Shown here piece after piece: positions 1 through 41,076 of a stretch of DNA of 41,076 bases; the stretch's first letter is position 1, and each line of letters opens with the position of its first letter. Position numbers and translations under genes: made by a program. The stretch is from NCBI GenBank assembly GCA_046086025.1, contig JBJSWT010000013.1, positions 1 through 41,076 of the forward strand, in the 5' to 3' direction. This DNA comes from Actinomycetes bacterium. GTDB taxonomy: Bacteria > Actinomycetota > Actinomycetes > S36-B12 > UBA5976. A model generated the notes under the pieces. That model had not been told where the DNA came from, made no database searches, and saw nothing but the letters and a program-made list of their open reading frames with translations.

Positions 1-1350
1 CATTGTTGCACGTTCTTTTGCTTCAGCATTAAGACGCAGCAATGGCTCGGTATTACTTGGCCGGATATTGACCCACCACTGGTCAGTACTAAAGGTTAAA
101 CCATCAAGATCATCAATTTGGACATCTTTATTATCCGAAAAATATTCTTTAACTTTGTTTGAAGTTTCTGACACGTTACTTACTTTGGTGTTGATTTCAC
201 CACTTGCCACATATCTGTCGAACTCTTTTAAAAGTGAAGACAAACTTGTTCCAGCTTTGGTTTCACCAAGAGCTGCTAAAACGTGTAATGCCGCCAGCAT
301 GCCACTGTCTGCAAACCAGAAATCTCTAAAATAGAAATGCCCTGAGTGCTCTCCCCCAAAAATTGCGTTTGTTTCTTTCATTACTTCTTTAATAAACGAG
401 TGGCCTACTCTAGTTTTTTTTGCAACTCCACCATTTTCTTTCACAACTTCTGCAACACTTCTTGAAGTTATTAAATTGTGAATAATGGTTGAACCTTTTT
501 CTCGAGCTAATTCTCTTTTTGCAATCAAAGCTGTAATAACACTTGGGGTGATACTTTGACCAAGTTCGTCAATAAAAAAAGCTCTATCTGCATCCCCATC
601 AAAAGCAATACCAATATCGGCTTTTTCAAGAAGTACTCTTTTTTGTAAATCAACTAGATTCTTTGGTTCAATTGGATTTGCTTCATGATTTGGAAAAGTT
701 CCATCTAATTCAAAATACATAGGAATAATTTCAAAGTTTGATTTTTCAAAAACTTTAGGCACAATAAATCCACCCATGCCATTTCCTGCATCAATAACAA
801 CTTTTAATTTTCTACAGTTTTTAACATCTACTAATGAATGAACAAACTTCACATAATCTTGATTTAAATCTCTAGTTTGGCTTGTGCCTTGATCACCTTC
901 ATAATTTTTTACACCTTTTAAAAGCATTTGGGTAATTTCTTTCAAACCAGAATCTTGACCAACTGGTCGTGCTCCTGGTCTTGCTAATTTAATTCCGTTA
1001 TATTCAGCAGGATTATGACTTGCTGTAAACATTGCTCCTGCCACATTTAAAAATCCTGAAGCAAAATAAAGTCCATCAGTTGAGGAAAGACCCATCAAAA
1101 TTACATCAACACCTTGTTTCATCACCCCGCGAGCAAAGGCATCAACAAGTGATGGACCACTTGGTCTCATGTCATGAGCAATAACAACTTGATTATTTCC
1201 CCCATCATTTTTTCTAAGTTTTAAAACTTCAACAAAAGCTTGTCCAATCAGATACGCCAGATTTTCATCTAATTGATCAGGAACAATTCCTCGAACATCA
1301 TAGGCTTTAATGAGAGTTTTTAAAGAATTTTCTGTAACTGGGGCATTCAT
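1..1350 (-). CDS. manB: Phosphomannomutase/phosphoglucomutase (alpha-D-phosphohexomutase). The 3' end runs off the left edge of the window.
   Basis: Not in the supplied ORF track. The reverse frame is open from ATG 1350..1348 to position 1, exactly 450 codons. My translation contains the phosphoserine loop TASHNPAEYNGIK (around 1030-1070), the Mg loop FDGDADR (around 575-600) and the sugar loop GGEHSGH. It lies next to DUF3499 and whiB, as in M. tuberculosis Rv3257c-Rv3260c. Confidence 0.85.
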   Translation of the reverse strand, partial: MNAPVTENSLKTLIKAYDVRGIVPDQLDENLAYLIGQAFVEVLKLRKNDGGNNQVVIAHDMRPSGPSLVDAFARGVMKQGVDVILMGLSSTDGLYFASGFLNVAGAMFTASHNPAEYNGIKLARPGARPVGQDSGLKEITQMLLKGVKNYEGDQGTSQTRDLNQDYVKFVHSLVDVKNCRKLKVVIDAGNGMGGFIVPKVFEKSNFEIIPMYFELDGTFPNHEANPIEPKNLVDLQKRVLLEKADIGIAFDGDADRAFFIDELGQSITPSVITALIAKRELAREKGSTIIHNLITSRSVAEVVKENGGVAKKTRVGHSFIKEVMKETNAIFGGEHSGHFYFRDFWFADSGMLAALHVLAALGETKAGTSLSSLLKEFDRYVASGEINTKVSNVSETSNKVKEYFSDNKDVQIDDLDGLTFSTDQWWVNIRPSNTEPLLRLNAEAKERATM

Positions 1351-1397
1351 CAGAATTAAAGACTAGTGCAGATTATTAGGTATAACTAACTTTGCTT

Positions 1398-1754
1398 TTA
1401 GTTTTCGTCACGCACAATTCTTAAATGTGCTCTTTTGGCATAATCTTGAGCAAAACTTGGTTCCTGCCAAACACTAGGTTGTGGTTTTGCAGCTTCTCGG
1501 ACCGCATTTGCTAAAGCTAATAAATCATCTGGAGAAGGAATTTGTTCTTCAGGTTCTGTTTCTAATCTGACGATTTCCCATCCACGTGGTGCAGTTAATT
1601 TACGAGCATGAATTTCACAAAGGTCATAACAATTTGGTTCTGGCACGGTTGCTAAAGGTCCAAGTACTGCTGTGGAATCGGCATAAACATAAGTAAGAGT
1701 TGCCACAGCAATTTTGCCGCAAGACAATCTCGTGCACTTTCTTAAATATGCCAT
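1398..1754 (-). CDS. DUF3499-like Cys-rich conserved actinobacterial protein (Rv3258c-like)
   Basis: The ORF-track entry 1398..1760 begins at a TTG; the first ATG is at 1754 (MAYLRKC...). Cys/His pattern is C-x4-C ... C-x3-C-x2-H. Its position between manB and whiB matches the mycobacterial arrangement. Family assignment is from memory of the TLTY..VLGPL core. Confidence 0.6.
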   Translation of the reverse strand: MAYLRKCTRLSCGKIAVATLTYVYADSTAVLGPLATVPEPNCYDLCEIHARKLTAPRGWEIVRLETEPEEQIPSPDDLLALANAVREAAKPQPSVWQEPSFAQDYAKRAHLRIVRDEN

Positions 1755-1846
1755 GAGCAATAAACTAGTAAATTTGTTACTAAAGTGACGCGAAGGCGCG
1801 CCTGATACTTATATATACCTTTGTTATTACTGAATATCTAAGTGAT

Positions 1847-2110
1847 TTAGACAGCTTGGGAACGACGCATACGACGACGTTCTCTTTCGGAAAGTCCACC
1901 CCATATTCCGAAACGTTCATCGTTTTCTAATGCGTATTCCAAACATTCAGCTCTAACTTCGCAAGATCCGCAAACCCTCTTTGCTTCTCTTGTCGATCCG
2001 CCCTTCTCAGGGAAAAAGGCTTCTGGGTCTGTTTGTGCACACAGTGCTTTTTCTTGCCAGCTAGGTGCATCTTCGTTTTCAACCAGACGTAAGCCCGTGA
2101 AGTCGGACAA
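1847..2110 (-). CDS. whiB: WhiB-family [4Fe-4S] transcription factor, orthologue of S. coelicolor WhiB / M. tuberculosis WhiB2
   Basis: The 87-aa product has SWQEKALCAQTDPEAFFPEKGGSTREAKRVCGSCEVRAECLEYALENDERFGIWGGLSERERRR, nearly identical in its core to WhiB/WhiB2 (four Cys, GIWGG turn, basic tail). The start is TTG 2110..2108 with an in-frame TAA immediately upstream and a GGGGG Shine-Dalgarno about 8 nt upstream. Confidence 0.93.
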   Translation of the reverse strand: MSDFTGLRLVENEDAPSWQEKALCAQTDPEAFFPEKGGSTREAKRVCGSCEVRAECLEYALENDERFGIWGGLSERERRRMRRSQAV

Positions 2111-2281
2111 TTAATAACCCCCATATATTTGGCACCGAGTTGTTGACCCGGTGGTTATAAAGAAACTACCTGAACGAATTACACGCTTGTAATTAGGGGT
2201 ACGTCAAGTATTTTTGGGTACTTTTTTACATATTTCTTTATTTTTAGCCTAAATGTCCGTTTCTTGGGACAAAGAATGTAC

Positions 2282-3382
2282 TTAATTTTGCCAATCAGGA
2301 TTTGCAGGAATACTCATTTTGTCTAATTTAATCTGTTGTAGTTTTTGATCTGGCCAAATTCTGGAATCATTTTTGCAACTTGAACCACTACTTATTTCAA
2401 CATTGTCAGCAATTACTGAATCAAGAATTTCACAACTATCACCAATTCTAGAACCATTTGCAATAATGCTTGAAGAAATTACACAATTATCGCCAATAAA
2501 AACATTTTCACCAATTACACATTTATCTAATTTAGAATTTTTCCCGATTGAAGAATTTTTTCCAACAAAGGTTCCATTTGAAAATTCAACATTTTCATTT
2601 ATGGTCACATTTTCACCTAATAATTTTTGCAAATTATTTGTAACTAATCCAGTTTTTATTGCCCCTGTAACTAAATCACTGGAACCTTTTACAAAAGCTT
2701 GTGGAGTTCCCAAATCAAGCCAATAGCTTTCATCAACAACTCCAATGACTTTGTAATTATTTTCTAATAAATTTGGAAAAACTTCTCGTTCCACAGAAAC
2801 CACTTTTTCTGTTGCAATTGTGTCAATAATTTTTCTTTTAAAAATATACATTCCTGCATTTATTTGATCGGTAACAATGTCTTCATCTTTTTCAGGTTTT
2901 TCTAAAAATGCTAGAACATTTCCTTCTTTATCTGTAGGGACTAAACCATAAGCTTTAGGGTTTTTTACTTTAGTTAAATAAAGAGCTACATCTGCTTTTT
3001 TTTCTTTCCAAATTTTTAAAACATTCTCAATATTTACTCCAGTTAAAACATCGCCATTAAAAATAACTACTGGATCTTCTGGTCCACAAGTTAAAAATTG
3101 GCTGGCATTACGGATACCTCCACCTGTACCCAACTGCACAGGTTCGTAGGCATAATCAAGCTTTACTCCCATAAAAGAGCCATCTCCTAAATAAGTTTTA
3201 AATACTTCTGCTTTAAAAGCTGTGCCTAAAACAATGTGATCAATACCAGCATTTTTGGCTTTTGAGATTTGATGTTGAGTAACAGGAAAACCTGCCACTT
3301 TTAACATGGGTTTTGGAGTATGAATCGTTAAAGGTTTTAGCCGAGTACCATAACCGCCTACGAGCAATATCGCTTCAGTCAC
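2282..3382 (-). CDS. manC: Mannose-1-phosphate guanylyltransferase (sugar-nucleotide pyrophosphorylase with C-terminal left-handed beta-helix)
   Basis: N-terminal LVGGYGTRLKPLT nucleotidyltransferase signature and C-terminal hexapeptide-repeat region (IGENVFIGDNCVI...). GTG start with GGTGGA upstream. Synteny equivalent is Rv3264c. Substrate specificity is inferred, not proven. Confidence 0.8.
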   Translation of the reverse strand: MTEAILLVGGYGTRLKPLTIHTPKPMLKVAGFPVTQHQISKAKNAGIDHIVLGTAFKAEVFKTYLGDGSFMGVKLDYAYEPVQLGTGGGIRNASQFLTCGPEDPVVIFNGDVLTGVNIENVLKIWKEKKADVALYLTKVKNPKAYGLVPTDKEGNVLAFLEKPEKDEDIVTDQINAGMYIFKRKIIDTIATEKVVSVEREVFPNLLENNYKVIGVVDESYWLDLGTPQAFVKGSSDLVTGAIKTGLVTNNLQKLLGENVTINENVEFSNGTFVGKNSSIGKNSKLDKCVIGENVFIGDNCVISSSIIANGSRIGDSCEILDSVIADNVEISSGSSCKNDSRIWPDQKLQQIKLDKMSIPANPDWQN

Positions 3383-3432
3383 AAGACTTCATCCACCTTT
3401 TATTTATATAAATAAATAAAACTTAAATTACT

Positions 3433-4461
3433 TTAAGAACCAGGTGTTGGTGATGTTTCTGGATCAAAAGTAACCGGATAAGTTTTTGGCACGAATAAAA
3501 CCCAAGTTTGGCCAGGAGCAAATACGTAGTTAGATGCACCAACTGTGTAAGTAGTTGGATCTGTTGCCATGGCTCTTGACCAAGTAGCTTCAAATCTTTG
3601 ACCATCTCTCATCACAATTGCTTCACCTGAACCAACAGATTGAATCAATGGTGTTTTATTTCCGTTTTTATCTTGGAAACCAGAATCTGCTAATTGATCA
3701 ACAAATTGCACAATTATATTTTTAGCAAATAGAGGTTGATTAGTTACAGCATCTGAAGCAGGTGTTCCATCTAATGCCACAACCCATGCATTATTTGTGG
3801 CATCCCATTCTGCACCAACTCTTGAAGCTGGCCATTTGGCTGAAAATGAATTTGTTTGAGTTCCACCAGTTGCTGCAACATCAGAAAATGTCCAACCCAT
3901 ATCTTTGGCACCACTCATGCCAGTCAAAGTAGTTGTCAGTGCATTCAAATCAACAGTTAAGTTGTGTGGCGCATTTTTATCTGTTTGTCTGGTGTAAAGC
4001 TTTCCATTCAAACCATGACTTGCGTTAACTAGATTTGCTTGATCAATAAGTGGTAAGAATTTTTGTTGTGCACCACTAAATGCAAATGCAGGTGTGCCAA
4101 ATTGTTCCATGATTTCTAAATCTGAAATACGTGCAGATCTAACTGGACCAACTTTGGTTGGCATGCTTGAGTTATAAACAGCTGCGATTCTGGTTAAACC
4201 AGCTTCTACTTCTTCCACAAAAATCATGTCTGCTGCAGAAATTCCCCATTGAGGTCTTGCAGGATTTACGTTGTCAATTTTTACAACGACGATTGGTCCA
4301 CCTTCTCCACCTGGAAGTCCAGAAATTGGACTTAAACCAGTTTTAACTGTTTCGCTTGGTTCTGGTGTTGCTTCTGTTGCTGTTTCAGTCGATCCAGCAC
4401 AGGCAGATAATACAAATGTGAGTGAGGTCAAAAAGGCAAATGCTTTTAATTTGTTAGTCAT
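3433..4461 (-). CDS. Secreted lipoprotein, DUF3048 (YerB-like) family
   Basis: Signal peptide with lipobox (FVLSAC), a Thr/Glu/Pro linker, then the VKIDNVNPARPQWGISAADMIFVEEVEAGLTRIAAVY core typical of DUF3048. Divergent from an LCP gene. Confidence 0.7.
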   Translation of the reverse strand: MTNKLKAFAFLTSLTFVLSACAGSTETATEATPEPSETVKTGLSPISGLPGGEGGPIVVVKIDNVNPARPQWGISAADMIFVEEVEAGLTRIAAVYNSSMPTKVGPVRSARISDLEIMEQFGTPAFAFSGAQQKFLPLIDQANLVNASHGLNGKLYTRQTDKNAPHNLTVDLNALTTTLTGMSGAKDMGWTFSDVAATGGTQTNSFSAKWPASRVGAEWDATNNAWVVALDGTPASDAVTNQPLFAKNIIVQFVDQLADSGFQDKNGNKTPLIQSVGSGEAIVMRDGQRFEATWSRAMATDPTTYTVGASNYVFAPGQTWVLFVPKTYPVTFDPETSPTPGS

Positions 4462-4573
4462 ACTTCAAACCATAAGCGCAAACCTCGAACTCCGAAAGAC
4501 CCAACTCACCCATTTATGGGTAATGTTTCAGAAAACAGATGGTTAATTCAGACTTCTTTTCTAAAGTGGGGAT

Positions 4574-6046
4574 ATGACAACTCAGCCCAATCAAGTATTC
4601 AAGAGCAAATTGCGTCGATTGACCGCAATCGCCTCTGGGGTAATTCTGGTCATCGCCACTGTGGCAGGAGTCTTGGGTTTTGCGGCAAGAAATTTAGCCG
4701 ACAATATAAAAGCTTTAGAAGTTATTGCTTCTCCAAAACCTGTTTCCGAAACTGGTCCCTTAAACATTTTGTTAATGGGAACTGACACTAGAACTGGTCA
4801 AGGTGGTGGTTTTGGTGATGAAACTGAATTAGGTGGTGAAGGTAGAAGTGACACCACAATGCTTATTCACCTATCAAATGATAGAAAAAGTGCAATTGTA
4901 GTAAGTATTCCAAGAGATTCTGTCGTAACTATTCCTGCTTGCACTAAATCTGATGGCACAACAACTTCTGAAACGACTGGTTTATTTAATTCAGCATTTT
5001 CAACCGCTGGTCCAGGTTGCACAATTAAAACAGTAGAAACTTTAACTGGCATAACAATTAATCACGCAGTAATTGTTGACTTCGTAGGATTTTCTAGCAT
5101 TGTTGATGCACTTGGTGGAATAAAAGTTTGTTTAACAGAACCAATTAATGAACCTGTTGAAAATGGAGCAGGAATTAATTTACCTGCAGGCGTTCAAATT
5201 TTAGATGGAAAAAGTGCTTTGGGATTAATGCGTGCTCGCTATACATTGGCAGATGGCAGTGATTTGAAAAGAATTGAAAGACAACAAGAAATTATTTCTA
5301 TAACAATTGATCAAATTACAGAAAAGAATTTAGTAACCGATGCTCCACAACTTTATAGAGTTTTAAATGCTGCTACTTCAACTTTGCAAATGGATCCAGG
5401 TTTAGCAGATTTAGATTCATTACTAACTTTAACGACAAGTTTGTCATCATTGGGTTCAAAGAATGTTTCGTTTTTAACTGTTCCTTATGTTGGAACACCT
5501 GATGGAAATCATGTGCAATGGACTGAAGCTGCAAATGAAATTTGGAGTGCAATTATTAATGACACCGGTTGGCCACCAAATCCAAATGCCACAACTGAAC
5601 CAACTCCTGAACAAACAGCCGAAAGCGTTGAAACCATTGTGGTTAAACCAGCAGATGTTTCTGTAGTGATTTTGAATGGCACCAGAAGAGCAGGTTTTGC
5701 TGCCGCAACTGGTGAATTCTTAAAAACTCAAGGAGTTAATGTTGCAGAAGTTGGAAATGCTCCAAATAAAGACACAGCTGAATCTTTGATAGTTCATACA
5801 CCTGGAAATAATTTGAAAGCTCAACTAATTGCCAAATTATTGGGCATTACAAATATTTCTGAAGATTCAGAATTACAAGGTTCAGATGTTGCAGTAATTC
5901 TTGGAAATAATGCACCTCAAACTTGGAGTGCACCTTCAAGTGAAGTAAGTGTTTCAACCCCAACTAATGAACCAGCAGCAACCCCAGAACCAACTCCTAG
6001 TGCGATTTCTGCACCAACTAGTGGTTTGTTTTGCCCACTTCCCTAA
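4574..6046 (+). CDS. LytR-CpsA-Psr (LCP) family wall-polymer ligase with C-terminal LytR_C-like domain
   Basis: N-terminal TM helix, then LCP core motifs NILLMGTDTR, GRSDTTMLIHL, SIPRDS and LGLMRARY...DLKRIERQQ. Pro/Thr-rich linkers follow, then a second domain (VVILNGTRRAGFAA). Synteny equivalent is Rv3267. Confidence 0.9.
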   Translation: MTTQPNQVFKSKLRRLTAIASGVILVIATVAGVLGFAARNLADNIKALEVIASPKPVSETGPLNILLMGTDTRTGQGGGFGDETELGGEGRSDTTMLIHLSNDRKSAIVVSIPRDSVVTIPACTKSDGTTTSETTGLFNSAFSTAGPGCTIKTVETLTGITINHAVIVDFVGFSSIVDALGGIKVCLTEPINEPVENGAGINLPAGVQILDGKSALGLMRARYTLADGSDLKRIERQQEIISITIDQITEKNLVTDAPQLYRVLNAATSTLQMDPGLADLDSLLTLTTSLSSLGSKNVSFLTVPYVGTPDGNHVQWTEAANEIWSAIINDTGWPPNPNATTEPTPEQTAESVETIVVKPADVSVVILNGTRRAGFAAATGEFLKTQGVNVAEVGNAPNKDTAESLIVHTPGNNLKAQLIAKLLGITNISEDSELQGSDVAVILGNNAPQTWSAPSSEVSVSTPTNEPAATPEPTPSAISAPTSGLFCPLP

Positions 6047-6921
6047 ATTATTGGGGGACGTAAATAAAAAGTCATTTTAAGAATTGTTTTCCAAGATAAT
6101 TTTTTAGTTGCAAAAATATCTAAAACTTTTCCATCTTCCCAACCATTTTTAAATTCAGCGATTGCTTCTTTATTACCTTTAAGTCTAAACAAAGAAATAA
6201 ATTTCCAATTAAATAAATAAATCTTGGCGATAAAATCAGGCAAGTTTCTTCTCGCTAACAAAACTCTGTTTCTTGCTTGGTATTGATAATAAATTTTGTG
6301 TCTTTTTTGAGGTTCAACTGCCGGATGACTTACAACAATATGACCGCTGTACCAACATTTATAACCTAAGTCCCAAATTCGCCAAACTAAATCAATACCT
6401 TCATGCCCATAAAAATATTCATAAGGCCAAAGTCCTGCTTTTTGCAAAACATCTCTTCTTACAGTTGTTGCTCCTTCCCATAACGAAAAAATATGAGAAG
6501 ACCTATCTGGATTTTTAGTATTTATTCTTGGAATCCATCGTCTAGGAGTTTTTAAACCATTGGGATCTTTTGGTTGCGGTTGAATTAAAGCAACTTTTGG
6601 TCTGCTTACAAATTCTTGATAAATTTTTTCTAAGGTGTGTGGGTCTTGCAGAAAAACATCATCATCTAAAAAGAACAATAAATCACCAGAGACAGAATTG
6701 ATTCCAGCATTTCTTCCTGCAGGAATTCCTAAGTTCTCCGAAATATGAACAGACTTTATATTGCTTGCTAAATTTTCTGGTTTCCAACCATTGCCAACTA
6801 CTACAACATCGACATTGACATTAACTTGAGAAAGTAGTGAGTTGATAGCTTTTTCTAACTGATCTGGTCTTTTACCTTGAGTTAAAACCACACACCCAAA
6901 GCTTGGGTTTAAATCACTCAT
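6043..6921 (-). CDS. Family 2 glycosyltransferase, possibly a WbbL-like rhamnosyltransferase
   Basis: GT-A fold signatures (VVLTQGKRPDQLEKAINSLLSQ, FFLDDDV DxD region). Its position near manC and LCP resembles Rv3265c wbbL1, but no rml genes are nearby, so the sugar is unknown. Confidence 0.7.
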   Translation of the reverse strand: MSDLNPSFGCVVLTQGKRPDQLEKAINSLLSQVNVNVDVVVVGNGWKPENLASNIKSVHISENLGIPAGRNAGINSVSGDLLFFLDDDVFLQDPHTLEKIYQEFVSRPKVALIQPQPKDPNGLKTPRRWIPRINTKNPDRSSHIFSLWEGATTVRRDVLQKAGLWPYEYFYGHEGIDLVWRIWDLGYKCWYSGHIVVSHPAVEPQKRHKIYYQYQARNRVLLARRNLPDFIAKIYLFNWKFISLFRLKGNKEAIAEFKNGWEDGKVLDIFATKKLSWKTILKMTFYLRPPII

Positions 6922-6923
6922 TT

Positions 6924-7682
6924 TTAGCCACGAAGTCTGGAGGAAGAAAGAATTGCTACAAGGTGTCCCACCACGGTTATTGCTGCAGCCAAAGTAATTA
7001 TTTGCAGCATTTGAGCCTCAATTTCAAAAAACCAGGAAATAAAAATAATAAATGTTAATTCCATAGAGTGAAAAATTCTGTGAATTGGAAAGAAATTAAA
7101 CAAAGATCTTAGGAATGCTAAAAGCTTGTTTCTTGGCACGGCAACTTTTTTATCTTCAGATAATTTCTTTAAATTGGCAAAACTTCTTGCCACATGAACC
7201 ATATCGTTGAAAACTTTATTGAATGTTATTAAAAGTGCCAAAACTAATCCATAAATTATTTCTAAACCAGTTGAATCATCTTGAGTTGCAACTCTTATTC
7301 CAAATGCAATAGCAATTAATGCTTCAGTTGAATAATGTCCAAAACGATCGATAAATATTCCAGCTGGATTAAATCTTTTTAATATTCTTGCCATTTCACC
7401 ATCAGAACAATCAAAAAGCATTTGAATTTGGGCAAAAATTAGAGCAAGAATCACTCCATTTCTTCCAGGAATTAATAAAGACGCTGCAGCTAACCAACCT
7501 GAAAAAACCATTAACCAAGTTACAAAGGTGGGACTAAAATTTAGGGCAAGAAGAATTTTTGTTAGGTAGGGAGAGATTTTTCTCATATACATTGGCCCAG
7601 ACCAATGTTCAGCCACTCTTCTATTCATAACTTCAGCAGGTTGACCAATAGTTTTTATTTTTTTTATTGAATATTTAGTCAT
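6924..7682 (-). CDS. CDP-alcohol phosphatidyltransferase-family membrane protein (atypical signature)
   Basis: Signature D101-C-S-D-G-E-M-A-R-x8-G-x3-D-x3-H126 (numbering from the track ORF that starts at 7712), plus multiple TM helices. I prefer ATG 7682, which overlaps the upstream TAA as ATGACTAA. The track start 7712 would overlap the ATPase gene by 38 nt. Confidence 0.75.
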   Translation of the reverse strand: MTKYSIKKIKTIGQPAEVMNRRVAEHWSGPMYMRKISPYLTKILLALNFSPTFVTWLMVFSGWLAAASLLIPGRNGVILALIFAQIQMLFDCSDGEMARILKRFNPAGIFIDRFGHYSTEALIAIAFGIRVATQDDSTGLEIIYGLVLALLITFNKVFNDMVHVARSFANLKKLSEDKKVAVPRNKLLAFLRSLFNFFPIHRIFHSMELTFIIFISWFFEIEAQMLQIITLAAAITVVGHLVAILSSSRLRG

Positions 7683-8418
7683 CAAATACTCCAGAATCTT
7701 GATGATATGCATTTAAAGCTTCACTTAAAGTGCCATCAACGGCAAGGGAGCCTTGTTTTAGATAAAGTCCTCGAGTACAAAATTCTTTCAAATCTTTTTC
7801 TTTGTGGGAAACTAAGAATAAAGTTTTTCCTTGATTCAATAAATCTTTCATTCTGATGTAACACTTTTCTTTAAAAGCAGCATCTCCTACAGCTAAAGCT
7901 TCGTCTACCAGGATTATTGGTTCATCTATTGAGGTAACAATTGAAAATCCAAGTCTGATTTTCATTCCACTTGAGAAATGTCTAACTGGTGTATCTAGGA
8001 AATCTCCAACTTCTGCAAACTCCACAATGTTGTTAAATCTTTTTTTAACTTCAGTCTTTGATAAGCCATGTAAGCCTGCCACTAAATAAATATTGTCTCT
8101 TGCAGTTAAATCACTTTTTAATCCTCCAGTTAATTCAATTAATGGTGCAACCCCTCCTTGAACTGTGGCTGTTCCTTCATCTGGAATAAGAACTCCAGCA
8201 ATAATTCTTAAGAGAGTACTTTTACCTTGACCATTTGCGCCCATTAAACCAACGGCTTCACCTTCATTAACTTTAAAATTAATATTTCTTAAAGCCCAAA
8301 ATTCACCTTTAGGTGAAGTATTTTTTTGCTGTAATAGTAATTCTCTTACTGAAAAGTTTCTTTTTCTATTTCTTTTAAAACTTATACCTACATTATTTAC
8401 CTCAATAACAATACTCAT
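7675..8418 (-). CDS. ABC transporter ATP-binding protein, polysaccharide/teichoic-acid exporter type (TagH/Wzt-like, no C-terminal carbohydrate-binding domain)
   Basis: Walker A GANGQGKST, ABC signature SSGMKIRL, Walker B ILVDEAL. It directly abuts an ABC-2 permease gene. Confidence 0.88.
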   Translation of the reverse strand: MSIVIEVNNVGISFKRNRKRNFSVRELLLQQKNTSPKGEFWALRNINFKVNEGEAVGLMGANGQGKSTLLRIIAGVLIPDEGTATVQGGVAPLIELTGGLKSDLTARDNIYLVAGLHGLSKTEVKKRFNNIVEFAEVGDFLDTPVRHFSSGMKIRLGFSIVTSIDEPIILVDEALAVGDAAFKEKCYIRMKDLLNQGKTLFLVSHKEKDLKEFCTRGLYLKQGSLAVDGTLSEALNAYHQDSGVFDD

Positions 8419-9177
8419 TTACACCTCCTTCAATACAGTTTTTTCAATACGTTTAAAGAAAGTAACACCAATAACAAATATGGTTAAAGAAATTATGGTT
8501 GAAAAAATAACAGCTGTTATCAAGTTAGGTTCAGCCCAAAACCCTGCGCGATACATGGAAATAATTCCAGTCATGGGATTGAAATAAGAAAGTATTTGAA
8601 ATCTTTCTGGAATATCTGAAACTCCATAAATTATAGGTGTTAAATAAAACATCATTCTTAATAAAATTCTTAATAAATTTGAAGTATCTCTTGCAAGAAC
8701 AGTTAATGGAGCAAGAATTAAACCAATTCCAGAAAGTAATAAAAATTGCAAAATTATTGCAAAAACTATCCAAAATATTTCTAGATTTACACTAGCTTGA
8801 GTTATTAAAGTAATAATTATTAATATTGGAAAAGCCAAAAGAAATTCTGTTCCTTTTGCACCAATACTTTTTATAACCCACAAATATCTTGGAATAGAAA
8901 TTGATCGAACCATTTTACTTTCTACGACTAAAGATCTGGCTGAATCTGTAACAGAACCATTAAACCAAGTCCAAGAAAGAATTCCTGTTAGTAAAAATAA
9001 AATATAAGGCTGTTCTCCTATATTTTTTGCACCAATAATTTGGGTAAAAACTAACCAATAAATAAATGCCATTGCCAAAGGATCTAAAAGAGTCCACAAA
9101 TAACCCAGCCAAGTACCGGCATATCTAATTTGTAAATCTCGATAAATCAAAATCCGCAAAGCGCCAAACTTACCCAA
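8419..9177 (-). CDS. ABC-2 type exporter permease (TagG/Wzm-like)
   Basis: Six predicted TM helices and a typical ABC-2 N-terminus (RDLQIRYAGTWLGYLWTLLDPL). TTG start preceded by GGAGGAG. Its stop abuts the ATPase start. Confidence 0.85.
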   Translation of the reverse strand: MGKFGALRILIYRDLQIRYAGTWLGYLWTLLDPLAMAFIYWLVFTQIIGAKNIGEQPYILFLLTGILSWTWFNGSVTDSARSLVVESKMVRSISIPRYLWVIKSIGAKGTEFLLAFPILIIITLITQASVNLEIFWIVFAIILQFLLLSGIGLILAPLTVLARDTSNLLRILLRMMFYLTPIIYGVSDIPERFQILSYFNPMTGIISMYRAGFWAEPNLITAVIFSTIISLTIFVIGVTFFKRIEKTVLKEV

Positions 9178-9227
9178 AGGGTTCGTTCTCCTCCACGCTT
9201 ATCAGTGTGATCGCGTTATACCTAAGA

Positions 9228-10205
9228 TTACAGGCGCTTTGTTGGTTTTAAGAAACCAACGCCCCACGATAAATGCATCGTAGGTAAAACTAGAAATAAA
9301 AGTAAACGACTTTTTAGACTTATTTTTCCTTTTATAGTTATAAAACCAAGAATTAAAACTGCAAGATAGCTAAATATTGCAAGCCAACCAATATTAAAGA
9401 AACTTATATTCGTAAAAATATTTAACAGAATAAAAATCAATCCTGTTACTAAACCTGAAACAGTGATAGGTGGAGCAAGATATCTCAATGAAATTGTCTC
9501 TGGATATTTTTTTGTAACTTGTTTTCTCCATTGACCATACTCAAAATACTGTTTTGCTAATGCTTTTAAATCTGGACGAGGTCTGTAACTTACAACTAAT
9601 TTAGGATTAAACCAAATCTTTCCACCAGTTTTTCTGATTCGATAATTTAATTCCCAATCTTGAGCTCTGACAAATGATTCATCAAAATATCCAACTCTTT
9701 CTAATGCACTTTTTCTAAAAGTTCCTAAATAAACTGTGTCCACTTCTCCTGGAGTTCCTCCAACATGAAATGGTGCATTACCAACTCCAAATTTAGAAGT
9801 CATTGCTGCTGCTACTGATTTTTCAAAATTAGAAATTCCTTCTGCTTGCATTAGTCCACCAACGTTATCTGCGTTAGTTTCTAAAAGAGTTGTAACTGCG
9901 TTATCTAAATAATTTTTATCAACAATGGCATGTCCGTCTAATCGAACAATGATGTCAAACCTTGAAGCTTTAATTGCTTCATTTAAGGCAGAGGCAGTTT
10001 TTCCTGATGGATTATTAATTAATTTAACCCTTGAATCTTTTGCTAGATCGTTTGCTACTTCGTTAGTTTTATCTTTTGATGGACCCAATGCCAAAATAAC
10101 TTCGAATTCAGAATCGTATTGTTGATTTAACACAGCACTTACTGCTTGGAATAAAAATCGTTCTTCATTCAAGACAGGAATTATCACTGAAACAGCAGGT
10201 TTCAT
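9228..10205 (-). CDS. Family 2 glycosyltransferase, ExoA-like, with C-terminal TM helices
   Basis: VSVIIPVLNEE, NPSGKTASALNEAI, RLDGHA, VGG, and the QDWELNYR and YRPRPDLKALAKQYFEYGQWR blocks resemble the ExoA-type GT2 pattern. Two or three C-terminal TM helices. Confidence 0.75.
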   Translation of the reverse strand: MKPAVSVIIPVLNEERFLFQAVSAVLNQQYDSEFEVILALGPSKDKTNEVANDLAKDSRVKLINNPSGKTASALNEAIKASRFDIIVRLDGHAIVDKNYLDNAVTTLLETNADNVGGLMQAEGISNFEKSVAAAMTSKFGVGNAPFHVGGTPGEVDTVYLGTFRKSALERVGYFDESFVRAQDWELNYRIRKTGGKIWFNPKLVVSYRPRPDLKALAKQYFEYGQWRKQVTKKYPETISLRYLAPPITVSGLVTGLIFILLNIFTNISFFNIGWLAIFSYLAVLILGFITIKGKISLKSRLLLFLVLPTMHLSWGVGFLKPTKRL

Positions 10206-10267
10206 CCTGATATCCCACCTTTTTTCATAAATCTATATAGCAACGCTAGCCGAATATAAATGAAATC

Positions 10268-11329
10268 TTGTTACTTAATCATACGATTGTCTGCGTGGAT
10301 AATAAAAAAGGTTTACCTGAGGATTGGTATCGCGATTCTTCAAAGGCTAACCAGAAATCTGGTAAGAAACCTACCAAAATTACTAAACCAAAAATCTTCC
10401 TCATTGTGCTTGCCTCTTTGAGTGTTTGGTTTATCTTTCTACTTTTTATAGCTTTATTGCAATTAAACAAAATAGAACTTGTAAGAAATGAATCAGAAAT
10501 TCCAAAATCTCCAGGTAGAACTTGGCTATTAATTGGAAGTGATTCCAGAGACGATATTGATAATCCTGTTTTAGAAGGTGCGCCCCTTGGCAAATTTGAA
10601 GGACAAAGAAGCGACACGATTTTAATTATGAGTGTTCCAAAAATTGGAACACCACTTCAATTAACAAGTATTCCTAGAGATTTATTGGTGACAATTCCTG
10701 CTCATGGAGAAACAGGTGAAAAGAAAAATAAAATAAATGCAGCGTATGCCTTTGGAGGTCCAAGTCTTTCCCTTAATACTGTAGAAAATTTAGTTGGTGT
10801 GCAAATGGATAATTATGCTGAAATTGGTTTTGCAGGTTTAGTAAATGTAGTTAACAGTTTTAATGGCATCACAGTTTGTCCAAGTCAAGATTTTGAAGAT
10901 AAAAAATCAGGTTTAAACATTAAGCAAGGTTGTCAAAAAGTAGATGGATTAACCGCACTTGCTTATGCTCGTATGCGTTATGCAGATCCCAAAGGTGACA
11001 TTGGAAGAACTGAAAGACAGCAAGAAGTAGTAAAGCAAATAATGAAAAAATCTTTATCGCCATTCACATTATTAAATCCAATTAGAGCACCACAAACAGT
11101 TTCTGCTTTAGCAAATGCAATTTCAGTTAATCAAGGAGTTGGACCTTTTGATTTAATTCCTTTAGCATTTGCTTTAAGAAGTGGCGGAATTGAATCTCAA
11201 ACTTTGCCTAACAAATCTGGTGGAAATGTCGGTGATTTAGGTTCTGTTAGAAAATTAACTGATAATGCTCAAGAAGTTTTCAAAGCATTACAAGAAGGAT
11301 CTAAAATTCCAGTTTTTGAAACAGAATAA
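10268..11329 (+). CDS. LytR-CpsA-Psr (LCP) family wall-polymer ligase, second paralogue
   Basis: TM helix, then WLLIGSDSR, QRSDTILIMSV, SIPRDL and ALAYARMRY...GDIGRTERQQ. The start is uncertain: TTG 10268 or GTG 10295, with no ATG nearby. Confidence 0.88.
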   Translation: MLLNHTIVCVDNKKGLPEDWYRDSSKANQKSGKKPTKITKPKIFLIVLASLSVWFIFLLFIALLQLNKIELVRNESEIPKSPGRTWLLIGSDSRDDIDNPVLEGAPLGKFEGQRSDTILIMSVPKIGTPLQLTSIPRDLLVTIPAHGETGEKKNKINAAYAFGGPSLSLNTVENLVGVQMDNYAEIGFAGLVNVVNSFNGITVCPSQDFEDKKSGLNIKQGCQKVDGLTALAYARMRYADPKGDIGRTERQQEVVKQIMKKSLSPFTLLNPIRAPQTVSALANAISVNQGVGPFDLIPLAFALRSGGIESQTLPNKSGGNVGDLGSVRKLTDNAQEVFKALQEGSKIPVFETE

Positions 11330-12079
11330 TTACTCAGTAATTTTACCGTTTAAATAATCTGCAGCATGATGAGTTCTTTCAAGTAAATCTGTAACATTTC
11401 TACCTTTAAGACTTACATGCCCAATTACTTCCATTAACTTCACTTCTTTTCCATATAAATGGACTCGCAATTCTGGATCTCTTGCCAAAATATGTAAAAA
11501 AGGTCTATACATGTCTGAATAATTTCCACCAATTACTTGGACAGTCACAATATTGTGATCGAGTAATTTAGGGCTACCCAAAGGTAAATTAAGTAATCCT
11601 CTTAGATGATTTTCAAAGATTGAAGTGATTGCTCCATCTAAAGTCCATAAACTTAAAAAAGTTGGTAATGAATTTACTTTGCATATTTTGAAATTATTGT
11701 CAGAAAACAAGACTTCTATAGCACCCTCTAAATTAATTTTTGTTGCCAACTCAATTGCTTCTGCTTGTAATTTTGTCGCATTTGCTTCACTTAAATTACT
11801 TGCCGGAGTAATAACTTCATCAACTTGAAAACTTGAAACAGGATAAACCACAATTTGACCTTGCTTAGATCTAGCTAGTGTCACCACAAATCCAGAAAGT
11901 GTTTCACTTACATCATAATTTTCAATTTTTGAAACTTTTGATGAGATAAAAAAATCAAAATCATGATTGATTGAGTCAATTATCTGGTAATTGATGTTAA
12001 GTTGTTTCAAAGAATTTTCGTAGTATCTAAGAAATTGTTCAGTATTTAGTAATCCTACTTTTGGTGAGTAATTGTTCAT
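11330..12079 (-). CDS. PurK-like (N5-CAIR synthetase family) protein, shortened and degenerate; probable pseudoenzyme
   Basis: The C-terminal about 130 aa align by eye with PurK (LPLGSPKLLDHNIVTVQVIGG...LRVHLYGKEVKLMEVIGHVSL). At the N-terminus, KVGLLNTEQFLRYY replaces the GGGQLGRM loop. The product is only 249 aa versus roughly 355-430 aa for PurK. The ORF is intact with no frameshift. Confidence 0.6.
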   Translation of the reverse strand: MNNYSPKVGLLNTEQFLRYYENSLKQLNINYQIIDSINHDFDFFISSKVSKIENYDVSETLSGFVVTLARSKQGQIVVYPVSSFQVDEVITPASNLSEANATKLQAEAIELATKINLEGAIEVLFSDNNFKICKVNSLPTFLSLWTLDGAITSIFENHLRGLLNLPLGSPKLLDHNIVTVQVIGGNYSDMYRPFLHILARDPELRVHLYGKEVKLMEVIGHVSLKGRNVTDLLERTHHAADYLNGKITE

Positions 12080-12080
12080 T

Positions 12081-12883
12081 TTAATGTGACAAAGTAATGT
12101 CAGCTGAAGTTAAATTCAAAGTTTTTAACTCAGTTTTTACTTGCAATTCTCCTGAGTCTAAAACGTCTATTACTGTGCCTTGAATTATCTCTTTACCTAC
12201 TAATTGTGCATTGATATCTTGACCAATTGTTACACAATTTGTTTTGTAGTCTCTAATACTTGCCTTGGTAGGCCAGGTGGTTGCAAGATTTTCTTCATTC
12301 CAAAGAGCGGCTAACTCAGAAACAAAACTTGCAATAATTTCTTCTTTCAATATTTCTGAATTTAACAATGTTCTTAAACTTGTTGCATTTGTTATTGGTA
12401 ATTCTTCATTTTTTTGATTGTAATTAATGCCTACTCCAACTATTGCATAATCTTCAATCATTTCTACTAATATCCCAGAAAATTTAAATTGTTCATTGTT
12501 TTTTATTAAAACTAAGTCATTTGGCCATTTAATTTTTATATTTTCATTAGTTAATGCTTCAAGGCTTCTGAATAGAGCAAGACTTGTTAATAGAGGAATC
12601 CATGCAGTATTTCCATTTTTGTTTGGTTTTAAGCAGATTGATATAAATATTGAAGAATTTTTAGGGGCAATCCAAGATCGATTTTGTCTTCCTTTGCCTT
12701 TAGTTTGAAAGTTTGCCAGGACAAATAAACCTTCTTTTTTTTCCATTTTTTTAATAAATTCATTAGTGGAATCAACTTCATCAAGTAACACATATTCCTG
12801 CCATAGACTGCTTCGTTTTTTGAGTTCCTGCGCTAAAACTTGAGTGTCTAGGCCTGCTCTGTTTTCGTAAAAATCTGTCACAC
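12081..12883 (-). CDS. birA: Biotin--[acetyl-CoA-carboxylase] ligase
   Basis: Biotin loop GKGRQNRSW and LDEVDSTN. I prefer GTG 12883, which gives 267 aa with STN at residues 38-40, the same layout as the 266-aa mycobacterial BirA. The track start ATG 12965 adds a hydrophobic extension and overlaps accD5. Confidence 0.85.
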
Positions 12884-12924
12884 TAGTACCGTACGACAAG
12901 AGACATATAAAGAGTGAGGACCAG

Positions 12925-14514
12925 GTGGCAAGTAATACAAGCGATAACACAAATCCTCGTACCACTGCGTCTAAATTAAAAAATCTTCAAGGAATAAAAA
13001 AAGAAATTCATGAAGATCAAGCCCAAGTTGCTAAAGATAAACAAAATGCCAAGGGCAAGAAAAGTGCTCGAGAAAGATTAGCTTCCCTTTTAGATGAAGG
13101 AACTTTTCAAGAAATAGATGAATTAGTAAGACATCAAAAAAATAATTTTGGAATGAATAAGAATCGCCCAGCTGGTGATGGAGTAATCACAGGTTTTGGA
13201 ACCATTGATGGTCGACCAATTTATGTTTATTCACAAGATTTCACAACTATGGGTGGATCTTTAGGTGAAGCAATGGGTGGAAAAATTGTTAAGTTAATGG
13301 ATTTAGCAATAAAAACTGGTGCTCCAATTGTAGGAATTAATGATTCAGGTGGAGCAAGAATCCAAGAAGGTGTTGCTTCATTAGCAATGTATGGAGAAAT
13401 ATTTTTAAGAAACACAAAAGCATCTGGAGTAGTTCCCCAAATTTCCATAATTATGGGTCCTTGTGCAGGTGGTGCAGTTTATTCTCCAGCATTAACAGAT
13501 TTTGTGGTGATGGTTGATAAAACTTCTCACATGTTTATTACTGGCCCAGATGTTATTAAAACAGTTACTGGTGAAGAAGTTTCTTTTGAAGATTTAGGTG
13601 GAGCAAGAGCTCATGCAACAAAATCAGGTGTTGCCCATTACATGGCAAGTGATGAAGATGATGCACTTGATTACGTAAGAACTTTATTAAGTTTTCTTCC
13701 ATCAAATAATGCTGAATCTGCACAACATTTTGATTCCCGAGTTGATTTAGAAGTTAACCAACATGATTTAGAGATGGACACTCTTGTGCCTGATTCTCCA
13801 AATCAACCATATGACATGCACGTGTTAGTAAAACATGTGTTAGATGATGATGAATTTTTTGAAGTACATTCTGGTTGGGCTCCAAACATAATGGTTGGTT
13901 TTGGAAGAATAGAAGGTCAAAGTGTTGGTGTGGTTGCAAATCAACCTATGCAATTTGCGGGAACTTTAGATATTGAAGCATCTGAAAAAGCTGCAAGATT
14001 TGTGAGAACTTGTGATGCTTTTAATATTCCCATAATTACTTTTGTTGATGTTCCAGGATTTTTACCAGGAGTAGATCAAGAATACGGTGGAATTATTAGA
14101 CGTGGTGCCAAATTAATTTATGCATACGCAGAAGCAAGTGTGCCCTTAATAACTGTCATTACTAGAAAAGCTTATGGTGGCGCATACATTGTTATGGGTT
14201 CAAAACATTTAGGTGCTGATTTAAATTTTGCTTGGCCAACTGCTCAAGTTGCAGTTATGGGTGCACAAGGTGCTGTAAATATTTTATTTAGAAAAGAAAT
14301 AAGTTCTGCTTCAGATCAAGTTAAAGAAAGACAAGATCGAATTAGTGAATATGAAGAAGCATTTGATAATCCATATGTTGCAGCAGAACGCGGTTGGATC
14401 GATGCTGTGATTGCTCCGAGTGAAACTCGAATTCGAATCATTAGAGGCTTAAGACAATTAATGACTAAACGCGAATCAATGCCACCTAAAAAACATGGAA
14501 ATATTCCTTTATGA
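12925..14514 (+). CDS. accD5: Acyl-CoA (propionyl-CoA) carboxylase carboxyltransferase beta subunit
   Basis: The 529-aa carboxyltransferase has two crotonase-like halves ([34 protein letters not shown]). GTG start. It is followed by an epsilon-subunit gene, as in Rv3280-Rv3281. Confidence 0.92.
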
Positions 14515-14726
14515 GTAAACCCTTAGATTTTAAAGTTGTCAGAGGAAACCCAACTCCAGAAGAATTACATGCTATAGAAATTGCTTTAATTTCAGCAAAA
14601 AATTCATCAGGAGAACTACTTAAACAAAAATCAAAAGTAAGTAATTGGAATAACCCAAAGTTAAAATTTAGAACTTCCCCACTTTTAGATAGTGGCTGGC
14701 AATTTTCTAAAACAAGTGGAGTATGA
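14511..14726 (+). CDS. accE5: Acyl-CoA carboxylase epsilon subunit
   Basis: The 71-aa product has the [18 protein letters not shown] motif typical of AccE. ATGA overlap with accD5 upstream and with maf downstream. Confidence 0.8.
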
Positions 14727-15340
14727 GCTTTCCGGTAATCCTGGCATCAAATTCTCCTGCTCGATTGATGCTTTTAAAAACACAAAAAATTAATCCGATT
14801 GTCATACCTAGTGAAATAAATGAAAAAGATCTCGAAAACTCCTTTAAAGATTCACCCGTCTCAAAAATAGTTCTTGAATTATCAATTGCCAAAGCAAAAA
14901 ATGTGCTGGAAAACAATATTTCTTTAACAGAGGGAATATTAATTGCTGCAGATTCAATGTTGGAATTTGAAAATAAACCGTTTGGAAAACCTTTAACAGC
15001 TGATGCTGCCATTCAAAGGTGGCAAAATATGCGAGGTAAAACTGGAATTTTACATACTGGCCACACAATTATTCGACTTGATAACAAAAAGTTAATTTCA
15101 AAAGCAGTTTCAACAAAAGTTTATTTTGCAAACATCGATGATGAAGAAATTTTTGACTATGTGGCAACCACAGAGCCTTTGCATGTGGCAGGAGCTTTCA
15201 CTATCGACTCTTTAGGTGCAGCATTTATTACTAAAGTTGAAGGAGATCACAGTAATGTTATTGGTTTATCTTTACCAATTGTTAGAGAAATGGTGAAAGA
15301 ACTTGGCTTGTCTTGGACTAAATTATGGGACATCAAATAA
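14723..15340 (+). CDS. maf: Maf-like nucleoside triphosphate pyrophosphatase
   Basis: VILASNSPARLMLL, ADSM and GKP motifs. Its position between accE5 and accA3 matches Rv3282. Confidence 0.88.
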   Translation: MSFPVILASNSPARLMLLKTQKINPIVIPSEINEKDLENSFKDSPVSKIVLELSIAKAKNVLENNISLTEGILIAADSMLEFENKPFGKPLTADAAIQRWQNMRGKTGILHTGHTIIRLDNKKLISKAVSTKVYFANIDDEEIFDYVATTEPLHVAGAFTIDSLGAAFITKVEGDHSNVIGLSLPIVREMVKELGLSWTKLWDIK

Positions 15341-15351
15341 AGTGATTCATC

Positions 15352-17136
15352 ATGGCTAAAACTGAAAACTCTAAATTTCCCATCAGTAAAGTTTTAATTG
15401 CAAATCGTGGAGAAATTGCCGTCAGAGTTGCCAGGGCTTGTAAAGATGCAGGAATAAAGAGTGTGGCAATTTATGCCGATCCTGACAGAGATGCATTACA
15501 TGTTTTACATGCTGATGAGGCCTATGCCCTTCATGGAAATTTAGCTAGTGAAACTTATCTATCTATTCCAAAAATTGTAGAGATTGCAAAAAAATCTGGA
15601 GCAGATGCGATTCATCCTGGATATGGATTTCTTTCAGAAAATGCTGAATTTGCGCAAAGTGTCATTGATGCAAATCTAAATTGGATTGGGCCTTCCCCTG
15701 CTGCGATAAAAGCTTTAGGAGACAAAGTTCAAGCAAGACATATTGCTTCAAAAGTTGGAGCACCGTTAGTGCCTGGCACTAAAGATCCTGTTAAAGATGC
15801 AAGTGAAGTTGTGGAATTTGCAAAACAACATGGCTTACCTGTTGCAATTAAAGCTGCATTTGGTGGTGGAGGTCGTGGATTAAAAGTTGCTCGAACAATG
15901 GATGAAATTGTTGAACTTTATGAATCTGCAGTAAGAGAAGCAGTTGCTGCCTTTGGTAGAGGTGAATGTTTTGTTGAAAGATATTTAGATAAACCAAGAC
16001 ACGTGGAAACCCAATGTTTAGCTGATAAACATGGAAACGTAGTTGTGGTTTCAACTAGAGATTGTTCTTTGCAAAGAAGACATCAGAAATTAGTAGAGGA
16101 AGCTCCTGCCCCATTTTTAAATGACGAACAAAGAAAACAACTTTATGATTCTTCAAAAGCAATATTAAAAGAAGCTAAATATGAAGGTGCTGGAACTTGT
16201 GAGTTTCTAATTGGCCAAGATGGAACAATTTCTTTCTTAGAAGTAAACACAAGACTTCAAGTTGAACATCCAGTTTCTGAAGAAGTTACTGGAATTGATT
16301 TAGTTCGCGAGCAATTAAGAATCGCGATGGGTGAAAAACTTGGTTACCACGATCCAATTATTAATGGCCACAGCATTGAATTTCGAATTAATGGTGAAGA
16401 TCCTGGCAAAAACTTTTTACCAGCACCTGGTCAATTAAAAGTTTGGAAAGAACCTAGTGGCACAGGTGTAAGAGTCGATGCTGGTTTTAAACAAGGTGAC
16501 ATTATTGGTGGAAATTTCGATTCGTTATTAGCCAAATTAATTGTCACGGGAGCAAATCGACAAGAAGCATTAGAAAGAGCCAGAAGAGCATTATCTGAAT
16601 TTGAAGTTCAAGGAATCGCTACTGCTATTCCTTTTCATAAAGCAGTTATTACAGATCCTGCATTTGCACCAAATGATCCGTTACAAAAATTTAGTGTTTA
16701 CACAAGTTGGATTGAAAATGAATTTAATAATCAAATCCCGGCATATGTTGATAACAGTAAGACTTCCCTTATTGATGATCGTTCAACTTTAGTTTTAGAA
16801 GTTAATGGAAAAAGAATTGAAGTTACTATGCCCAATGGGTTAACTTCAGGTGGAGTAAAACAAAAGAAGCCACCTGTAGCAAGACATCAAAGAACTAACC
16901 TAGGCTCTCTTGATTCAGATGCTATTCAAAGTCCAATGCAAGGAACTCTAGTAAAGATTGCAGTAACTAATGGTCAAAGTGTTAATGAGGGTGATCTTTT
17001 ATTTGTCATTGAAGCCATGAAAATGGAACAGCCAATTCTGGCCCATAAAAAAGGTGTTGTAAGCGAACTATCTGTTGAAGTTGGTGCCTCTGTTGCAAAC
17101 GGGGCCGTTCTTTTAGAAATTAGGGATAACTCTTAA
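15352..17136 (+). CDS. accA3: Acetyl/propionyl-CoA carboxylase alpha subunit (biotin carboxylase plus BCCP domain)
   Basis: ATP-grasp biotin carboxylase N-terminus ([12 protein letters not shown]) and a C-terminal biotinyl domain with EAMKME. Confidence 0.93.
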
Positions 17137-17220
17137 AACCTATTTTGTGCGACATCTCACAAGGGTTTGAATAACTTTTGAGTATGCGCAACCCCATCCA
17201 GCAAGACTAAACTCTTTTGC

Positions 17221-18027
17221 ATGGCGATTAGCTCAATGGAAAAAGGTGTAGGTTCTCCTACCAGAGCTCAAGTTCCCTATCGTCATTTAAGAATTGATAA
17301 ATGGTGGATTCAACCAGCAATTACTGTTGGTGTTTTAGTTTCTTTTATTATCTATTCAACTTTCAGAGCTTTTGAAAATAAATTTTATTTTGCAGAACCA
17401 CTAATTTCACCTTTTTATTCACCATGCTTAGCAACAAGTTGTGTTGAAGGAGCTTCACATTTAGGTCAACCATTTGGTAGTTGGTGGATTTTGTCTCCTG
17501 CTTTGATAATTCTTGCTGTTCCACTTGGATTTAGATTGACTTGCTATTACTACCGAAAAACTTATTACCGTTCTTTCTGGCAATCACCACCTGCTTGCGC
17601 AGTTGCTGAGCCACATAAATCATATTCAGGAGAAACTAGATCTCCATTAATTTTGCAAAATGCACATCGTTACTTCTTTTTATTAGGACTAATTTTTAAC
17701 GTCATCCTTACTTATGATGCAATTATTGCTTTCAAAGATCCAGAAGGTAATTGGGGACATTTAAGTGTAGGAACACTTGTGATGGTTGCAAATGCAACGC
17801 TGCTTTGGTTGTACTCACTTTCCTGTCACTCTTGCAGACATGCAATCGGGGGAAGATTAAAACATTTCTCAAAACATCCTCTTCGATACAAAAGTTGGAC
17901 AATAGTTTCCAAATTGAATGTGCATCACGCCAAATTTGCTTGGGTTTCTTTAGTAGGTGTTGCTCTTTGTGATTTATATGTTCGTTTAGTTGCAAGTGGC
18001 ACAATAACTAACTTTTATTTCTTTTAA
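17221..18027 (+). CDS. sdhC: Succinate dehydrogenase membrane-anchor subunit, Sdh1 type (Rv0249c-like)
   Basis: Polytopic membrane protein directly upstream of sdhA/sdhB. Its size (268 aa) and position match the single large anchor of mycobacterial Sdh1. It contains a C-H-S-C-R-H cluster (residues 202-207). Confidence 0.7.
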   Translation: MAISSMEKGVGSPTRAQVPYRHLRIDKWWIQPAITVGVLVSFIIYSTFRAFENKFYFAEPLISPFYSPCLATSCVEGASHLGQPFGSWWILSPALIILAVPLGFRLTCYYYRKTYYRSFWQSPPACAVAEPHKSYSGETRSPLILQNAHRYFFLLGLIFNVILTYDAIIAFKDPEGNWGHLSVGTLVMVANATLLWLYSLSCHSCRHAIGGRLKHFSKHPLRYKSWTIVSKLNVHHAKFAWVSLVGVALCDLYVRLVASGTITNFYFF

Positions 18028-18040
18028 AGGAGAAATTTAA

Positions 18041-19930
18041 ATGTCAGAAGTCGAACGTCACGATTTTGATGTCGTGATTGTTGGAGCAGGTGGTGCTGGA
18101 CTTCGTGCTGCAATTGAAGCAAGAGCAAATGGGTTAAGAACAGCAATTATTTGTAAATCTCTTTTTGGAAAAGCTCACACTGTAATGGCAGAAGGCGGTA
18201 TTGCTGCCTCAATGGGAAATGTGAATTCCAATGACAATTGGAAAGTACATTTCAGAGACACCATGCGTGGTGGAAAATTTCAAAATCATTGGAGAATGGC
18301 AGAACTTCATGCTAAAGAATCACCTGATCGAGTTTGGGAATTAGAAACTTACGGTGCACTATTTGATCGCACTAAAGATGGCAAAATTAGCCAAAGAAAT
18401 TTTGGTGGACACGAATACCCACGACTTGCTCACGTGGGAGATCGAACTGGACTTGAATTAATTAGAACTTTGCAACAAAAAATTGTTTCTTTGCAACAAG
18501 AAGATTTTAAAGAAAGTGGAGACTATGAAAAAAGACTCAAAGTTTTTGCTGAATTAACCATTACCGAGATATTAAAAACTGGAAATAAAGTAACTGGAGT
18601 TCTTGGCTATTGGAGAGAATCTGGAAAGTTTGTAATGTTTCAAGCCCCAGCCGTTGTTTTAGCAACTGGTGGAATTGGTAAATCTTTCAAAGTAACTTCA
18701 AATTCTTGGGAGGGTACTGGAGATGGGCATGCGCTGGCATTAAAAGCTGGTGGAAATCTAATGCATATGGAATTTGTGCAATTTCATCCAACTGGAATGG
18801 TTTGGCCACCAAGTGTCAAAGGAATTTTAGTAACAGAATCTGTTCGTGGTGATGGTGGAGTTTTGAAAAACTCTGAAGGTAAAAGATTTATGTTTAATTA
18901 CATTCCTGCGGTATTTAAAGATAAGTATGCAGAAACTGAACAAGAAGCAGATGGCTGGTATGAAAATCCTGATTCAAATAGAAGACCACCAGAATTATTA
19001 CCAAGAGATGAAGTTGCTCGTGCAATTAATGCTGAAGTAAAAGCTGGCAGAGGTTCACCTCATGGTGGAGTTTTCCTAGATGTTTCAACTCGTTTAAAAC
19101 CAGAAGTTATTAAAAAGAGATTGCCATCTATGTGGCATCAATTCAAAGAATTAGCAGATGTTGATATCACCGAACAACCAATGGAAGTTGGTCCAACTTG
19201 TCACTATGTAATGGGTGGAATTCAAGTTGATCCAGATACAGGTGCAGCAACAGGTGTGGAAGGTTTATTTGCTGCAGGTGAAGTTGCAGGTGGCATGCAT
19301 GGCTCAAATCGTTTAGGTGGAAATTCTTTATCTGATCTTTTAGTTTTTGGACGCCGAGCTGGAGTTGGCGCAAGTGAATATGTCAAAAACTTAAATAGCA
19401 GACCTAAAGTTGATGAACAAAATCTTGCAACTGCACTAAAAGATGCAGAAGCGCCATTGAATTCTTCAAACAAAGAAAATCCATATGCAATTCACCAAGA
19501 ATTGCAACAAATGATGAATGATCTAGTAGGAATCATTCGTGATGGTCAAGAAATGAAAGAAGCCATTGAAAAACTTGAAGTATTAAAGCAAAAAACTAAA
19601 AACTTAGGTGTTGATGGTGGAAAACAATTTAATCCAGGTTGGCATTTATCTCTAGATTTGCAAAATATGTTGTTAGTCAGTGAAACGATCGCAAAAAGTG
19701 CTTTGGCCAGAGAAGAATCTCGTGGTGGTCATACTAGAAATGATTTCCCAACTATGGATAAAAATTGGAGATCAAAACATGTTATTTGTTCCTGGAATGG
19801 TTCAAAAATAGAAACTAGAATTGAAACATTACCTTCAATGCCAAAAGAATTAGCAGAACTTTTTGACAAAGAAGAATTATCGAAATATATGTTGCCTGAA
19901 GAATTAGCTCAACTTGGAATGGGAGCCTAA
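18041..19930 (+). CDS. sdhA: Succinate dehydrogenase/fumarate reductase flavoprotein subunit
   Basis: FAD motif VVIVGAGGAGLRAA, catalytic HPTG region, and HYVMGGI and SRGGHTR motifs. Confidence 0.95.
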   Translation: MSEVERHDFDVVIVGAGGAGLRAAIEARANGLRTAIICKSLFGKAHTVMAEGGIAASMGNVNSNDNWKVHFRDTMRGGKFQNHWRMAELHAKESPDRVWELETYGALFDRTKDGKISQRNFGGHEYPRLAHVGDRTGLELIRTLQQKIVSLQQEDFKESGDYEKRLKVFAELTITEILKTGNKVTGVLGYWRESGKFVMFQAPAVVLATGGIGKSFKVTSNSWEGTGDGHALALKAGGNLMHMEFVQFHPTGMVWPPSVKGILVTESVRGDGGVLKNSEGKRFMFNYIPAVFKDKYAETEQEADGWYENPDSNRRPPELLPRDEVARAINAEVKAGRGSPHGGVFLDVSTRLKPEVIKKRLPSMWHQFKELADVDITEQPMEVGPTCHYVMGGIQVDPDTGAATGVEGLFAAGEVAGGMHGSNRLGGNSLSDLLVFGRRAGVGASEYVKNLNSRPKVDEQNLATALKDAEAPLNSSNKENPYAIHQELQQMMNDLVGIIRDGQEMKEAIEKLEVLKQKTKNLGVDGGKQFNPGWHLSLDLQNMLLVSETIAKSALAREESRGGHTRNDFPTMDKNWRSKHVICSWNGSKIETRIETLPSMPKELAELFDKEELSKYMLPEELAQLGMGA

Positions 19931-19932
19931 AT

Positions 19933-20688
19933 ATGGGTTATCTAGCAAAACTAAGAGTGTGGCGTGGCAACAAAGAAAAAGGTGAATTAAAAAACTATCA
20001 AGTAGATGTTGCTGAAGGTGAAGTTTTATTAGATGTAATTCATAGAATTCAAGCAACCGAAAGTCCAGATTTAGCAGTTAGGTGGAATTGCAAAGCTGGA
20101 AAATGCGGTTCATGTAGTGCTGAAATTAATGGCAAACCAAGTTTGATGTGCATGACCAGAATGAACACATTCGAAGAGGACCAAGAAATCACAGTAACAC
20201 CTTTAAGAACTTTCCCAGTGATTAAAGATTTAGTTACAGATGTTTCTTTTAATTACCAAAAAGCTCGTGAAGTTCCTGCGTTTAAAGGTCCAGACAATCT
20301 AAAGCCTGGCGAATACCGCATGCAGCAAGTTGATGTGGAAAGAAGTCAAGAATTTAGAAAATGCATTGAATGTTTCCTTTGCCAAGATGTTTGTCACGTT
20401 ATTAGAGATCACGAAGACAACAAACCAAAATTTGCCGGCCCAAGATTCTTTATTCGTTTAGCAGAACTAGATATGCATCCGTTAGACCAACTAGATCGTA
20501 AGAAAGAATCACAAGAAAATCATGGCTTAGGAATGTGTAACATCACAAAATGTTGTACAGAAGTATGCCCTGAACACATCAAAATTACTGATAATGCAAT
20601 TATTCCGATGAAAGAAAGAGTTGTTGATAAAAAATATGATCCGTTGGTTTGGTTAGGCCAAACAATTACTAGAAGAAAATCTAGTTAA
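19933..20688 (+). CDS. sdhB: Succinate dehydrogenase/fumarate reductase iron-sulfur subunit
   Basis: [2Fe-2S] motif [15 protein letters not shown], and ferredoxin-type clusters [11 protein letters not shown] and [12 protein letters not shown]. Confidence 0.95.
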
Positions 20689-21677
20689 AACCCAACTTTT
20701 TCATAAACATTCTTTAAAGTTTGTGCAGCAACTTTTTCAGCTTTTTGCGCACCTTCCAGCATCAAATTAGTCAAAGTCAATTCATCATTTAGTAGGTTAT
20801 TTGTCTTTTCTCTAAAAGGATTAATTACTTGTTCAACTACGATTTCTCCAGCGTAAGTTTTTAAATCACCATAACCTTTATTCACGAAACTATCTTCAAT
20901 TTCTTGAATACTTTTATTTGTAACTGACTTAATAATCGATATTAAATTAGAAACTCCAGGTTTATTTTCTGGGTCATATTTAATATCTTTACCAGAATCT
21001 GTGACTGCTGTTTTAAATTTTTTCATCACTACACTTGGTTCATCCAAAATAAAAATGCATCCTGAAGGAGAAGATTTACTCATTTTGGAAGTTGGATCTT
21101 GTAAATCTAGAATTTTTGCAGTTTCTTTAACAATATAGGCTTCAGGAACAGTAAAGGTTTGTCCAAATTGATTATTAAATCTGGTTGCCAAATCTCTGGT
21201 TAGTTCTAAATGTTGACGTTGATCTTCACCAACTGGAACTTGATTTGCTTGATAAAGCAAAATATCTGCTGCTTGCAATATTGGGTAAGTAAACAAACCA
21301 ACTGAAGATCTTTCGCTTCCCCCTTTTTGAGTTTTATCTTTAAACTGAGTCATTCTGTTTGCTTCACCAAATCCTGTAAAGCAACTTAAAACCCAAGCAA
21401 GTTGAGCATGTTGGGGAACTTGGCTTTGGACAAAAATAGTGCTTTTAGTTGGATCTACTCCTACTGCTAAAAGTTGTGCAAAAGAAGTTATTGTTCTTTT
21501 CTTTAATAATTTTGGTTCAAATTCTGCAGTTATGGCATGTAAATCAACTACTGAATAAAAACAGTTATGGGTCTCTTGCATTTGAACCCATTGGCGAAGT
21601 GCACCAAACCAATTACCAATGTGGAAAGAATCTGCAGTTGGCTGTATGCCAGAAAGCACACTTGGTTTATTTACCAC
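20685..21677 (-). CDS. trpS: Tryptophan--tRNA ligase
   Basis: HIGH-class motif [13 protein letters not shown] motif, and SGIQPT at the N-terminus. GTG start. Confidence 0.95.
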
Positions 21678-21742
21678 TTTTCACCGACTTTGAAATCATT
21701 AAGAATTATTTATATCCTACCCAAAAAAACAACAATATCGTT

Positions 21743-22915
21743 TTAGTGCTCGAACTTATGATTACTTTTTTCTGCTAAAACTGCTGCCAAAATCGTTGTT
21801 ATTGGAACAGCTAAAACTAAACCAATAGAACCAACCAAAGTTCGAACAATTTCTTGTGAAATTGCCTCACTACTCAAAATAAATTGTGTCGGCCTATCTG
21901 AAATAAATATCAGCAACAAAGTTGGTAAAGCAGCCCCTGTATAGGTAAAAAGTAGTGTGTACACAGTCGAAGCTATGTGATCTCTTCCAATTCTCATTCC
22001 TGATCGAAACAAGTCAAATATTGATAATTTTGGATTGGAATTCTTAATTTCCCACACAGAAGAAGCTTGAGTTACTGTTACATCATTTAAAACTCCAACT
22101 GAGGCAAAAATTATTCCTGCTAGAAGTAACCCATCAAGCCTTATTGATGTAACTCCAGATAGCAAGAAGTCGTCATCTGATGAAATTCCTGAAAAATTTC
22201 CAAAACTAATAACAATAGTCGATAAAATTGCAGTCAAAATAATTCCAAATAGTGTTCCTAATACTGCAACAGATGTTCGTATCGAAATCCCGTGCGCAAT
22301 GTATAAAAGAAATAAAACTAAACCACATGACGATATTACTGCGATCGTTAAGGGATCTTTACCTTCTAAAAGTGAAGGAAGAAGAAAAGTTAAAAGCACA
22401 AAAAATGTTGAAATTAACCCAACAATTGCGCCAAGTCCTCTGAGTTTTCCTATGATCAGAGTAATTACTGAAAAGATTAAAGCCACGATTATTAATAACT
22501 CAGTTCTGTCAACATCCATAAAAAGAAATACTTCTGAATCAAATTCGTTAGTCGGAATTCTCAGTAGTTGAACTTTTGAACCTTTGTCTAATTTATAATT
22601 TGTATTCGTGGAATCAAATTCAAACTCAATTGAAGTTTGAATTCCATCGCTATTCTTGTATTTTGCTTCATAGATTTCACAAGTTACAACTTGATTAGCT
22701 TCGGGACTTTGTGGAATTCCTACACAATCTTTATTTAATTCACCAACAACTTCTGCCAATACATATTCAGAACCTTCAACTGCGTCAAGATTACCTTCTA
22801 GTCGAAAAATATTTCCTTGAGGTAAATTTGTGATTACACCGATAAACACAAAAACAAAACTTGAAATAATAAGGCCTACAACTATCTTTGCTCTAGTAGT
22901 CAGTGATTTATTCAA
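21743..22915 (-). CDS. YibE/F-family integral membrane protein
   Basis: One N-terminal TM helix, an extracytoplasmic segment of about 110 aa, then at least six TM helices with NDVTVTQASSVWE and RIGRDHIASTVYTLLFTYTG blocks that I associate with YibE/F. It overlaps the upstream CNNM gene by 8 nt. Confidence 0.6.
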   Translation of the reverse strand: MNKSLTTRAKIVVGLIISSFVFVFIGVITNLPQGNIFRLEGNLDAVEGSEYVLAEVVGELNKDCVGIPQSPEANQVVTCEIYEAKYKNSDGIQTSIEFEFDSTNTNYKLDKGSKVQLLRIPTNEFDSEVFLFMDVDRTELLIIVALIFSVITLIIGKLRGLGAIVGLISTFFVLLTFLLPSLLEGKDPLTIAVISSCGLVLFLLYIAHGISIRTSVAVLGTLFGIILTAILSTIVISFGNFSGISSDDDFLLSGVTSIRLDGLLLAGIIFASVGVLNDVTVTQASSVWEIKNSNPKLSIFDLFRSGMRIGRDHIASTVYTLLFTYTGAALPTLLLIFISDRPTQFILSSEAISQEIVRTLVGSIGLVLAVPITTILAAVLAEKSNHKFEH

Positions 22916-24185
22916 TACGAGTTACCTTAACTTTTGCAATTCTTCGAATATCCATAGCAGTAATTTCAAACTTACATTGTTCAGCAATAATTATTTTTCC
23001 TAAAGTTGGCAGAGTTTTTAACTTTGAGATGACAAAACCTGCAACTGTTTCATATGGTCCTTCGGGTAAATGAATATGGGTTAAGTCTGCAAAATCATCA
23101 AGGTTCATTAAACCTTCAACTTCAACTTCTCCATGGAAATCAAGTTCATTTATTTCTTCTTTAACTTGATCGTTTTCATGACGGATATCACCTATTAACT
23201 CTTCAACTAAATCTTCTAGCGTAACAATTCCAGCGGTACCACCATATTCATCCGCCACAATCATGATGTGATGATTTCTTTTTCTCATTTGACCTAAAGC
23301 GTTCAAAATTGAAGTGGTGCCAGGAATTACTTCAACAGGTGAGGAAATCTCTTTTAGAGTTTTTGAAGAATTTCTAGCGTCATTAGATATTAATTGTCGA
23401 ATATGAACGTAACCTAAAATTTCATCAGCATTTTTATTGATTATCGGATATTTAGTATGAGGAAGTTTTTCTACTTTTTTACAAGCCTCAGCCAAGGTTA
23501 ATTCTGCATCCAAGAATTCAACTTCAGTTCGAGGAGTCATGACTTCTTTGATTTCTCGATCGTCTGCTTCAAATACATCATCGATTAAAGCTCGCTCATT
23601 ATCGCTTAACTCTTCATGGCCTGCTACTAAATCTCTTAAGTCTTCTCCACTTAATTCTTGTCTACTCGCAGTTGGATCTCCACCAAATAATCTGACAAGT
23701 AAATTTGTGGAATTACTCAAAAGCCAAATAAAAGGTCTACTGATTCTTGCAAGAATTTCAATTGGATAAACAGCTACCAATGCCCAACTTTCAGAATTTT
23801 GTAAGGCCAATCTTTTTGGTACAAGCTCACCTAAAACTAAAGAAAAATAAGAAATAAATAAAGTTATTAAAATGAAAGCCAAAACTGACACCACAGATTT
23901 TGGTAAAAATTGATCTAAAATTGGGGAAAGTACTGGAGTTAAACTTGATGCACCAAAACCTGCGCCAATAAATCCTGCAACAGTTACTCCAACTTGAACT
24001 GAAGCCAAAAATCTATTTGGATGATCATGCAATTCTTTTAATAAACGTCCACGTCTTCCCTTAGTCTCAGCTAATCTTTTTACTTGTGACTCTCTAACTG
24101 AAACTAAAGCAATTTCAGCAGCGGCAAAAAATCCGCCAATCATGATAAAGATTAAAACGATAAGGGCACTAACCCAAGTACTCAT
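22908..24185 (-). CDS. CNNM/CorC-type transporter (DUF21 - CBS pair - CorC_HlyC), annotated elsewhere as a hemolysin-family protein
   Basis: N-terminal four-TM DUF21 (AAAEIALVS), a CBS pair (VMTPRTEV..., IVADEYGGTAGIVTLEDLVEELIGDI) and a C-terminal transporter-associated domain. Confidence 0.88.
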   Translation of the reverse strand: MSTWVSALIVLIFIMIGGFFAAAEIALVSVRESQVKRLAETKGRRGRLLKELHDHPNRFLASVQVGVTVAGFIGAGFGASSLTPVLSPILDQFLPKSVVSVLAFILITLFISYFSLVLGELVPKRLALQNSESWALVAVYPIEILARISRPFIWLLSNSTNLLVRLFGGDPTASRQELSGEDLRDLVAGHEELSDNERALIDDVFEADDREIKEVMTPRTEVEFLDAELTLAEACKKVEKLPHTKYPIINKNADEILGYVHIRQLISNDARNSSKTLKEISSPVEVIPGTTSILNALGQMRKRNHHIMIVADEYGGTAGIVTLEDLVEELIGDIRHENDQVKEEINELDFHGEVEVEGLMNLDDFADLTHIHLPEGPYETVAGFVISKLKTLPTLGKIIIAEQCKFEITAMDIRRIAKVKVTRIE

Positions 24186-24219
24186 ATTTTTTTAATATTA
24201 CCTAAGTTAAGTTTTCGCT

Positions 24220-25431
24220 TTAGAGGCTTGAGTCTAGTTGGCGCTTAATTCCAGCCAAATATTCCTCAGTTGTTGCCCAAGCTTGCTCAGGACTGATCAA
24301 TCTTGCTAAATCTTTTGTCATTAATCCAGATTCAACAGTTTTAATACATGCTTGTTCTAATTTGTTTGCAAATCCAATTAGCTCTTTATTGTTATCTAAA
24401 GTTCCACGATGTTTTAACCCACCAGTCCAAGCAAAAATTGAGGCAATTGGATTTGTAGAAGTTGGTTGACCTGCTTGATATTTTCTGTAATGTCTAGTTA
24501 CAGTTCCATGTGCTGCCTCTGATTCAACAATCTTGCCATCTGGTGTCATTAAAACACTTGTCATTAAACCCAATGAACCAAAACCTTGCGCCACTGTGTC
24601 ACTTTGTACATCACCGTCATAATTCTTACAAGCCCAAACATATCCACCACTCCACTTCAAAGCAGTTGCAACCATGTCATCTATTAAACGATGTTCATAG
24701 GTTAATCCGTTTTGTTCAAATTCTTTTTTAAATTCATTTTCATAAATTTCTGCAAAGATGTCTTTAAATCTGCCATCATATGCTTTTAAAATTGTGTTTT
24801 TTGTCGACAAATAAACTGGATAATTTCTTGATAATCCATATCTAAATGAAGCTCTAGCAAAATCTTTAATGCTGTCATCAAAGTTATACATTCCCATAGC
24901 TACACCAGATTCTTTAAAGTTTGCTACTTCAAATTCCATCGGCTTTGAACCATCATCTGGTTGATAAGTAAGAGTAACTTTTCCAGGACCTGGAACTACA
25001 AAATCAGTTGCTTTGTATTGATCTCCATGTGCATGACGACCAATCACAATTGGTTTAGTCCAACTTGGTACCAGCCTTGGAATGTTAGAAATGATAATAG
25101 GTTCGCGAAAAATTACCCCACCTAAAATATTTCTAATAGTTCCATTAGGTGATTTCCACATTTTCTTTAAATTAAATTCTTTAACTCTTGCTTCGTCAGG
25201 AGTAATTGTTGCGCATTTAACTCCTACACCATGTTTCTTGATCGCATTTGCAGAATCAATTGTTACTTGATCATCTGTTTTATCTCTGTGTTCAATACTT
25301 AAATCGTAATATTCTAAATTGACATCTAAGTATGGCAAAATTAATTCATCTTTAATAAATTGCCAAATAATGCGAGTCATTTCATCGCCATCTAATTCAA
25401 CAACAGGATTTGCTACCTTAATTTTTGCCAT
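24220..25431 (-). CDS. icd: NADP-dependent isocitrate dehydrogenase (eukaryote-like homodimeric type, Icd1-like)
   Basis: [23 protein letters not shown]...KCATITPDE...SPNGTIRN is characteristic of the IDH1-type family. The start lies 8 nt after the mdh stop (TAAAGGAAAAAATG). Confidence 0.95.
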
Positions 25432-25439
25432 TTTTTCCT

Positions 25440-26396
25440 TTAGAGATTCTTTACATCAGCTTGTTTAGTTCTTACTGCTTCAGCCGCAACTTTTAGAGCT
25501 GCCAATTCATCATCTGTTAATTTAGTTTCAACAACTTTATTAATTCCATTTTCACCAAGTTGTGCTTCCACTCCTAAATAAACTCCGTTAATTCCGTATT
25601 CGCCATCAACCCATGCACACACTGGCATAACTTTATTTGAATTTGTAGCAACTGCTTTTGCCATTTCAGCCGCTGCTGCACTTGGGGCATAGTAAGCAGA
25701 ACCAGTCTTTAAAAGTGCAACAACTTCTGCTCCACCATTTCGAGTGCGTTCAACTAATTTATCTATTTCTTCTTTTGCAAGAACTTCACTTAATGCTTTT
25801 CCTTTAACACTTGATTGACTTGGAACAGGAACCATAGTTTCACCATGAGAACCTAAAGTTAAAGTTTTAACTTCACTAATTAATGAACCTGTTTTTTCAG
25901 CAACAAAATATGAAAATCTTGCAGTATCTAACATTCCAGCTTGACCCATGACTTTGTTTTTGGAAAAACCTGTTGCAATCTGTGCAAGTGCTGTCATTTC
26001 ATCTAAAGGATTTGAAACTACGATCACTACAGAATTTGGTGCATGTTTGGCTATATTTTCTGAAACTTGTCGCACTATCTTTGCATTAGTTTCAATTAAA
26101 TCCATTCTGCTCATACCAGGTTTTCTTGGAAGTCCTGCAGTAATAATCACAATTGCAGAATCTTTAATTGCTTCATAACCACTGCCATCTAGCAAAGTTG
26201 TTTGGCCAATTATTTTTGTTTCAAAATTTTGTATGGGACTTGATTGATTCATATCAAGTGCTAAACCTTCAGCTTTACCTTCAACTACATCAGTTAAAAC
26301 CACAGTTTCAAAAATGTCATATTCTGCTAAACGCATTGCTGTAGTTGAGCCATAGAAACCTGCTCCAATTACTGCGACTTTGCCAGATCTAGCCAA
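25440..26396 (-). CDS. mdh: Malate dehydrogenase (LDH-like family)
   Basis: Rossmann motif [21 protein letters not shown] substrate loop and catalytic GSHG region. TTG start. Confidence 0.92.
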
Positions 26397-26466
26397 GATT
26401 TATCACAAGCCCTTCAAAAGAATTTAAATTCTAAACATAATTCTAGTAAGGATTAAAGAAGTGAAT

Positions 26467-26817
26467 TTAAGAGGGCACAACTATTGAAAGAATTATTAAA
26501 AAAACTGAAAAAAGTGTTAAAACTGTTACATCAATCCATTTAGCTCGAACATATAGCCAGCCAAGTGAAAATCTTGGAAGTGATGCACGTAACACTGCAG
26601 AAACTGCCACTCCAAATGAGAAAACTAAAACTCCGATTCTAAAGTTCATTTGTGTAGCAAGAAATATTCCAAAAATCGTAATAGTCATTGGTAACAATGT
26701 TGGCCACTGTCTTCTAAATAATTTCTGCCAGCGATTTACTTTAATTTCAATATCATTATTTGAAATAGCTCTTAAATTTCTATTTTCTGAATTGGATGCT
26801 GGATTTGTCACAGGCAT
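26467..26817 (-). CDS. Small integral membrane protein, probably DUF3017
   Basis: 116 aa with three or four TM helices. A small membrane protein occupies the same position beside mdh in Streptomyces. The family call is by position and topology only. Confidence 0.45.
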   Translation of the reverse strand: MPVTNPASNSENRNLRAISNNDIEIKVNRWQKLFRRQWPTLLPMTITIFGIFLATQMNFRIGVLVFSFGVAVSAVLRASLPRFSLGWLYVRAKWIDVTVLTLFSVFLIILSIVVPS

Positions 26818-26826
26818 AAAATCACA

Positions 26827-27741
26827 CTACCTCAAATCACTAGCTAGATAGACAGCAAACAGCATCAATGCTGCTCCAAAAATTAAAGCCCAGCCCACAT
26901 TTATGTTTGCATTGGGCATGATCACATCTAAGAAAATAGAGGTTACAAGTTGACCAGCCACTGTTGCCAAACTAAAAAGTAATACACCTAAAGTCCTTAC
27001 CACTGCAGCTGCTAAATAAACCACAATCGCACCAAGAATTCCTGCCGTATAAAGCCACCATTGACTTGGCCAATTAATCCAATCTTTTCCAAAAAGATTC
27101 ATAATTATTAAAGTTATAGTTACTGCAAACATAGACATCGGAAAGTTTATGAATGCTGATACTTGAGAATTAGATGCTTTTGTAACTCGAGCATTTAGTG
27201 CAAATTGCATGGTAACTGCCAAACCTGCAACCACCACAGCAATTATTGGAATCCATAATATTTCGCCATTAAATTCAGATACAGAAAAAAATACGGCCAC
27301 TATGCCAATAGTCATTGCTAAAAATCTTTTTTTAGTTATATTTCTTTTTTTACCAGAGCTAAATCCAAACTTATCGACAAAAATTCCACTGATATTTTGT
27401 GAGGCAACTAATATAACTGTGAATAATCCAGTTCCAATGATGCTGACGGTACTTGATGCAGTAGAAATATAGATTGCTCCTGCAATTCCTCCCAAGAGTT
27501 GCCATTTAGCAAACTTCTTTTCTTTTACTTGGTTGATTAATTTTTTAAATTTACTTCTAACTTCTGGATTTAATAAAAATAAACTCATAAATATTGTGCC
27601 ACCAATATTTGAAATTAGAGCAGCCATAATTCCATCGTTTAATTCATGCGCTAATTGACCACTGACACTGGCTTGTAAAGTGGCGGCAACTCCTGCAATA
27701 AAAGCTAATGCGATTGAAAGTGGAATACTTGCTTTTTCAAT
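26827..27741 (-). CDS. DMT-superfamily membrane protein with two fused DUF606 (YdcZ-like) halves; start codon unresolved
   Basis: The track ORF starts at ATG 27627, but the frame stays open upstream to a TAA at 27765..27763. That stretch encodes a typical first DUF606 helix (IPLSIALAFIAGVAATLQASVSGQLAHELNDG). No ATG, GTG or TTG occurs in it; candidates are ATT 27741, ATT 27750 and CTG 27762. Confidence 0.6.
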   Translation of the reverse strand: MEKASIPLSIALAFIAGVAATLQASVSGQLAHELNDGIMAALISNIGGTIFMSLFLLNPEVRSKFKKLINQVKEKKFAKWQLLGGIAGAIYISTASSTVSIIGTGLFTVILVASQNISGIFVDKFGFSSGKKRNITKKRFLAMTIGIVAVFFSVSEFNGEILWIPIIAVVVAGLAVTMQFALNARVTKASNSQVSAFINFPMSMFAVTITLIIMNLFGKDWINWPSQWWLYTAGILGAIVVYLAAAVVRTLGVLLFSLATVAGQLVTSIFLDVIMPNANINVGWALIFGAALMLFAVYLASDLR

Positions 27742-29284
27742 GAGAAAAATGTCTAACTCCAGTTACATACATGGTTAGACCTGCATTTTTTGCAAGAGCG
27801 ATAACTTCTTCATCATTTTTTGAACCACCGGGATGAACTACAGCACTTACTCCTGCTTTTATTAAAACTTCTAAGGCATCGGCAAATGGAAAAAACGCAT
27901 CACTTGCTGCGACACTATTTTTTGATCTTTCTTTTGCGCCTTCTACCGCTAATTTTGCAGCTGCAACTCTACTCACTTGACCCATGCCAACACCAACCAT
28001 GGCGCCATCTTTTGCTAAAACAATTGCGTTTGATTTTGGTGCTCTTACACTTCTCCAGGCAAATTCTAAATCCTTTAGAACACTCTCATTTGCTTTTTCT
28101 CCAGAAACTAATTTCCATTCCTCAGGATCATCTCCATAACTTTCAACATCATCAACAGTTTGCATTAAAACTCCACCAGAAACAGTTCTCCATTCAACAC
28201 GTTTACCCATGTGCGGACCTGAAATTTGAAGAATTCTTAAATTACTTTTTTGTTTCAAAATATCTAAAGCATCCTCATCAAATGCTGGAGCAACAATAAC
28301 TTCTGTAAACACATCACTAATTAGAGTTGCGGTTTTCTTATCAACTTTTCTATTGGTACCAATAACACCACCAAATGCTGAAATTGGATCTGAGGCTAAT
28401 GCTTTTTCAAAAGCTAAAGCTAAATCATTTGCTATTGCTAATCCGCATGGATTGGCATGTTTAATGATTACCGCGCATGGTTCAACATGATCAAAAGCAG
28501 CATTTCTGGCTGCATCTGCATCAATAAAATTGTTGTAAGACATTTCTTTTCCAGCTAATTGTTTAGCTTGTGCAATACCTTTTTCAGAACTAATCCCGGA
28601 ATATAAAGCCGCTGTTTGATGTGGATTTTCTCCATAACGTAAAACTTGAGTACGTTTAAAAGATGCCCCGACCCATTTCGGTGCGTCTTGTTCGTTAGTT
28701 ACTTTTCTTGAAAACCATCTTGCTATCAAAGTGTCATAAGTTGCTGTGTGAGAAAACGCTTCTGCTGACCATTGCATTCTTTGTTCACGAGAAATTCCAG
28801 AATCTAATTGATTAATTAAATTTTTATAATCATTGGGTGAAACTAAAACACAAACATGTTCAAAGTTCTTGGCCGCAGCTCTAATCAGAGCTACACCACC
28901 AATGTCTATTTGTTCAATGCAATCTTCAAAGTTTGCACCCGATGAAACAGTGTCTAAAAATGGATAAAGATTTACTACTACTAAATCAAATGGTTTTCCA
29001 CCTATTTTTTGTAATTCTTCATTATGTTGCGAATTATTTTGATCAACCAAAATAGCACCATGAATATTTGGATGCAAAGTTTTAACTCTGCCGCTTAATA
29101 TTTCAGGGCTATTTGTCACGTCACTTACTTTTGTTACTGGGATATTTAATTGAGTAATAAATTCTGCGGTTTTACCAGTGGAAATAATATCAATATTTTT
29201 ACTATGTAGAGCTTTGGCTAACTCTTCTAATCCATCTTTGTTGGAAACACTTATGAGGGCTCTGGTGATTTTCTTACTGGACAT
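27737..29284 (-). CDS. purH: Bifunctional AICAR formyltransferase / IMP cyclohydrolase
   Basis: MGS-like N-terminal domain (ALISVSNKDGL, VKTLHPNIHGGIL-like block) and the AICARFT domain. 515 aa. Confidence 0.95.
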   Translation of the reverse strand: MSSKKITRALISVSNKDGLEELAKALHSKNIDIISTGKTAEFITQLNIPVTKVSDVTNSPEILSGRVKTLHPNIHGAILVDQNNSQHNEELQKIGGKPFDLVVVNLYPFLDTVSSGANFEDCIEQIDIGGVALIRAAAKNFEHVCVLVSPNDYKNLINQLDSGISREQRMQWSAEAFSHTATYDTLIARWFSRKVTNEQDAPKWVGASFKRTQVLRYGENPHQTAALYSGISSEKGIAQAKQLAGKEMSYNNFIDADAARNAAFDHVEPCAVIIKHANPCGLAIANDLALAFEKALASDPISAFGGVIGTNRKVDKKTATLISDVFTEVIVAPAFDEDALDILKQKSNLRILQISGPHMGKRVEWRTVSGGVLMQTVDDVESYGDDPEEWKLVSGEKANESVLKDLEFAWRSVRAPKSNAIVLAKDGAMVGVGMGQVSRVAAAKLAVEGAKERSKNSVAASDAFFPFADALEVLIKAGVSAVVHPGGSKNDEEVIALAKNAGLTMYVTGVRHFSH

Positions 29285-29373
29285 ATTGATAAAGATTTCT
29301 CCTCACAAGGCTTTTTAACTAGTTAGCCATAGGAAGCCTACCTACAAGACTTTTGTTAGAAGTAATAGGTGTC

Positions 29374-30567
29374 TTAATTTTGGGAAAATCTAGGATCTAC
29401 TTGATCTTCTTCTATTTTGTTTCTATTTTTGGCACTTTGCCAAAGTAATATCAACGCAATAAAAAATGCTTCTCCGATTAAAAACCAAATCATACTTTTT
29501 TGAAACACTTCTTTAGAACTTACTCCAAAATTAAGTAAAAGATTACTTCCTAAAGATCCTGTACTTAAAAAACTTAAAAGAGATATGGCACTTGCGGTTC
29601 CAAGAGAAACAAACATTGCTGAAACAATCCAAATTCCAGGATTTTTATTCTTTGTGCTTATGGCTATTAAAATTCCAAAAAATATTGGTATGAAATAAAA
29701 ATATTTCATGTAACTTGGCAAAGTTGTTGGTACTAAGCCAAACCAGGGCCAAGCAGGTAGTTGGGCAATTGTTACTGAATTTAAATTAATACTAGAACCT
29801 GCCCCCAAAATAATTGTTGAGTTAGTTAAGAAAGCCCAAGCCCAAAGAATAAAATTAGGAAACCATCCGATTCCAGAAATAATTACGGCAATTATTGCTA
29901 CTACTCCACCTAAAAGAGATGATTGCATTAAAAGCATATTTTCATAATTAAATCCAATAGCCACCAAAATTAGAATCATTGATGCTAATAAAGCAAATAA
30001 ACTAAATCTAAAAATTAGTCTAATAATTCTCTTTATGGGTTCATCTAAATCATCGAATATTAAAGACCAAGTTCCACCTACTGTGCCAACTGCCAAAATT
30101 GACATAGAAATAACCATTATTGAGGGTTTGAGCATCACCTCTAGCCAATTAATATTTTCAGGACTTACTAAAAATCTCAAAAGTGCAATTACTAACCCAT
30201 ATGAAATAGAAGCAACACTTACAACTAGAAGTGAAATCAAAGTTGGTCGTTTCATTTCTTCATGCAAGGCAGATCTAATTGCCCATCTTGAAGATCTATA
30301 TAGAGAAATTAAGGTTATAAAAATAAAACCAAGAAATGGTAAAGAAAGAGTAACTGAATTAATTACTAATGGAACTCCTTGCATTGCTAAAAATCCCCAC
30401 ACGACAACTTTGAACGCATCAGCCAAAGTACTTGATCTATCTCCCGCTAAAATCCAAGTTGTAAAAACTAAAGTGACAGATAAACCAAAAGTAATTAAAA
30501 AAGTCCAGAATGTAACTAACAATCCAGCAACTACAACGTTATGACGTTGAACTGGTGAATCAGCCAC
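29374..30567 (-). CDS. Polytopic membrane protein, PerM-like (DUF6350) by position
   Basis: About ten TM helices. It lies between sucD and purH, exactly where M. tuberculosis has perM (Rv0955). No diagnostic motif is recognisable by eye. Confidence 0.5.
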   Translation of the reverse strand: MADSPVQRHNVVVAGLLVTFWTFLITFGLSVTLVFTTWILAGDRSSTLADAFKVVVWGFLAMQGVPLVINSVTLSLPFLGFIFITLISLYRSSRWAIRSALHEEMKRPTLISLLVVSVASISYGLVIALLRFLVSPENINWLEVMLKPSIMVISMSILAVGTVGGTWSLIFDDLDEPIKRIIRLIFRFSLFALLASMILILVAIGFNYENMLLMQSSLLGGVVAIIAVIISGIGWFPNFILWAWAFLTNSTIILGAGSSINLNSVTIAQLPAWPWFGLVPTTLPSYMKYFYFIPIFFGILIAISTKNKNPGIWIVSAMFVSLGTASAISLLSFLSTGSLGSNLLLNFGVSSKEVFQKSMIWFLIGEAFFIALILLWQSAKNRNKIEEDQVDPRFSQN

Positions 30568-30570
30568 AAT

Positions 30571-31449
30571 TTATTTTATGGCTGCGCGTAATAAAAGTGC
30601 TGTTTCACTTGGAGTTTTACCAACTTTTACTCCAACTTTTTCTAACGCAATCTTTTTGGCTTCTGCAGTTCCACTTGAACCAGAAACTATTGCACCTGCA
30701 TGTCCCATTGTTTTTCCTTCAGGTGCAGTAAAACCTGCCACATAAGCAACCACAGGTTTTGTGATGTTTTCTTTGATAAAGTCTGCAGCTCTTTCCTCTG
30801 CATCTCCACCAATTTCACCAATCATCACAATTGCTTTTGTTTCAGGATCTTTTTCAAATTCTCGTAAGGCATCAATATGAGTTGTACCAATTATTGGATC
30901 CCCGCCAATTCCAATAGCAGTAGTAAAACCTAAATCCCTTAATTCATACATCATTTGGTAAGTAAGAGTTCCTGATTTAGAAACTAAACCAATTATTCCC
31001 TTATTTGTAATATCTGCAGGAATAATGCCTGCATTACTTAAACTTGGTGAAATTATTCCTGGACAGTTTGGACCAATAATTCTTGTTTTGCCAACTTTTT
31101 GAGAATAGGCAAAAAAGTTTGCGGTGTCATGAACTGGTATTCCTTCTGTAATAACTACAACAAGTGGCATGAATGCATCAATTGCTTCAATAACGGCAGC
31201 TTTAGCAAATTTTGGAGGAACAAAAACCACAGAAACATTTGCACCAGTTTCATCCATTGCTTCTTTTACTGAATTAAAAATTGGTAGATTTTTACCGGCA
31301 ATTTCTAAAGTTTGTCCACCTTTTCCTGGTGTTACACCTGCAACTATTTGAGTTCCAGATTTAATCATTCGTTCGCTATGTTTTTTACCTTCAGCACCAG
31401 TCATACCTTGCACAATTACTTTGCTGTTTTTATCTAAAAAAATTGCCAT
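30571..31449 (-). CDS. sucD: Succinyl-CoA ligase alpha subunit
   Basis: CoA-binding N-terminus ([11 protein letters not shown]) and phosphohistidine loop [10 protein letters not shown]. Confidence 0.95.
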
Positions 31450-32627
31450 TATTTACTACCTGCTGCTAGTTGTGCAGCTTTTGCTGCAGCATTATCCATG
31501 GTGTCAACTATTTCTACATTTTCTATGTTGGCACTTTTTAAAATTCTTAAACCTTCTTGGGCATTGTTTCCATCAAGTCGGACCACAATTGGTCTTGGCT
31601 TAATTGTTGAATCATTTTTTAGTATTTCTAGTGCTTGAACAATTCCGTTAGCAACAGCATCACAAGCTGTAATGCCACCAAATACATTTACAAAAACGGA
31701 TTTAACCGAAGGATCAGACAAGATAATTCCTAAACCATCTGCCATTACTTGAGCAGATGCTCCTCCGCCAATATCAAGAAAGTTTGCTGGTTTTACTTTT
31801 CCAAATTTTTCACCAGCATAAGCAACCACATCTAAAGTGCTCATCACTAAACCTGCACCATTACCAATTATTCCAACTGAACCATCAAGTTTTACATAAT
31901 TTAAATCTTTTTCTTTTGCTCTGGTTTCTAGTGGATCAACATTTGCAGTATCTATGAATTTCTCAAAATCAGGATGTCTAAATAAAGCATTATCATCAAG
32001 TGTGACTTTTCCATCTAACGCAATTATTCGATCATCATTTGTTCTTACCAAAGGATTTATTTCTATTAATGTCGCATCAATTTGAGTAAACGCTTGCCAC
32101 ATTTTTTCAACCAGTTCTGCAACTTGATCTAAAACCTCTGTTGGAATTCCTGCTTTTTGGGCTATCTCTTTAGCTTTTAAATTATCTACCCCAGTGATTG
32201 GATTTATAGAAATTTTGGCAAGTTTTTCTGGTGTTTTTGCAGCAACTTCTTCAATATCCATTCCGCCTGCCACACTTGCCATTGCTAAGAAAGTTCTATT
32301 GGTTCGATCTAACAAAAATGAAACGTAATATTCTTCCTTAATATCTTCTGCTGGAGTAATAAGTACTTTTTTAACAATATGACCTTTGATATCTAAACCT
32401 AAAATATTTTTAGCTTTTTCAAAAGCTTCTTCAGGATTATTTGCAAGCTTTACTCCACCTGCTTTTCCTCTACCCCCAGTTTTTACTTGTGCTTTTACTA
32501 CAACTGGTTTATTAAATTCTTGGGCTGCTTTTTTTGCTTCTTCTGGATTGGTTACAACTTTTCCAACTTGAGTGGAGATTTGATTGAGTGCAAATAATTC
32601 TTTTGCTTGGTATTCGTATAAATCCAC
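31449..32627 (-). CDS. sucC: Succinyl-CoA ligase beta subunit
   Basis: ATP-grasp N-terminus [12 protein letters not shown] and the [10 protein letters not shown] loop. GTG start with AGGGAG upstream. It overlaps sucD by 1 nt. Confidence 0.95.
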
Positions 32628-32657
32628 GATTTTTTTCTCAAACTCCCTATTAGTTTT

Positions 32658-32677
32658 ATAAGCCTAGATAAGCCTAT
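32658..32677. repeat. Tandem 10-bp direct repeat ATAAGCCTAG / ATAAGCCTAT in the sucC-M23 divergent region
   Basis: Read directly from the sequence. It overlaps the first copy of a longer spaced motif, AGATAA-N7-GAACCCCA (32666-32686), which recurs as AGATAA-N5-GAACCCCA (32715-32733). Confidence 0.5.
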
Positions 32678-32740
32678 TGAACCCCACTAATCTTTTGTAT
32701 CTTGAGTGCAAATGAGATAAATCACGAACCCCATGTGTTA

Positions 32741-32755
32741 CAGATGTGACATCTG
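32741..32755. promoter_or_regulatory. Perfect 15-bp palindrome CAGATGTGACATCTG, 18 nt upstream of the M23 peptidase start
   Basis: Read directly: CAGATGT-G-ACATCTG. Function unknown; candidate operator for the M23 gene or for the divergent sucCD genes. Confidence 0.3.
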
Positions 32756-32772
32756 GCATGGTTGAGTAGACG

Positions 32773-33504
32773 ATGATGAAACTGAAAGCACCAAATAATC
32801 GTTGGCTCTCAGGTGGAATCCTGGTAGTTGCAATTGGTTTAACAATTGCAATGGCTTTGCCATCTAATTTTTCTGCATCAAGTGAACCAGTTGTTGTTGC
32901 TGATGCTCCACAAGAATTATCTGTTGCAAATCAAGATGTTGGTGCAGCTGAGTTACCAATTATTGAAAAACCAATTACTGCCAAATTAGGTGCTCCTGCC
33001 ACTGTAGAAAAAATTCAAAGATTTAAAGATCAAGCAGCAGTAATTGCTGCTAGAGAGCAAGCAAGAATTGCTGCGGAAAAAGCAAAACAAGCTGCAGAAA
33101 GAAGAGCGTTAAGAGCTAAATACACAGTTAATCCTGCTCGAGCAAGAATTTCTGTTCCTTATGGAAGAAGAGGAAGAATTTGGGATTTAGGTTGGCATAC
33201 CGGAACTGATTTCAATGGCAATTACGGTGATCCTGTTTATTCAGCAAGAGTGGGCACAGTTTTATTTACCGGATGGCGTCCTTCTTATGGAAGAACAATT
33301 GAAATTAAACATCCAGATGGTGCTGTGACAAGATATGCGCATTTGTCTCGAATCAGAGTAAATCCAGGAGATGAAGTTGATGTTGGGCAAAGAATTGGAA
33401 ATATCGGAGCATCTGGAAAAGCATTTGGAGCACACTTACATTTTGAAGTATTAGTTAATGGAAGTTTCAGAAATCCTTGGGTTTGGTTGTGGGGTAAAGA
33501 TTAA
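32773..33504 (+). CDS. M23-family metallopeptidase (peptidoglycan endopeptidase), membrane-anchored or secreted
   Basis: N-terminal TM helix, a charged coiled segment, then M23 motifs WHTGTDF (HxxxD) and GAHLHFEV (HxH). Positional equivalent of Rv0950c next to uvrD1/pcrA. Confidence 0.88.
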   Translation: MMKLKAPNNRWLSGGILVVAIGLTIAMALPSNFSASSEPVVVADAPQELSVANQDVGAAELPIIEKPITAKLGAPATVEKIQRFKDQAAVIAAREQARIAAEKAKQAAERRALRAKYTVNPARARISVPYGRRGRIWDLGWHTGTDFNGNYGDPVYSARVGTVLFTGWRPSYGRTIEIKHPDGAVTRYAHLSRIRVNPGDEVDVGQRIGNIGASGKAFGAHLHFEVLVNGSFRNPWVWLWGKD

Positions 33505-35724
33505 TTAAAGTTTTTCAACAGGTGCATATCTTAAAAGAAGTCTTTTTGTGCCGTGTGATCCAAAATCAATTGTGGCTTCTGAACCTTCGCCACTTCCAGC
33601 AGTTTCTTTAACAGTTCCTAATCCAAATCTTTCATGTAAAACTTTATCTCCAGGATTTAAAACTAAATATTGTTTTTCAACTCTTGGTTTACTTGCTTTA
33701 ACCATAGATGGTGCAGCACCAAAACCACCTGCCGAATAACTTTCACTCATTGGCTCAAGTCTTTGCCAACTAATTAATGAGGCAGGAATTTCATCTAAGA
33801 ATCTGGAACTTGAATTATAAGATGGTGCTCCCCAAACTGATCTTGAAATTGATCTTGTGACATAAAGTCTTTCTCTAGCTCTGGTAATTCCAACATAAGC
33901 AAGTCTTCTTTCTTCAGCTAATTCTTTGTCATTAACTTGAGATCTAGAATGAGGAAAAATTCCTTCTTCCATTCCAGTTAAAAACGTAATAGGAAATTCC
34001 AAACCTTTTGCAGTATGAAGTGTCATCAATGTAACTAATCCTTCATTGTTTCCTGGCACATCATCTGAATCTGCTACCAATGACACATGCTCCAAAAATT
34101 GAGCTAAACCGTTTTCGCCAACACTATTAGCATTTTCAAATTCTCTTGCCACAGATTCAAGTTCTGTTAAATTTTCAACTCTACTTTGGTCTTGAGGATC
34201 TTCTGAATTAAATAAGATTTCTAAGTAACTAGATTTTTCTAAAACAGCATGAACTATTTCTGAAGGTTTTGCATCTTTTAAAAACATCTCCCTAAACACA
34301 TTCATCATTTGGGCAAAATCAATTAAAGCTGCTCTTGCTTTAGGGGTAAGTTCACTTATTTTTTCAGCATTTTGAATAGCTTGACCATAGGTTAATTTAT
34401 TTTTCCTAGCAAATAAATCAATTATTTCCTCTGCTTTTTCACCTATGCCTCTTTTGGGAACATTTATTATTCTTCTTATTGATAATTCGTCATCAAAATT
34501 AATCACAGCGCGTAAATACGCTAAAACATCTTTAACTTCTTTTCGTTCATAAAACTTTAATCCTCCAACGACTCTGTAAGGAATACCAATTCTTATGAAT
34601 ACTTCTTCAAAAGCTCTTGATTGATTATTAGTTCTATAAAAAACTGAGATTTGACCATATTTGTATTCAAACTCTTCCCTTAATTTTTCTATTTCTAAAG
34701 CAACAAATGATGCTTCATCGTGTTCATTATCTGCAACGTAACCAACTATAGGTTCTCCTTGCCCTGCATCGGTCCAAAGTTTTTTCTCTCTTCTTTCTGC
34801 ATTTTGAGAAATAACAGAATTTGCCGCAGTTAAAATATTTTGGGTGGATCGATAATTTTGTTCTAATAAAATAGTTTTAGCATTTGGATAATCTCTTTCA
34901 AATTCTTCAATATTTCTTATAGTTGCTCCACGAAATGCATAAATTGATTGATCAGCATCTCCCACTACACAAAGTTCAGCAGGAGGCAATCCATCTTTTT
35001 CTGTTCCAACTAATTCTTTAATCAAAATATATTGAGCATGATTTGTATCTTGATATTCATCAACCAAAATATGTTTAAATCTATGACGATACTTTTGTTT
35101 AATATCTGGAAAAAGTTGTAAAAGTGCAACTGTGGCACCGATTAAATCGTCAAAATCAAATGCGTTTGCTCTGGCTAATCTTTGGTCATATTCGGAATAA
35201 ACTTGCCCAACTAGTCTTTCTTGTTCAGATTCAGCTTTACTCATATATGTTTCATGATCAATTAATTCACTTTTTGCATTGGAGATTTGTGCAGCTAAAG
35301 ATCTTGGGCTTAAAACTTTAGAATTAATTTCTAAACCTGCAGCAACCATCGTGACTAACCTCAGGGAATCTTGAGAATCATAAATAGAAAAAGTGGAGGT
35401 TCGACCTAACTTTTGAGCATCTGCTCTTAAGAATCGAACACAGGCTGAGTGAAATGTGGAAACTTGCATAAGTTTTGCTTTGTTTCCAACCAGGTCCAAA
35501 ACTCTTTCTTTCATTTCTCCAGCTGCCTTATTAGTAAAAGTTATGGCCAGAATTTCTTGAGGAGATACACCTCGATCACTTAATAAATAGGCAATTCTTC
35601 TAGTTAAAACTCTTGTTTTTCCAGAACCTGCTCCTGCCACAATTAAAAGAGGTGAGCCTTTATGCATCACCGCTGCTTTTTGCTGGGGATTTAAATCATC
35701 TAAAGCCGATTGAGTTTGAGACAC
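33505..35724 (-). CDS. pcrA: ATP-dependent DNA helicase PcrA/UvrD1
   Basis: SF1 helicase motifs AGAGSGKT, DEYQDTN, VGDADQSIYAFRGA and TLHTAKGLEF, plus a C-terminal Tudor-like tail (GDKVLHERFGLGTV). Confidence 0.95.
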   Translation of the reverse strand: MSQTQSALDDLNPQQKAAVMHKGSPLLIVAGAGSGKTRVLTRRIAYLLSDRGVSPQEILAITFTNKAAGEMKERVLDLVGNKAKLMQVSTFHSACVRFLRADAQKLGRTSTFSIYDSQDSLRLVTMVAAGLEINSKVLSPRSLAAQISNAKSELIDHETYMSKAESEQERLVGQVYSEYDQRLARANAFDFDDLIGATVALLQLFPDIKQKYRHRFKHILVDEYQDTNHAQYILIKELVGTEKDGLPPAELCVVGDADQSIYAFRGATIRNIEEFERDYPNAKTILLEQNYRSTQNILTAANSVISQNAERREKKLWTDAGQGEPIVGYVADNEHDEASFVALEIEKLREEFEYKYGQISVFYRTNNQSRAFEEVFIRIGIPYRVVGGLKFYERKEVKDVLAYLRAVINFDDELSIRRIINVPKRGIGEKAEEIIDLFARKNKLTYGQAIQNAEKISELTPKARAALIDFAQMMNVFREMFLKDAKPSEIVHAVLEKSSYLEILFNSEDPQDQSRVENLTELESVAREFENANSVGENGLAQFLEHVSLVADSDDVPGNNEGLVTLMTLHTAKGLEFPITFLTGMEEGIFPHSRSQVNDKELAEERRLAYVGITRARERLYVTRSISRSVWGAPSYNSSSRFLDEIPASLISWQRLEPMSESYSAGGFGAAPSMVKASKPRVEKQYLVLNPGDKVLHERFGLGTVKETAGSGEGSEATIDFGSHGTKRLLLRYAPVEKL

Positions 35725-35747
35725 TGCTTAAGTCTAAATTGTTCTAT

Positions 35748-36485
35748 ATGACTTCGCCTGTTCTAACACCTCTGGAATTTCCTCAACCTGGTTCAAAAGT
35801 ATTAGTAATTACTGCTCATCCAGATGATGTCGATTTTGGTGCTGCAGGAACTATCGCTTTATTAGTTCAAAGTGGCGTAGAAGTTAGCTATTGCATCACC
35901 ACAGATGGTCATCAAGGTGGCGAAGATGCAAGTATTTCAAGAGATGAAATGAGAAAAATTCGTCGTAAAGAACAAAGTGATGCTGCAAGAGTTTTAGGAG
36001 TTAAAGAAGTAATTTATTTAGGCAAAGACGATGGTTCAATTGTGCCTACTCTTTCGTTACGAGAAGAATTTGTAAAAGTAATTCGAAAAGTAAAACCAGA
36101 TGTATTAATAACTCAATCTCCTGAAAGAAACTGGGCCAGAATGCCAGCTTCTCACCCAGATCATTTGGCAGTTGGAGAAACTGCAATTCAAGCTGTTTAT
36201 CCAGATGCCAGAAATCAATTTGCTTTTCCCCATTTATTAAAAGAAGGTTTAGAACCTTGGAGTGTGCCATTAATTTGGGTGATGTCTCATCATTCCCCAA
36301 GTAATTTTGTAGAAATAACACATGTAGTTGAAAAAAAGTTTGAAGCACTAGAACAACATGTATCACAAACTGCTCATGTAAAAGATTTAAGAGAACGAGT
36401 TACCAGTTGGATGACTTTAGCTGCAAAAGCAGCTAACTTACCGGAAGGTAAGTTAGCTGAAATGTTTTTTGTAGTTAATGCTTAA
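35748..36485 (+). CDS. PIG-L/LmbE-family N-acetylglucosaminyl deacetylase (MshB/Mca-like)
   Basis: VLVITAHPDDVDFGAAGT (AHPDD zinc motif) and HPDH. The track ORF start 35613 overlaps pcrA by 112 nt on the other strand. I use ATG 35748, 23 nt from the pcrA start. Confidence 0.8.
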   Translation: MTSPVLTPLEFPQPGSKVLVITAHPDDVDFGAAGTIALLVQSGVEVSYCITTDGHQGGEDASISRDEMRKIRRKEQSDAARVLGVKEVIYLGKDDGSIVPTLSLREEFVKVIRKVKPDVLITQSPERNWARMPASHPDHLAVGETAIQAVYPDARNQFAFPHLLKEGLEPWSVPLIWVMSHHSPSNFVEITHVVEKKFEALEQHVSQTAHVKDLRERVTSWMTLAAKAANLPEGKLAEMFFVVNA

Positions 36486-36829
36486 ATATAAACTGCAATT
36501 GCCATATTGGCTAAAGTTAATAAACCAATACTTAACCAAATTGAATTTGAAACAGAAGATTTCTTTCTGTTTACAAAAACAATTCCTGTAATTACTAAAA
36601 CAATCAGTAATTTAATACTGATTTTGGTCATGTTTAAATCTTCCTCAACCACACCAGTTTCTGCCAAACCAACCATGACAAGGCCTGTAACTAATTGAGT
36701 AAGGGAGCCATGAAACATGGCAGGGTTTACAACTTTAGTTGCTGAACTCATTTGCACAAAGAATCCACCAAACAATGCTGCTAAACCAATAAAGTGCAAT
36801 AGAACTAACGTGTTATAAATTATTTCCAT
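36482..36829 (-). CDS. Small integral membrane protein of unknown function (four predicted TM helices)
   Basis: 115-aa ORF with four hydrophobic segments, 28 nt downstream of guaB3 on the same strand. No family recognised. Confidence 0.55.
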   Translation of the reverse strand: MEIIYNTLVLLHFIGLAALFGGFFVQMSSATKVVNPAMFHGSLTQLVTGLVMVGLAETGVVEEDLNMTKISIKLLIVLVITGIVFVNRKKSSVSNSIWLSIGLLTLANMAIAVYI

Positions 36830-36857
36830 ACTTTGATACTAACTTAAAAATTAAATT

Positions 36858-37970
36858 TTATTCTGGATTTACTACTATTTCTATTCTTTGTAATTCTTTC
36901 AAGTCGCTATAACCTGTGGTAGCCATCGCTTTCTTTAATGCCCCAACAAGATTTAAATTTCCTTGGGCATTAGTAGATGGCCCAAACAAAATCTGTTCAA
37001 GTGTTCCAACTGTGCCAAGTTCTACAACTTGACCACGAGGTAAATCTTTATGTACAGCTTCTACTCCCCAATGTTTACCAAGTCCTGGAGCTGAAGTTGA
37101 TCTAGCAAGAGCTGAACCAATCATTACTGCATCTGCACCCATTGCAATTGCTTTACTAATGTCGCCACTTTTTCCAATTGAGCCATCTGCAATTACGTGA
37201 ACGTATCTGCCACCTGATTCATCTAAATATTCTCTTCTGGCAGCAGCTACATCTGCTACTGCAGTTGCCATGGGCACTTTTACACCCAACACATCAGAAG
37301 TTGTATGAGTTGCTCCTCCACCAAATCCAACTAAAACTCCTGCAGCACCTGTTCTCATTAAATGAAGTGCTGCTTGATGAGAAGCACATCCTCCAACAAT
37401 TACTGGCACATCTAATTCATAAATAAAATTCTTTAAATTAATTGGTTCTTCATTTTTAGAAACATGTTCAGCACTTACTGTTGTTCCTCTAATAACAAAA
37501 ATATCAATTCCTGCTTCCATTACTGATTTGAAATATTTTGTAACAGATCTAGGTGAAAGAGCTGCAGCAGCAATTACACCTGCAGATTTTATTTCTTTAA
37601 TTCTTTCTTTAATTAATTCTGGTTTTATTTCAGCACTATATATTTGTTGCAAAACTTGCACACCTGATTCAGGTTTTGCATCAATTATTTTTTTAAATTC
37701 TTTCCTTGGATCTTCATAGCGAGTCCATAGTCCTTCAAGATTTAAAACTGCTAATCCGCCCAATTTGCCATAACTAATTGCAACTTCAGGAGAAACCACA
37801 GAATCCATGGGAGCTGCCATAATTGGAAATTCAAATTCGTATGCATCAATTTTCCATGAGGTCAAAACTTCCTCAGGATTTCTAGTTCTTCTAGTTGGAA
37901 CTAAAGCGATATCGTCAAATGAGTAGGCGATTCTGCCTCGTTTGGTTCCACCAATTTCTACTTCGGCCAC
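36858..37970 (-). CDS. guaB3: IMP dehydrogenase-related protein lacking the CBS subdomain (GuaB3 type)
   Basis: 370 aa with IALVPTRRTR, a TIM-barrel and GGCASHQAA, and IADGSIGKSGDISKAIAMGADAVMIG. Length and N-terminus match Rv3410c. GTG start. Confidence 0.88.
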   Translation of the reverse strand: MAEVEIGGTKRGRIAYSFDDIALVPTRRTRNPEEVLTSWKIDAYEFEFPIMAAPMDSVVSPEVAISYGKLGGLAVLNLEGLWTRYEDPRKEFKKIIDAKPESGVQVLQQIYSAEIKPELIKERIKEIKSAGVIAAAALSPRSVTKYFKSVMEAGIDIFVIRGTTVSAEHVSKNEEPINLKNFIYELDVPVIVGGCASHQAALHLMRTGAAGVLVGFGGGATHTTSDVLGVKVPMATAVADVAAARREYLDESGGRYVHVIADGSIGKSGDISKAIAMGADAVMIGSALARSTSAPGLGKHWGVEAVHKDLPRGQVVELGTVGTLEQILFGPSTNAQGNLNLVGALKKAMATTGYSDLKELQRIEIVVNPE

Positions 37971-38035
37971 AAAAAAGAAGCCTATCTTGAGTTAGAAGTT
38001 TTGGCTGTTTAGGACTAAAAATACAAAAGCTTTAG

Positions 38036-38569
38036 TCAGGATATATAGCCTTGCCGCAAGGCCTTAGCCACAGAATGAGCCCTATTTTCAGTCTGAAGTT
38101 TGAGCCTGATTCTTCGAAGATGGGTCTTAATTGTGGCATCTTGAATCTTTAAATTTTTAGCTATTTTTCTATTATTTAAGCCATGACTAATTAGAAATAG
38201 TATTTCTTTTTCTCTTCTGCTTAAAAGTTTAACTTTAGGTTTACTTATTAATATTTTAGTTATTAAATTCTTGTATTCTTCAACATTTGCTTCAATAAAA
38301 AGTGTTGAATATTTTGACTTCAAAGTCTCATTTCTTGTAGTTAAAAGTGTTACATTTTTGTTTATTAGTAACTTTTTTTGAATTTCTGTAAGTAAATTAA
38401 ATAATTGTTTATTTATTAAAATTAAATCAATACTTGAGTTCTTTAGGTAGTTTAAAGCCTGTCTAATATTTTTTAATAACACAATTGTTGAATTTATTTT
38501 TGTTAGTTGAATTTTTCTGTGGATAATCTTTCTTCTGGATAAGTTTTCTTCAATTATCAATATGTTCAT
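38036..38569 (-). CDS. Atypical NarL/FixJ (LuxR-type) response regulator with a phospho-blind receiver domain
   Basis: C-terminal GerE-type HTH (LSRREKEILFLISHGLNNRKIAKNLKIQDATIKTHLRRIRLKL). In the receiver-like N-terminus, the acidic pair is E7-E8 and the phospho-acceptor position is N53 (IDLILIN). The T78/T79 and K111-P112 positions are retained. The gene is very AT-rich. Confidence 0.8.
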   Translation of the reverse strand: MNILIIEENLSRRKIIHRKIQLTKINSTIVLLKNIRQALNYLKNSSIDLILINKQLFNLLTEIQKKLLINKNVTLLTTRNETLKSKYSTLFIEANVEEYKNLITKILISKPKVKLLSRREKEILFLISHGLNNRKIAKNLKIQDATIKTHLRRIRLKLQTENRAHSVAKALRQGYIS

Positions 38570-38605
38570 AAATCGTATGACGATTCATGAATTGTTTAAG
38601 TTTCT

Positions 38606-39610
38606 TTACAGTCCTACAGAATTTGTAATAGCAGTAATAGTGCTGGTTAAATCACTACTTCTTCTAAAATTACTTGGTAATTGCATAGGCCAACCTGGAC
38701 CTGCCACCAGCATTAATGGACTTGGCCTTAAGTTACTTAAAGTTTCTAATTCAGGATCTATATTTTTTACAGGTATTTGAGCCCATATTAAAACTGCTGC
38801 AGGGGCAAGTCTTTTTACTGAATTTATTAAAGATGAATATGGAACTCTTGCTCCTAAGACTTTAGAACTAATTCTTCTTTCAGCCAAAGCGGCCGCTGTG
38901 ACATATTGCGGGATAGTGTGTAATTCATCTGGTGCTGAGGCAGTTAAAACTGGACGAAGATTAACTGGAGCCACTAATTGATCTGCTCGAAGCCTCATTT
39001 GACCAATGATTGCTTCACTTAAAACATGTTCTGCTTCAATCCCATCACCTGTTTGTTCCCATTTAGCACCAATGGCAATTAAGACTTTGGAAATTAAATT
39101 TTCCCAAGTCCAAATAACACCTCGTGAATTAATACTTGCTGCAATTATTTGATTACATGCTTGATTGTCTAAAGAGTGGGCAGCTTTTGCTAAACCACGA
39201 GCAGCACTCGAGGCTCCTTCCATTGATAAAACTTGTCCCCCACCTGGATGGCCAAATTTTTCTGCATGATCAAGAGTTTTAACTAAATTTTCAATTTTGC
39301 TACTTAATGAGTTTGGATCAACTGGTGAAATGTTAGAAATATTTTCAACTGTGGTGTTCAAAGCAACTTTGGCAGCTTCTCCTGCTGGCATTCCTGATAA
39401 AACTAACTTTCGCATAATTTCTAATCGGGCAATATCTGTGATGCAGTAGCGGCGATGTCCGCCTTGGGACCTATCTGTGGGACAAAGGCCATAGCGGCGT
39501 TCCCAGGTTCTTAAGGTCGCTGGAGCCACCCCCACTCGCCTAGCCACCACAGCCACCGTAAGGCCTAGAGTGATGACGTTTTCTTCCTCAGGATTTAAAC
39601 CCATGAGCAT
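38606..39610 (-). CDS. MerR-family regulator with CarH/LitR-type cobalamin-binding module (helical bundle plus Rossmann-like B12 domain)
   Basis: MerR HTH LTVAVVARRVGVAPATLRTWERRYGL...GGHRRY. W207-x9-E217-H218 (AKWEQTGDGIEAEH) and E252-x-H254-x-x-P257 (PDELHTIP), numbered from the track ORF. The track start is TTG 39679. I prefer ATG 39610 (GGTGA 5 nt upstream, 15 residues before the HTH); ATG 39649 and ATG 39604 are also possible. Confidence 0.75.
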   Translation of the reverse strand: MLMGLNPEEENVITLGLTVAVVARRVGVAPATLRTWERRYGLCPTDRSQGGHRRYCITDIARLEIMRKLVLSGMPAGEAAKVALNTTVENISNISPVDPNSLSSKIENLVKTLDHAEKFGHPGGGQVLSMEGASSAARGLAKAAHSLDNQACNQIIAASINSRGVIWTWENLISKVLIAIGAKWEQTGDGIEAEHVLSEAIIGQMRLRADQLVAPVNLRPVLTASAPDELHTIPQYVTAAALAERRISSKVLGARVPYSSLINSVKRLAPAAVLIWAQIPVKNIDPELETLSNLRPSPLMLVAGPGWPMQLPSNFRRSSDLTSTITAITNSVGL

Positions 39611-39611
39611 A

Positions 39612-39630
39612 TTGTTCACCAAGTGAACAA
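39612..39630. promoter_or_regulatory. Perfect inverted repeat TTGTTCAC-CAA-GTGAACAA, candidate operator at the 5' end of the MerR/B12 regulator gene
   Basis: Read directly: 39612-39619 TTGTTCAC, 39620-39622 CAA, 39623-39630 GTGAACAA. It lies 2 nt upstream of ATG 39610. It falls inside the coding sequence only if the TTG 39679 or ATG 39649 start is used. Confidence 0.4.
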
Positions 39631-39671
39631 CTTTGGCCAATCGAGGCATAAGTGAGAGCGACTTCACAAAA

Positions 39672-39696
39672 TTAGTCAACCGGGGCGATTGACTAA
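39672..39696. promoter_or_regulatory. Perfect inverted repeat TTAGTCAA-N9-TTGACTAA, overlapping the candidate whiD -35 element
   Basis: Read directly: 39672-39679 TTAGTCAA, GC-rich spacer CCGGGGCGA, 39689-39696 TTGACTAA. It lies in the MerR/whiD divergent region. Confidence 0.4.
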
Positions 39697-39718
39697 GTTA
39701 TGAACAATTTTGTATATT
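39689..39718 (+). promoter_or_regulatory. Candidate housekeeping-sigma promoter for whiD
   Basis: -35 TTGACT (39689-39694), an 18-nt spacer, and -10 TATATT (39713-39718). This places the start site about 30 nt upstream of ATG 39756, with AAAGGA as the Shine-Dalgarno. Prediction by consensus match only. Confidence 0.35.
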
Positions 39719-39755
39719 TATTAGAAAGAAGCTCTAACAAAGGATTTATCTCAAT

Positions 39756-40055
39756 ATGGCCGACATAACCAGACTTCCTGGACCAAATGCCGATCTTTGG
39801 GATTGGCAATTAAAAGGTGCTTGCCGTGGAGAAGACCCAGAAATCTTCTTTCACCCAGAAGGTGAGCGTGGACCTGCTCGAGAGCAAAGAATTGCTCTAG
39901 CAAAATCAATCTGTGCAACTTGTCCTGTGCTGAAACAATGTGCAGCACATGCTTTGGAAGTTAGAGAACCATACGGTGTGTGGGGTGCGATGAGTGAAGA
40001 TGATCGCGAAGCAATCTATGCCCCAGTTAAAGAAGTAATGCCAGTAGCTGGCTAA
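39756..40055 (+). CDS. whiD: WhiB-family [4Fe-4S] transcription factor, orthologue of S. coelicolor WhiD / M. tuberculosis WhiB3
   Basis: MADITRLPGPNADLWDWQLKGACRG...FFHPEGERG...CATCPVLKQCAAHALEVREPYGVWG closely matches my memory of WhiD (MADFSRLPGPNADLWDWQ...FFHPEGERG...AHALAVREPYGVWGG). Confidence 0.92.
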   Translation: MADITRLPGPNADLWDWQLKGACRGEDPEIFFHPEGERGPAREQRIALAKSICATCPVLKQCAAHALEVREPYGVWGAMSEDDREAIYAPVKEVMPVAG

Positions 40056-40081
40056 CAAAGTCTTATCCCTAATAACCCTCC

Positions 40082-40119
40082 AAAAAAAATAAGGGCTCTT
40101 GAAAAAATCAAGAGCCCTT
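40082..40119 (-). terminator. Intrinsic terminator for the SDR gene, possibly weakly bidirectional for whiD
   Basis: Perfect 12-bp stem AAGGGCTCTTGA/TCAAGAGCCCTT (40091-40102 and 40108-40119) with a 5-nt loop. On the minus strand it is followed by ATTTTTTTT (40090-40082). On the plus strand it is followed by AAAAATTTATT, a weaker tail. Confidence 0.7.
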
Positions 40120-40132
40120 AAAAATTTATTAG

Positions 40133-41076
40133 TTATCTAGGAAATGCTGCAGCTACTCCACCATCAACTGCAATTACTGCACCTGTGGTTCGTGAAGAGT
40201 CATCAGATAATAAATAACTTGTGGTTAAGGCAACATCTTTAGAAGTGACATGAACTTTTAACATATTTCTAGATGCATAAAAATTTTCTAACTCTTCTGG
40301 TTTAACTCCATGAGCTTTAGCTCTTTGTTCTCTAATGCCACCTTCCCAAAGTTTTGAATTATCAAAAATTGCATCAGGATTAATTGCATTTGCTCTAATT
40401 TGAGCAGAACCACCTTCTAATGCTGCAATTCTCATTAGTTGCAACATGCCAGCTTTACTTACAGAATATCCACCAAAACCTGCACCTGGTGAAAATGCAT
40501 TCTTACTTGCAATATAAACAAGGGATCCACCAATTCCTTGTTTTCTTAAATTAATCATGGCATGTTTAGTTAATAAAAATGAAGAAGTTAAATTAACTGC
40601 TAAACCTTGATTCCACTTTTCTAAAGTTAAATCTTCTAAAGAATCTGAAACTCCAATACCAGCACTCATTACTACCCCATCAAATCCACCATAATTTTTA
40701 ATCGCAGACTGAATAGTTTCTAAAATTACATTTTCTTTTGTTTGATCTCCCACCACAAAATGTGGTTTTAAACCTTTAACATTTAAGATTTCTGCTTCTG
40801 TTTTCTTTAAACCTTCTTCAGTTAAATCAGCTAAAACTAAATTTGCCCCATTTTCAGCCAATTCCAGGGCAATTCCTCGCCCAATTCCAGAACCAGCTCC
40901 TGTCACAATAAATACAGAACCTGCAAATTTCTTAGGTTTTGGTTTCGAACTTAATTTGAATAATTCCATAGGCCAGTAATCAAAGCCAAATATTTCTCGA
41001 TCCCCAATTGTGTCTGCTTCTTTAAAGCAATCAATAACTTTTGCTGCCACGCTATGAGTATGAAATGCAATATCGG
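40133..41076 (-). CDS. Short-chain dehydrogenase domain of a probable bifunctional class II aldolase/SDR protein. The 5' end runs off the right edge of the window.
   Basis: TGAGSGIGRG cofactor motif and YSVSKAG catalytic motif. The track start 41050 is a GTG, but the frame stays open to the window end (..DIAFHTHS-VAAKV). The FDYWPMELFKL...PKPKKFAG linker resembles the junction of rhamnulose-1-phosphate aldolase/alcohol dehydrogenase fusions. Confidence 0.7.
   Translation of the reverse strand, partial: DIAFHTHSVAAKVIDCFKEADTIGDREIFGFDYWPMELFKLSSKPKPKKFAGSVFIVTGAGSGIGRGIALELAENGANLVLADLTEEGLKKTEAEILNVKGLKPHFVVGDQTKENVILETIQSAIKNYGGFDGVVMSAGIGVSDSLEDLTLEKWNQGLAVNLTSSFLLTKHAMINLRKQGIGGSLVYIASKNAFSPGAGFGGYSVSKAGMLQLMRIAALEGGSAQIRANAINPDAIFDNSKLWEGGIREQRAKAHGVKPEELENFYASRNMLKVHVTSKDVALTTSYLLSDDSSRTTGAVIAVDGGVAAAFPR

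Follow-up and report, generated by a model that had tools for sequence, protein, structure and literature searches.

The window, by which we mean the whole stretch of 41,076 nucleotides that was analysed, contains three regulatory genes within 2 kb, as described in the initial annotation. A gene for a MerR-type regulator with a B12 domain (merR-B12, 38606..39610, minus strand) is separated by a divergent control region (39611..39755) from a Wbl gene (39756..40055, plus strand), which ends, together with a convergent SDR gene, at a bidirectional intrinsic terminator (40090..40120) with a 13-bp stem and T runs on both strands. On the other side, a gene for a LuxR/GerE regulator with a degenerate receiver (38036..38569, minus strand) follows exactly 36 nt after the merR-B12 stop, and guaB3 (IMP-dehydrogenase-related, 36858..37970, minus strand) lies a further 65 nt downstream.

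The 38606-39610 gene has the architecture and fold of the CarH/LitR regulators: a MerR winged helix, a linker of ~60 aa, a four-helix bundle and a Rossmann B12 domain. Pfam searches identified the MerR domain with confidence (MerR_1, E = 4.7e-13; MerR, 6e-10). The B12-binding_2 match in the window's protein alone (E = 0.0086, 16.7 bits) fell under the cut-off of 23, which counts against the assignment; among 84 relatives, B12-binding_2 (PF02607) was found in 83 and B12-binding (PF02310) in 78. TtCarH, the CarH of T. thermophilus, matched the protein in two stretches, its DNA-binding domain aligned, and that of CarA (2jml) scored 3.8e-6. A profile of the MerR-B12 family gave 5e-25 against TtCarH and 1.8e-14 against CtMerR, a validated photoreceptor from Chloracidobacterium thermophilum (PDB 8JBS/8JBT). 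Full-length TtCarH accounted for all of the top 12 Foldseek matches of the AlphaFold (AF2) model (pLDDT 90.3), with E ~4e-13 and prob 1.0, and chains consisting of the CarH B12 domain only were matched with a TM of ~0.8 (target-normalised) and an rmsd of ~3 Å. Together, the profile, the model, Foldseek and the relatives' Pfam matches bore out the CarH-type B12 module of the initial annotation, and TtCarH was the best structural match.

The class I CarH/LitR proteins (T. thermophilus CarH/LitR, B. megaterium CarH, M. xanthus CarH and Streptomyces LitR) share with MerR-B12 the N-terminal MerR domain with its WERRYG...GHRRY motif, the bundle and Rossmann domain, the W-x9-EH cap and the axial His. 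The window protein differs from them in its low identity (~21%) and in its linker, which has a conserved GGG motif. CarH was also its top NCBIfam match, at 72.9 bits against an equivalog cut-off of 400, which counts against a CarH label; based on sequence, we assign MerR-B12 to a separate subfamily of the CarH/LitR kind and not to the CarH equivalog. The open reading frame extends up to a TTG at 39679, which would give 357 aa. Homologues begin near 'GLTVA', and the alignment of close relatives puts the start at the ATG at 39610 or that at 39604. The spacer to the Wbl gene is therefore about 145-151 bp; of the 76-145 bp proposed previously, the longer value stood and the 76 bp did not.

The residues expected to contact cobalamin were largely conserved. 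The cap motif KW207EQTGDGIEAE217H218 has the form W-x9-EH, and its W, E and H, invariant in 84 sequences, align to W131, E141 and H142 of TtCarH. G204xxW207, E217-H218, H254 and G276xxxP280 were invariant in the family alignment. The published signature of light-responsive cobalamin-binding domains (SignatureFinder) is GxxW/EH/GxxH/GxxxP (PMC11796333), and MerR-B12 carries three of these four elements (GxxW, EH and GxxxP). The GxxH element reads D251-E-L-H254, its Gly being D/E here and not conserved in the family, which counts against a photoreceptor of the published kind; signature-based mining would therefore miss MerR-B12.

Other features of the pocket also count against such a function. 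Compared with validated photoreceptors, the B12 pocket is altered at two positions. An invariant Trp (W299) stands where TtCarH and CtMerR have the Ser of 'SxL', and in E252-L-H254 the axial His is invariant while the Gly of E/D-x-H-x-x-G is an invariant Pro (P257), turning HxxG into HxxP; based on these changes, the nucleotide-tail pocket may differ. In addition, His132 of TtCarH, which forms the bis-His light state, is Glu in MerR-B12, and the Pseudonocardiaceae members read (L062 and L070) have W-x9-SH in place of W-x9-EH. Trp299, HxxP, the missing Gly of GxxH and the missing His132 equivalent thus all separate MerR-B12 from CarH/LitR. CtMerR, which likewise combines a MerR domain with a light-responsive cobalamin-binding domain, is closer in two of these respects, as it has Ala in place of the Gly of HxxG (HeiA) and is without the bis-His histidine. 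It differs in keeping GxxH and the Ser of SxL, in not being actinobacterial and, so far as known, in its target genes.

These alterations raise the question of whether cobalamin is bound at all. In M. xanthus CarA and in class II LitR, one member of which reportedly works with a LOV partner (PMC9758184), the two-domain architecture and the B12-like domain are kept though B12 is dispensable for repression. CarA even keeps the canonical motif yet acts without B12 (PMC8156234). By these precedents, the B12-like domain of MerR-B12 could serve for oligomerisation or for another ligand or partner, with the signal reaching whiD otherwise, and the altered pocket (Ser to Trp299, HxxG to HxxP, the lost Gly of GxxH and the E to S change in Pseudonocardiaceae) would fit this. 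We nevertheless consider it rather unlikely, since the invariance of W207, E217, H218 and H254 across 84 diverse members is hard to explain without a chromophore, and validated CtMerR also functions without the Gly of HxxG. In contrast to the CarA and class II LitR systems, every cap residue is invariant, and neither a CarS-like antirepressor nor a LOV partner has a gene in the vicinity; no candidate for a conserved partner gene was found next to the whiD-merR-B12 pair.

The Wbl gene encodes a protein of 99 aa (Pfam Whib, E = 6.7e-26) with cysteines C23, C53, C56 and C62 and the GVWGA turn. Its best solved relative in the PDB was M. tuberculosis WhiB3 (2.7e-35, versus 1.7e-18 for WhiB1), and other Wbl classes scored weaker (WhiB4, 2.4e-10; WhiB7, 5.7e-8). 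These scores identify it as the WhiD/WhiB3 orthologue, in agreement with the name whiD given to it initially, and it is our proposed regulated target. Few actinobacterial regulators have been studied as much as WhiD/WhiB3, an Fe-S protein that binds a sigma factor: it acts in sporulation in Streptomyces, and in M. tuberculosis it has a part in controlling redox state, lipids and virulence. To our knowledge, its transcriptional trigger is otherwise poorly understood.

The LuxR-type protein (177 aa) had a clear GerE domain (2.8e-14) and a Response_reg match of just 18 bits, under the cut-off. Its AF2 model (pLDDT 87) comprises a REC-like (beta-alpha)5 fold plus HTH and matched NarL/FixJ regulators in Foldseek, down to 6.5e-10. 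Just 18 sequence homologues were found. Alignment by hhalign to the BldM-like regulators at related loci spanned the full length (97.3%, E 1.9e-11), and the C-terminal HTH ends in the BldM-type pattern ...TVKTHxRRxxxKLxxxxRxHxVAxxxRxG. The phosphorylation pocket has lost its acidic pair as well as its phospho-Asp and Lys (DD to E7E8, D to N53, and Lys aligned with E92). These comparisons place the origin of the protein in a BldM-position response regulator, and the proposal that it is phospho-blind held up. BldM is itself atypical in that D54 is dispensable (PMC4125116); it retains the pocket DD, D54 and K, whereas the window's protein is without them and is also ~25 residues shorter.

The identity of guaB3 was unambiguous (554 bits for TIGR01304, whose cut-off is 342), and no terminator-like site was found between merR-B12, luxR and guaB3. 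Probably, luxR and merR-B12 are co-transcribed, and guaB3 may belong to their transcription unit. At related loci, guaB or guaB3 follows merR-B12 in most cases (guaB directly in 35 of 65). A LuxR gene of BldM type lies downstream of merR-B12 on the same strand in 35 of 82 loci and nowhere else in those loci; all that the closest relative has of it is a 73-aa HTH, and many loci lack it. In the order described initially, where a B12 gene sits between whiD and the LuxR gene and guaB3, the LuxR gene is the variable part. The Streptomyces whiD-bldM and mycobacterial whiB3 regions share a backbone with the window of whiD, a BldM-type orphan regulator, (sigD), guaB and guaB3, the mycobacterial order presumably being whiB3...sigD...guaB2-guaB3. 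The adjacency described initially for Streptomyces is confirmed in the literature, which gives sco4768 (bldM) and sco4767 (whiD) as a divergent pair (PMC5845573); there, bldM directly faces whiD and no MerR-B12 gene lies between them.

In all 153 informative loci (78/78 and 75/75), whiD was divergent from and adjacent to merR-B12, so the packing is not due to chance but conserved synteny; an adjacency peculiar to this genome would have spoken against the initial interpretation. The paired loci include those of Nanopelagicales, Motilibacter and soil Pseudonocardiaceae, and the culturable genera with the pair are Lentzea, Saccharothrix, Actinosynnema, Actinokineospora, Motilibacter and Longivirga. 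This distribution indicates that the pair is ancient, and the suggestion that a streamlined planktonic actinobacterium had devised it was not upheld, as it is also found in soil Pseudonocardiaceae and Motilibacter. Neither the window nor the flanks of related loci contained a carotenoid (crt), photolyase or rhodopsin gene, and no B12 gene or B12 riboswitch was found near the pair; both results count against a link to light or cobalamin.

The divergent control region contains four of the window's ten matches to the unit TGAMYAANTT, all within 39624-39710, and shows conserved blocks in the alignment of close relatives. Within it, we propose an operator of ~41 bp (39664..39704) with a left arm, TTGACTAAGTTATGAA (39689-39704, plus strand), and a right arm, TTGACTAATTTTGTGA (39679-39664, minus strand), separated by a 9-bp spacer. 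Its core is a perfect inverted repeat, TTAGTCAA-N9-TTGACTAA, at 39672-39696, and the family consensus is TTCATAAGTTGGTCAA-N9-TTGAACAAnTTATGAA. Both arms contain a pair of TGA(A/C) units at a distance of 11 bp, and each overlaps a predicted -35 box that faces outwards. Two-arm scores of at least 24/32 were obtained in 33 of 80 loci and in 0 shuffles, with the 9-bp gap dominant, and the repeat had 44 matches within the intergenic region and none in the rest of 678 kb. A scan of 185,579 species genomes with a stringent form of it gave 56 matches, of which 47 were at whiD-merR loci (44 flanked by both genes and three next to whiD where the locus was cut off) and nine in non-Actinomycetota, the number of chance matches that we calculated from the collection size being ~9.

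In a predicted whiD promoter, TTGACT-18-TATATT (39689..39718, plus strand; 10/12 matches in a consensus scan), the -35 box and one half of the spacer fall within the left arm, and equivalent TTGACC-17-TAnnnT elements occur at loci L014 and L016 and in the family consensus line. The right arm overlaps the -35 of an inferred weak merR-B12 promoter, TTGTGA-18-CTCGAT (39640..39669, minus strand), which was not picked up by the consensus scan and was recognised from an alignment of seven close loci, where relatives carry TACGAT or TATGAT at the -10. A second inverted repeat, TTGTTCA-N5-TGAACAA (39612..39630), can be read just upstream of the ATG at 39610 and includes a unit match at 39624-39633. 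Its half-site AAAGTTGTTCA is kept in L001-L005 and L081, and just the promoter-proximal half is conserved in close relatives; this repeat may be an auxiliary site.

The arms were not equally conserved: around half the lineages have a weak right arm or none, which counts against a two-armed operator. The left arm, far better conserved, coincides with the -35 and spacer of whiD, and the repeat could accordingly be read as the whiD promoter's own architecture, recognised by another factor (WhiD with a sigma factor, BldD or MtrA), with the MerR protein regulating itself or distant genes. Streptomyces offers a precedent in MtrA, which binds between bldM and whiD (PMC5845573). We regard such an absence of any regulatory link as very unlikely because the repeat co-occurs strictly with merR-B12 in all 47 actinobacterial matches genome-wide, and the mycobacterial whiB3 loci (80 loci, 485 kb) contain neither the merR-B12 gene nor the repeat. 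Moreover, 11-bp units on both strands fit a multimeric winged-helix protein, and the BldM box TCACcCgnncGgGTGA is unrelated to the repeat.

Extension of the left arm into the whiD promoter spacer, together with the MerR-family DNA-binding domain, would also suit a classical MerR-type activator that binds between -35 and -10 and untwists an over-long spacer. This is extremely improbable. Such a mechanism needs a spacer of 19-20 bp, and those predicted here measure 18 bp in the window and 17 bp in the relatives read; the centre of the site lies on the -35 box and upstream of it, with an inverted copy over the second promoter; and the closest structural relatives in Foldseek are repressors. Spacers of 17-18 bp suit occlusion of the -35 box. 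T. thermophilus litR likewise lies at a divergent promoter region, which it shares with crtB. CarH works via large operators that are made up of 11-bp units and extend over the -35 box (PMC8156234), a design that the putative operator at the whiD locus resembles in part. The units themselves differ: TGA(A/C)nnAnTT in inverted pairs does not fit the CarH consensus nAnnTnnACAn or its tandem arrangement, which counts against a direct equivalence.

We propose that MerR-B12 is a CarH-like protein dedicated to repressing whiD together with its own operon, loaded with adenosylcobalamin (AdoCbl) in the dark and relieved by light, and give this reading about an even chance. We infer that MerR-B12 binds the repeat, represses and does not activate, binds cobalamin and senses light, and that the downstream genes are co-transcribed. 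In the dark, the AdoCbl-loaded protein would oligomerise like CarH and bind the two inverted arms of the operator; as the arms cover the -35 boxes of both the whiD and merR-B12 promoters, both would be shut. Light would cleave the Co-C bond, the oligomer would fall apart, and whiD and the merR-B12 operon would be expressed. In the window this operon would comprise merR-B12, the phospho-blind BldM-derived LuxR gene, guaB3 and perhaps a gene for a 115-aa membrane protein, and in many relatives merR-B12-guaB-guaB3.

Organisms with the pair often depend on external corrinoids, and the same protein and operator could instead report (adenosyl)cobalamin availability. B12 supply would then be coupled to the redox and lipid/propionate metabolism that WhiD/WhiB3 controls, or to the synthesis of guanine nucleotides. 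The retained axial His and cap residues, guaB directly following merR-B12 in so many loci, the lack of photoprotective genes in the locus and the occurrence of the family in soil Pseudonocardiaceae are consistent with cobalamin, and not light, as the physiological signal. We think this unlikely, given the specificity of the W-x9-EH cap for the adenosyl form, which is photolabile, and the lack of any linked gene for B12 transport or biosynthesis. AdoCbl bound to protein is light-sensitive in all CarH-type domains characterised (PMC8156234, PMC11796333), so that even a pure dark sensor would react to light.

The layout proposed for the light-relieved repressor resembles the regulator-to-regulator cascade of Streptomyces LitR and LitS, with a Wbl protein replacing the ECF sigma factor. 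The proposed target is thus a Wbl gene (plus guaB and the bldM-like gene), unlike the carotenoid genes or ECF sigma factor of CarH/LitR. A literature search found no paper linking CarH/LitR to a Wbl gene or describing the whiD-merR-B12 pair, consistent with the earlier remark that no such circuit had been described. More tentatively, and at somewhat less than an even chance, we suggest that this is an ancient photoreceptor-to-Wbl cascade across actinobacterial orders, a dedicated cobalamin-based input to WhiD/WhiB3, and in many lineages also to a BldM-type regulator and guaB, that was secondarily lost in Streptomyces and mycobacteria.

If true, MerR-B12 with its locus-exclusive putative operator is a candidate environmental input (light and/or cobalamin) to WhiD, and a Wbl protein would join carotenoid genes and ECF sigma factors among the known outputs of CarH/LitR. 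Nanopelagicales are the most abundant freshwater bacterioplankton, and they would have a route for sensing light or B12 that is separate from rhodopsin. Light, via B12, would then directly gate a core actinobacterial regulator of redox and development.

The ORF map of the window agreed with the gene coordinates that the initial annotation had given for three regulators: a Wbl gene, whiD (39756-40055, +; 99 aa), a CarH/LitR-like MerR-family gene, merR-B12 (38606-39679, -), and a LuxR/GerE gene (38036-38569, -; 177 aa) that begins 36 nt past the stop codon of merR-B12. Further along are guaB3 (36858-37970, -; TIGR01304, 554 bits) and a gene for a 115-aa membrane protein (36482-36829, -). No terminator-like site was found between merR-B12, luxR and guaB3, and a strong bidirectional terminator (40090-40120) closes whiD. 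The Wbl protein matched Pfam Whib (6.7e-26) and its best solved relative was M. tuberculosis WhiB3 (2.7e-35, versus 1.7e-18 for WhiB1), with far poorer scores for WhiB4, WhiB and WhiB7; the gene is a WhiD/WhiB3 orthologue. The remaining window genes were housekeeping genes (pcrA, sucCD, purH, mdh, icd, sdhAB, acyl-CoA carboxylase and cell-wall genes). The 41 kb contain neither guaB nor guaA, nor any cobalamin, carotenoid or rhodopsin gene, and an Rfam scan of the whole window returned zero matches and so no B12 riboswitch.

Two other genes of the window deserve mention. A gene that converges on whiD (40133-41050, -) encodes a free-standing short-chain dehydrogenase (SDR) homologous to the C-terminal SDR half of bifunctional rhamnulose-1-phosphate aldolase/dehydrogenases; it scored 285 bits against the bifunctional family, far under the full-length cut-off, and an aldolase half, if one exists, would fall past the window end. 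A PIG-L deacetylase ORF (35613-36485, +; TTG start) overlaps the start of pcrA by 112 nt as listed. Its true start is probably internal, because the homologue in L081, a related locus, has 245 aa and the window ORF 290.

Taken alone, the MerR-B12 protein gave a clear MerR match (4.7e-13), a sub-threshold B12-binding_2 match (E 0.0086) and 72.9 bits against the NCBIfam CarH equivalog, which has a cut-off of 400. Its fold was settled by four further comparisons. A phmmer search of the PDB aligned both halves of the protein to Thermus thermophilus CarH (TtCarH), with the W-x9-EH motif and the axial His in register. A homologue search identified more than 1,300 relatives, the majority with precomputed PF02607 and PF02310 matches, and among 84 sampled relatives B12-binding_2 was matched in 83 and B12-binding in 78. 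The AlphaFold model built on those 84 sequences had a pLDDT of 90.3; its twelve best Foldseek matches were all full-length TtCarH chains (E about 4e-13), and CarH chains holding the B12 domain only superposed with a target-normalised TM of about 0.8 at about 3 A. Finally, the family profile recovered TtCarH (5e-25) and the validated photoreceptor CtMerR of Chloracidobacterium thermophilum (1.8e-14). The true start of merR-B12 is probably at 39610 or 39604, since homologues begin near 'GLTVA' and the ATG of close relatives aligned to M24/M26.

Across the 84 sequences, G204xxW207, E217-H218, H254, G276xxxP280, W299 and G327-P-G-W330 were invariant. The published signature of light-responsive cobalamin domains consists of GxxW, EH, GxxH and GxxxP (PMC11796333); MerR-B12 has three of these elements in full and, of GxxH, the His, the Gly being Asp or Glu in this family. 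The HxxG motif is HxxP in MerR-B12, and the validated photoreceptor CtMerR has HxxA, so the Gly of HxxG is not obligatory. The Ser within 'VVLSAVL' of CarH, or 'CISATI' of CtMerR, aligns to the invariant Trp299 of MerR-B12, and TtCarH His132 is replaced by Glu, a histidine that CtMerR also lacks. The Pseudonocardiaceae sequences that were read (loci L062 and L070) have W-x9-SH rather than W-x9-EH. Because of these departures from the validated photoreceptors, we do not call MerR-B12 a proven B12 photoreceptor. The pocket changes would suit a B12-independent, CarA-like protein, which carries the most weight of four rival explanations, while the strict conservation of the adenosyl-cap residues argues for binding of AdoCbl by MerR-B12. 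We regard control by AdoCbl and light as an evenly balanced proposition, and a sensor of cobalamin status acting in the dark is the rival of second weight.

A pattern scan in which a single genome represented each species identified at least 490 MerR-B12 relatives. In 78 of the best 80 of these loci a whiD-type gene lay immediately upstream and divergent, the two exceptions having no upstream DNA present. The same was true of 75 of 76 loci in a second set, from Pseudonocardiaceae (including Saccharothrix, Actinosynnema, Lentzea and Actinokineospora), the sole exception again being without upstream DNA, which brings the divergent pair to 153 of 153 informative loci. With the Saccharothrix MerR-B12 protein as seed, a scan returned Pseudonocardiaceae alone. 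The pair was also carried by, among others, numerous Nanopelagicales MAGs, Motilibacter deserti, Umezawaea, Goodfellowiella and Longivirga. Usually 180-230 nt separated the whiD start from the conserved 'LTVA' of MerR-B12. No MerR-B12 gene was found within 3 kb of 80 mycobacterial whiB3 loci. The interpretation given by the initial annotation is partly supported: the node it proposed is real and conserved, but ancestral rather than an innovation of planktonic actinobacteria.

Alignment of close relatives and an anchored comparison of all loci identified a conserved inverted repeat, TTCATAAGTTGGTCAA-N9-TTGAACAAnTTATGAA, between merR-B12 and whiD. Its window arms, the left towards whiD (TTGACTAAGTTATGAA; 39689-39704, +) and the right towards merR-B12 (TTGACTAATTTTGTGA; 39679-39664, -), are separated by a 9-bp spacer, with a perfect core repeat, TTAGTCAA-N9-TTGACTAA, at 39672-39696. 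Read outward, each arm has a -35-like TTGACC/TTGAAC first and a second TGAA 11 bp on. The left arm coincides with the sole good sigma-70-like promoter upstream of whiD (predicted as TTGACT-18-TATATT; 39689-39718, +), and merR has a weak predicted promoter, whose inferred -35 box (TTGTGA) is overlapped by the right arm and whose -10 box is TACGAT or TATGAT in close relatives. The unit TGAMYAANTT had ten matches window-wide, four of them inside 39624-39710. Directly next to the start codon lies another small palindrome, TTGTTCA-N5-TGAACAA (39612-39630). The left arm was kept almost everywhere; in about half of the lineages, Pseudonocardiaceae among them, the right arm was weak or missing, and it was not recognisable in L062, L066, L070, L072 and L074.

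The 39672-39696 hairpin was picked up as a terminator-like site. We rejected its reading as a terminator or attenuator because the arm sequences were conserved across orders beyond their complementarity, which was itself imperfect in most loci, and because its position is upstream of where the merR promoter is inferred to be. No frame of the arms fits the CarH 11-bp consensus nAnnTnnACAn, and the BldM box, TCACcCgnncGgGTGA, is unrelated to them. Separately, the 36-nt spacer between merR-B12 and luxR contains TTAAACAATTCATGAA (38584-38599, -), two mismatches from an operator arm, adjoined by a small palindrome, AATCGTCATACGATT. The TTAAACAATTCATGAA site may be without meaning, as two-mismatch matches elsewhere in the window were at chance level (13 versus 6.7 expected).

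A two-arm score of at least 24/32 was reached in 33 of 80 loci and in 0 shuffles, the 9-bp gap being dominant. At 23/32 or more there were 44 matches in whiD-merR spacers, 0 in the remaining 678 kb of the same loci and 0 in the 485 kb surrounding 80 mycobacterial whiB3 genes. A general feature of whiB3 promoters was rejected for mycobacteria, in which these 80 loci had only chance-level matches (8-12/16). The exact pattern ARGTTRGTCAA-N10-TGAMCAANTT gave 56 matches in 185,579 species genomes: 44 flanked by both genes, three by whiD at a cut locus end, and nine in cyanobacteria, Bacteroidota and other non-actinobacteria, compared with a chance expectation of about 9 calculated from the collection size. 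No actinobacterial genome in this collection held a second copy of the exact pattern. A wider regulon was rejected on the basis that a second site occurred neither in the 678 kb of related loci nor, as the exact pattern, in actinobacterial genomes; degenerate sites would escape both searches. Since the scans matched whiD-merR spacers and revealed no second actinobacterial copy, the element is a putative single-copy, locus-exclusive cis-site that travels with the merR-B12 gene. The alternative that the two genes are simply neighbours and another factor reads the motif is third by weight and has to be set against this strict co-occurrence of gene and motif.

The genes downstream of merR-B12 were more variable. 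In 35 of 65 loci, fewer than 200 nt separate the end of merR-B12 from the start of a guaB gene downstream. In L081, a 70%-identical relative, whiB is divergent from merR, which is followed by guaB, guaB3, guaA, the 115-aa protein gene, PIG-L and pcrA (L081:8001-13637). The window clade (the window and L001-L005) has no guaB or guaA at the locus (window 36482-38569); the LuxR gene occupies the exact guaB position of L081 and guaB3 is kept. The short gaps suggest co-transcription of guaB, guaB3 or the LuxR gene with merR-B12, on which any co-regulation of these genes would depend. Of 82 loci, 35 have a BldM-like LuxR regulator within 3.5 kb of merR-B12 and in the same orientation; elsewhere the loci hold no such regulator. 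In high-GC loci merR-B12 is followed by an unnamed protein of about 300 aa and then the bldM-like gene. Two of these loci, L062 and L070 from Pseudonocardiaceae, have a sigma-factor-like ORF after the bldM-like gene, and the downstream DNA retrieved for them contained no guaB. The unnamed protein is Ala/Leu-rich (about 280-310 aa; L029:5014-5949, L041:3502-4335, L062:4989-5882), has its gene on the same strand, with merR-B12 on one side and either the bldM-like gene or guaB on the other, and may belong to the merR-B12 unit as an additional conserved member.

In Streptomyces coelicolor bldM (sco4768) is divergent from whiD (sco4767) (PMC5845573), so the synteny argument of the initial annotation holds. 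Its description of the window LuxR as a phospho-blind regulator in the BldM position was also fair: in the pocket, EE replaces the acidic pair, N53 replaces the phospho-Asp and a Glu aligns with the Lys, and hhalign matched the protein over its full length to BldM-like proteins (97.3%, E 1.9e-11). BldM itself is an atypical orphan regulator in which D54 is dispensable (PMC4125116), and the BldM-like regulators of Pseudonocardiaceae loci L062, L066, L070, L072 and L074 have no phospho-acceptor Asp (VVLVGTQR, not LVLMDVRM). The window LuxR model (pLDDT 87) comprised a receiver and a GerE HTH and matched NarL/FixJ regulators. Only 18 sequence homologues were detectable, all from its own clade, and it was 54% identical to its L001 counterpart, compared with 80-95% for neighbouring genes. 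The kilobase holding the LuxR gene has 31% GC, that holding merR-B12 43% and the window about 35%; the low value fits the rapid divergence of the LuxR protein. Conservation within the clade (79% mean column identity, invariant HTH) argues that the window LuxR is functional. In L001, the closest relative, where neighbouring genes are 89-95% identical, the gene has shrunk to a GerE helix-turn-helix of 73 aa that stands alone, the receiver domain being absent (L001:4467-4688), and another Nanopelagicales clade has an independently degenerate version. With the receiver lost in L001 and degenerate in the window, and the gene lost entirely in other lineages, the BldM-position regulator looks like it is undergoing stepwise decay. 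The LuxR arm is the least stable part of the node; what stays constant beside whiD is merR-B12, and the LuxR gene is dispensable.

The most economical reading of the locus is CarH-like repression by occlusion. Multimeric, cobalamin-loaded MerR-B12 would occupy four 11-bp-spaced units, covering both -35 boxes, and light would release it. LitR/CarH of T. thermophilus is likewise located where two promoters diverge. The operators of CarH are large arrays of 11-bp units that overlap the -35 box (PMC8156234); the merR-B12 locus differs from them in its inverted-pair geometry and unit sequence. A MerR-type activator, fourth by weight, is disfavored by the predicted promoter spacers of 17-18 bp, which do not suit classical MerR untwisting. 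Together, the invariance of the adenosyl cap and the strict co-occurrence of gene and motif make the CarH-like model a better explanation than any rival. Local regulation of whiD by MerR-B12 is, in our judgement, probable. The output, a Wbl protein acting on sigma factor, would parallel the two-tier LitR-to-LitS design of Streptomyces.

Full-text searches found no literature linking CarH/LitR proteins with any Wbl gene or describing the whiD/merR-B12 pair, and the pair is unmentioned in the Chandra and Chater survey of developmental genes. What is new here is a CarH/LitR subfamily with a putative dedicated target and a proposed operator geometry unlike known ones, and signature-based mining as published would skip this family because the Gly of GxxH is absent.
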